Below, one piece after another: positions 1 to 64,000 of a DNA stretch of 64,000 nucleotides. The position numbers were made by a program, and so were the translations under genes. The stretch comes from Mobula hypostoma (Eukaryota): assembly GCF_963921235.1 (NCBI RefSeq), contig NC_086108.1, forward strand, positions 70,744,001 through 70,808,000. The letters run 5' to 3'. The notes beneath the pieces were generated by a model that saw only the letters and a program-made list of their open reading frames with translations, ran no database searches and had not been told where the DNA came from. Every line of letters begins with the position of its first letter. The first letter of the stretch is position 1.

Positions 1-490
1 TCTTTAGCCAAATTCATCCTACTTATTCTGAGCATTGGCTTTGGTAACAATGGGAAAGCAGGACTTGCTTTCTGCATGACTGTTCACTGCAGTAAATCTG
101 ATTGCAGCACATTACTGCTAAAACACCTGGATTTGTCACTGTGGCCAGACATATCTTTGTTATCAGGCTCAGAAAATCTGAACTGGCAAGGAAAGATAAG
201 GCTGGAATCGAGAGAGTAAATGTTCTGCGAGTGATGGATCAACCTCAGCTGTGGATGGCACATTGCCAAATCAGTTCCATTTATCTGAAGTGCAAGGAGG
301 AGGCAGTTTAAACATGTTTTGTGGGGATTTGAACTTAATAGGTCCAATAGCTATTTGCACTTGCAGTTTTCTCATGTTCCTAAACCAGGGGAGATGTGTT
401 TAAATGCAAAACTCTTTGTTGATGTATATTGTTAAACTCTTGAAGTGAATTCTTTTTTTTAGTGATAATTATGGTCCACATCCAGTCTAA

Positions 491-688
<198 letters not shown>

Positions 689-1959
689 TGAAGATATATA
701 TTAATATATTTAAATTTATACTGTTATGATGTTGCATAACATAAACAGTTTGCAAACGCTTAGAAACAGGCTGCTGTTAAATAAGAGAGAAAGAAATACT
801 TGCAATTATGTAGAACCTAAAGAGCCTCGTATGACCTTGGTACAACCAAGCCACTTCAAGGTCTTTTAAAGAGTTGTCACCATTTCAATGTAAGAAATGC
901 AGCTGCTAAGTTTTTCACAACCAGTTCTGTAAATAACAATGACAAGATATTGAAATAATTTTGGAATTACGCATGATCACGGAATTATGCATCGGCCAGG
1001 GGGTTTTATGCTCCTGCTCTTCTATAAAGTGGTTCCACAGTTTATTTCACATCCACCTATTAAAGCACTGAATCCTGGTTTATAACATTTTGTCTCAGAA
1101 CAGCACTCAAGACAGAAAATGCCAGGAACACTCAGTAAGTTGGAAAGTATCAGTGGAAAGAAAGACAAAATTAACATTTCAGGTCAAAGACTCATTGTCA
1201 GAGTAGGGGAAGAGAGGAAACAAGTCAGATTTAAATTGCAGAGAGAATGCAGCAGGGATGGATAGAACAAAGGGAATATTTTGGAGGTCAGTTCTGCCAT
1301 TGATAAGCTGTTGATAGTGGCTGATAGGTTAATAACAAACCATTTGGGAGTGGGGGGGGGGAGAGAGTACAGCGAACCAAAATGTAAAAGTTTTGAAATG
1401 CAGAATGCCCAGTAAATTAAGCAATGCTAGTGGACAGAGGAAAACTGAGTATTTCAGATGAATGATCCAAAGTGTAACTGGCCAATTCGGATATAACAGA
1501 GAAAGTGTGTAACCTGAAGATATTGAATTCAATACATTGGTATCTGTTTTGATGCTGCATCCTGAGTCAAGTTTAACTGACACACATAGGATTCGTTTTC
1601 GAGCCTCTCACATTTTGACTCAAATTTAACTGAAAGCTTGCATTGTCTTTGCTGCTTATTTCCACCCTCTGCTCACTTTGAAATGGAAACACATGAGATT
1701 GCAGATGCTGGAATCGGAGCAGCAAACAAGATACACAGGGGCTCATGAGGTTTGCGTATTGCTCACGTTGAAGTGACCCATCTCTTACTATTTCCTCCCC
1801 TTTCTGGATCTCTTGTCTTCATCTCAGGGGATAAGGTAATATCAGGCTTCCATTACAGTTTTCTACTGTGACCTTAGTTATACTTCCTCTTACCCTGTCT
1901 CCTGTAAGGCTCTACTCCATCCTCCCTGTGGCTCCATTCCCATCCTATTTGCTCTAACA

Positions 1960-3050
1960 CTGAGATTTTCCACATATCCATTTCTGAGAGGCCTTCCTGA
2001 ACCACGACTTCCCCTCTGGTATATTTGATGAGCCTCAGCTGTATTTCATCTCTTTCCTACACCTCTGTTCTTGCTCACTTTCCTTTTAACAGAGGAAAGT
2101 CAGAGATTCTTTGATCTTCACTTTCAAACTCACTGGTTTCCTCTCTTGAAGAACCATCCCTTGTGTTCTCCACCTTCAGTGAGATTTCACTAACGATTAC
2201 ATCTCCTCCCTGTGCACCACCCACTATTCTCCACTTCCCCTTCCAGGAACTGTTCACTTCCTCATTCCCCGATTTGCCTTTTCATCTCATCCAACCGCTC
2301 CCCTCCTCATAGTACTTCCCCTTGAAACCAAAGGAGTTGCAACACCGGTCCTGTTAACCCTTTCCTTTCTCACCATCTATATGTCTCCAAGTGAAGCTGA
2401 GATTTGTTTGAACTTCTTTCAATCTAATGTATTGTACTTGGTGCTCATGATGCGGTCTCCTCTGCACTGGACAAACCTAGTGCAGATTGGGTGATGAGTC
2501 CTTGGATGATGAGGTGGTCTTCCTGAGTTTCCCATTGCCTGCCCCTTTAAATCTTCATCCTATTCCCATTCTGAACTCTCTGTAGTATTCTGTTCTCCTA
2601 TTACTAGGGCCAATAAAAAACTTTCTGAACAACACCTCGTCTTCTGTCTGGGCATGTTCTGGCCTGGACTGAATATTGAATTCAAAACTTAACACAATTC
2701 GCTTTCTCTGTCTCAGAATTGTTGATGTAGGTTAACCATGATACAGAATCAGATTTTCTGTCTCCACTAGCACAGACTGAACTGATGAGTGTTTTCTATA
2801 TTTGCTGGTGCTTGAGTTCTGTCCCTCTATCAGCCCTTATTAACATTTCAACCAGAAAACTTAAACAACATATCATCACATCCACTGTGGCTTCAGCACA
2901 TCAGAAATATTCCACTACTCCAATCCATCCTTCCGGAACCCTCTGCTAATATAAATCTAACCTCTTTCCTCAGTTCTGGTGAATATTCTTTGACGTGAAG
3001 CTTTAACTCAATTTAATCTTCCATTCCTGTTACCTAATTTGCTGGCATCA
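1960..3050 (+). mobile_element. Old degraded Penelope-like element (GIY-YIG region plus terminal repeat), intronic
   Basis: Around 2420-2495 reads NLMYCTWCS*CGLLCTGQT*CRLGD, a decayed version of the C..C...YIGET..RLGD motif seen intact at 29254-29534. Boundaries approximate. Confidence 0.6.
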
Positions 3051-3806
3051 TGTTGAATGTTTACACTGTTCTGGACAGATTTATTAAATCAAAAATCAGC
3101 TATGGCAAAATAATAATCCATAACATTTTGTCTGACTTTAAGAGATGTTTAATCATGTAAATCTCTCTTCCAAGTAAATAAAAGTGTACCAGATTGTTGC
3201 AGCTTTGATGCTATTTCACTCTGACCACACATTTTTAATATCATCTGCTCCATAACATGATTTATTTGTCCTGAATTCTGAACCATTGAGTCTAGACTGG
3301 AAAAAAATTACAACAGCCAGAGTTCCTCCCATTTTCTGCTGTTTCTTTTTCTTCATTCAGATTTAATTACTTAAATTGCTTTTAATTATCAGTCTGTTTT
3401 CTCTCGAATCTCAGATATTCTCTGTAGATTTATTCTCCTCACAAACATATTGCGCTAAATCTGGTTTAATTGCAACTGATGGTTCCATGGAGAATTGCTG
3501 GCTATCAGCTGGTCAATATTTGGTGCATCTTGAACAATGTGTGTGCACTTTGAAACACGGAACCCACTAATGTCTTAATGTTGAGGTTCGGTGCCTTTGA
3601 CCACCTGCTCCATCGATGGACTGGCATTGACTTCAGTCATGGAGTACAGAATATTCCACTTAACACCTCGTCCCTCAGCACTCTTCAGATCCCAGATACT
3701 GCCTCAGTCTCTAGACTAATCACTCATTGATCTGCATAATTTCTCCACACAAAGTTTCTGTCAGTCTTCAGGGGCAAATAATAAATTGCTTATTATTCCT
3801 CCACAG

Positions 3807-3985
3807 GCAGCGAACAGATTTTAGAAACTCCAAATCCATCCAGCGGGCCAAGCACAATTAGGAAGCAACTTCAGAATCGAAGATTAGATTGCAGCCAGTC
3901 AGATCCCAAGGCTGAATCCGACCGATTATTCCAGAGATGTTTCATGGCCACAGTTACAACAATTAACAAACAGGGACCCCCATGA
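3807..3985 (+). CDS. SHISAL2A: SHISAL2A terminal coding exon
   Basis: Acceptor tattcctccacag ends at 3806 and is phase-1 compatible with the previous exon. Reads GSEQILETPNPSSGPSTIRKQLQNRRLDCSQSDPKAESDRLFQRCFMATVTTINKQGPP*, TGA at 3983-3985. The CFMATVTT motif is what I recall from the FAM159A (not FAM159B) C-terminus. Confidence 0.85.
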
Positions 3986-4904
3986 GGTTCCTGCTGTTTC
4001 TACAAACGTTTGTAGTTTGGAATCAATCATGATAAATTGTTGTATGAGTTGTGTTTGTGCAATTGCCACATTTTACAATATTGCCTTTGTAATGGTTGCA
4101 GGAACTTTGTTAAACATTTTTGAAAGTGAAGCTAATGTTGTTGGTCTTTAATTTAGTGAACTTTAGATGGGAAAGAAAGATTGGGGAGTGAGGAAAGACA
4201 TAAATTATGACCTGGGCAATAAGAATGATTCAAAAAAGTATGAAAGAGGTTAAGACAATGATTGATTTCATTTTTTGCTATTTTTCTTCCATCTCCTGCA
4301 AAGTTGCCAGGGATTCAGATTGACCAGAAGAGTTTTAGTTGATAACTGATAAACTTGGAATTTTGGGTCAAAACTATAACCGTCATATCTACATATACTT
4401 ATTGTTTATGCACAAGGAATTTTAAACCTTTTTTAAAGACCTGGACCATCATAAGATACATATATAAGGCTGTAGTCGTGATGCATGGCTTTCCTATCTA
4501 AGTAAAAACTATTCCTATCATACAGATACATTCTAATTTGGAGAATTAAGTTGTTGATCACTCTATGACAAACTTGGTAGATAATCCATTAATTCAAAAG
4601 TAATCTGCATTAAATGAGAAATGGGTTCAGGCCTTCCTTGTGGGTGATTGTGCTATCAATTCAGAATGTGGTCCTGGCAGTGGAAATGTTTTCTGTATCT
4701 TTAATTACATGTACCATTGGAAGTTGATCTGATTTTGAAAGAAGTATCTTGATTTCCTCAGTGTCTGCTTGAATGTCAAAAGATACCTGAATGCAGCTTA
4801 GAGAGCAAACTTGCACTTCATTAGTTATTTTATTCATTCAAGGGTCATAGGTTTTGCAGGCTGAGCCAGCATTTAATTGTCTATTCCTAACTGCCTTAAG
4901 TATG

Positions 4905-5085
4905 TCCCTCCCCTGCCCACCTTCATACTTTGACTTCTCATCTTTTTTTCTCCAGTCTTGATGAAGGGTCTCGGCCCGAAACGTTGACTGTTTTCCATCG
5001 ATGCTGCCTGGCCTGCTGAGTTCCAGCAGCGCTTTGTGTGTGTGTTTCTTGGATTTCCAGCATCTGCTGATTTCTCTCTTGTTTG
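4905..5085 (+). mobile_element. PLE terminal repeat (pLTR) fragment
   Basis: gatgaagggtctcggcccgaaacgttgactg...gatgctgcctggcctgctgagttccagcagc...ttccagcatctgc, the same repeat family as 29535-29909. Confidence 0.8.
4953..4990 (+). ncRNA. Minimal type I hammerhead ribozyme variant in a pLTR (C3U)
   Basis: cagtc-TTGATGA-agggtctcggccc-GAAAC-GTT-gactg. Stem I is cagtc/gactg and stem II is GGGU/GCCC. Core position C3 is changed to U. Confidence 0.55.
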
Positions 5086-5099
5086 TGTCTGGTTAGACC

Positions 5100-5640
5100 A
5101 TTGGAATGTTGTGTAGAGTTCGGATCACCTCGTTATAGGAAAGATGTGGAAGCTTTAGAGTGGGTGCAGAGGAGATTCACCAGTACCCGCTGTCTGGATT
5201 AGAGAGCACATCTTATGAAGGTAGGTTGTGTGAGCTAGGTCTATTCTCTTTGGAGAGAAGGAGGATGAAAGGTAACTTCACAGGTATACAGAATGATAAA
5301 AGACATAGATAGTGGACACCCAGAGATGGTTTCCCTTGGGGTGGAAATGGCTGATATGGAAGGGCAAAATTTTAAGTTCTTTGGAGGAAAATATAGGGGG
5401 GGATGTTAGAGATAGGTTTTCCCACTCAGAATGGTGGGTGCTTGGAATGCGCTGCTGGGGTGGTAATAGAGAGAGATTCATTAAGGACATTTAAAAACTC
5501 TTAGATAGGCACATGGATGAAAGAAAAACAAAGGGTCATGTGGAAGGAAAGGGTTAGATTGACCTTGGAGTAGGTTAAAGGGTCAGCACACATTGTGGGT
5601 GGGAGGCCCTGGTCTGTGCTGTACTGTTCTATGTTCTTTA
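5100..5640 (+). mobile_element. CR1/HER1-type LINE 3' fragment
   Basis: Decayed QFWSP..RKDVEALERVQRRFTR coding segment, followed by the 3' UTR and a tgttctatgttct tail. Confidence 0.8.
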
Positions 5641-7384
5641 TTCATTTGTTCTCTCCACCACTCCTCCTCCCTTGCAATTTAAATAAACTTATTTTCTCTC
5701 TTTTGCGGATGCTTTGCAGAGGGTCATTGATCTGAAATGTTAACTTTGTTTCTTTTCTTGATCTGCCTGGTATCCCCAGCATTTATTGTACGTCAAGTTG
5801 AGACTGGATTATTGTCATTGGTTTGAACAACTAGACCATTACATTTGCAGTCGTGCCTGTCAAAATTTCCAAATTTCATTTAGCTGGACAATGGTACTTC
5901 CTTATAAAGACAAGATGTGTAGGTATGATCTTGTGAGTCAAAATAGTCAGAGGGAAATAACAACATCAATTAGGATTAGTTAAACTGGAAGCTGAAAATA
6001 TATTATTAAGGTAGATAAAGAGATTTACCGGTGCAAACTTGTGAGCGTAATAGTGGAGGCTGGTGAGAAACTGCCAGCCTAATGCTAGTATGAGATCAAA
6101 GGAAGAGTAATGACAGCATGAACTTACAATGGCTGGACTATTTGCAAAAACAATTTGAATAAATAATAATCAAGTTAATTTAACTTGTGATCTGCTAATG
6201 ATAGATTCCAATATATAAAGCATAAATACGCACTCACATTTGAATTTGAAAGAGGATTCTGAGCAAGGGCAAGAAGCTGGTGCTGTAAATGACAGGGACA
6301 ACATGCATTACATTTTCATACATCAAGCTAAGGCATGATTAAATAATATTTAACAAAACATTTATTGCTTATAATAAGATTATTTTAAGAATCTTGCTTT
6401 AACGTATTAAGAATTGAACTACAAAATGAAGTGCTGGTGAGCATGGATGTTGTGGCTATAAGAATTGTCACTAAAAGGGGGAGAGGGAGTGGGTTCTGAG
6501 GGAATATTGGACACCAGATTTACAATTCTAATTGATGGCTGGAATGGCAATCATTTTGTGGTGTCACAAACGCCAGCTAGACTTTAATAAAGACACAGAG
6601 AATCTGGAGGGGCAGCATCTGTAGAGAAAAAGGGATTCTGGGTAAAGCCAAAGTACAATTGCATTAGTACAAAGGAAACTAGCATTTACAGTGTCAAATG
6701 ATCAAACTTGCACTACAAGATGATGTTAAACACAACTGAATAGTCAAAGCTATGGAATAGATTATTTAAATGTGCAAAGTGAGAGTAGTGACTTGCTGGT
6801 TGATGTCCATAATAACATCGGGGAGTCATTGAGATACAAGTCTACTAACTGAACATCATTTTACATCTTGGTTCACTAAAAAGTAGGAAGCCCAGGAAAG
6901 CAGTGAATAAAAGGAATCTTATGTGAAATTATTGTTAACAGATGTTTGTCTTCACTTCAATTTTAATTTAGTATTAGTGAAATGCTGCAATGCTTCTGGC
7001 CTTGTTAAAATGTGTTGCTTGTTTTAACACTTCTGTAAAAGCTTGATATTATATTGCACTGTCTTTACTTGTGTTATAATTAAAAAATCTACTTCATTAT
7101 GTATATCATTGAATGGATTTTTTTTTTTGGTTATGTCTCTGACATAAACTTGATTGGTAAAATTTAACAATATAACCTGTTACACGGTAAAACTTTCTGG
7201 GTGACCATCTCAATTTGCTTATTTTAACTTGTGCTCAGAGTTATCTCGGAATCAGAATAAGGGTTACTATCAATTTTAAAATTAAATAAATAGTATAAAA
7301 GAGCAAAAATAGTGAAGTAGTGTTCATGAGTTGGTTCATTGTCTGTTAAGAAAGCTGATGTGGAGAGGAAGAAGCTGTTCCTAA

Positions 7385-7520
7385 AATAGAAACATAGAAA
7401 CATAGAAAACCTACAGCACAATACAGGCCCTTCGGCCCACAATGCAGTGCTGAACATGTACTTACTTTAGAAATTACCTAGGGTTATCCATAGCCCTCTA
7501 TTTTTCTAAGCTCCATGTAC
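7385..7520 (-). mobile_element. HER1/CR1 extreme 3' end
   Basis: (ATAGAAAC)n tail followed by ctacagcacaatacaggcccttcggcccac, near-identical to 16086-16215. Confidence 0.85.
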
Positions 7521-7626
7521 CCTCAAGCTCCTGTCCCTCCTCTCTGATGGTAGCAATGAGAAGAGGGCATGTCCTGGGTGATGGTGCCTTTTTGAGGCAT
7601 CGCCTTTGGAATTTTTTTTTATTTTG

Positions 7627-7892
7627 AGATTCAGCATGGAATAGGCCCTGCGGGTCCTTTGAGCCATGTCACCCAGCAATCCCTGACAACCTAGCCTGAT
7701 TGGGACAACTTACAATGACCAATTAACCTAACTGGCACATCTTTGGACCGTGGGAGGTAACTGGAGCACCCAGAGACCCTCATGCATTCCACAGAGAGGA
7801 CATACAAACTCCTTACAGAGGACAACGGGATTAAACTCCAAACTCCGTCCTGAGCCGTAATTTCATCGCTCTAACCGCTGCACTACCATGGC
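7627..7892 (-). mobile_element. HE1-like V-SINE
   Basis: tRNA-like head on the minus strand (ggtagtgcagcggttagagcg) and a V-domain-like core (plus strand ggagcacccagag...acatacaaactcc). Confidence 0.7.
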
Positions 7893-10814
7893 AAATACGT
7901 CCGCGATGATGGGGAAATTTGTGCCCATGATGGAGCTGACTGAGTTTGCAACCCTCTGTCGCTTTTTTTGATCCTGTGTGGTGCCCCCCCACCCCATACC
8001 AGATAGTGATGCAAATAGCTAGAATGCTCTCCATGGTACATCGATAAAAATTTGTTTGTCTTTGGTGACATACCAAATCTCCTCGAACTCCGAATGAAAT
8101 ATTGCCGCTGTCTTGTGTTCTTTGTAGTTGCATCAATATCCTGGGCACAGGATAGATTTTCAGAAATGTTGACACTCAGGATCTTGGAACTGCTCAGCCC
8201 TTCAAGATACGTTGAGGACTGGTCGGTGACTTCCCTTTCCTGAGGTCCACAATCAATTCCTTGAGTGTAAGTTCGATGTTGTGACACCACTCAACCAGCT
8301 GATCTGTCTCACTCCCGTATGCCTTCTTGTCATCGTCTGAGATTCTGCCAACAACAGCTGTGTCATTAGCAAATTTATAGATGACGTTTGACCTGTATCA
8401 CTGTTGTTGGTGTAGAGAGAGTAGAGCAGTGGGCTAAGCATGCATCCTTGAGGTGTGTCAGTGTTGACTGACAGTGAGGAGGAGACACGGAGGATGTAAA
8501 GAGGCTTCAAGTCAATATAGACAGACATGACTGAGTGACTAAGAACATAATAAATTCATTATAATGTGGAAAAATACGCATTTATCCAATTTGGTGCACA
8601 AAAATGCAGGGAATTTTGAACTGTAAGAGATTGAGAAATGTTGATGTTAGTGGTCACCGAAAATCAACATGCAAGTGCAGGAGCTAACTAGGAAGGCAAA
8701 CGGGATGTTGACCTTTAAGAGAGGATTTGATTGCAGGAGGAAAATGTCATACTGCAAGTATATGGAGTTTTGGTGAAATGCAGCAGGAGTATCAGGTCCT
8801 GGGTATTATGCATCTTTTTCACCTTATCTACTTGCAACAGAGGGAGTGAAGCAAAGGTTCAAGGGTCTGCTTCAACATAAACCCATTTAGTAAAGTTCCC
8901 CATTCTATCAGAGCCAATTCTCATTTCACCTTTGCCATTTCCTTTGTTCAGATTCGACACACTTGGTTCCGTTTCATCTGAAGAAATCTATCTTGTTCAC
9001 TCAAAGACCATGCAGAAAAAACTTGATAATTATTTCTCTCTCGTTGTCTGGTACCCCACCCAAGATCAGCCTGTTCTCTTGTTGCTTTCTTAAACTATTG
9101 GTTTAAAAAAAATCATCCATGTACACATTCCAGAAGTTCCTCTTCCACGGTATTGTTACCAGTTTGGTCGGGACAACCTATATGTAGATGCAAGTCACTT
9201 ACAGTTATCGTTGAACTTTCTTGTATGTATCTCTAATTTCTTGTTTAATTCTGTTCCCTACATCACCATTAACGGTTAGGGGCTCATAGATTACACCCCT
9301 CCCACCATTGTTTTCTGCACCTTAGTGTTTCTTAACTCCATCCATAAAGAGTTATGATTTTCTGAGCTGATATCCATCCTTGCCATTGCTTTGATTACCT
9401 CCTTTACTAATCACAACATCTCTCCCTGAAGAAACATTGAGTGTTCATTTGCATAGATTCTGCCTAATTTGCTGAGTTCCTCCAGCATTTTGTGCGTGTA
9501 TGTGTTGCTTTGGATTTTCAGCATCTGCAGAATCTCTTGTGTTCAGCTTCTTCCTTTCCCCCTTTTCCTCTCTTCCCTAAATACTAAATATCTCTGGATG
9601 TTCAGTTTCCATTCTTGATCACAATGCAGCTATTTCTCTGCAACAACAACAATATGATAACTCTGTACCTCTATTGAGGTGTTTAATCATTTATCTTATT
9701 GCGATTGCTTCATGCATCAAGTCACAACATCTTTAGGCTTATCATTTGAACATTTTTAACCCTTTGCACTCTGGCCTCAAGTGCTTCTCATTCTTGTTTG
9801 TTCTGCCTTCTACTTTTGCTTTTTCCTGTTCTGTCTTTCTTTCCACCCCCACTGCTTCCTGCTCAAGTTGTCCTTGCCTCTCATTCCCTTTTAAACCTCT
9901 CCATCCGACTGCCCCTACAAACACCTACCCTCTCTCCTACCCCACAGAGATGTTGTTCTAAGGTGGCCCTTCCAGTTTATTTGGGTCCCATCTTTACCAC
10001 TGATCCCAGTGTCCCAGCAATTTCAGTTCCCTCCTCTTACACTCTGTATATTGGATAAATATCTTCCTACTTTTACTCTCCTTATTATATTGTATTCTAA
10101 GTAATTCTTAGTTATTTTAAGAGTAATTCCATTATTGTTTATATCCTGCTTTTCAGTTTACTTCCCATCTTCCTACAGTTATCTTGTATCAGTACCAACA
10201 TGTACCACAACAACTTGCTGTTCTCCTCCCCTCCAGAATCAATTGAAGATCAGCCTTAATTGTAATGAAAGGCCAAAACATGCTTAAAGGCCAAATAACC
10301 TGCTCCAATTTCTCATGTGCTGTGTGATTGTAAAATGCTGTGGTGACTGGTAGAAACTCGTGGGCCAGCAGGTGAAAACATGGACTACCATACTGATATG
10401 AATAGGAAAGGAAGTTGTAATAGAGGATTAGAAAATAGAATGAGTGCATTCTACTTCACCACATTGCATCTAAAACTCTCAACTGAGAGTCACATGATAG
10501 TTCCATTTAAAAGCTTAATTTAACACAATACCAGGCTATACCGTGTAATTTTTGACATTAGTTTTTTACTTCACACCTGAAAATGAAATGTTAAGTACAA
10601 TGCTTCCAGAGATCCGTAGATGTGTTTTTATAAACTGTGCCAACCATTCTCCCAGGGACTGCTTATTATGTGATTATATTTTTCAAAATGTCAATTTCCA
10701 TTACATTTTCACACATTCTTTGAAGACTTTAGAATTCTCCTAACAAACCAACAAGATCAGTAGAAACTCTTGAAACAGAGCCTTCAAGGCAGGCAAACAC
10801 CTTAGATAGAATTG

Positions 10815-10946
10815 TGTTCTCTCAGTAAACTGGTCAAGAATCAAACTACGGACAATGAAGGTTGGGCACACAGCTGAACAAAGTGCACATAGCAGCCGAC
10901 TACTTTGACATGGTAAAATCATCAGGCTATCCCCACCACTGCATGC
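10815..10946. repeat. Left arm of a 132-bp inverted repeat (partner 14579-14710)
   Basis: Direct alignment to the reverse complement of 14579-14710 gives about 10 substitutions over 132 bp and no internal gaps. Confidence 0.92.
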
Positions 10947-10950
10947 GACG

Positions 10951-11335
10951 CAGTGACGGAGGATGAGAGGTGACCTGACAGAGGTGTACATGATGATGAG
11001 AGGCATTGATCATGTGGATAGTCAGAGGCTCCTTCCCAGGGCTGAAATAGCTAGCATGAAAGGGCACAGTTTTAAGGTGCTTGGAAGGAGGTACAGAGGA
11101 GATGTCAGGGAAAGATTTTTATGCAGAGAGTGATGAGTGCGTGGAATGGGCTACCAGTAACGGTGGTGGAAGCGGAAACAATAGGGTCTTTTAAGAGACT
11201 CCTGGACAGGTATATAGAGCTCAGAAAAATCGAGGGCTATGGGTAACCCTAGGTAATTTCTCAGGTAAGAACATGTTTGGCACAGCTTTGTGGGCCAAAG
11301 GGCCTGTATTGTGCTGTAGGTTTTCTGTGTTTCTA
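10951..11335 (+). mobile_element. HER1/CR1 3' fragment
   Basis: RRMRGDLTEVYMMMRG coding segment and a 3' UTR ending gtgctgtaggttttctgtgtttcta. Confidence 0.85.
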
Positions 11336-12526
11336 GAACTTGGATCTCTGCTTTGAATGCAGCTGACCCAGTGTTATGTAATGGAGTCTGGTCTGGTCAG
11401 CCAGGCTCTTTATGGGTAGCAAAATAATCACTGCTCTTTGACTTTCTTCTGGGTAAAGAACTTCATGCACAGTAAACGAGCCAGGAAAGTGGCCTTGAAA
11501 TGGGGAGGAGGACAAAGGGCCTGAGTGCTCTGAGGGGAAGGCTCATAGCTGTCGGAAGGTGCTGAAATGATGGTGGCACAAGCTAGACAAGCAGTGTGGC
11601 TGGATGCACCGCCCTCCTTTGGGATCGCTGCTCCATAATACTTTCTGGCATTACAAAAGTGAATGAAATCACCATGCATGCTTTGTGTTGATTTGATTTG
11701 TGACTCTTTTGAATTTAGCACAATCACTGTTACAGGGCAAAGATCAGCAAGGGCTAATAACTAGTAAATAGGGATGTGGACTGTGCTAACGTAAGGGAAC
11801 TGCAGACACACGTAGAGACATGGAATGCAGCAGTGAAGACGCCTGAGCTTCAGGAACATCACTAATTATGTTACAGTGTGCACCCAATGTTGTAATAAGA
11901 AATTGAATTCCCTGTCATTTCATTCTGTAATCATGACCTAGTCTGTTACTTAATTAAGTCTTCCTGTCACCACCATATGTTTTCAAAATGTAGTTTTGCT
12001 GGTAATCTCGTCAACAGAATGTAAAAGTTGTACCAAATTCATGCTCAGGTATATTGGCTTTGACTGGTCTCCAGGTTTTAATAAATCACTTGTTATTTTG
12101 AACAGCAGCTCAAAGGGAGTCATGTTGCCAAACTCTGAAGGGGCTAAAAGCATGTCCATTTATTACTAAAAGTTACTCTTCAGTGTGGTTAAGCATGAAA
12201 GGGAAGTTGATGGATGTGTGTGAAAGTGAGTAAGCTGCAGGGATACAGGGAAGTATGGAGAGAACTGCGGCTAAACGATCACTGCAAACAATGGAGAGGT
12301 GAGCGGAGGTGAGGCAGGGTTGAAGTGAGTGGGGGTGAAGCAGAATCGAGACAAGATCGAGGCAGAAACGGGGCTCGTGGAGTTCTGTCCAACTAAACCG
12401 AGAGTGAGGAAAAACTGGAGGGTTGATCGATCTAAGTGCCAAGTTGATTTTCAACGGCCTGGGTACAGGCTGAAACACACTTGCACGGACCAGGCCCACA
12501 GAATATCAGAGCGACAGGGCCGGGTC

Positions 12527-13161
12527 CTAGACTGAGGAATGACCTGAACCGGTGTCTGGACTAGAGTGAGGAACGACCTGAACCGGTGTCTGGACGATGT
12601 CTGGACTAGAGTGAGGAACGATCTGAACCGATGTCTGGACTAGAGTGAGGAACGACCTGAACCGGTGTCTGGACTAGAGTGAGGAACGACCTGAACCGGT
12701 GTCTGGACGATGTCTGGACTAGAGTGAGGAACGATTTGAACGGATGTCTGGACTAGAGTGAGGAACGACCTGAACCGGTGTCTAGACGATGTCTGGACTA
12801 GAGTGAGGAACGATCTGAACCGATGTCTGGACTAGAGTGAGGAACGACCTGAACCGGTGTCTGGACTAGAGTGAGGAACGACCTGAACCAATGTCTGGAC
12901 TAGAGTGAGGAACGACCTGAACCGGTGTCTGGACTAGAGTGAGGAACGACCTGAACCGGTGTCTGGACTAGAGTGAGGAATGACCTGAACCGGTGTCTGG
13001 ACGATGTCTGGACTAGAGTGAGGAACGACCTGAACCGGTGTCTGGACTAGAGTGAGGAAAACGACCTGAACCAATGTCTGGACTAGAGTGAGGAACGACC
13101 TGAACCGGTGTCTGGACGATGTCTGGACTAGAGTGAGGAACGACCTGAACCAGTGTCTGGA
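12527..13161. repeat. 34-bp minisatellite, 17 tandem units (CTAGAGTGAGGAACGACCTGAACCGGTGTCTGGA)
   Basis: Counted 17 units. Five carry an extra 11-bp CGATGTCTGGA and one has a 2-bp insertion (17x34+55+2=635 bp, matching the span). An 18th unit sits at 13198-13231 inside a ~70-bp duplication. Confidence 0.97.
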
Positions 13162-13714
13162 CTATTTAGACGCAGGGCCAGATTGAAAAGTCAGGTCCTA
13201 GTGTGAGGAATGACCTGAACCGATGTCTGGACGATTTAAATGCAGGGCCAGATAGAAAAGTCAGGATGTTGGGACCAGAGGTGAGAGTCTGGCCAGTTCT
13301 GCTTGCTACTCTCAGTGATCTGACTGTGATGTCAACTCAATTTAGTTTACATGTCATTCTTTTTCCCCTTCCTCATTAGCATACCGTGATCTGGTATCTG
13401 CAACACACCACATTTCTTTATTACCCTTAAATGACTCAGTAATTATCCATTCCTTTACCAACCACGGAACCAACCTACCATAGACATCCCCCTTGTCCCT
13501 TCCATTTCTCACTTCCTTCTTCTCTTCAGAACTAACCCCTTTCCCCTCTCTTTCCCAATTCCAATGCACTTCTTTGCCCTGAAGTATTACCTCAGTTTCT
13601 CTTTTCACAGGTGCTGTCTGATCTGTTGAGAGTTTCCTGCATTTTTCGTTTTTCATTTTGCAGTGACATATATCCCACTGTTTATGAAATGAAAAGCTTT
13701 TATGCTCAGGTAAA

Positions 13715-14222
13715 CACAAGAGATTTTGTGGATGCTGGAATTCCGGAGTAACACACACAAAATGCTGGAGGAGCTCAGCAGGTCAGGCAGCATCGATGGA
13801 GATGAATAAACAGTCGACGTTTTGGGGCGAGACTCGTCAGGACCGGAAGGGAAGGGGGAAGAAGCGTGAATGAGAAGGTGGGTGTGCAGTAGGGGAAGGA
13901 GTACAAGCTCTAAGGTGATAGGTGAAGCCAGGTGGGTGGAGGAAGGGGGGGGAAGTGAGAAGCTAAGAGGGGATGGGGGGAAAAGGTAAGGGGCTGGAGA
14001 AGGAGGAATCTGACAGAGGAGGGAGGACTATGAGAGAAAGGGAAGGAGAAGGGGCAACGGAGGGAGGTGATAGGCAGGTGAGGAGAAGAGAAGAGGTAAG
14101 GGGAGGTGCCCAGAGTGGGGAAAGGAGGGGGGGGTGGTGAAATTACTTGAAGTTGTAGAAGCCTATGTTCATGCCATCAGGTTGTAGGCCACTCAGACAG
14201 AATATGAAGTATTGCCCCTCCA
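13715..14222 (-). mobile_element. PLE 3' end (GIY-YIG C-terminus plus pLTR), hammerhead core damaged
   Basis: aaatgctggaggagctcagcaggtcaggcagcatc...cagtcgacgttttggggcgagactcgtcaggac and gttcatgccatcaggttg, homologous to 28859-29340. Confidence 0.8.
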
Positions 14223-14578
14223 AATATTTTTTAGTAATTACTGGACATGCTGCTGAGCGATGTACCTCAAGGTTAGTGTTATGGTGAAATGTAAATGTCG
14301 TCTATTGAAGATGTTGTTCAATTTCCCACATGGGGACACAGTCATTGACCAGAGAGACACGTGAGGATGCACATGCTGGAATCTGAAGCAACAGGCAATC
14401 TGCTGGAGGAACTCAGTTGTTTGAGAAGTATCTATAGGAAGAAAGGACTGGCAAATTTGTGCAGTGCAGCAATACATACGTGTTGTGAAGATAGATCTAC
14501 AAAACATTTGTGACGTTGGTGTGCTATGTACATTGAGATTTGTCTTTTCTGCTTCTGCCATGCAGCTTCCTATATTCT

Positions 14579-14710
14579 GCACGCAGTGGTGGAGATAGCC
14601 CGGTGATATTACCACGTCAAAGTAGTCGGCTGCTATGTGCACTTTATTCAGTTGTGTGCTCAACCTTCATTGTCCGTAGTTTGATTTTTGACCAGTTTAC
14701 TGAGAGAACA
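14579..14710. repeat. Right arm of the 132-bp inverted repeat
   Basis: Reverse complement of 10815-10946. Confidence 0.92.
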
Positions 14711-15229
14711 ACAATTTGCCTAAACTCCACTTCAAGAAGTGGCACTTGAAGTATCTGGGTTAACAAATCATGATCCAAATCAATCTACTGAGTTTGCCAC
14801 TTCACCACCAGAAATCTTATCAAAAGTAAATTTCTGCTCTGGGAAAAGATATATCTTGTTGCCAGGTTTATGCATTTGTGATTTTAGTCACGTGCCTTCC
14901 CCTTTCAGTAATGTTCTTACAAATTAGAAAATCAGTTCTCATCTCCTTTGATCAGTTACACATTGTGCAGGCATAAATTGGCTAAACTGAAGAGGATAAA
15001 TCTTTTCTTTAAATGCTAATTGTTAATATTTCAAGATGTAGCTGACAGATATATCTTGAAATATTCACAATTAGCATTCTCCAAGATGTGCTGCTTAAAG
15101 GCTTTGTATGAAGCAAGCTACTAGAAGGGAACCAAAGCCATCTTCAAGTAAAAATATTTCATGGTAGTTTGAAATAATTCTGTTATTTAGGTGTTCTTTC
15201 AACTGTAATTCATTTTCACATTGTGTGGT

Positions 15230-16050
15230 CAATCAGAATTAGATTTATTATCAGTGATATACGTAGTTGGGGAATTTGTTGTCTAAAAGTAGGCATAAAA
15301 ATTTCTGTAAGTTACAAAATAAATAATGTAAAAGACACATAATGAGGGTAGTGTTCATGGATTCAGGAACCATTCTGAAACCTGATGGCGGAGGGGAAGA
15401 AGCTGTTCTTAAAACACTGAGCGTGGCAAAACTGAAATGTCAATAATAATTTTCAAGATATGCCACATCAATAGAATAGGGCACATTGTAATCACGTCAC
15501 TGGGTATAGCTCAAAGTAAAATTATTATCAAAGTGCATATATGTCACCGTATACTGTGTTGAGATTCATTTTCTTGTGGGCATTCACAGTAGAACAAAGA
15601 AATCCAATAGAATTAATGAGAAACGATACACAGACAAAGATGGACAGACAACCAATATACAAAGAAAGACCAACTGTACGAATACACAGTAGTAAGTAAG
15701 TAAAGAAAAAATACTGCGAGCACGAGTTGGAGAGTCTTTGAAAGTGGAATTAGGTCAGAACAGAGATGATTGAAGTTATCCACACTGGTTCAGGAGTCTG
15801 ATGACTGAAGGAGAATAACTATTCCTGAACCTGGTGATGAGGGTCCCAAGGCTGCTGTACTGGCAGCAGCGAACAGAGAGCATGGTCTAGATGCTGGGGG
15901 TCCTTCATAATGGATGGTGCTTTCTTCTGGTAGCACTTTTTCTAGATGTGCTCAGTGGTGGGGAGGACTTCACCCGTGATGGACTGGACTGTATCCACCA
16001 CTGTTTGTTGGCTTTTCTGTTCTTGTGCATTGGTGCTTCCACACTGATGA
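15230..16050 (-). mobile_element. Degraded Rex1/Babar-type 3' fragments
   Basis: 3' UTR motifs (ttagatttattatca, ctgatggcggaggggaagaagctgttc, ttcctgaacctggtg) shared with the other Rex1-like copies in the window. Confidence 0.55.
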
Positions 16051-16085
16051 TGCACGAATGAAGTCACCAGAGAGAAGCAGTGGTA

Positions 16086-19068
16086 GACATAGAAACATAG
16101 AAAACCTATAGCACAATACAGGCCCTTCGGCCCACAATGCTGTGCCTAACATGTCCTTACCTTAGAAATTACCTAGGGTTACCCATAGCCCTCTATATTT
16201 CTAAGCTCCATGTACCTATCCAGGAGTCTCGTAAAAGACCCTATCGTATCCGCCCCCACCACTGTCGCTGGCAGCCCATTCCACGCACTCACCACTCTCT
16301 GTGTAAAAAACTTACCCCTGACATCTCCTCTGTAATACTTCCAAGCATCTTAAAACTGTGCCCTCTCATGTTAGCCATTTCAGCCCTGGGAAAAAACCTC
16401 TGACTATCCACACGATCATTGCCTCTCATCACCTTATACACCTCTATCAGGTCACCTGTCATCTTCTGTTGCTCCAGGGAGAAAGGGCCAAGTTCACTCA
16501 ATCTATTCTCATAAGGCATGCTCTCCAATCCAGATAATATCCTCGTAAATCTCCTCTGCACCCTTTCTATAGTTTCCATATCCTTCCTGTAGTGAGGTGA
16601 CCAGAACTGAGCACAGTACTCCAAGTGAGGTCTGACCAGGGTCCTATATAGCTGCAACATTACCTTTCACCTCCTAACCTCAATCCCACGATTGATGAAG
16701 GACAATGCACTGTATGCCTTCTTAACCACAGAGTCAACCTGCACAGCAGCTTTGAGTGTCCTATGGGCTTGGACCCCAAGATCCCTCTGACCCTCCACAC
16801 TGCCAAGATTCTTACCATTAATACTATATATTCTGCCATCATATTTGACCTACCAAAATGAACCAACTCACACTTATCTGGGTTGAACTCCATTTGCCAC
16901 TTCTCAGCCCAGTTTTCCATATTATCAATGTCCTGCTGTAACTTCTGACAGCCCTCCACACTATCCACAACACCCCCAACCTTTGTGTCATCAGCAAATT
17001 TACTAACCTATCCCTCCACCTCCTCATCCAGGTCTTTTATAAAAATCACAAAGAGAAGGGGTCCCAGAACAGATCCCTGAGGCACTCCACTGGTCACCGG
17101 CCTCCATGCAGAATATGACCCATCTACAACCACTCTTTGCCTTCTGTGGGCAAGCCAGTTCTGGATCCACAAAGCAATGTCCTTTTGGATCCCATGCCTC
17201 ATTACTTTCTTAATAAGCCTTGCATCGGGTACCTTATCAAATGCCTTGCTGAAATCTATATACATGACATCTACTGCTCTACCTTCATCAATGTGTTTAG
17301 TCACATCCTCAAAAAATTCAGTCAGGCTTGTAAGGCACTACTTGCCTTTGACAAAGCCATGCTGACTATACCTAATCATATTACGCCTCTCCAAATGTTC
17401 ATAATTCTTGCCTCTCAGGATCTTCCCCATCAATTTACCAACAACTGAAGTAAGACTCACTGATCTATAATTTCCTGGGCTACCTCTACTCTCTTTCTTA
17501 AATAAGGGAACAACATCTGCAACCCTCCAATCCTCCGGAACCATTGATGATGCAAAGATCATCACCAGAGGCTTAGCAATCTCCTCCCTCACCTCCCACA
17601 GTAGCCTAGAGTACATCTCATCTGGTCCCGGTGACTTATCCAACTTGATGCTTTCCAAAAGCTCCAACACATCCTCTTTCTTAATATCTACATGCTCAAG
17701 CTTTTCAGTCCACTATAGGTCATCCCTACAATCACCGAGATCCTTTTCCGTAGTAAATACTGAAGCAAAGTATTCATTAAGTACCTCTGCTATCTCCTCC
17801 AGTTCCATACACACTTTTCCACTATCACTCTAGATTGGTCCTATTCTCTCACGTCTTATCCTCTTACTCTTCACATACTGGTAGAATGCCTTGGAGTTTT
17901 GCTTAATCCTGTACGCCAAAGCTTCTCCCTAGGCCTCCCGTCCCATGATCCTCTTATATCCCTTTTGCCAATCAACTTTCCAGCTCTTAGCTCCATCCCT
18001 CCCCCTCCTGTCTTCTCCTATCATTTTGGATCTCCCCCTCCCCCTCCCACTTTCAAATCTCTTACTAGCTCTTCTTTCAGTTAGTCCTGATGAAGGGTCT
18101 CGGTCCAAAATGTCAACTGTACCTCTTCCTATAGATGCTGCCTGGCCTGCTGCCTTCACCAGCATTTTTTATGTGTGTTGCTTGAAATTCCAGCATCTGC
18201 AGATTTCCTCGTGTATGGCCCCTTCTGGCTCTCCTAATTTCATTCTTAAACTCCTTTCTGCTAGCCTTATATTCTTCTAGATCTCTATCATTACCTAGTT
18301 TTTTGAACCTTTCGTAAGCTTTTCTTTTCTTCTTGACTAGATTTACAACAGCCTTTGTACACCACTGTTCCTGTACCCTACCATCCTTTCCCTGTCTCAT
18401 TGGAACGTACTTATGCAGAACTCCACCCAAATATCCCCTGAACATCTGCCACATTTCTTCTGTACAATTCCCTGAGAACATCTGTTCCCAATTTATGATT
18501 TCAAGTTCCTGCTTGATAGCCTCATATTTCCCCTTACTCCAATTAAACACTTTTCTAACTTGTCTGTTCCTATCCCTCTCCAGTGCTATGGTAACGGAGA
18601 TAGAATTGTGATCACTATCTCCAAAATGCTCTCCCACTGAGAGACCCGACACCTGATCAGGTTTATTTCCCAATACCAGATCAAGTACAGCCTCGCCTCT
18701 TGTAGGCTTATCTACATATTGTGTCAAGAAACCTTCCTGAACAAACTCCATCCCATCTAAACCTTTTGCTCTAGGGAGATGCCAATCGATATTTGGGAAA
18801 TTAAAGTCTCCCACCACAACAACCCTGTTATTATTACATCATCCAGAATCTGTCTCCCTATCTGCTCCTCGGTGTTCCTGTTACTATTGGCTGGTCTATA
18901 AAAAACACCCAGTAGAATTATTGACCCCTTCCTGTTCCTAACTTCTACCCACAGAGACGCAGTAGACAATCCCTCCATGACTTCCTCCTTTTCTGCAGTC
19001 GTGACACTATCTCTTATCAACAGTGCCACACCCCCACCTCTTTTGCCTCCCTCCCCGTCCTTTCTGAA
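16086..19068 (-). mobile_element. HER1/CR1 LINE, 5'-truncated ORF2 (APE+RT), frameshifted
   Basis: ORF pieces VGDFNFPNIDW and SDHN (APE); [30 protein letters not shown] and RPHLEYCAQFWSP (RT); (ATAGAAAC)n tail at 16086. Confidence 0.95.
17927..18213 (+). mobile_element. PLE pLTR inserted into the CR1 copy; hammerhead core mutated (GAAA to AAAA)
   Basis: agtcCTGATGAagggtctcggtccAAAAtgtcaact at 18083-18118. The insert interrupts CR1 ORF2. Confidence 0.85.
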
Positions 19069-19526
19069 AAGTCTCTTTATTTGAAGCAGTCTCACAGTCT
19101 CTTTATTTGTCAAAATATCACAAATAAGCTTTTGGAGTCATGAGAGGAAGAGAGGAGAGGAAAAAAGAGACCCTTTTGAAGCAAGGGCTGATTGACCCAA
19201 CACTATGCAACTTTTTATGTGCTAAAAATCAAAGAAAATTCAGGACAATTCAATCAAATCCATATTTACAATGCTTCCTTTGAACTATATGTAACAGTTT
19301 CAAAAACCTGGACCTTCCTACCGTCACATCCAAAATAAGTGTTAATTACTGTCATATCCATGTTGATTTGAATTATGCATATGTAGACAATCAGTTAAAT
19401 GCCCTGCATTTTGCTGCTCTAAGCTGCACTTAAAATTTAATCGCCAATGCATATTCGAATTTAGTTGCTGAAGTCAGTATTTTGTATTGCTGTATGTCCT
19501 GAACCCAAAAATTGCTCTAACACATA

Positions 19527-19873
19527 CCAGGTCATGATGCAGCCAGTCAGTATACTGTCGACCTCATATCTATAGAAGTTTGTCAAAGTTTTAGCTAGCA
19601 TGCTGTTATCTGTGCAAATTTAGAAAGTAGAGGCACTGTTGTGCCTTCTTTGTAATAGCACTTACATGCTAGTCCCAGGATAGATCCTCTGCTGTAATGA
19701 CAAGGAATTTAAAATTTCTGACCCTCTCCACCTCCAGTCCCCGAATGAGGACTGGCTCTTGGGCCTCCAGTTTCTTCCTCCTGTAGTCAATAATCAACTC
19801 TTTGGTTTTACTAACATCGAACGAGAAGTTGTTGTGGCACCACTCAATCAGATTTTCAAATTCCCTCCTATAT
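19527..19873 (-). mobile_element. Rex1/Babar RT C-terminal fragment
   Basis: AYRREFENLIEWCHNNFSFDVSKTKELIIDYRRK. Confidence 0.8.
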
Positions 19874-20444
19874 GCCACAAAATAATCTTTGTTTAATGGA
19901 AATTTATTCCATCTGCATTAAACCTATTGACATCAAAAATATGCAGGCAGCTTTCTGGCAAGTTGGTTCTGTTACTGCTTTTATAAGGAGAATATTATTT
20001 TTCTGTGCAACAACTCATGGCACGTACAAGCAGCACTTAAAATCTTTTAATACTACTTAAAAGGTCATAATGTATAATAATAAAAGGATTTTTTTTCTAT
20101 TTGGTTTTACACTTGCAATTAAAAATATCATTAATTATATAAAGAGCCATGAAGCACTGGATGGTGGGAATTTAGGAAGATAAAATTTATAAAACAGTAG
20201 AAATAAATGTACAAACTTGAGATATTAATATATTTTGTTGTCTTACACAACGGTCATATGAAGACTTATGAGTGGATTGTGAATTTAGTACATTAAATAC
20301 TTGAGGATAGATTCAGTGAGCTTGACTTAGGCTTACTATATAACAGCTTATTCAATATGGTTTTCTAAAAAATACATACCTTAACAAATCACAGTTATTA
20401 ACATTTAAGGAGAAATCGTGTAGATACCGTATGGCAGGTGGAAC

Positions 20445-22940
20445 ACTGGCTCATGTTATGGGGGACTTCAACATGCAGGTAGACTGGAGGAATCAGGTTG
20501 GTACTGGACCCCAAGAAAGGGAGTTTGTGGAGTCCCTCTGAGATGGATTCTTAGAACAGCTTGTACTGGAGCCTACCAGAGAGAACGCAATTCTAGGTTT
20601 AGTGTTGTGCAATGAACCGGATTTGATCAGGGACCTCAAGGTAAAGGAGCCATTAGGAGGTAGTGACCATAATATGATAAGTTTTAATCTACAATTTGAG
20701 AGGGAGAAGGGAAGCTCGGAAGTGTCAGTATTACAGTTGAACAAAGGGAACTATGGTGCTATGAGGGAGGAGCTGGCCAAAGTTCAATGGAACAATACCC
20801 TAGCAGGGAAGACAGTGGAACAGCAATGGCAAGTGTTTCTGGGAATAATGCGGAAGGTGCAGGATCAGTTCGTTCCAAAGAGGAAGAAAGATTCTAAGGG
20901 GAGTAAGGGGAGGCCGTGACTGACAAGGGAAGTAATGGACAGTATAAAAATAAAAGAGAAGAAGTATAACATAGCAAAGACGAGTGGGAAGCTGGAGGAT
21001 TGGAAAATTTTAAAGAGCAACAGAAGGTAACTAAAAAGGCAATACGTGGAGAAAAAATGAGGTACGAAGGTAAACTAGCCAAGAATATAAAGGAGGATAG
21101 TAAAAGCTTCTTTAGGTATGTGAAAAGGAAAAAAATAGTTGAGACCAAAATTGGGCCCTTGAAGACAGAAGCGGGTGAATTTATCATGGGGAACAAGGAA
21201 ATGACAGACGAGTTGAACAGGTACTTTGGATCTGTCTTCACTAGGGAAGACACAAACAATCTCCCAGATGTAATAGTGGCCAAAGGACCTAGGGAAATAG
21301 ATGAATTGAAGGAAATTTATATTAGGCAGGAAATGGTGTTGGATAGGCTATTGGGTCTGAAGGCTGATAAGTCCCCAGGACCTGATCGTCTCCGTCCCAG
21401 GGTACTTAAGGAGGTGGCTTTAGAAATCGTGGACGCATTGGTAATCATTTTCCAATGTTCTATAGATTCAGGATCAGTTCCTGTGGATTGGAGGGTGGCT
21501 AATGTTGTCCCTTTCTTCAGGAAGGGAGGAAGAGAGAAAACAGGGAATTATAGACCAGTTAGCCTGACGTCGGTGGTGGGAAAGATGCTGGAGTCAATTA
21601 TAAAAGATGAAATTACAACACATCTGGATAGTAGTAACAGGATTGGTCCAAGTCAGCATGGATTTACGAAGGGGAAATCGTACTTGACTAATCTTCTGGA
21701 ATTTTTTGAGGATGTAACTATGAAAATGGACAGGGGAGAGCCAGTGGATGTGGTGTACCTGGACTTTCAGAGAGCCTTTGATAGGAGATTAGTGGGCAAA
21801 ATTAGGGCACATGGTATTGGGGGCAGAGTACTGACATGGATTGAAAATTGACTGACTGACAGAAAACAAAGAGTAGCGATTAACAGGTCCCTTTCGGAAT
21901 GGCAGGCGGTGACCAGTGGGTACCGCAGGGTTCAGTGCTGGGACCGCAGCTGTTTACAATATATATTAATGATTTAGATGAGGGAATTAAAAGTAACATT
22001 AGCAAATTTGCCGATGACACAAAGCTGGGTGGCAGTGTAAAATGTGAGGAGGATGTTATAAGAATGCAGGGTGACTTGGACAGGCTGGGCAAGTGGGCAG
22101 ATGCATGGAAGATGCAGTTTAATGTGGATAAATGTGAGGTTATCCACTTTGGTGGTAAGAACGGGAAGACAGATTATTATCTAAATGGAGTCAAGTTAGG
22201 AAAAGGGGAAACACAACGAGATCTAGGTGTTCTTATACATCAGTCACTGAAAGCAAGCATGCAGGTACAGCAGGCAGTGAAGAAAGCTAATGGCATGCTG
22301 GCCTTCATAACAAGGGGAATTGAGTATAAGAGCAAAGAGGTCCTTCTGCAGCTGTACAGGGCCCTGGTGAGACCACACCTGGAGTACTGTGTGCAGTTTT
22401 GGTCTCCAAATTTGAGGAAGGACATTCTTGCTATTGAGGGAATGCAGCGTAGGTTCACAAGGTTAATTCCCGGGATGGCGGGACTGTCATATGTCAAAAG
22501 ATTGGAGCAATTGGGCTTGTATACTCTGGAATTTAGAAGGCTGAGAGGGGATCTTATTGAAACATATAAGACTATTAAGGGATTGGACACGCTGCAGGCA
22601 GGAAGCATGTTCCCACTGATGGGTGGGTCCAGAACCAGAGGTCACAGTTTAAGAATTAGGGGTAGGCCCTTTAGGACGGAGTTGAGGAAAAACTTTTTCA
22701 CCCAGAGAGTGGTGGATATATGGAATGCTCTGCCCCAGAAGGCTGTGGAGGCCAAGTCTCTGGATGCTTTCAAGAAAGAGATGGATAGAGCTCTTAAAGA
22801 TAGTGGAATCAAAGGTTATGGGGATAAGGCAAGAACTGGATACTGATTGTGGATGATCAGCCATGATCACAGTGAATGGCGGTGCTGGCTCGAAGGGCCG
22901 AATGGCCTACTCCTGCACCTATTGTCTATTGTCTATTGTC
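20445..22940 (+). mobile_element. Young CR1-clade LINE, 5'-truncated ORF2, (CTATTGT)n tail
   Basis: MGDFN and GSDHN (APE); ORFs 21000-21851 and 21899-22846 with [23 protein letters not shown] and SKFADDTK; tail ctattgtctattgtctattgtc ending at 22940. Confidence 0.96.
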
Positions 22941-25173
22941 ATAAAAGGGCAGAAAAGAGTAGGGAGGATAGGATGTAGGCAATAAAGAAAAATAGATCCT
23001 CTAAGTGCTGCTGAATTTCATTGCTATCCTCATGTTATCACCAATATGAAACTAAAGTGAGGTAAATCTCCTGAATCTAATTTGGAACATGTAAATCATC
23101 TGACTATTTTACTTTCTGGTGGTCAGAGTCCAGCCAATTTGTGGAATATGACTGATAAGCTATAGCACTGTCCCTAATACCATGGGTTTCTGTCAAACGT
23201 GTTCAAATAATGTTTACAATATAGAAATAAACATAGCCATGGTTCATAAAATGAACACCAGAAATCAAAATGAATGCTATAAAGTATCTAGGCTAAACAA
23301 TAGTAAAATTGCTAGCAAAGAAAATAATCTGCATTACAGTTAGTTGAATATTAGTAATACTTACAATCATAATTATTTCAATATCCTCCTATTTATAAAT
23401 CGCCATCTTCAAATGTGAAAGGCAATGTAATGAAAGTTATTTGACAGATATATAGTTGGTTCCCACTTACAGAACCTCATTTAATTCTAGGCAACGGATT
23501 TTTGGAAGAATTTACTGAGCTTACAGAAAATGAAAGATAATACGAGGAATAAGACAGTAATATTATCAGCTCAGGTTACATAATTATATTTGCATTCCTT
23601 TCTTTCTGCAAAATTTAATATGGATGACTAGAAGACAGAGTTGAGAAAAATAAATATTTCCTTGTCAGGAGTTTCTAAAAAGAAGATATGACCATAAAAC
23701 TGTTGTATAGCTTTACAAATCTATTTCATCCATGGGTACCTGGAAGCACTTCCCCAGAAAGCCATTAAAGTCAAAACAAACTAACATACTGAGATTGATC
23801 TATGGATACAGGTCTGCCAGGATCTAATTGAATGGCAGAATAGACTGGAGGAGTTAATCTACACCCGTTTCCTGTGCTCCCCTCGTTCATTACAGCCTTG
23901 GCATCACCTGAAACTGCACCCTTCAACCATAAGATATATAGGAACAGAATTAGGCCACTTGGCCCATAGGGTGCTCTACCATTCAATCATATTTAAAATT
24001 TCCAACTCCATTCTCCCATCTTCTCTCTGTAACTCTTAAACCCTTTTCCAATCAAGAACCTATCAATCTCTGCCTTAAATACATCCAATGACTTACTCTA
24101 GAATAAATTTCAAAAAGCACCCCAATACCTGTCATTGCCTCTTTAGAATCACCAATTCCGTCTGTCTCACTGTTTTTTCTTGCCAATCTTCCCACCCAGA
24201 ATGTTGCTGGACGGTCTTCAACTCAGTCCTATTGCCCCTTTTGCCTTCCGCTGACAATTCAACAATAACCACTCTCATCTGCAATTCCCTCTAAGGTTCC
24301 TATTCAATCATCTGTACTTCCAACTCCGAACTAGAACCTGGATACATGATTATTGTACCTCTGTAGTTCTTACTTTGTTCTTGTCTATAGAATGTAAAGC
24401 ACATAAACAGACAACTCAGCTGCATCATGTACCTTCTCTGTGAACCCCCTTCCAAACCTTCTTTATCTAAACATGTGTTTTCCATCATTTTCTTCCTCTT
24501 GTGCTTATCCTCGTGTGCCGTACATATATCTATACTACAAACATACATACCATATAGATGTTTCTACATACATATATGTCAATTATTCCCTGTGGGAGTG
24601 TGTTTTGCAAAATAAATGTTCTCATGTTAAGAAGGCATTGTGTAACCAGTGATTATTCTTGTGTGTGAGTAACTAGCCTTGCTTATCCCGCAGAAGGAAG
24701 TATTTTCCCCCCTCCCCACATAACCTGTCAAGCATTTTCAGAATTTACCCCTCAGTCACTTCAGTTCCGAAGAAAAGGCATTACACTATTTCATTTTCCT
24801 GATAACTCTGATAAAGAATAATGAGCCATCTCCAGTGTCTCCACATGCAGTACATCAACCTCGAATTAGCTCTCATATGCCTTTGTAGGATTATTGGTTG
24901 CACAGGATCTCTAGTGATCTCCCTCATAGGCTGGGCCTACGGGTGTGGCTTCTCATCAGGAGTTCTTCATTATTATTAGTTATTTGGTTCTGGTGTGCCC
25001 TCTCTTATTAATTCTGTTCTGTTGCTGTTTTACCCTGAGCTAAGTGAAGGAAGAGTGACAGTAGAAATATACTGGCAGGGATGTGATATGGCAGGATGCA
25101 GGTGTTACAAGTAGTAACACTTTTCAACTCTGAAGCTATCCACGATCCCACTTGAGCAATGGCCTTGGAGAGT

Positions 25174-27481
25174 ACTTTATACTTTATTGTCGCCAATCAA
25201 TTAATACTGGAATGTACAATCATCACAGCCATATTTGATTCTGCGCTTCCTGCTCCCTGGATTACAAATATTAAATATTAAAAATAGTAAAAATTAGTAA
25301 ATATTAAAAATTTAAATTATAAATCATAAATAGAAAATAGAAAAATGGAAAGTAAGGTAGTGCAAAAAAACCGAGAGGCAGGTCCGGATATTTGGAGGTT
25401 ACGGCCCAGATCTGGGTCAGGATCCGTTCAGCAGTCTTATCGCAGTTGGAAAGAAGCTGTTCCCAAATCTGGCCGTACGAGTCTTCAAGCTACTGAACCT
25501 TCTCCCGGAGGGAAGAGGGACGAAAAGTGTGTTGGCTGGGTGGGTCGTGACCTTGATTATCCTGGCAGCACTGCTCCGACAGCGTGCGGTGTAAAGTGAG
25601 TCCACGGTCGGAAGATTGGTTTGTGTGATGTGCTGCGCCGTGTTCACGATCTTTTGCAGCTTCTTTCGGTCTTGGACAGGACAACTTCCATACCAGGTTG
25701 TGATGCACCCTAGAAGAATGCTTTCTATGGTGCATCTATAAAAATTAGTGAGGGTTTTAGGGGACAGGCCAAATTTCTTTAGTTTTCTCAGGAAGTAAAG
25801 GCACTGGTGGGCCTTCTTGGCAGTGAACTCTGCTTGGTTGGACCAAGTCAGGTCATTTGTGATATTGACCCCGAGGAACTTAAAGCTTTTGACCTGTTCC
25901 ACTTGCGCACCACTGATGTAAATTGGGTCGTGTGGTCCGCTACTCCTTCTGAAGTCAACAACCAATTCCTTCGTCTTGCCGACGTTGAGGGATAGGTTAT
26001 TGTCTTCGCACCATGCCACCAGGTTCTTAATTTCCTCTCGGTACTCAAACTCATCATTACCCGAGATACGGCGTACAATTATTGTGTCATCAGCAAACTT
26101 ATATATTGAGTTTGATGGAAACTTGGCTACACAATCATGGGTCTACAGTGAGTACAGCAGGGGGCTGAGTACACAGCCTTGTGGGGCACCGGTGCTCAGA
26201 GTGATTGTAGAGGAGACCTTGTCCCTATTTTTACAGCCTGGGTCCTGAATGTGAGGAAGTTGAAGGTCCAGCTGCAGATCTGAGTGCTAAGGCCCAGGTT
26301 CCAGAGCTTAGGAATCGGTTTATTTGGAATGATGGTATTAAAGGCAGAGCTGTAGTCAATGAAAAGGAGCCTTACGTATGCGTCTTTATTCTCCAGGTGT
26401 TCGAAGGAGGAATGTAGGGCCAGAGAGATGGCATCTGCCGTTGACCTGTTGCTCCGGTAGGCGAATTGCAAAGCTTCGAGGTTGACCGGTAGGCTGTAGT
26501 TGATGTGTGCCATAACCAATCTCTTGAAGCACTTCATAGCAATTGATGTCAGAGCCACAGTTCGATAGTCATTCAGGCATGCCACCTTGCTCTTCTTTGG
26601 CACTGGGATTGTCGTTGCCTTCTTAAAACACGAGGGGATCTTAGACTGAAACAAGGAGCAGTTGAAGATGTCAGCAAACACTCCAGCTAGCCGCTTGCAC
26701 AGGCCCGGAGAACACATCCTGGGACACCATCTGGGCCCGTCGCCTTCCTTGGGTTTATCTTCAGGAAGGCCCTTCTAACGTCCTCCTCGGTGACGATGAA
26801 TCTCGATGCCACCAGGTCCGGTTCATCCGGAGGGAGTGGGACGCTCCTCTTCTGTTCGAAGCTTGTGTAGAATATGTTAAGTTCGACAGGAAGAGAAGTG
26901 CCACAGTTATTGATATTCCCAGCCTTTTCTTTGCACCCAGTGATCTCATTTAGACCCTGCCATAGTCTACTAGCAACCCTCTGGTTAGCCTGGGTTTCCA
27001 ACTTGGCTCAATATTGCCTCTTGGCGCCCTTAATGGCTTTCCGGAGTTCACGCCTGGATTCCGTGTAGCGACTGGTATTCGCAGACCTAAAAGCCACAGC
27101 TCTAGCCTTTAAAAGGGACTTGACCTCATAATTCATCCAAGGTTTCCAGATAGGGAATACCCGGATCGTCTTGCGAGACACACAGTCCTCCGTGCATTTC
27201 CAAATAAAGTCCGTGACAGCTGAGGCATACTCATCGAGGTTAGCTGCTGAGTCCTTGAATACTAACCAGTCCACCGATTCAAAGCAGTCACGTAGGACCT
27301 CATCCGTTTCCTCTGTCCAACGCGACAATACTTTTGACACCGTGACCTCCCGCTTCAGTTTCTGTTTGTAAGCCGGGAGGAGGAGTACGGCCTGATGGTC
27401 CGATTTTCCGAAGTGAGGTCGTGGGACGGAACAGTAGGCATCCTTGACTGCTGTGTAGCAGTGGTCAGGTATATTTGGGCC
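25174..27481 (-). mobile_element. Rex1/Babar LINE, 5'-truncated, few frameshifts
   Basis: KSDHQAV (end of APE), KATGPDGVPG, LFIDYSSAFNTII, YKFADD, SKTKELVVDFR-like segment and NFYRCTIESILLGCITTWYG. Plus-strand ctttatacttta marks the 3' tail. Confidence 0.93.
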
Positions 27482-27719
27482 AATATTGAATATTGGATAT
27501 TCAAGTATATTCAGTGGTCAAGTAAGGATTGTGTGTCCTTGCAGGACAACTTGTATTGATCAGCATAATTTGCTGTCTGTGGTGGAATCTCCTTTGGTTC
27601 CTGCATAAGATGGAGCTGACGTGGTGCTTATTTAGTGACATTCATACAGTTGGTGTGGTCAGTGCAGTGTGGCATATGGAATCCTACACCTGCAAAGAAG
27701 AATAAAATGCTGATAGCGC

Positions 27720-28585
27720 TAGTGCGCATGCACCGATCGTGCATGCAGCCTGTTACAGCCATTCTGACGAGTATTCTTACATTTTTCTTCTTACTTTTTT
27801 AACTTACATTATTTGTTGTTTTTTTTTCACGGTAACACGTTGAAGCTGCACCCTCTCTAACATGCTGGTGGAGAGAGTTTTATTTGGGTTTTTAGTGCTG
27901 GAGATAGTTACTTTCGGACAAGTCTCATTAGCGGGGCAGCAGTATGGTCGCATTGTTCATTCCAGGGACCAGCTGATTGCGCTTATGCCGGCCGGTTTAG
28001 CGAGCAGAGCGGCGGACACCCCTGCTGAAATCTGGAGGAAGACACACAGAGGATGCAGAGGGGGATCACAAAGGCGAGGAAAGAGGACCGGGTCGAGACA
28101 ACAGAGACTTATGGAGAAGAGGAGTTTGGTGGGTAATAAAATGGATGAGTTGACGGCGCTAGCCAGGCGTTAGAGAACATTTTGGGAGAGCAGTGTTATG
28201 TGTTTTACTGAAACGTGGCTGCACGAGGACATACCCGATCAAATCTTTTCCATGGACGGCTTCCAGACCGTTCGGGCTGACTGGAAGTGCACTGAGAGCA
28301 GTAAGCGTAAAGGAGTTGGGTGCTTACTGTTCTGGTTAACAATGGATGGTGCAATCCAGGTCATATTACAATCGAGGAATGTGTTTGTAGACTGGATATT
28401 GAACTTTTTGCTGTTGGACCCCTGCCATATTCCACCGAGATACAACACTGGGCGCCACGGGAGTTTGTTCCTGCCTGTGGCCATCGAACTTTGCAGCTCC
28501 TCCCATGGAGGGTCAGACACCCTGAGCCAATAGGCTGGTCCTGGACTTATTTCCATCTGGCATAGTTTGTATTTTGTTGTTTAAC
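27720..28585 (+). mobile_element. Internally deleted Rex1/Babar-type LINE (5' end plus APE N-terminus joined to the 3' end)
   Basis: Leader peptide ...SRDQLIAL...RGCRGG, then NKMDEL and MCFTETWLH (APE N-terminus). Near 28425 it jumps to the C-terminal F.PVAI.L segment and a 3' UTR. Confidence 0.65.
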
Positions 28586-28653
28586 CTCTTTATTTATAAT
28601 ATACATAGTTTGCCCTTTCTCTTCCGCACACAGGCCTACATTTCCTTACTATA

Positions 28654-28750
28654 AACAGCAGAAGGGTCTCGGCCTGAAACGTCGACTGCACCTCTTCCTA
28701 GAGATGCTGCCTGGCCTGCTGCGTTAACCAGCAACTTTTATGTGTGTTGT
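28654..28750 (+). mobile_element. 97-bp PLE pLTR fragment with 13-bp TSD
   Basis: TTTCCTTACTATA at 28641-28653 and 28751-28763 flanks gaagggtctcggcctgaaacgtcgactg...tgtgtgttg. Confidence 0.85.
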
Positions 28751-28921
28751 TTTCCTTACTATATGTATCCTTAATGACTAAAACCATAAATGAATTTAGT
28801 TGCACCATTTCATACTCATTTTATAAAATTTCACCAAATTAAACATAATTAAATTCATGCAACATACATCAAAGTTGCTGGTGAACGCAGCAGGCCAAAC
28901 AGCATCTATAGGAAGAGGTGC

Positions 28922-28957
28922 AGTCGACGTTTCAGGCCGAGACCCTTCGTCAGGACT
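28922..28957 (-). ncRNA. Minimal type I hammerhead ribozyme (intact core)
   Basis: Minus strand reads AGUC-CUGACGA-AGGGUCUCGGCCU-GAAAC-GUC-GACU. Stem I is AGUC/GACU, stem II is GGGU/GCCU, and helix III is the palindromic ACGU. Confidence 0.85.
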
Positions 28958-29767
28958 AACTGAAGGAAGAGTGAGTAAGGGATTTGAAAGCTGGAGGGGG
29001 AGGGGGAGATGCAAAATGATAGGAGAAGACAGGAGGGGGAGGGATAGAGCCGAGAGCTGGACAGGTGATAAGCAAAAGGGATACGAGAGGATCATGGGAC
29101 AGGAGGTCCGGGAAGAAAGACAAGCGGGGGGGGGGTGACCCAGAGGATGGGCAAGAGGTATATTCAGAGGGACTGAGGGAGAAAAAGGAGAGTGAGAGAA
29201 AGAATGTGTGCATAAAAATGAGTAACAGATGGGGTACGAGGGGGAGGTGGGGCCTAGCGGAAGTTAGAGAAGTCAATGTTCATGCCATCAGGTTGGAGGC
29301 TACCCAGACGGAATATAAGGTGTTGTTCCTCCAACCTGAGTGTGGCTTCATCTTTACAGTAGAGGAGGCCGTGGATAGACATGTCAGAATGGGAATGGGA
29401 TGTGGAATTAAAATGTGTGGCCACTGGGAGATCCTGCTTTCTCTGGCGGACAGAGCGTAGATGTTCAGCAAAGCGGTCTCCCAGTCTGCGTCGGGTCTCA
29501 CCAATATATAAAAGGCCACATCGGGAGCACCGGACACTCTCCTTTTTCTCCCTCTGTCCCTCTGAATATACCTCTTGCCCATCCTCTGGGTCACCCCCCC
29601 CCGTCTTTCTTCCCGGACCTCCTGTCCCATGATCCTCTCGTATCCCCTTTTGCCTATCACCTGTCCAGCTCTTGGCTCTATCCCTCCCCCTCCTGTCTTC
29701 TCCTATCATTTTGCATCTCCCCCTCCCCCTCCAGCTTTCAAATCCCTTACTCACTCTTCCTTCAGTT

Positions 29768-29803
29768 AGTCCTGACGAAGGGTCTCGGCCTGAAACGTCG
29801 ACT
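29768..29803 (+). ncRNA. Minimal type I hammerhead ribozyme (intact core)
   Basis: Same 36-nt sequence as the 28922-28957 copy but on the plus strand. Predicted cleavage after GUC at 29799. Confidence 0.85.
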
Positions 29804-29984
29804 GCGCCTCTTCCTATAGATGCTGCTTGGCCTGCTGTGTTCACCAGCAACTTTGATGTATGTTGCTTGAATTTCCAGCATCTGCAGAATTCCTGTTGTT
29901 TGCGTTTTTATAATTAAATTCATAGTAATTTTGCACAATTTCATGGTAATTCCATTAAATTCTGACCTTTTTATGTATTTTAGG

Positions 29985-31200
29985 AAGTTATGGCTAGGCA
30001 GCAGCTATCAGTGGAGGAGTGAAGGAGACGAAACAGGGAATACCAAAAAAAAGCGGAGAGAGAAAATATACAGTGAGCCAGAGTTAAAGGAGGAATACCT
30101 GAGAAAGGAAAATCAAAGATGGAAGAAGAGAGGAGAGGATGGGAAGATAAAAACTATCAGTGATTTGAATGAAAGGGAAAAGAGGAGTAGGAGAAAGGTG
30201 TGGAAACGTGGACAACAAGAGTCAAGAGGGCATAACAGAAAGGGCCCAGAACGCCCAGCAACTCCCCCAGATAGTCCATTGGATCAGACTATACAGGAGC
30301 CAGCTCGCAGTAAGCAAGCTATAGCAGGGGAAAGGGAAAGAAAGAAAGCAAGAGCAAGATACTTGAGAGAGATGAAAGCTTTGAAAAATAAACTTTAAGA
30401 GATAATAAAAGACAGGAACAAACTGAAAAAGCGTTGGCGATGAGAGCAAACTAGAAATAAAAAAAAACACACTAAGAAAAAACACAGAGCAGATGCTACA
30501 GGGAAGCAAAATCTTCCATGAGATTATTGGGAGAAGCCTTTGTAGTACTTAGTTCTATCATATTGCTGAAGGTGACATGCAGACATATGATGCACTCCTT
30601 TCTCACCACTAAAACCTGTACCAGCAATGAGGAAAATCCATCAGGTCATACCTTACGGAAACAGCATCCATTGCAGATCATTATCATGTTTCTGCAGTGA
30701 GCTACAGATGTGCCAGTGTTTCAGCCCAACAACATTTCAGTTGACTGAAAGTACACATGCCAGGGTACAGGCTGAGGAGAATGATGGCTCTACCACAATG
30801 GGAAAGAACGGAGGGCCTTTGGCAATGCTGATGGAGGAAATGGATCAGGAACCCCAGAGTGGTCCTGATGGGACTACGACAGATATATCTGCTGGTGTCA
30901 TTAATTGTGGAGATTGGCTTGCAGTCATTTATGACCAAAATTGGTGGTTAGCAAAGGCAGTCACTGTAGATGCTCATCATCAAGATATTCAAGTGGAGTT
31001 TTTCTACCCTCATGGGCCCAACACGCGCTTTCATCCGAAGCCAGGTGGAAAGGATATGTGCTTCATGCCAGTTGAAGATATTCTGGTCAAACTGATGGAG
31101 CCATCATCACCGGGTTGTGCAAGCAGGACCTGTCTGCTGAAGTCATGGACTTCATAGAGAAGGAGCATATTAATCATCTACTTCCTGATAAGGCTGACTG
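29985..31200 (+). mobile_element. DNA transposon remnant, possibly Sola-type, catalytic core apparently deleted
   Basis: Highly basic/coiled N-terminal ORF (29931-30398) and C-terminal ORF 30627-31157 with KIHQVI..RSLSCFC..CQC and GDWLAVIYDQNWW..VEFFYPHGP motifs, which I recall from transposase C-termini. A short repeat, caccaccgtcagat x2, lies near 31450-31485. Confidence 0.45.
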
Positions 31201-33127
31201 AACATTTTCGAAGATTTTCAAGCCCAGAAATGGATAGAACTTTTTTTTAGTTCCTGGTGTGTTTTCTGATGTTCATGCTTAAACATTGCAGTTGTACTGT
31301 AGTTTTCATTTTGCTGTTTACCGTTGTTGTTAATATGTACGTGACAAATTGTTGTTTGTTGTACCAAATTGTTAAATAGAGTTGTTAGGCGAGGAAGCAT
31401 TGACTTGAGTGGTGAAAAGGTTGGAATTATTTGTTGTAATTAGGCCACTGCCACCACCGTCAGATCTCAGTCACCACCGTCAGATGGAACTTACTTTGTT
31501 TTAAATTAATATGCTTACAATCTGTTCCTCCAAAACAGTTGATTTATTAAAGTAATTGTCTCTTTAAAATTAAAAATGTTTTTTATGTCCAAAATTGTTA
31601 TTTTGCATATTTAATGCTAATGATAAAAGTTACATGATGTAAGAGTTTTTAAAGGAGTACACATGAAATAGTATAAAAAATGAACAAAAGTGAATATTCA
31701 ACATTTAATAGTGTATATGTGTACCTATGGTGTAGACACAATGATTTAAAAGCTCTAAATCTATATGACTAAATAAATAGGAATAATTAGCTTTTTATTG
31801 TGTCTGACTGTGTTGACAAAAACTAAGTAATGACAGGAAAAACACATATTTTATGAAAAAATTACAAAATCAGGAGGTTGCACCAAAATGTCACTTGATT
31901 GCTGAGACCTTGTTCTATAAACATATCAGTTTAGATTTCTTAACATTTAATTATTTTTCTTTTCAAAATTAAAACCTGTTTTATCCAAATTCTCAAGAAT
32001 CAGTGCAATGATATCACTGGTTTAACAAAGACTGAGTTAAGAACTTTAAAATCACTTATCCCACAAAAATCTGTTAACTGAGCTGAAGCTGAACAGATGA
32101 ACTAATGGATTAGCTCAAAAATGAAAATGGAGGCAAAATAGGAAAGATGAGCTATTCGCTGTCTAAATTTGCATACTTCTTCCTTCACTCCTTGCAGATT
32201 AGCTCTAAAGAAGGACAATTACCTCTCCAGAAGAATCTTGGTTGATTCATTGTCACAAATACTTGATCTTCAAGACACATTTTTTCCAATTGAATTGAAT
32301 AAATGTGAACAATTTAATTATTCCTGAAAACCCTGGGTAATTGAATAAAATGTTCCAAAAGGCTGCAGACTTGCAAGCACTTGTGCTTATTATTAAGTTC
32401 CTATATTGAGAAAAGGATAATATTAATATCACAGCAGAATTGTAGTCAATTCCCATTAGATTCTGATAACTGCCTCATTTGCATTATGAAAACATTTAAT
32501 AACATTCGTGTACTTTGACTAGTAAAGCTGTCTGCCTCCTGTTTGAGTATAAAACCAATCATATCACATGGATTTTACTGAGGGGTCTTACTTACGCAAA
32601 ATAAAGCCTGAATTGAAGGAAATTAGGAAGGCATTATTTATCTTTATGTCCCTGTGAGGCACAAATATTGCACATTTCTCTATCTGAATTATTTTTAGGC
32701 CTGCTCCTGTTTTTGACAGGAAAATTGGCTCCTAAGCCAGTGATAGAACAGGAGGCACTCCAGTAGTAAACCAGCATTTATGGTGAGATTCTTATCCTGC
32801 TAATGCTTGGTGTAGTGTAGGGACTCATGACAAGATGTAAAATGCAGAATGTAAGTCACTCATTCTTTCATGAAGCAGAGAGATTCACTATCCCTTCAAG
32901 CAGAGGTTAATAATACATGCTAATATGTGTGATGATAGTGAAGTTATAATTGAAATGTTCCAGAAGGAAATGACTCCAAAACAACTCTGCCATACTTTAG
33001 CAACCTCGTGCATAATAGTTGTACAACATTAGCATGAATGAGAATCCATTTAATAGACCTACTCATTTTTATTTCTTATTGTTATTGCAGAAAGTCACTG
33101 AGTCCATCTGAGAGGTATTATAAAGTA

Positions 33128-33280
33128 CTGGTCGACCTTCACTAATCTAGCACCACCGGGACCTGAGGAGTGCCGGATTAGTGAAAATGCTGAATTACAG
33201 AAGGATCACATTAAACATAATGAGTGCTGGATTATCGAAGGAACCGGATTACAGGCAGTCGGATTAGCGCAGGTCGACTG
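33128..33280. mobile_element. Tigger/pogo-like MITE
   Basis: Imperfect TIRs ggtcgaccttcactaatc / gattagcgcaggtcgactg, internal ccggatta repeats, and TA on the left flank. Confidence 0.6.
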
Positions 33281-34820
33281 TGGTAGCTAATTAACCTACC
33301 AGCACTTATTTGCTGTGCAGGAGAAGAAAACTAGAGCAGTCAGTGAAAACTCATGTGATTACAGAGAACATCAGAGGTCAAGATTGAATGTAAGTACATA
33401 GAATTGTGAGGTACTAATTATTGCTCCACTGAAGACTGAACTAGAAATAGTTAGTCATGGAGTAATGGAGAAGTACAGCCCAGAAAAAGGCCCTTTGGCC
33501 TCTCTAGTCTGTGCTGAACCATTTAAACTGCCCACTTCCTTCAATCTGTACCAAAACCATGGCCCTCCATACCCCTACCATCCACGTACCAACCTAAACT
33601 TGTCTTAAGCATTGAAATCAAGCTTGCATGCTCCACTTGTGCTGACAGATTGTTTCACACTCTCTGACCCTCTGACTGAAGAAGTTTCCCATCCTGTTCC
33701 TCTTAAACTTTTCACCTTCCACCCTTAACCCATGACTTCTAGTTGTGGTCCCACCCATCCTCAGAGGAAATATGCTCAGATAGAGATAAACCATCTTTAA
33801 AATGGCCAGAAAAGAGAGAGGAGAGGAAAGAGCAAAAGTCCACGATTGAGTAGACGGAGAAATTAAATGATAAAAGGTTACAAAAGCCTAGAGGAGCTGA
33901 AAATGTTGAACAGGTATCTGTAATAATGAAAAGAATACTGATAATCAAAAATGCTTATCATCTGAAAAGGTTAAACGCATGTAATCCATCAATAGAAGGT
34001 GAGGTGTTGCTCCATCTTGTGTTCTGCTAATATGGAACAGTGTAGGGGATTGTAGATACAGGCGTCAGAACAGAGTGAGAGGAAGGATGAAAGTGAATAG
34101 TGAGCAGAAGGTGAGGGTATAACATGTGGACTAAGGTGGGTATTCTGCAAAGTGGCCATGCTATTTGCTTTTGGTCTCTTGATATGGAGAAATCACATCA
34201 TGAATAATAAGAAAAGGTAACAGAAATAAACTACTGCCTTGTGTGAAGAAGAGTATTTAATGAGAAGATTTGCATTTTGATTTGGTTATATATCTATGAT
34301 TATTTATACAGACTTCTTCGGCAAAGAGCGGACAGCTTCTTTGTAATATCTAAGATATAGCATATGTTCAGAACCACAGGGATTTAATGAGCAGAAACAC
34401 AGATATAATTTCAAAAGGAAATATTCTAACACAACAGAAAATATCAAATGTATCAACAGCACAGTGTTACTTAACAGAGATTTCCATCTAATATTTTATG
34501 TAAACTACACTATATACTGTTTAATACGTGTGGAATATAGGATTAATTTTCTTTCATGTTCTTCTATCTTGTTTAACTGATGATCAAAATAAAGTACCAG
34601 ATAAGGTTTTGAATAAATCATTTTATTTAATAATTTTGAAATGAAATAGAATAAATCTAGAAATATTTGAGATTTGTAAAACAGTAAAACGAAACTAAGA
34701 ATTAATAGTTTAAAAATAGTATACCAGCAATTATAATAAACAAAATCTTTAAAATACCAGTATGCAATTACTTTGCATATCATCCTTCAGTCTACAGTTT
34801 TAATGGGCAGTAAATAGTCT

Positions 34821-35550
34821 CAGACATCCCACCCTGCAAAAACTCATTTCAGGGAGGTAGCACCATCAATTTGCGGGAGACTTCCGGGAGAGGTGGGATG
34901 TCTGCAATAGAGTAGCTCTTTAGCAGCTAGCCAGCTAGTTTAAATAACGTTAGCTATGCTAATGAATGAATGACACCTGTTAAACTCACCTCAACATGTC
35001 TTTTACATTTTAACCCACCATGGGCGATAGAAAAGTCACTGTTGCAAACAGTGCAGCGAGCAACATTGTCATTATTTTTGACCCCTATTAGGCGGGGTAC
35101 ACTTTAGGGTAGTATGGGGTGACGTACGATTTATATTTTCTTTTTTGGAACACTCTCCCATGGCACGCTCTCGCTCGCGCACTCTCGCTTGCTTTCCCTC
35201 TCGCTCGGTCTCTCTCATGGTCGCTCTCACGCTTTCTCACTCGCTCGCGCTCTCTCCCTCTTTCGCTCTTGCTCGCTTGCTCACGCGCTCTCGCTTGCTC
35301 TCTCTCTCGTGCTCGCTCTCGCGCTCTCTCTCTCTCTCCCTCTCCCTCCCTCTCTCTCGCTTGCTTGCGCTTGCTCTTGCTCTCTCTCGTGGTCGCTCTT
35401 GGGCTTTCTCTTTTGCTTTCTCTCTCACGCTGTCTCGCTCGCTCTCAAAAAAATTGATTTCCGTGACATTATATATAATTTGTGGGCATCAGGGAGCCAC
35501 TATTAATATGTGGGAGACTCCCGGAATTTTCGGGAGAGGTGGGATGTCTG
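34821..35550. mobile_element. Non-autonomous hAT-like DNA transposon, 13-bp TIR, 6-bp TSD
   Basis: CAGACATCCCACC at 34821 and GGTGGGATGTCTG at 35538-35550; TAGTCT at 34815-34820 and 35551-35556; subterminal cgggag repeats; internal CT/CGCT low-complexity tract at ~35165-35445. Confidence 0.8.
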
Positions 35551-36687
35551 TAGTCTAATGTGAGTAAGTCATTGTTTATGTTAATATTGTAGATATAACT
35601 TTTGAATGAACAGACTAGTAACGCTGTATATTTCCAAATACTGAAGAAGATATGTAGGGATATTATACTTTTCTTGGCTAAAATACTGTCTGGTAAAATA
35701 AATGTCCTGAACTTTTTTTTGGTCAGAAAGAATGAAAATAAACAAAATATGTTCTGTTAATCCTTTTCATCAACAGATGCCATTTCAGAGTAAAACTCCA
35801 GTCCAACACCACTTCACTTGACAGTAGAACAACAAGTAAGGATTTACACTTGCAAATTCAAGAGTAAATTTGCACACCCTGTAACTGTGCTGAGAGAGCT
35901 ACAGAAATACTGGGTAGAAAAAAATTGATATAATCTTTTATGATTCCCTGTCCAAACTTCCAGTAGGTGGGGGTGGAGCTCATGGAAATTATTATTTCCA
36001 GCAGACCAAGACATGACCACTTACAATTTCATGCAATGGGTTTTTGAAATTTTAAACCTCTCTTTTGAACATTAAATAGACATTTTATTAGTTTGTAACA
36101 GCATAATATAGCTAATTACCGCAACCTTACACCTTGCCTATGATTCTCAGTTATGGGTAAGAGGGTGACCAACAAGTATAGCTGAAAATATGGTTTGTCA
36201 TTCCATTCTAAAAGCTTTTGGACATCTCAGCTCTGTCTTGACTTATGATCTTTGGTGCAGTAACTGGAAGCCAATTAATCAGTATAAATGCTGTAGTACC
36301 TCAATAAACTTCGACACTGCAGGAGAATTCGCCGAGTAAGTTTGGCACTTCTGAGTTAAAGTTGTAGTACTGAAAGTTGCAGGCATTTGGCAGTATTTGA
36401 GAAATTCAGCAACCCAGCAAAATGCAGGCCAGTATATTCAATTGTGTTTCCAATCAACCACCTTGGGGCCCACATCAGATACAGAGTATTGTCAGATATA
36501 GTGCTTCTGTTCAAAAACATTGAGCAGCATTACCAAGTATTTTGTCCCATATACAGTATGTATCACTGTTGAAGCCTGTGATAGCTGCACAGTACAGTGA
36601 CCAGCACTGGTCCACTATATTTTCCAGGGAGACAAATGCAGACTCTATAGAACTGAGGCAAAACAGAAGTGAAGTCATGGACCGTAT

Positions 36688-37284
36688 ACTTTATACTTTA
36701 TTATCGCCAAACAATTGATACTAGAACGTACAATCATCACAGCGATATTTGATTCTGCGCTTCCCACTCCCTGGATTACAAATATTAAAAATAGTAAAAA
36801 TTAGTAAATATTAGAAAATTAAATTATAAATCATAATTAGAAAATAGAAAAATGGAAAGTAAGGTAGTGCAAAAAAACCGAGAGGCAGGTCCGGATGTTT
36901 GGAGGTTACGGCCCAGATCCGGGTCAGGATCCGTTTAGCAGTCTATCACAGTTGGAAAGAAGCTGTTCCCAACTCTGGCCGTACGAGTCTTCAAGCTCCT
37001 GAGCCTTCTCCCAGAGGGAAGAGGGATGAAAAGTGTGTTGGCTGGGTGGGTCGTGTCCTTGATTATCCTGGCAACACTGCTCCGACAGCGTGCGGTGTAA
37101 AGTGAGTCCAAGGACGAAAGATTGGTTTGTGTGATGTGCTGTGCCGTGTTCACAATCTTCTGCAGCTTCTTTCGGTCTTGGAAAGGACAACTTCCATACC
37201 AGGTTGTGATGCACCCTAGAAGAATGCTTTCTATGGTGCATCTATAAAAATTAGTGAGGGTTTTAGGGGACAGGCCAAATTTCT
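36688..37284 (-). mobile_element. Rex1/Babar 3' fragment, same subfamily as 25174-27481
   Basis: Near-identical to 25174-25775. Confidence 0.93.
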
Positions 37285-37299
37285 GAGAAATACAGATTA

Positions 37300-39132
37300 C
37301 GGAGAAGGATGTGTTTGCTGTTGAAGCAAACTGGGATGGACAAATCCTCAGGGCCTGACAAGGTGTTCTCTTGGACCCAGTAGGAGGCTAGTGCAGAAAT
37401 TGCTGGGGCCCTAGCAGAGATATTTAAAACATTCTTGACCATGGGTGAGGTGCTGGAGGATTGAAGGGTAGCTAATGTTGTTCTCTTGTTTAAGCAAGGC
37501 TCTAAGAATAAGCTGGGATTTGTTTGCTGGTGAGCCTGATATCAGAAGGGAGTAAGTTACTGGAAAGTATTCTCAGTGACCAGATAGATAAGTATTTGAA
37601 CAGAGAGGGACTGATTAGAGGTAGTCAACATGGCTATGTGTATGCAAGGTTGTATCTAACCAATCTTAGAGACTTTCGAGTAAGTTTTTAGGAAAGTTGA
37701 TGAGAGCAAGGCGGTGGACTTGAGCAAGGCCCTTGACAAGGTCTCTCATGAGAGGCTGGTCAAGAAGCTTCAGGGACCTGGCATTCAGGATGAGGTAGTA
37801 AACTGGATTAGACATTGGCTTTGGAGAAGACAGAGTGGAAGCAGATGGTGGCCTCTCTGACTGCAGGGCTGTAATTAGTGATGTGGTGCAGGGACTGATG
37901 TTGGGTCCGTTGTTGTTTGTCATCTATATTAACGATCTGGATGATTATGTGGTAAACTCGATAGGCAAGTTTGCAGATGACACCAAGATTGGGGGTGTAG
38001 TGGACAGCAAGGTAGGCTATGAAAGCTTGCTGACGGATCTGAACCACCTAGAAAAAATGGCAGCTAGGATTCTGTCTATGGAAGTATGATGTGTTGCACT
38101 TTGGGAGGCCAAACCAAGGTAGGACTTGAACGGTGAGCAGTAGAACAGAAAGATCTGGGAATACAGATCCATAATTCCTTGAAAGTGGTGTTACAGGTAG
38201 ACGGAGTCTTAAAGAGGGCTTTTAACACATTAGCCTTTATAAACCAAAGTACTGAGTACAGGAGTTGACGATATTATGTTGAAGTTGTATAAGATGTTCT
38301 TGAGGCCTAATTTGGAGTGTGGCGTGCAGCCAAGTGGTTAAGGCATTGGACTAGCGATCTGAAGATTGTGAGTTCGAGCCCCAGCCACTGCAGTGTGTTG
38401 TGTCCTTGAGCAAGGCACTTAACCACACACTGCTCCAGTCCACCCAGCTGAAAATGGGTACTGGCAAAATGCTGGGGTCTAACCTCGCGATAGACTGGTG
38501 TCCTATCCGTGGGGGAGTCTAGTACTCTCAGTCGCTTTATGCCACGGAAACCAGCATAAGCACCGGCCTGATGAACCTATAAGGCTCAGGACTGTCTTTA
38601 GCTTTTAACTAATTTGGAGTATTGTGTGCAGTTCTGGTCACCAACCTACAGGAAAGGTATCAAAAAGTGCAGAGAAAATTTGCAAAGATGTTGCCAGGAC
38701 TTCAGGACCTGAGTAATCTGGAAAGGTTGAACAGGTCAGGAATTTATTCCCTTGAGCAAAGGAGAATGAGGGGAGATTTGATTGAGGTATACAAAATTGA
38801 GGGGTATAGATAGGGTAAATGCAGGTGGGGTTTATCCACTGAGATTAGTTGAAATTAGAACTAGAGGTCATAGTTTAAGGGTGAAAGGTGAAATGTTTAA
38901 GGGGAACATGAGAGGGAACTTCACTCAGAGGGTGAGCAAGTGTGGAACAAGCTGACAGCAGAAGTGATGGATGCGATTCAATTTCAACATTTAAGAGAAA
39001 GTTAGATAAGTACATGGATGGGAGGTATACGGAAGACTATGGTCTGGGTACAGGTCGATGAGACTAGGCAGAATAATAGCTCAACTTGGCCTAGATGGGC
39101 CAAAGGGCCTGTTTCCGTGCTGTAGTGTTCTA
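37300..39132 (+). mobile_element. Degraded CR1-type LINE
   Basis: [26 protein letters not shown] and RRMRGDLIEVYKI; 3' UTR ending gtgctgtagtgttcta. Confidence 0.88.
38319..38608 (+). mobile_element. tRNA-derived SINE with 12-bp TSD, nested in CR1
   Basis: A box agccaagtgg and B box gagttcgagcc; central gtgtccttgagcaaggcacttaacc; TSD CTAATTTGGAGT at 38307-38318 and 38609-38620. Confidence 0.9.
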
Positions 39133-39544
39133 TAAGAAGCAGTAAAATAAACCTGCTTCTCCTCCCACTGCTTTACAGCACCCGAAAGTCATAGAATGAA
39201 AAGCTTTGTCCTTATAATTTGTAACAGCCAATAGTAATCATATTAAGTTCAGTTTCTACCAAACTATTAAATGTACACGAGTGTATAAAAAAAATTGTCA
39301 CAGGCTCTTTTGTTCACAAATATTGAAAATATTTTAAATGGAAGATTCTTGCAACCTCGAAGCTTCGGAATAGTCAAGAGTGTAATGTTTTTATGAATAT
39401 GTAACTCCAAAACATAATTCATAAAGACTCTCTTGTGTTCTAAATTTAACTTGTTAATGAATGTTCCCTGTTACAATTGGTTTTATGAAGACAAGCTAAT
39501 ACTTACAATGCTCTTTAATCACCGTAGAGCAAATTGAATGGAGT

Positions 39545-40402
39545 GTCACTCAGCGAGGCCATCGTGGTTTGCATCTTGGTATGGATTGCTATCCCTGTTT
39601 CTCACTTCCTTTGCCTTCGCTGCAACTATTCCCAGGATGCAGCCTTCCAGGACGTCAGAGACGTCCTCCTTCTTCAATGAACGGGATTTTCCTTCCTCCA
39701 CTATTGATGCGGCCCTCACCTGCAACTCCACCATTTCCCCAACATCTCAGGCAACACTTGACCTGTGAATCTGCTGGGGTTGTCTACTGTGTCTCATGCT
39801 CCCATATGGCTTCTTCTACATTGCTGGGATCCGTCATAAACTGGGGAACCTCCACTCCATTCGCCAAAAGCGGACCTTCCCGGCAGCCAAACATCTCAAT
39901 TCCGATTCCCATTCCTGTTCCAACGTGTCAGTCCATGGCTGCCTCTTGTGCCAAGATGAGGCCATCTTCAGGGTGGAGGAGCAACACGTTGTATTCCATC
40001 TGGGTAGCCTCCAATCTGGTGGCATGAATATTGGTTTCTTGTTCCAGAAAAATATTTTTCCTCCCCCCCTCCCCTCTTCTATTCCTCAGTCCTGGCTTCT
40101 AGCCTCTTCTCATCTGCCTATCAACTCCCCATGGGTCCCCTCCCACCTTTCCTTTCTCCTATGGTCCACTCTCTTCTCCCATCAGATTCCTTCCTCTCCA
40201 GGCCTTTTATCTTTCCCACCCACCTGGCTTCACCATCACTTTCTAGCTATCTTCCTTCCCCTCCCCCACCTCTTTATTCTGGCATCTTCCCTCTTCCTTT
40301 CCCGTCCTGAAAAAGGATCTTAGTCCGAAATGTTGACTGTTTATTCATTTCCATAAATGCTGCCTGACCTGCTGAGTTCCTCCGGCATTTTATGGGTGTT
40401 GT
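39545..40402 (+). mobile_element. Degraded PLE (GIY-YIG plus pLTR)
   Basis: GVVYCVSCS and RVEEQHVVFHLGSLQSGGMN; decayed hammerhead gtcCTGAAAAaggatcttagtccGAAAtgttgac near 40304-40337. Confidence 0.85.
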
Positions 40403-42614
40403 TTTGAACAGGATCATGATAAACTTTGTTATCAGTTTCCACTTAGAAGGATATATGTTGTGTACATTCCCTGAGCAGAAGGCCATATGGTCACAGTCAT
40501 ATGATACTGAAATAAACATAAAAATACTGGAAAATGCCAGCAGCTTAACCAGCTTCTGTGTAAAGAGGAACTGAGTTCTTTCATCAATCTAATACTGTCT
40601 GACCTTCAGCAAATTTTATTTTCAATTCAAATTTCCACCATCTGCCATTTTATTTTTCATTATCTGCTATTACTTGAAACTGTTCAGTCAAATGAAATTG
40701 AAGATTAAGTTGACCCTGTTTACCTGCTTTGATTGTGAGGTGGCGGTGGAGATTGACAGGGGTGATGGGGTTGGGAGGTGTGACAACTAGGGGAAAAAAG
40801 GTGGTTTTGGCTCTTTTAGGATGAGAACTTTGAAAGAGGTATGGACAGCACTGATTTATGTCAGTTGTAATTTGCACATTTGATGTTAAGACTTTTCAGG
40901 TGTTCAGTGCAAAGTGCCTGTCAGAATATAATGAGGAACTTTATATAAACTTTATATTTATTCCTTTCTGTGATAATAATATGGCAGTCTAATTGGGTGA
41001 ATCTCGGGTGATGAGCCTCTCACATAGATGGATTAACTAATGTATTTATCTTCACAAGTACATTGTATAGGAAGGTCCTAATCATATATTATGTCATTTC
41101 TTCCAAAGGGAATAGAACTGGTGACAGAAAACTTTCATGGATTTTTACTTTGGATGTGAACACCAGTTGATTATTAGCATTCATTGTCTCTGATACTTTA
41201 ATGAGCAGCTGAATTGTGTGACTGAAACTGATGATTATCCTTACAGAAATCGTGATGTAAATGTGACTGAGGAATGAAAATCAACGCCCTAGTTGACCCA
41301 AAAAAGGACATGGAACAGATCAAATTGTAGTACCGACCACAATCTCTATACTGCCAATCGATAGTTACAACATTCCTTTTGTGTGAAAGTCCACCTTAAG
41401 TGATGTCTGTGCCATGATATTTCTTTCTCCTGCTGAGCTAAAAGCCATTGAACACTCTTGAATTTGATTTTGGATGCATCAAATGTTTCAATCAAAGGAC
41501 CAGAACTTACTGATTGTGAGTCTGTTTCTAAGGCGATCCACACAAGGTCAGCTTCACCCTGACTTCTGCACCTGTGCATTGTCACACAGAAATCTCACTC
41601 TATTGTTCAACTTACCACTGTATCCAGGGACAGAACGGAAATGTGTAAATGTCCTAAGCTGAGGGGCTGGGGAAATTTCGCTGCTGGCCCCTTGTCTGGA
41701 ACAGCTGGCATACACGGCATGATCCCAACAATTCAAATGGAATTTCTACATTAATTGAAAAGTAAAACGCAAGCAGATGTCATCTCTTATTTTACTTAAT
41801 ATGTGGCAACTAAAGTGTTTTAAGTATATTATATGTATTTTAAAGTATTTTTTAATTGCTTAAATCCTTTTGACCAGTTTTTATACTTGCAAATCACTTA
41901 AAACTGAGCTGAAAAGCAACTTCTCATGGAGGGTGATGAATCTCTGGATTTTTTAACTCTGGAAGTTTGCAGAGGCTAGATCTTTGGGAGATATTTATAG
42001 GGGAAGTAGACAATTTTTTGAAAGATCAAGAGGAGTATGTGAAATGGGATGAAAGAGGAGTAGAAACCTGTTGGGTCAGCTACACCATACTGAGTGCTGA
42101 GTTTGGCTTGAGTGACCTATTCCAGCCCCGATTTTCTTTGGATCTCGTTTGTCAAAAGGTCATCAAGGAGTTGGGGATGGAGCTTTAGAATCCCTGACCT
42201 GAACTATGGTCGTCATTCCTGAATTGTTCAGTCAGGTCCCTGGGATAATTGAAACTGTGGAGCCATAGAAAAGTAAATGGAATTACAAGAAAAGCAAGGG
42301 AGATGAATCTGGGTGGTAGGCCCAGACCAACCGCTTTCCTGAAGAAATATGGTGTGTTAAATTTGTGTCCCATTTGTTTTCAATTTGCCTGAAAACTGGG
42401 GCATTATTTTTGACATGTTTGAGAAATGTTTCTGATTTGGGGTAAATTTAAGTCCTCCTTTTTTCTTTAAAGGCTTCCAAACTGGAAATATCAATTAAAT
42501 GTGTAATACAAATTTCACACCATGTAGAAATGGAAGTAACTTGAAATTCCATTGGCTGTTAGGTTAGAGATATGGGTGTGATTTCCATTTTGACTAAAAC
42601 TTGTGCCACTCATA

Positions 42615-43410
42615 AAAGAAGAGATTAGCTGCCCCCATCTGATACCACCAATGCCAACTTCCAACACATCCTGGAAGGATGCAAGACTGCGTTGTCCCTA
42701 GGGTGCTACATATAGCAGTACAACTAGCTCCTAAAGAAGCCAGCAGAGACCCTAGAGACCTGTGGGCGAGATGCAAGAAGCAGCCTTTCCGCAGCGGGAT
42801 GACAAATCATCCCATTTGTTAATGCTGGTAAGAGCGCTGAATGCACCTGTCCAAGATCTCCTTCAGGACTCCTCTCCACAGGCAAGGAGTGGAACATGAG
42901 GGCATATCTCGGCAGAGAGCTACAGTTCCCATGGAAATCACCACCACATCTCTCCACCCAGACATGATACTGTGGTCCAAGGCCACCAAGGGAGTCCTCC
43001 TCATTGAGTTACCCATCCTGTGGGAGGAAGGAACGGCTACCCATGAGTGGAAGGTGCTAAAGTACTCAGACCTGGCAGCTGAATGTAAGGAGCTGGCTGG
43101 AGGACCATCATCTACCCTGTGGAGGTAGGATGCTGGGGCTTCATCAGCGCATTGACGACAAGGTTATTCTGTGATATGGCAGTGACTGGGGTGAGGCTCA
43201 GGAGATCCACCGGACAGTTGTCTGAAGAGGCAGGAAAGGGCAGCTTTTGGCTGTGGCTGAGGAGGAAGGATAGAAATTGGGGGACTGACTAACCCCACTG
43301 GAAGCTGCAGGGGGAGGCAGGAAGATGTCCCACCACTGGAAGATATACCAGGGCTAAGAGGGTGAAACACCATTGAGTGGTGGTGCCTGGCTGATGACCC
43401 TTCTGCTGAC
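42615..43410 (+). mobile_element. Degraded HERO-type (RLE) non-LTR retrotransposon, 3' end
   Basis: ITTTSLHPDMILWS...LLIEL...KYSDLAAEC...PVEVGC...SFWLWLRRKD (PD-(D/E)xK-type restriction-like endonuclease); stop at 43290-43292, then a structured 3' UTR. Confidence 0.8.
43304..43406 (+). ncRNA. Candidate non-circularly permuted hammerhead-like RNA in HERO 3' UTR (decayed copy)
   Basis: AUA 43345-47, ccagg 43348-52, GAAAC 43364-68, cctgg 43386-90, CUGAUGA 43391-97; additional helices ccaccact/agtggtgg and gctgcaggg/cccttctgc. Confidence 0.5.
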
Positions 43411-46400
43411 ATAAGGACACTGCTGGATTTGTGGCAGGCAGCAATTCCAAGCAGGAAGCAACATCTTCCTGTAAATCACTTCGAGAATTATGTTGCTGCT
43501 ATAAAATAGCGATGGTTTGAAATCAATCTCTTTGAGCATTTTATTGGCTTTTAAAAGAAATTGCTATTGAGTTATGCAGATTAAATTTAAGATTTTGGTC
43601 ATCTTTAAAATCAATGCAAAATTTACTGCAGCAAAGTTTCCTAAAAGTACCTTCTGATATTTTTATAATTGCCCTCTCAGTTTATGCCAACTAAACAATG
43701 AAATCATAAGTTCAGCAGACTGATAAAACATTCATTTATCATGGAAGATAAAATGATGCTAGAGAAAGATTTCTATTTTTTTGTTGTTTTCAATGTTATG
43801 GGAAATTTTTGGCTTTCCTGAAAAATTCTTGGAAAATGCTTTGGCGCCAAATATCTGTGGGAAGCAATGTTTTTTCTTTGCTGTGTACAGGTGCACTAAA
43901 GACTTTGGTTCATTGTAACATGTAACTGAGGGACTTGTACAAGCATTTGGAATGATACTTGAAATTAGACCATGCAATTTGTTACTTTTTCCTCACATTG
44001 TGCTTAGTTTTTTTTTAAAAATTAAAGCTGTCTAAATTAAATTAAAATTGGTTTTATTCCATCGGTGGCCTATTATCCTATTTTGTCATTTTAGCACAAA
44101 AATGTTTTCTCTTTAAGTAACACGTTTGATGTTTTGGATGAGGCACATCCTTGGTACAGATAATGAGATGATCGCTGCCAACAGTACAAATGTATTGATC
44201 AATGATGCATGTAATGGCAGGATGTAGTGCCAATATTACAGTAATTATTCTTGTTCAATTTTCATGTAATGAATGAGACTTAAATAAAGTGCTGGTCTGC
44301 TTTAGAACTGCATGAATATACTGTAGTTGTAGTCATTTAGGAGCTGACAGATGATGTGATTAGTAAGAGTTTGGAACAAAGGCTTTAAGTAAGAACACCA
44401 GGATAATACAGAACGTTCAAATTGCAGTGTGGGAAATGAGTGCGTATACAGCTTTTAAAATTGTGAAGAATTTGGACAGAACTAATGAGGGGGAGTGAAC
44501 CAAAAATTGTCAAGAGATCAAAATGAGAGGCCAGGATTAATTTTGAGATTTTGTTTTTGAACTGAGATTAACAGAATCCAAAAACTTTGCAACTGTTAAG
44601 AAGAACATGAATAAATCTCACCAACACTATGGTATTACTTCACGGGTCAGGAGATCTACTGCCCTTGCGGTGCGTCTCTACACAGCTATGCAGCGAGTTA
44701 AACACCTTCTCAAAAATCACCCGAGATGGAAGCTTTCTTCAAGATTTTTAATGAGGTATTACTTATGAAGCTACAGAAAGTTAAGTAAAATACATATTAA
44801 ATTCAAAACCGGATCGTCGCTCACTTGTATATACTAATACTGCTGATAATTCTCACAACCAGTGTTAACACATGTGCATTACTCCATAACTATTTCATGT
44901 CAACAAGAGTAAACTATGGCACAATAATATCTTAATAATGATAAACAATAAACATTCACTTCCTTCAAAATATATCTACTAAATGCTTACCAATATTAAC
45001 AAAAACTTAAGACACAGAGATATTGCTGTTCCAAGGGCAAATATAGAGAGGATGGAGATGAATGCTTTTCCACTGTATGCTTCAACTCAAATCAAAATTA
45101 ACCTGCACAGGAAATGATGTAAAAAACAGATTACATACGAGAAGTGATGTTCATACAAAATGAACTGTGCCTCTAGAGGCCAGAACACTCCCTGCCTGGC
45201 ATCCATAGGATGTCAAACTTAACTACTGAAACTAAAATCAAATGATCATTTCAATGTCTTCAGTAAAAGAAGAATGGTCTGAGAGACTGGCCTTGAAAAC
45301 AGTCTTACTACACAGTCTTTAACCATTCTCATGTTGAAAATACCAGCCTTGATGATGTTCCTAGTGGGGATCAGCTAGGATCTATGTTAACCGTGAGGAG
45401 AGGGTAATTTGATTAACTTGGAGCCCTCTTCTGGCATGATCAGTTCTATTGTCTCTCCTGGGATGATCACATGCTACGTTGGATCCTATTATGTACATAA
45501 AAATAGAATCTCATTGTTTTATTAAATATATAACTAAGCACAACCTTGCTGTTGGTAAAGAACTTGATTTCATCTAGTTCTGTGTCCATCTCTTCAATTA
45601 CCTCTGCCATCTCAACTGCTAGAACAGCAGCATTGAGTTCAAGTCTTGGCATGGTGAGATCTTGTTTGGGAGCAACCTTTGCCTTGCCTAGGATGTTTCC
45701 AGCTTCATTATATCCAGTAGTGTATGTGACTTTCAGATATGCTGAAGTGCCTAAGGTCAACTTATTAACATGAAGCACCCCTGAGTACTGACTGGAGCAG
45801 CAGATCCAGGAGGGTCAAGTAGACTGTTGATAGCCGATAGCATGTCATGATGTCTTTCAATATCAGCGACCTGGAAAGTATGGGTGTCAGGAACGATGTC
45901 CCATCCAAGGCCCAAACTGCACTGCATCAGAGGGAGGCCCTGCCCAAGAATATCTGGTCTTTGGCCAGATCTTCAGAAGGGAAAGTTGCATGACCTCAAC
46001 ACTGCTGGATGCAATCTTATGCAGGCTGAGATCAGACTGTACCAGCATATCTTGTGCTGCTTTCAGCACGCTGACTGCTTCTTCTGCACTAGAAAATGAT
46101 TTAAGACCATCATTGTTTCAGTCCCGAATTCCTTCTCTCTCTCGATAGCTGTCCTCAAGGCCATAGATTGCCGCAGCTGGCAAGGGACAGTTACCAAACA
46201 CAAACTCTCACGTGGTACTCCAGAATCTTGTTGCCATCTGAGGTAGTTGCGATGATCCTCTCTCACTAGGAAGCTGTGCAACATTTGCTCAATGTTTGTC
46301 ATCACTATGATAGACGCAGTTCTGAAGTGCATGATGAGCCTGAGCAGACTGTTATGGAGGTCTGGACCTCGCGAGAGCACATTGTTCAATGATAGGCCTT

Positions 46401-46583
46401 TGAACTGTGCACTTGATCAAAGACAATTTGTATTCATGCAGATTTCTGAGCATGGTAAACACAAAAGTTGGGCAAATGCCAGATGCTTTGTGATCTACTG
46501 AGGGTGCTAAGTCAGCATGATTGTTCCTGAAGAGTCTCTCCATGAATTCCATGTAATGATCTTTCATTTCTGGCTGCCTTCTC

Positions 46584-46851
46584 TTTTTTCCATGCTTTTA
46601 CAAGGCGTGGAGCGAGAGAGAGAGAGAGACAGACAGACAGACACACACACACACAGCCCGTGTGGCGAGCCACTCCTCACACAGACATTTCGCAGTATTT
46701 TTCCCTTTTATTTTACAAGGTCGAGTTGCGATCTCAACACTCAACCCGGCACAGATGGAAAGCATACTCGGGAGTGGATCCGACTGGCTTCGAACCCGGG
46801 AACCTCCGTTCCAGAGTCGGGCGCCGATGTCGTTGCGCCACCAGCCGGCCC
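46584..46851 (-). mobile_element. tRNA-derived SINE with A tail and 15-bp TSD, nested in BEL
   Basis: Minus strand ggccggctggTGGCGCAACGA...GGTTCGAAGCC; (GT)/(CT) microsatellite near the 3' end; TSD TCTGGCTKCCTTCTC at 46569-46583 and 46852-46866. Confidence 0.9.
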
Positions 46852-48452
46852 TCTGGCTTCCTTCTCAATGTGGGACTGAGGGACATGAGTTGACTAAGGG
46901 CCTGTGCTCTGTTGTTTGGTAGGAGTTGTAACAGAGGGCAGAAAGGAAGGGAAGCTACACAACTGTTTGACTTGCCTTTGCTAAAATCTTTGTTCATGAT
47001 TCGAAGGAAGACCTCATCTTCGATGGAAGGTGCCAGCTCATAGTTATCTTCTGAGTGACAGTAGAGCAACTTTTCTAAATGCGGTTGAGCAGAGGCAAGT
47101 ATGTCAGGGAGCTTGGTTTTCTAACTTACAATCTTCTCTTCCATAGAGATTCTACTCTCACAACGTCTGAAATAATTTGGGCACCTGTTCTCCAGGACGT
47201 TCATCTTAAATGTGCTAACAGTGGGCTGATGAGCACCATCAAGGCAGACTTCACCCACTATGACCCAACCTCGGTCCGGTTGTTGGGCATAAGGTACATT
47301 GTGCCAACCATTGTGTTGTACACCTAGCCAATGTGCATGAATGTTCTCTGCGCAGAGCAACAGAATCTCAGCAGAAGGGTCAAGTGGAGAATCTTGTCTG
47401 CTATGGCCTTAAATAGTGAATGATTGCCTGCAGCTTCGGGGGTTAGAATTTCATCCCTGTTGTTGGGCATATGGTCCCACTGAATGAGGGCTGGCAAGGG
47501 TAAGCAGATCTCCATTCCTATTGACTCCATGACAAATCCACTAACTCTTCTTCCAGCAACTTCTGATGTTCTAGAACATGTCTTTAGAGTGTGTGGGGAA
47601 ACAGAACTTGTCAAAGGATGTTGATTTTTCCGATGACACAACCAATATCACATATGCCTTTTATTTTTCTTCAGGATGTCTTTTCGAGTAGAAACAGACT
47701 AGACGTATTTTTGAGCAAGATTTACCTTGCAGGCCTTTCTTGCATATCTCCGTGCATGAGGAAGTAGCTACACCTGACGGGTGCTCAGCTGACTCCTGCC
47801 ATGCTCTTCTGTGGGTGTGCTAGAACCGGTGCTGGCCCAGAATGAAGTGTTGAAATGTGTTGGTCACTGTTGCACTCAGTGCAATGTATGATAGCTTCAC
47901 AGCCTTTTGCTTGGTGTGTTGTTGAAGCACAATGTTCGAAACATATTGAGTGCTCTTTTAGAAAATGGTTTCGGTCTGTGAGCAGTTTTTCTACATTTGC
48001 TTAAAGGGTGAGGTTCTTACTGACAGGGCATTATTTATTGGGGTTCATGATAGTTTCCTACTTCAGTTCTGTTGACCGTGATAGGGGTTTTAGTTTTCCA
48101 TGCTTTTGCTGGAGAACTCTCTTTGAATAACATGTTATTGGAAGTTAAGAGCATAAAGCTGGGTTATTTCACTTTTTTATGTGGCAGCAGATGAATTCTG
48201 CAAAGAATGAAAATGACGGATCGGAGGCATGAGGCTTCATTTTATAGTTGGACCACTCCATTGTCTACTGTTCTTGCATATTGTTGTGTAGTTTCTCCAC
48301 CACAGGGGTTATTCCTCTTACTATATCCAAGAAACTCAGCCCTGGTGGGTAACCCTTGTTTTTGGTGGCTTTCAGTTCCAACAGCAGGTCCCAAAGCTCC
48401 TGTAGCTTCTGTGGTTCTTTGTGTGAGAGTTTTGGAAAATTATGAATTCTAC

Positions 48453-49230
48453 TGTGTACATACATCTATTGATGCTTCTGGACACATCTTCAGTGATGTT
48501 CCTGGAATCATCGGGTGTTTCGGGTCTTTCAACATCATACAACCTCCTCCAGGTGACCCAGCCGGGGCTGATCAGACCCCAGCTTGTGTCCAGATGGCTA
48601 GCTACTTATGACTCCATGGCTCCCCTCTTTTGAGCCACAGCCATCTTGAGGCCCTCTCTGCCACATCGGTGGTACTGCGGATGGCTCTCCTCTTCCTCTC
48701 TCCCTTGATGCCCAAAATGCTGAAGGCTCTAACTAAAGACCAGGCTACGAATCCCCTACAACCATCCTCCACTGGGAGACACCTCGCTCCCCATCCAGCC
48801 TGCTGACAGTTGCTGACCAGCCCTGCGTAATTGGAGAGCTTCCTTTCAAAGGCCTCTTCCAAGCTATCTTCCCATGGGACTGTCAGCTCCAGCAGCACCA
48901 CTTGCTTAGTAGACTCAGACACTAGGACAATGTCTGGTCGCAGGGTGGTGGCTGTGATATGGTTGGGGAACTTCCGCTGCCCTTCGAGGTCCACCAACAG
49001 CTGCCAGTCCCTTGCAGAGGTCAGAATGCCTGCAGATGTTCTTTTGGCAGGTATTGGCTGCTCCCCAGCTCTGACAAAGGCAATGGTCTGCTTGGAGGGT
49101 CGGGACCGCTTCGCCCACTCAACTCCTGCGCTGACGGCTTCAGCGCTGGTCTTCAGGACCTGATCGTGCCTCCACCTGTACCGTCCCTCACCAAGTGCCC
49201 TTGCGCAGCCGCTGAGGATGTGCTCCAGGG
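48453..49230 (-). mobile_element. HERO-type (RLE) non-LTR retrotransposon, 5'-truncated, nested in BEL gag
   Basis: RYRWRHDQVL...LRPDIVLVSESTKQVVLLELTVPWE...ERKLSNY...SRWLWLKR; stop at 48602-48604; probable TSD TTCYAC at 48447-48452 and 49231-49236. Confidence 0.9.
48478..48593 (-). ncRNA. Candidate non-circularly permuted hammerhead-like RNA in HERO 3' UTR
   Basis: Minus strand: ctggacaca-[hairpin]-gggtc-a-cctgga-ggaggtt-GTA-tgatgtt-gaaa-gaccc-GAAACaccc-gatgat-tccagg-aacatca-CTGAAGA-tgtgtccag. Confidence 0.65.
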
Positions 49231-51522
49231 TTCCACGGAAGAGATATTTTCAAATGCCTCTGGAGAGCCATTACATTTGTCTAGCCTCTGCGACAGTATT
49301 TGTAAACCAGTGGCTGGATTATTAACGCGCAATGCCCGAACTCTTCTTGCATATTGCAGCTTCTCCCCACCATTCACTTACAGAGAAGGTCTAACTCTTC
49401 GCTAGGTTTGAGACATAGTCCTTCCATGGCATCGTGAAAGCTTGACTTCCAGGACAGACAACTGGCCGACTGATTGTTGAGCACTTTTAGTCCTGCTGTG
49501 ACTAGGTCTCGATGACCCAGATACCAAGCCTAATCTGATACACCTGAACTCCAGAATGAGAGCACGTGGAGACTGTGTCCTGGGATGGATGGAAGTTCAG
49601 TCTGTCCATGTCTGTGCAGAAGGAGTTGGCATCTATAGCAATTCTTGACTCATGTTCTTGCTGTGGTAGAACTGCAGAAGAGGGTGTTGTGGGTCTTTGC
49701 TGATGTAGACCTTGATTGTTAATGACTGGACTGTGTGAAAGGCATGTTGGCCATGTGGTGTGGACAGCTTCTCCTTGCAGAGCTAGAGCATTCTCTCTTA
49801 TAGCCAAAATATGTAAGGTTCATTGGCTTGTTGTGACAGCAAAGTATGATTGACTCCTGTTATAGACTCACCACCACCTCAGTCAGCTGCTGCTTCACAC
49901 AACTTTGCCTCTGTGGAGGCAGTCTCAACTTCACAATCCACCTTGCGCCACACTTAATATAGCCTCTACACACGCTCTCTCCATGTCTACACCAGCTTTC
50001 TCTATTTGCATCTCAACTTCACCTTCAGCATACACTCCTTTCTTTGTTGCTGCTTCAGCTCCGGCCTGAGCTCATGCTGCAGCTATGCTAATAATGGTTT
50101 TGCCCCAGTATTGCAAAGATGCCATCGGTGAGCCCCATTCTGACCTAACTTCCAGGCATCAGCAATCGACGTTGTTCAGGTTGGAATCTGACATTATCAT
50201 TTATGGCATTCAGATGCTTCTCCAGTCCGTGGGAGATGGTTTAAGACCATAAGACATAGGAGCAGTATTAGGCTACTCCACCATTCCATCGTGGCTGCTA
50301 CCGGATCTCACTCAACCTCATACACCTGCCCTCTCAGCATATCCTTTGATGCCCTGACTGATTGGGAGACAGAGTTTTGAAGCTGAGTTATCTTTTCACT
50401 CTACTGCCTTAGCTATGCGTCTCCACACAGCTATGTGGCAAGTTAAACACTTTCTCAAAAATCACCAGAGACAGAAGCTTTCTTCAGGGTTATTTTTGTG
50501 TAATATTACTTGTGAAATTACAATAAGTTAAGTAAACTATGTATTAAATTCAATACAGGATTGTCGCTCGCCTGAATACTGTTTACCAATACTGCTGATT
50601 ATTCTCACAACCAGTGTTAACACATATGCAACACTCCACAACTGTGCCACATAAACAAGAGTAAATTTGTGGGTTAATGATATCTTAATAACAATAAATG
50701 ATAAACATAACACTTCCTTTAAAATGTATCTAGTAAATGCTCACCAATATTAAGAAAAACTTAGTGTACACAGACATTGCTGTTTCAAGGGCAAATAAAG
50801 AGAGGATGGAGATGGATGTTTTTCCACCGCGTGCTTCAAATCATATCAAAATTAACCCGTGCAGGAAATGACTTTAAGAGCAGCTTATCTACAGAAGTGA
50901 TACTCGTAAAAATTGAACTGTGCCTCAGGAGGCCAGAACAGGTGGCATCTGTAGAAAGAGACAGAATCAACGTTTCAGATTATCAGAACTGGAAAACTGA
51001 GGAATTATGTTCGTTTTAAGTTGTGGAGTGGGTGAAGGAAGATGAGACCGACAGGAAAGCGGTTGGTGAATTATTTGTACACTGTTCATAACGTACAAGT
51101 TGAGTGGTAGAATCAGGGAAGGAAAAATTGGTGGTTGATGATCGACACACAGTGGGCAAAGGACCTGCTTCTATGGCCAGCCTCCTTATAACTCTCCCTG
51201 ATGAGGGAGGAGGTAGTTGGGCAGGATTGCTGTAGTGACTTGTTACTAATGAAGTTTTGTAGATGATCCATTAATGAGAGATTTTAAAGAGAGAAAAAAA
51301 CCAAAGGGACAAATAAAAGCTGTGAAATACAAATCAGAGCAGTTGCAGGGAACTGAAATCAAAAACAATGTTGTAAATATCCAGCAGCTCAGCTAGTGTC
51401 CATGGAGAGAGATAGAACTAGGTTGACATTAATATTGATTGTTTCCTTTCTACTGAGTTGCAGCAAAGTGGTAAAAATCAATATGTTTAGAGGGATCTGA
51501 GGCAAAACATTTTGATCAAGTG

Positions 51523-52783
51523 GATGGGATTAATGTAGATTGATATTTGATGGAGTGTCTATAGAAAAAAAATTGTCTATTTATTTTCAATAATTGTAAG
51601 TTTTCTTCTTTAAAAAATCACAAATTAGTACATACTTAACAACTCTTAATGTTGGAAGGTTACATGAACGACCACATGTACTTCAGACATAAAACGTCCT
51701 CCTCATTAGCAAAAGGGTACACGCTCAGAACAACAAAAACTTTTTCGGGTTTTAATTCCTTTATCTGTTTTTGATGTTTAAGTGCCAGCAGAGGGTCGTG
51801 AAACAAAACGAACGAATTTACAACCAGTTCTTGCCATTACAATCTCAGTTTAACTTCCGATTCACACCCTTGTGTATGGACAGAACTGCGTATGCAGTAT
51901 AAAAATACCAGAACTAATACGGTACAAGTACAGTACAAATACGGTAGTGGCAATCCTGAAGGAACACAATACAAACAACATTAGAATCCCACCCACCCTG
52001 CATCTTATACATAACAGCGAAAAATGTAAGTGAATACATCTCATCTAAGACGTACACATGTGCTGAACTTCCGACCAGAGACTAAACATTCACGCTACGC
52101 GGTTACATGCACAATCAGTCCCGATACAATAAAGTTAGACAAAAGGTACACTTTGGCACAACTTTTACAAGGCATTGCCTGGTAGTTAAATAACAGGAAG
52201 ACTGACCTACTTGGTTGGTGAGGAACTTTGCCCAAGCCAAGCGATCCAGCGTTGAGTCATTCACTTGAGAAAATCTAAAGCATCCACATGTAAAACATGT
52301 CAAATTACCAATATTCTCAATCCGCCAACAAGCATGAACAAATTCACATGGATATTGTCAATTAATGCTCACCTTTCCTCACCATGCTCAGCACAATCTG
52401 GCGGAACTCAATTCCAACACCCCAGTGCGTCTTCAGCAGAAAGCAAGACGGTCTCCCCACTGTCCCATGCGTGCGTAATGACATCACTGTCTCCCTTAAA
52501 GGCACAGGCACCTATTCTAGCATTACCCAGGTGGATGCCTAAGTACACTTTTAACGATGCTGAATAAGATATGACAGTCACCCGGTTACAGATGGGATTA
52601 ATGTAGATTGATACTTGATGGTGAGTGTCTACACAAAAGAAAATTGTCTATTTATTTTCAATAATTGTAAGTTTTCTTCTTTAAAAAATCACAAATTAGT
52701 ACATAACAACTCTTTCCTTAATGTTGGAAGGTTACATGAACGACCACATGTACTTGAGACATAAAATGTCCTCCTCATTAGCA
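51523..52783. repeat. ~190-bp direct repeat (51523-51711 and 52591-52783) flanking an 879-bp LTR-like insert
   Basis: Both copies run gatgggattaatgtagattgata...tcctcctcattagca. The insert ends ...cccggttaca (TGTAAC start on the minus strand). Confidence 0.85.
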
Positions 52784-53029
52784 TATTTCCATGCTGATCA
52801 AATTCCTGACTTTCTGGACTCTGTCGAAGTTGCATTCTATTCACGTGTGATCGGCAGGATAACAAGTATTACCGCTAAAACATGACCAAAACCTTTATGG
52901 AAAGATCATCATAGTAATAATTATATCTGTAGTATTTGATTAATGTTCTCCTTAATTTACACTGGAATGCGTTTACCTTAAGAGTCATATTTATATAGCA
53001 TGCAAGTAAGACTTTTTTAGTGTATTATT

Positions 53030-53570
53030 ATTATTATGTGTACAGAGTTGCAGTATAAAAAACTTTTGTCTGTGTGCCTTCCAGGCAAATCATAAGTGCA
53101 TTGAGATAGTAAAAAGACAACAGAATGCAGAATAAAGTGTTGTAGCTATAGTGAACGTGTTGTCCAGGTAAACTAATACCTCGCCACAATGAAGTAGATT
53201 TGGAAATTAAGAATTCATCTTTAGTGTATGAGAGGCCAATCCAGAATCTGATAATGCAATGGAAGCTGTCTTTGAATCTGGTGGTATGTGCTTTCAAGCT
53301 TTTATATGTTCTGGCTGACAGGAGGGAAGAGCTGAGAGAATGATTGGGTTGGGAGAGGTGTTTGATTATGTCAACAGGTTTCCGGGGCAGCAGAAAGTGT
53401 GGATACAGTCCATGGTAATGAGGCTGGTTTGTGTGATGATCTGAATTGCATTCAGAGTCTGAGCAATTTCTTGTGAACCTGGGCAGAATAGTTGTCAAAC
53501 CAAGCTGTGTTGCATCCAAAAAGAATCCTTCCTATAGTACATCTGTAAAGGTTGGTAAGAGTCATTCAAA
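53030..53570 (-). mobile_element. Degraded Rex1/Babar 3' fragment
   Basis: SARTYKSLKAHTTRFKDSF C-terminal motif and 3' UTR. Confidence 0.7.
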
Positions 53571-54539
53571 ACAAAATCACAATTAAATACAGTATGTGAG
53601 GCACAATGGCATGCTGACTATCCCTATCAGTGCTTTGTTTTGAAATGCTTGTGGGTCCTGGCTCATAGAATCTGTTCTAGTAACCTTCCCACCTCTGATG
53701 TTCGGCTCACTGATGTGTAGTTCTATGGCCTGTCATCGCAATCCTAACGCACCACGTTAGCAACTCTCTATTCTCCTACTACCTCACCCGTGGCTACAGA
53801 TGATAGAAATTTCTCTACAAGGGCCCCCACAATTGCTTCCCACAATGTCCTATGATACACCTGGTCAGACCTTCAGGTTAATCCACGTTTATGTGCTTTA
53901 ATACAACCAGCACCACCTCTGTTGTAGTGTGCATATGTTCATCACTATTCTCTTCCCTCAATTCTCTAGCTTCCTTTGTCATAAAACATTCATCTGCTAT
54001 GTTACTTCTAAGCATTTGAGTCAAGTAAAGTCTGATCAAAGTGTTTTCTGGTAAAAAATTCTTCTTTTACTCTATTAATTAGCTCCTTCAATTTATAATT
54101 TTCGAAGAATACTTGGGTCTTTTAGCCCTATTCTAGGAAATATCTTGCACTTATTAAGATGAAAGGGTAGTGAGTATGAATTTTCATCTTTTCCCACCTG
54201 AATTTCACATTCTTTGTTCTACTGCTCTATAGAGTAACCATGCAAAAGTCAATTGATTCCTGGAAGATCATTACTAATGCCTCCACAATCTCTTCAAGCC
54301 ACCTCTTTCAGAACTCTGGGATGTACAACATCTGGTCCAGGTGACTTATCTAACTTCAGACTTTCAGTTTCTCAATCACCTCCGCAGTAATGGCAACTTC
54401 ACACCCTTCTACCCCTCGCACTCCTGCACCTCCAGCATACTGCTAGTGCCTTCCACAGTGAAGACTGATGCAAAGTACTTATTCAGTTTGTCCGCCATTT
54501 CCTTGTCCCTCATTACTACATCTCCAGCATCATTTTCTA

Positions 54540-55300
54540 AGGTTCAATTTAATGTCAGAGAAATGTATCCAATATACATCCTGAAATGCTTTTCTTCACA
54601 AAAACATCCATGAAAACAAAGAAGTGCCCCAAAGAATGAACGACAGTTAAACGTGAGAACCCCAAAGTACCCCCCCAGCTTCCCCCTCCAGCGCATAAGC
54701 GGCGGTGAGCAACAATCCCCACCGACAAAACAAAAAGCGCACCCGCTACTGAGCACAAGCATGAGCTAAGCGATAGCAAAGACACAGGCCTTACAGTTAC
54801 CCCAAAGACTATCACAATTCATCCGGCATTTGGCAACCCTAATAAGGGAGAGGGAAGAGTTCCCCATTTTCACAGCAAGTGGGAGACATAACATGTTAAA
54901 AAGTCTGTTTCATCGCTTTTTACGAGCTCTGTGCCCGAAGATCGCAAAGATCTCGGGCCTTCGGGCCCACAGTGAAAGATTTTCCAGCCTCCCTGATGAC
55001 ACACAAGTCTCCAGCCATGACACCGACCCTCAATCCGCCCATCTCCAGAGCCCCAACATCTTAGGCTTCCAAACACTAGGCCACCTCTCAGGCCAATCCC
55101 TTGGTGTGCTGAACATCGGCTGGTCCTGAAACTCCAAGAACAGGTCCCATTCCTGCAAAGAACCGAAGTCAGCATGTAACTCCAGGTCCGGGTCTTTGAA
55201 AGAACCCTGAAAGGGAAAAATAAAGATATTAAAGATGGAAGTAGAGCTGTTTCCGAAGACGCAAGCAAAGGAGTCACTGTTTAGTGCCATCTTAACTCCA
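54540..55300 (-). mobile_element. Non-coding, non-autonomous retroelement (AAGATGGC start, Rex1-like tail)
   Basis: Minus strand starts gagttAAGATGGCactaaac and ends ctgacattaaattgaacctt. It interrupts CR1 ORF2 and has no recognisable ORF. Confidence 0.55.
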
Positions 55301-56264
55301 CCTCTGTCTCCAGCAGTCTATTATCCATTCTCACCTCTCTTTCACCCTTCAAAGAAGCTTTTGGTATCCTCTTTAATATTATTGGCTAGCTAACTTTCAA
55401 ATTCCATGTTTTCCCTTTTTTTTAAGTTGCCCTCTGGTATTTAAAAGCTTCCCAATACTCTAAATTCCCTCAAATTTTTGCTTTATTATATGCCCTCTCT
55501 TTGGCTTTTATGCTGGCTTTGGCTTCTCTTGTTAACCACAGTTGTATCATCCTGCCTTCAGAATACTTCCTTTTTGGGATGTGTACCCTTCTGAAATGCT
55601 CCCAGACATTCCAGCCATTGCTGCTCTGCCGTCGTCCCTGCCAATATTCTTTTCCAATAATTTCTGGCCAGCTCCTCCCTCATGCCTCTGTAATTCCCTT
55701 TACTCCACTGTAATAATGATGCATTTGATTTTAGCTTCTTCTCAAATTGCAGGCTAAACACTATCATATTATGATCACTTGTCCCTAAGAGTTCCTTTAC
55801 ACTAAAGTAAGCTCCGTAATCAATTCCAGTTCATTACACAACACCCAATCCATAATTGCTGATCCCCTAGTGGGCTCAACCATGAGCTGCTCTAAAAAGC
55901 CATCTTGCAGGCATTTTAGAAACCCACCTCGTTCTGGAATCCAGCATTTTCCCAATCTACCTGAATATTGAAATCCCCCATGATTATTGTAACATTGCCC
56001 TTTTGGCATGTATTTTCTATCACCCATTGTAATTTGTAGACCTTCAGTCCTGTAGATTTTGACCGCCTTTTACATTGCATCTCAACCCCTGTTGACTGCA
56101 ATTTTGTCCTATCATCAGTCCGTCCTTGCTGGCAGTCTCACTACACACTACATCTGTTTGTAAATCAACAAACCCATCCTCAGCACTATCATTCTGGTTC
56201 CCACCCACCTGCCAAATTAACTTAAACCCTCCTGAACAGCTCTAGCAAACCTGCTCGCAAGGAT

Positions 56265-56899
56265 AAGAAGGCATATGGTGTATTGGCCTTCATCAATCAT
56301 GGAACTGAATTTAGGAGCCGAGAGGTAATGTTGCAGCTATACAGGACCCTGGTCAGACCCCATTTGGAGTACTGTGCTCAGTTCTGGTTGCCTCACTACA
56401 GGAAAGATGTGGAAACCATAGAAAGGGTGCAGAGGAGATTTACAAGGATGTTGCCCAGATTGGGAAGCATGCCTTATGAGAATAGGTTGAGTAAACTCAG
56501 CCTTTTCTTCTTGGAGTGACGGAAGATGAGAGGTGACCTCACAGAGGTGTATAAGATGATGACAGGTATTGATCGTGTGCATAGTCAGAGGCTTTTTCTC
56601 AGGGCTAAAATGGTTGACACATGAGGACACAGGTTTAAGGTACTGGGGAGTAGGTACAGAGGAGATGTCAGGGGTAAGTTTTTTACTCAGAGAGTGGTGA
56701 GTGCGTGGAATGGGCTGCCGGCAACGGTGGTGGAGGCAGATACGATAGGGTCTTTTAAGAGACTTCTGGATAGGTACATGGAGCTTAGCAAAATAGAGGA
56801 CTATTGGTAAGCCTAGTAATTTCTAAGGTCGGGACATGTTTGGCACAACTTTGTGGGCCGAAGGGCCTGTATTGTGCTGTAGGTTTTCTGTTTTTCTAT
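56265..56899 (+). mobile_element. Young HER1/CR1 3' fragment
   Basis: MLQLYRTLVRPHLEYCAQFWLPHYRKD; 3' UTR near-identical to 10951-11335. Confidence 0.92.
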
Positions 56900-59489
56900 G
56901 ATATTGGTCCCCCTCGGATGTCCCTTTTGTATAATTCATAACTTTCCCAGAAGAGATCCCTATGATCCATAAATCTGAACCCCTGCACCAGTTCCTCAAC
57001 CATGCATATAACTGCCAAATACTCCTATTCTTGCCCTCACTGGCACGTGGCACAGACAACAATCCAGAGATTTCTACTCTGTAGCTCCTGTTTTTCAGCT
57101 TTCTACCTACAGTGGGTCCCTAAAATCTCTCTTCAGGACCTCCTCATCCTTCCTACCCATAGCATTGGTGCTAATGTGTACCAATTCTCCTGGCTGCTCA
57201 CCTTCCCTTTGAGAAATCCATGGGCCCAATCTGAGACATCCCTGACCCTGGCACCTGGGAGGAAACATCCCATCTGGGTGTCTCTAACGAGCTCACAGAA
57301 TCTTGTCTCTGTAATGTAGGAATGGGGACTGCTCTGTCGACCAAAACTCTTGTTTGGACTTGTAGTTTGTGGTCTTCAAAGACTCCTTTCCCTAATGGTG
57401 CATAGGCACTACACAGGCGGTGGTTGATCTTTGAGCCGATATCTGCTTTTGAGGAGACAATGCTGCCAAGCTATTCAGGTTTTTGGGTAACTTGATTAAT
57501 CTGCCATTAAACCTGCCCCTGCCCATGGATAAAGGTCTGTAAAGAAGCTAATTCCAAACATCCACAGCGTGAAGGTAAAAACAGGTATCTCTGTGTAAAA
57601 TTAGCCGGTTAGGCTAAAGTTTGGATGTTAATGGCTGTTTTTTTTTATGTACTAATCGATATTAAGAATTTGCAGTTTTATTGGTTACGTTCAGTTTAGT
57701 AATCTTGCACATTCAATTTTATACCCAGCAGCTTCCTAAGATGCAACTTTTGTGCATTAAAAGAACTTAACTGGCATGAGGATTTAAATCACATTCTGCA
57801 GATGGTGTACTCGTTTCCAGAGTAACACATGCAAATTGCTGGAGGAACTCAGCAAGTAAGGCAGCATCTATGGAGAGGAATAAACAGCCAACATTCTAAG
57901 CTGAGACCCTTCCCCAGGACAAGTTCCTCTTAAAAGGATCAAGTTTCTAATAGCTACTGTACATGAGGCATAGCTTCACTTCAAGCTTCTGACTTTACCT
58001 CGTTAAAGTGTTATACATGATAACTAAGAATAAATTTATTACTTAGAGAACCATTCCTTTCTGCTTGAGTGGAGAGGTTTATGGGATTACCAGTGTTATG
58101 AATTGGCGATCATTAATTTTCTGTCCACAACTCTTGGTTTAACTATGAACAAAGTGGCGCATATGACACCTTGCCGTCTATGGGGTATTCTAAAGGTGGA
58201 TCTGTTCCGACAAAAAAGAACAGAATTTTCCAAGTGCATTTTGACATAGAGCAGGTGGATCTGAACCTGTGCCTCCTGATCTCCCTACATGGTGGAGTCG
58301 GAGTCTGCTGAGTGCAACAGACTTGATGTCATTATTATGCTGTTTGTTGACTTGTATTTTCAATGCCTCTTGCTATAAAACTCAATATTCCATTTGATTT
58401 CTTAATGGACAGTGCTGTGGACAATGGCTATAATTTTTTTAAGTGAGTTATTTCTATAGAGTATTCATGAAATAGAGATCTTCTGTTCGTCCATGCATTA
58501 GGCTCAGTGCATTAATGGGAACACTTGAAAAGCCTGACCCAGCTGGTAGGTATTATACAATCTCATTGGAAAACATTTGCTTTCCATTCGTAGAGATGCT
58601 CTAATACTATTTTCTCATGCCAGATCTTTGATATATACAGGACGTATGTGACTCCAAGGATGAGAAGGCAAAATTAGGAACAAGAATAACCCATCCTCTG
58701 AATTGTACCTTCTGCTCCATTCAGTTGGAGTGTGGTTTATCTGCACATCAATCCATCTTTGTTTTGCCTTTAAATACTTCTTCCAGCATCTAAAGCTATT
58801 TGGATGAGAGTTTCATTATCTGTTGTGTAATTCCCCACACCCACCCCTGACTTTATTTTGCTCCTGATTAGATTTCCTATAATTTTAAGATGATGCCTCT
58901 TTAGTTCTTGATTTCTGCTAGAGAGAAAAGATCATCTTTATAGGCAGCTGTGCACAATTTTCAGAAGGTAATGTAGTGCTACCACCTACTGGAAAAGAGT
59001 ATCATGTTAAATCCTTGCAAACATAAGTGGAAATCGCTAAAATGCCAATTTCATTAAATTTAAGAACTCAAAATAGGGAAAAAATAATATTTTAAGTATT
59101 GATATCACTATCAATGCCAGCAATTAAATAAGAAAGAACAAATTAGTGTCAATAATGGTGACAACAAATCCACCTGATTGTTTTATAAATTTACGATTAC
59201 TCCTGTCTAGCTTCCAATGTGACTTTTAACTACCCTCTGAAATGGTCAAGCAATCCCGTCACAACTGAGGGCAATGAGGAATGAACAACAAATCCTGAAT
59301 GTATCTATGACATCTACATCCTGGTGAAGAATTTAAAAGTTTAATGCTATTTTTTTGAATTATTTAGGCATGAAATTTGATTCCAATTTGCATCCTCACC
59401 TTCATATGCTTTTGGAAGCCAGGTTATTGCAGTCAATAAAATCAGAGCTGCATGTACCGGCAGATTCCATCATCAGACATAGGAGCTGG

Positions 59490-62400
59490 AGATTAGGGGA
59501 TATGTTTCATGGAATGGACGCTGGTGGACTCGTGATGTGTGCAGGGGATGGAGTTGTGACTACAGTTATTTGTTATTTATATCGATGATTTGGATATGAA
59601 TGCATCAGGCGAGATCAGTAAGTGTGCAGATGACATAAAATTAGGAAGCCTCGTTAAGAGTGAAGAAGGTTATTGTAGGTTACTTGATCAGTTAAGAACA
59701 TGGGCCAAGGGATGTCAGGCAAATGGATTTCAATACAGATAGGTGTGAATTGATGCATCTTAAAAAGACAAACAAGTGTAGCACTCACCGTGAGTGGTAG
59801 GGCACTAGGGAGTGTGGTGGCAAAGAGGGGCTGAGCATACAAGTGAAGTTTATTGAAAGCAGAGTCACAGGTGGATAGGGTGGTGAAAAGGGTGCTTAGC
59901 ACACTGGCCTTTGTTATTTTGTAATCCAAAACATAAAATTAATTTAAAGAAAAACAAAGGAGCTGGGAGATGGGTGTTTCTCTTTTTACTTAAATCGAGG
60001 CGCACGCTTATGTTGTGGTATGCTAGTCATATAACCCTGTAATGAATTATATAATCAACAAGGAATACTTAATCAAACAATACATTTACAATATTACTGA
60101 AGTATTAAATACACACAAATATATATGGTATTCTATGTAATGCAACTACTATAAAGACATCCACAGCATAGTAAATCATAGTAATCCCATTCAGGCCTAA
60201 AGACTTAATCGCTGTGGAGGATTTCTTACTCTTGTGGGATAATGTCTTTCCTGACAAGGGAGACAGGGTCACTCCCAGGGATGGAGAGGCGCTGGTCTTG
60301 GCATCTTCTGGATGTGTTGGCGTCCCGAACCATGCATGACAAGCTGCTTGATCTGATCTATCCCAGGCCACCAGACAAAGCTTCAAGCCAATGTTTTCAT
60401 TTTGACCATGCCTTGATGACTTGTGTAATCCTTGTGTGTCAATGGTGTGACATACAGTAAGTGATGTTTGGTTTAAAGAGCTCACACATGTTGTGTTGTG
60501 CTCTGAGCCCATAATCTTCTAATCTTTTTAAAACAGTCTTGAGATTTTTGGGGCTGTTCCTTGCTTCCTTACTTCCTTACTGGTAACAATAATGACATCT
60601 AAGTAACACTGAGAGCCTGGACATCCTTGCAGCACCTGGTCCATAGGTTGCTGTCAGAGTGCAGGTGCAGATGCTACTCCAAAAATAAGCCTATTATAGC
60701 GATAAATCCCTTTGAGTTTTTTTTATGATGAGAAACACTTTGGACTCTTCTTCTTCCATCCGTAGGTAGGCTTCAGCTAAGTATACTTTGTGGAAGAGTT
60801 TCCCTCCAGAAAGCTTTGCAAAATATCCACTATCCTGGGTAGAGGATATTGATCTACTTTCAGTACTGGTTTGATGGTGACCTTTAAATCACCACAGATC
60901 CTGGCAGACCCATCTTGGCTACTGGGATCACTGGCAATGTCCATAGGCTCCACTCAACCTGCGAAAGAATTCCTTCAGCCTCCATGTGATCTAACTCACT
61001 GACTACTTTATTGTAGATTGTATAAGGAACTGAACTGGCTTTTTCATTTAACACTATTTTACCTTTGATATGTTTGACTTTTCCAATGCCATACCTGAAC
61101 ACTGCTGTGGCATCAGCCAGAACCTTTCCGAATTCACTTTCAGTTGACACTGCAGGGATCAATTTGTAGTTGTCTCAGCCAATCACATCCCCAAATGCTG
61201 GCCCTAGTGTTTTTACCACATGGTCAATGTGGCTCGTTGGTTATTGCATTTCACCGTTACGAATGTTATTGCCACAGGAGTTACCTTTTCTCCACTGTAA
61301 GTTCTTAGTTGGATATCTGCAGGCTCCAGTTCGGTTACTTTGAAATGCCATTCAGACTCATTTTGTAGAATGATTGAAACAGTGAAGCCAGTGTCCAATT
61401 CCATTTTAATTAATTTGCTGTTCACTTCTGGTGTAAGCCACATTGCTTGTCTCTTGTTAGTTTTCATGTTGTAACTCTCTAGGTTACTCAGTCCTGTGTC
61501 ATTCTCATCATTATCAGATTTTGCATTAACAGCATGCAGATTAGTGCTCTTTATGAAACTGCAACTTGACATTTTATCTTTTTCTCTTCCCTGTGCAGTC
61601 CATTTAGTTTTGTCTGCTCAACATGCTCTTTGTATGTGCCCTTCTTTATGGCATGTTCTGCAAATTTTGCCATTAAACCTGCATTAGTGTGGTGTATGTG
61701 AGCCCCTGCCACAACTGTAATACAATTTGTTTCGCCAGGCAGGTTTCTGTTTAGATGTTGCAAGTTTGTTCTAGCTCAGTTTCATTCCTGAGTGCAACTC
61801 AATTGTGTCTCAGTCTGCTGTTTCCATTGATAGAGTGATTTCACCTGCTCTTTTAAATGTGAGTTCTGCTTTAGTTAGGAGCTGTTTTTGATCTTTTTTT
61901 TAAAAAAAAAGATTCCACAAAATAAACTACCTTTCAGTACATCATTAAGCCCAAAACTGAACTGACAATGCTGAGACAATCTCTTCAATTCTGCCATGTC
62001 TGCTGAAATGGACTCCCCTTCCTTTTAATTTCACTTATGAAACCTAATATGTTCTGCTATCAACAATGGTTTTGGTTCTAAATATTCCTGCATTACTTTC
62101 ATGATATCAGCAAGTCTCATTTCAGCTGGTTTGGTTGGAGGAATCAAACCTCTGAGCAAATTGTATGCTTTTCCACCTATTACACTCAGCAAAACTGGTA
62201 CCCAGCTCTCATTGGCTATTTAATTTGCTTTAAAATACTGCTCAATTCACTCAGTAGACATCAGCCAGCTATTCTTTTTGTGTAATCTACATCTATCTTT
62301 TGGATGCAGCCAGCCATTTCTGCTCTCTTTTTTTAATTGATTATCATCACCTGGTACTCGCTGTTTATGAACCTGTGAATTCATCCGTTTTCTGCCTTTT

Positions 62401-63272
62401 ACTGAACTTGAATGACCCACCGTGTTTTAACAGGTAGGTAGCGGACTCTGGTTTATTTAGTACTTCCTCATCACCAACATAACTCCAAAATATAAAACTA
62501 ATTGAAAGGTGCGTGTCTTAGTGCGGCATGTACTCATGACATGGTGGCATAATGGCATATACCATTCAGGTACTTTTACATATAACGGTAATGAATTATG
62601 TAATCTACAAAGAATGCTAATCCAACAATATATTTACAATATTACAGAAATATTAAATACACAACAGCCTTCAGCTGTCATGCGCTGAGTACAGAGGTTT
62701 GACATTATGTTGCCGTTGCACAAGTTGTTGGTGAGGTTGTTCATGGAGTATTGTGTGCAGTTTTTGTCACTATTATAGGAAAGATGATGTTAAACTGGAA
62801 AGAGTGCAGAACAGATTTACTGTACTAGGATGTTCCCGGGACTTGAGGGACTCACTTATAGGGAAAGGTTTGGTAAGCTAGGTCTTTATTCCTTGGAATG
62901 TAGGAGAACATGGGATGCTCTTATAGAACAGCTTAAAATTATGAGAGGGAATGATGGGGTGGATGGTAATAGTCTTTTCTCCAGGGATCCAGAACTTAAG
63001 GGGTATAGTGTAGATAAAGGGTGAGAGGGGGAAGATTTAAAAGGGACCTGAGGGGCAACTTTTTCATGCGGAGAGTGGTGAGTATATGGAATGAGTTCCA
63101 GAAGTGGTTGAGGTATGTACAACAGTCTCATTTAAGAAGCACTTGCATAGTTACATGGAGGGCGAGACTAAGGAGGAGTATGGGCTGAATGCAAGAAATT
63201 GGAACTAACTGGGTGGGCACCATGATCGGCATGGATTCATTGGGCTGAAGGGCCTGTATCTGTGCTGTACTG
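59490..63272 (+). mobile_element. Degraded CR1 LINE split by a Gypsy insertion
   Basis: SKCADDIKLG near 59620. The sequence resumes after 62671 with CVQF..RKD..KLERVQNRFT and the 3' UTR. Confidence 0.8.
59912..62666 (-). mobile_element. Gypsy LTR retrotransposon, internally deleted and decayed, 5-bp TSD
   Basis: TSD GCCTT at 59907-59911 and 62667-62671; LTR-like repeats ~59912-60117 and ~62478-62666; PBS-like TGGTGATGAGG (62466-62476, minus strand); protease MELDTG; RT YNRLIFGVASAP and CYLD. Confidence 0.88.
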
Positions 63273-64000
63273 CTAATGTTAGAAGCCTGAAACTTACTTG
63301 TGGATGATATCAGGTAACTGTAGTAATGTAATTCCTCATTTAATATTTTTTTGAAATCATTCTGCGTGTGCAGGTTCTGAGCTAATTGACCTAGTGTTTC
63401 TTCCAATGAGATTTGTCCAATGGTATGTAGGAGTTGGAAGGCTGCTGAACATCTGCTGAGGCACTTGAAGTGATCAGAGGGGACGTTTCTGCGGAGTTCT
63501 GGGCTTTGAGAATCAGGTTGTAGGTTGCAGTGTTTGGGTATCAGCAAGCTTATTCAAGAACCTTCAAACCCACCAAGATTGACTCCAAAAGTGGGGAGGC
63601 TTTCATAAGCCTGACCCATGAAGCTGGACCTCTGTACTAATTCCCCTGAGTAAAAAGCAAGTTTATGGGAGTACTTAAGATCTAGAGGCACCTGTCCATC
63701 TGGAAGCTGTCAAGCTGCCCAGTGTTCCTGAAAAGATGAAGCATGCACCAGACCTTTCTATGAAAGATCAAGAGATGTGGTGTGTTAGGTACTGCAGAGA
63801 GCTGGAGATGGAATCCAAACTGACGTAGGACTGTTACAAATTCACAGACATCCATTCAGGCCCAGAGATATGTTTTGTTGTCATCCATTTGCTGAAAACT
63901 TTTATGGATTCCATACAATTTAGGGTGGGAATGAGGCCAAAGTACCTAAGATTGAAGCAGAAAGGCCAGGACTGGGGGGAGGACAGTAGGGGAATCCAGA

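Follow-up and report, generated by a model that had tools for sequence, protein, structure and literature searches.

A decayed copy of a conserved 3' UTR RNA of HERO-like retrotransposons, predicted to form a split-core hammerhead

Retrotransposon sequences at the locus

The window analyzed here is the whole stretch of 64,000 nucleotides from Mobula hypostoma, and positions without a locus name refer to it. Positions 42641..43292 of the forward strand encode the broken 3' end of the ORF of an RLE-type LINE, with the zinc knuckle and endonuclease region. This ORF is frameshifted and closes with a TAA at 43290-43292; the remnant was matched by three tblastn pieces in different frames, 47-55% identical to protein P0102, and it has in-frame stops and the motifs LHPDMIL and IELPILWEE. 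The RNA motif that is the subject of this study (43304..43406, forward strand) lies behind this stop codon in the 3' UTR, as an earlier note on this DNA had placed it. The host elements are called HERO-like here, after the clade to which we assume them to belong.

A second element, of another family, lies on the minus strand, where its C-terminal ORF piece (48602..49249) is open over 215 amino acids. Used as the query for relatives, this ORF found 352 of them; the closest named one was from a ray (92%), and the other named protein relatives were from bony fishes and a lancelet. There was no relative of the element protein in viral contigs and no match to it by sequence in the PDB. Four loci were found in prokaryote genomes, three of them on tiny contigs without a 3' UTR and the fourth distant (34%), with the motif absent. 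Three very short contigs in bacterial records (L081, L082, and L084) carry animal-type retrotransposon pieces and are probably host contamination.

Residues P105, D106, E121, K137, and Y141 were invariant in 40 proteins, and the conserved residues are presumably those of a zinc knuckle and a restriction-like nuclease (RLE motifs). The zf-RVT domain scored slightly below the cut-off in two of the three relatives tested, L028 and L036 encode the RT motif FMDD within that one open frame, and downstream tandem partners encode CxCG..H fingers. The one-ORF RLE layout, with an N-terminal zinc finger, an RT, a zinc knuckle, and a PD..(D/E)xK-type nuclease, was thus recovered; the domain layout of RLE elements was taken from a published reference (PMC4640811).

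Two other remnants were seen by eye on the minus strand of the window, a decayed RT and RNase H piece at 45467-47120 and the decayed tail of a LINE at 36935-37387. These were taken to be BEL/Pao-like and of the CR1/Rex type, respectively.

The decayed copy of the RNA

The earlier note had described a hammerhead-like arrangement of short motifs, all of which were found in the window sequence. The outer-helix 5' strand GCUGCAGGG starts at 43304, GUCC is at 43327, CCACCACU is at 43330, AUA is at 43345-43347, CCAGG runs from 43348, GGGU from 43360, and GAAAC from 43364, AGUGGUGG starts at 43376, CCUGG is at 43386, and CUGAUGA is at 43391. The order and register of the helices, as established in the relatives described below, assign these motifs to the following parts, all on the forward strand.

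The 5' strand of the outer helix P0 (43304..43312) pairs with 43398-43406 at seven of nine positions, the count that had been claimed. This 3' strand (43398..43406) stands directly behind A9, and by its pairing it is not a stem II strand. Positions 43313..43331 hold the 5' arm and loop of a hairpin, H, placed by alignment with five relatives; its loop palindrome, GACGUC, has become GAUGUC in this copy, and its 3' arm is lost. The loss is due to a deletion of about 12 nt net at 43331..43333, which removed that 3' arm together with the stem II 5' strand. The 5' strand of helix Y, which bridges stems I and II, lies at 43333..43338 in the register of the family and pairs with 43378-43383 at six of six positions, two of them G-U. 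Next, at 43342..43347, come the stem III 3' strand, which makes three of six pairs, and AUA as the NUH triplet; by analogy with hammerheads, the cut of this copy, if it were made, would fall between 43347 and 43348. Behind the triplet, the first strand of stem I (43348..43353) makes five of six pairs with 43385-43390. The 3' strand of stem II (43359..43363) is mutated and has no partner left, and it is followed by the GAAA core block with the 5' strand of stem III (43364..43371), the 3' strands of helix Y and stem I (43378..43390), and the CUGAUGA core block (43391..43397). The remaining 3' UTR (43407..43477) is common to the five relatives; the 3' end of the family is near 43477, and loose contig ends were found behind 43477 in all four genome runs.

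Contigs of the four genome runs were compared over 43150-43500, and the results given here are those for the contigs listed, whose depth does not measure copy number. The check proposed in the earlier note, whether related sequences restore stem III and the triplet, came out in its favor: copies with G at 43345, which makes the triplet GUA, and U at 43370 have all five of five stem III pairs, and the A to G change at 43345 was present in 3-8 of the contigs listed for each of the four runs. Related copies with G at 43402 and A at 43404 complete P0 (nine of nine pairs), and C at 43385 adds the sixth pair of stem I. Other differences among related copies include 43359 A to G and 43361 G to A in the 3' strand of stem II, and, in some copies, 43326 T to C in hairpin H.

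In each of the four runs, listed contigs (20, 10, 11, and 10) diverged from the window copy behind 43331. Behind this position the diverging contigs have extra letters, which supply GCUCC for stem II and the missing 3' arm of H, and alignment of five outside relatives revealed the same gap in the window copy. Neither this deletion nor the palindromic hairpin had been noticed before. They overturn the proposal that GUCC pairs weakly with GGGU as stem II, for which the decayed copy offers four pairs, of which two are G-U. Family-wide, GUCC spans the last letters of the H loop and the first of the H 3' arm, and the strand before GAAA has its real partner in GCUCC, lost from the decayed copy. The helix that had been drawn between CCACCACU and AGUGGUGG does form eight of eight pairs, but it is 3 nt off the register of the family, in which 43333-43338 pair with 43378-43383.

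An arrangement of NUH, five Watson-Crick pairs of stem I, GAAA, and CUGANGA arose in 16 of 100,000 dinucleotide shuffles of 43285-43420, which answers the concern that shuffled sequences might often produce it. A profile made from 41 outside loci, with the window copies excluded, gave exactly two hits at E ≤ 1 in the 64 kb window, at 43329-43399 (E = 7.1e-11) and at 48485-48562 on the minus strand (E = 3.5e-14). By single-sequence folding, which is blind to pseudoknots, the folding energy of the decayed copy was no better than that of shuffles (z = -0.11). The copy at 43304-43406 fails the strict structure pattern described below, and Rfam had no match in the whole window at gathering scores. 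A weak pattern match at 54927-55000 on the forward strand (score 36, compared with 49 for real members) had no profile hit and is probably due to chance. The decayed copy had been read as old and probably inactive, and this reading holds: because the partner of stem II is gone and stem III is broken, with three of six pairs, the copy is probably dead.

Conservation of the RNA among relatives

The best 80 of 359 metagenome relatives were fetched. Selection was by protein alone and so independent of the RNA, but many of the loci come from a few metagenomes and do not sample the clade at random. Seventy-seven of the 80 loci reached the end of the ORF, and 70 had at least 135 nt behind it. The strict pattern, which demands the exact core words and four helices, was passed by 53 of these 70 relatives. 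Eleven further relatives matched the sequence profile, and L071 could be parsed with one core mismatch. L009, L037, and L047 were cut short or deleted within the motif, and L064 had no trace of it. In L075 the whole architecture was seen by eye about 620 nt downstream of the ORF (L075:2660-2795), and there an additional hairpin separates helix Y from stem III. The sequence of L009 ends 7 nt past the predicted cut, about 90 nt behind the end of the ORF, which is a single case.

The same pattern was passed by none of 14,000 shuffles and had no site in 349,675 control nucleotides (reverse strands and coding parts). Among 120 viral loci with both core words in the same order, two passed at the level of two helices and none passed the full pattern. 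Comparison of Rfam with 13 intact loci gave just four weak, unrelated matches (E 1.9-4.9). The folding z-scores of three intact relatives were -4.06, -3.63, and -1.61.

Covariation was counted in 41 loci with less than 85% core identity, chosen from 52 exact parses, whose proteins are 31-82% identical. The strict pattern picks registers by pairing, which inflates counts made on those registers, whereas the MAFFT alignment of the 41 loci was unguided and its columns are free of this bias, its rows being chosen by the pattern. Over the 41 loci, 95.1% of the 712 cells of stems I, II, III, and helix Y were standard pairs, with 210 two-sided changes, compared with 36-45% paired when the partners were slid by 1-3 columns. 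Stem I was paired in 98.8% of its cells in the family, stem II in 96.6%, stem III in 96.9%, and helix Y in 87%. On the protein tree, changes in paired columns coincided with a mean of 0.85 over 12 pairs, compared with a mean of 0.36 and a maximum of 0.75 over 394 control column pairs; the registers in this comparison came from the pairing-rewarding pattern and are biased toward pairing. The 10.1/11.1 pair had no joint change in four on the protein tree. GAAA was invariant in alignment A2, the rows of which were selected for an exact core. G-U pairs outnumbered A-C mismatches (20 to 3), which indicates that the element strand read here is the folded strand.

The helices are wired in an unusual order. 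The strand before GAAA pairs with a segment 19-20 nt upstream of the triplet in 38 of the 41 loci, in a search restricted by distance to offsets of 13-26. The strand after CUGANGA pairs instead with the 5'-most segment, forming P0, in which 24-26 of 26 relatives are paired at each of the nine positions. Hairpin H sits between P0 and stem II. P0 and H were located independently and had no spacer between them in 26 of the 41 loci, with no other gap occurring more than twice; the remaining 15 loci, which include short or decayed hairpins, failed this test and were outside the palindrome count. From 5' to 3', covariation gives the strand order P0a, H, IIa, Ya, IIIb-NUH-Ia, IIb-GAAA-IIIa, Yb, Ib-CUGANGA, and P0b.

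A palindromic hexamer was found inside H in 25 of the 26 hairpins, compared with 15% of control windows. There were seven kinds: UGAUCA in 12, UGGCCA in seven, GACGUC in two, and four others once each; several deeper lineages have no palindrome in H. Such switching between self-complementary sequences is what a kissing-loop dimer signal would be expected to show.

The claim of the earlier note that this is a clade-wide, conserved RNA is supported by the covariation within the family, the shuffles, and the profile match. From these sequence comparisons, that the conserved RNA structure is real can be regarded as virtually certain.

The second copy in the window

The second element carries a nearly intact copy of the RNA on the minus strand at 48477..48594, which passes the strict pattern (folding z = -2.51). 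Here P0 is formed by 48594-48585 with 48486-48477, hairpin H by 48584-48560 with the loop UGAUCA, and stem II by 48559-48555 with 48526-48522, and the core consists of GUA at 48540-48538, GAAA at 48521, and CUGAAGA at 48493. The two window copies therefore do share one topology, as had been suspected from their letters. Stem III of the second copy has one C-U mismatch that is common to most related copies and was repaired in just 7% of the depth in genome run X1 and 24% in run X5. The 3' end of this second family is at 48451-48452.

By eye, the stem I and stem II letters of the second family and of the type-SGC hammerhead HRIMA-1 look alike (UGAUGUU/AACAUCA and GACCC, at 48537-48494 on the minus strand, compared with AUGUU/AACAU and GGACC in the available part of PMC10085705). 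At most loci, in elements of many families, the 3' end comes just past a UGUAU word, about 30-40 nt behind the motif and without poly(A); in the second family this word lies at 48452-48465 on the minus strand.

The hammerhead core

The core letters CUGANGA, GAAA, and UH are present in the decayed copy and exact in 53 of the 70 relatives. In the family, stems I-III flank the core, with an A15.1-U16.1 pair and mostly G10.1-C11.1 (G10.1 in 37 and C11.1 in 36 of the 41 loci). N7 is free, having changed 13 times on the tree. Position 17 changed 18 times on the tree of the 41 loci, among U, C, and A, and was G in none of the 56 unfiltered loci. In one family (L019:2224-2288 and L024:2174-2238), CUGANGA is replaced by UUGAAGA, with U in place of C3. 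Comparative analysis of this kind makes self-cleavage by the intact members likely, and the cut would be made after NUH.

The same letters could belong to a hammerhead-shaped scaffold that cuts little or not at all and serves as a binding site for the RT-endonuclease and as a dimerization signal. The 3' UTR of R2 binds its own protein, and GUU, which is a poor hammerhead triplet, is the commonest triplet here (23 of 56 loci). This triplet, the family-level U3, and the stem III mismatch of the second family count against cutting and fit such a scaffold, as do the split core, the retention of both halves in all copies, and the palindromic loop that covaries over seven hexamers. However, the letters that are fixed and those that are free match hammerhead catalysis. 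The pattern at position 17 in particular counts against a scaffold because a binding site has no obvious need to avoid G there through 18 changes. A scaffold that hardly cuts is thus considered unlikely.

Head-to-tail tandems and the fate of the cut RNA

The 5' end of another element followed 99-148 nt past the predicted cut in 13 of the 52 loci (L014, L018, L023, L031, L035, L036, L039, L042, L050, L052, L056, L069, and L074), compared with one of 196 control windows. These head-to-tail tandems included seven of 13 with a zinc-finger ORF start downstream. Two further tandems (L005 and L048) were seen by eye. In the one tandem for which both partners were available, L036 is followed by L028 on one contig; both have open ORFs and the loop palindrome UGGCCA, but they belong to two families, 72% identical, which one rolling circle could not join, and this tandem counts against the cut-and-rejoin route.

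A second conserved pseudoknot-like unit, covarying by eye, was noticed near the 5' end of the element, overlapping the ORF start. It occurs about 200-290 nt behind the motif in the downstream elements of L005, L014, L018, L036, L042, L052, L056, and L074, with a peptide like EYPQGLPRGGEDE, and it recalls the 5' pseudoknot of R2 RNA.

All solo copies retain both sides of the predicted cut site, which means that their template was uncut, was rejoined, or was jumped, and an uncut template explains this retention equally well. Among the contig ends listed, no clear accumulation was seen at the cut: 48537 had loose ends in 20 contigs of run X1, whose consensus is that of a sister family with the triplet GUC, and in three contigs of run X21, which were mixed, and there were none at 43348. 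No locus had a second profile hit.

A mechanism that would account for these features can be proposed. P0 and H would stack on each other and cross the stack of stems II and III as a perfect four-way junction, which would keep A9 and G10.1 adjacent though unjoined. The RNA would then cut after NUH, at 43347 in the decayed copy and, in the second family, some 86 nt upstream of the 3' end. The two predicted products are joined by 22-34 base pairs, so they would remain bound to each other and re-ligation would be favored. In head-to-tail arrays, two successive cuts would release a unit-length RNA, the ends of which could join; if such a sealed or circular molecule were then copied, neither half of the ribozyme would be lost and tandems would result. 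The palindromic loop would likely pair two RNAs by loop-loop kissing. The head-to-tail tandems suggest cut-and-rejoin templates. Taken as a whole, the main reading is that 43304..43406 is a decayed copy of a conserved 3' UTR RNA of HERO-like elements, predicted to be a split-core hammerhead that likely cuts and rejoins the RNA of its element, and we give this reading a probability of roughly 0.6. For the cut-and-rejoin role taken by itself, the odds are about even.

The tandems can also be read without any rejoining. Cutting would then release the following tandem unit at its 5' end, as the HDV-like ribozyme does for R2, possibly aiding its translation, or would limit transcripts, and new copies would derive from the few transcripts left uncut or from template jumping over the nick. 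Self-cleavage alone is able to drive cap-independent translation, according to the available part of PMC13725137, and the frequency of tandems, the zinc-finger ORF starts downstream, and the mixed-family tandem with its open ORFs are all compatible with this role. The 22-34 bp that would hold the products together argue against it. Furthermore, the similarity of downstream 5' ends tracks that of the upstream elements (11 loci, rho = 0.40, Mantel p = 0.002), as self-tandems would lead one to expect; shared hosts are a confounder of this comparison. Cutting without rejoining is judged improbable, and cut-and-rejoin remains the preferred reading.

Relation to type-SGC hammerheads

The nearest known RNAs are the type-SGC hammerheads, HRIMA-1 and its variants (Eckert et al. 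2023, PMC10085705). In the available part of that paper they are reported to cleave in vitro at 0.007-0.19 per minute, and to be found only in metatranscriptomes and in none of the genomes of known organisms. The HERO-like RNA shares with them the block order S-G-C, a short linker between stem I and stem II strands, and a helix bridging the other strands of stems I and II; judged by eye from the SGC-1 oligonucleotides, the cyclic order of the strands is equal as well. They differ in that the stem II strand of type-SGC hammerheads stands behind CUGANGA, whereas that of the HERO-like RNA lies 5' of the whole core, P0 and H filling the step between A9 and G10.1. A stem II strand 0-2 bases behind CUGANGA, as expected of a hammerhead, is thus absent, with two helices in between. 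Block C (stem I strand, CUGANGA, stem II strand) is not intact, so the RNA is not a member of type SGC. It lies outside type SGC and types I-III as these are defined, and by analogy it is predicted to work like a hammerhead. In structural terms, the fold may be described as a type-SGC-like hammerhead opened between A9 and G10.1 by the predicted four-way junction.

Eckert et al. assumed that the CUGANGA block cannot be broken, and their search patterns demand CUGAUGAG or CUGAUGAUG followed by stem II (available part of PMC10085705). These patterns cannot match a split-core RNA because they require the stem II strand behind block C. An extra U after CUGAUGA is allowed in the type-SGC pattern (PMC10085705), and an unpaired base stands between 9 and 10.1 in the hammerheads of Penelope-like elements (PMC4209133); as far as the available parts of these sources go, the step between A9 and 10.1 tolerates insertion, since one extra base is natural there. 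In the literature covered, which left subscription papers and Repbase Reports outside its scope, there was no description of a hammerhead in the 3' UTRs of HERO or other RLE elements, nor was there any experimentally tested hammerhead in which two helices separate A9 from G10.1. The available parts of PMC3088659 and PMC10162972 contained no helix inserted at this step.

In view of the shared block order, an ordinary type-SGC fold was also considered, in which stem II would use either the strand after CUGANGA or the GUCC and GGGU segments; in the decayed copy alone GAGGGU could pair with ACCCUU across A9 and GUCC with GGGU. In the relatives, a stem II made from the strand after CUGANGA was paired in 43.9% of 123 cells, compared with 42.3% when shuffled; 161 of 500 shuffles were as high, the first pair was present in six of the 41 loci, and in its two registers 96 and 114 of 205 cells were paired. 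This contradicts the first form of the proposal, and the place of GUCC within hairpin H in the family contradicts the second, so that an ordinary type-SGC fold is very improbable. Chance motifs in a decayed repeat, suggested by the folding energy of the window copy and its failure to pass the strict pattern, are refuted by the shuffles (16 of 100,000), the profile match (E = 7.1e-11), and the family-wide covariation.

Comparison with ribozymes of other retroelements

Penelope-like elements combine a hammerhead with head-to-tail tandems, palindromes, and dimers (Cervera and de la Pena 2014, PMC4209133), and the route proposed for them, in which RNA is cut, circularized or joined, and copied as more than one unit (PMC4209133), resembles the one suggested here. 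In the available part of that work, as in the HERO-like elements, the hammerhead belongs to an autonomous retroelement with head-to-tail tandems and palindromes. The Penelope-like hammerheads differ in that they are of the minimal type-I form, lie in repeats flanking GIY-YIG elements, and dimerize through stem III, whereas stem III of the HERO-like RNA is a full pseudoknot helix of 5-6 bp, the palindrome belongs to a hairpin of its own, and an RLE LINE is the host.

HDV-like ribozymes are present in R2 and other non-LTR elements, according to the available parts of PMC13725137 and PMC7650587. The shared feature would be a self-cleaving RNA that frees a LINE from a longer transcript, cleavage being a prediction in the HERO-like case, and the fold of the HDV-like ribozymes, so far as these sources describe it, is different. 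The HDV-like ribozymes of non-LTR elements sit at the 5' end, whereas the HERO-like RNA is in the 3' UTR, within the part that must be copied. The natural hairpin ribozyme uses a perfect four-helix junction as a scaffold beside its catalytic core; its core differs from that of the HERO-like RNA, for which the four-way junction is predicted from helices that meet without a spacer.

Implications

If the intact members cleave, this RNA would break the published rule by which the CUGANGA block is inseparable from its two helix strands, and it would add a hammerhead architecture that is invisible to block-based searches. Non-circularly permuted hammerheads would move from unplaced metatranscriptome RNAs to high-copy elements of animal genomes, and a ribozyme would sit within LINE sequence that has to be copied. 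We would further speculate, at somewhat less than even odds, that this is a LINE clade with an active split-core, non-circularly permuted hammerhead that cuts tandem transcripts and forms circles and kissing dimers, with replication through circular or dimeric RNA as in Penelope-like elements and retrozymes. The decayed copy in the window is a pointer only, and the intact relatives are the copies of interest. With cleaving copies, a direct test would be possible of how RLE elements define the ends of their RNA and how tandem arrays are formed, which also matters for retrotransposon-based gene insertion, a method limited by the design of UTRs.
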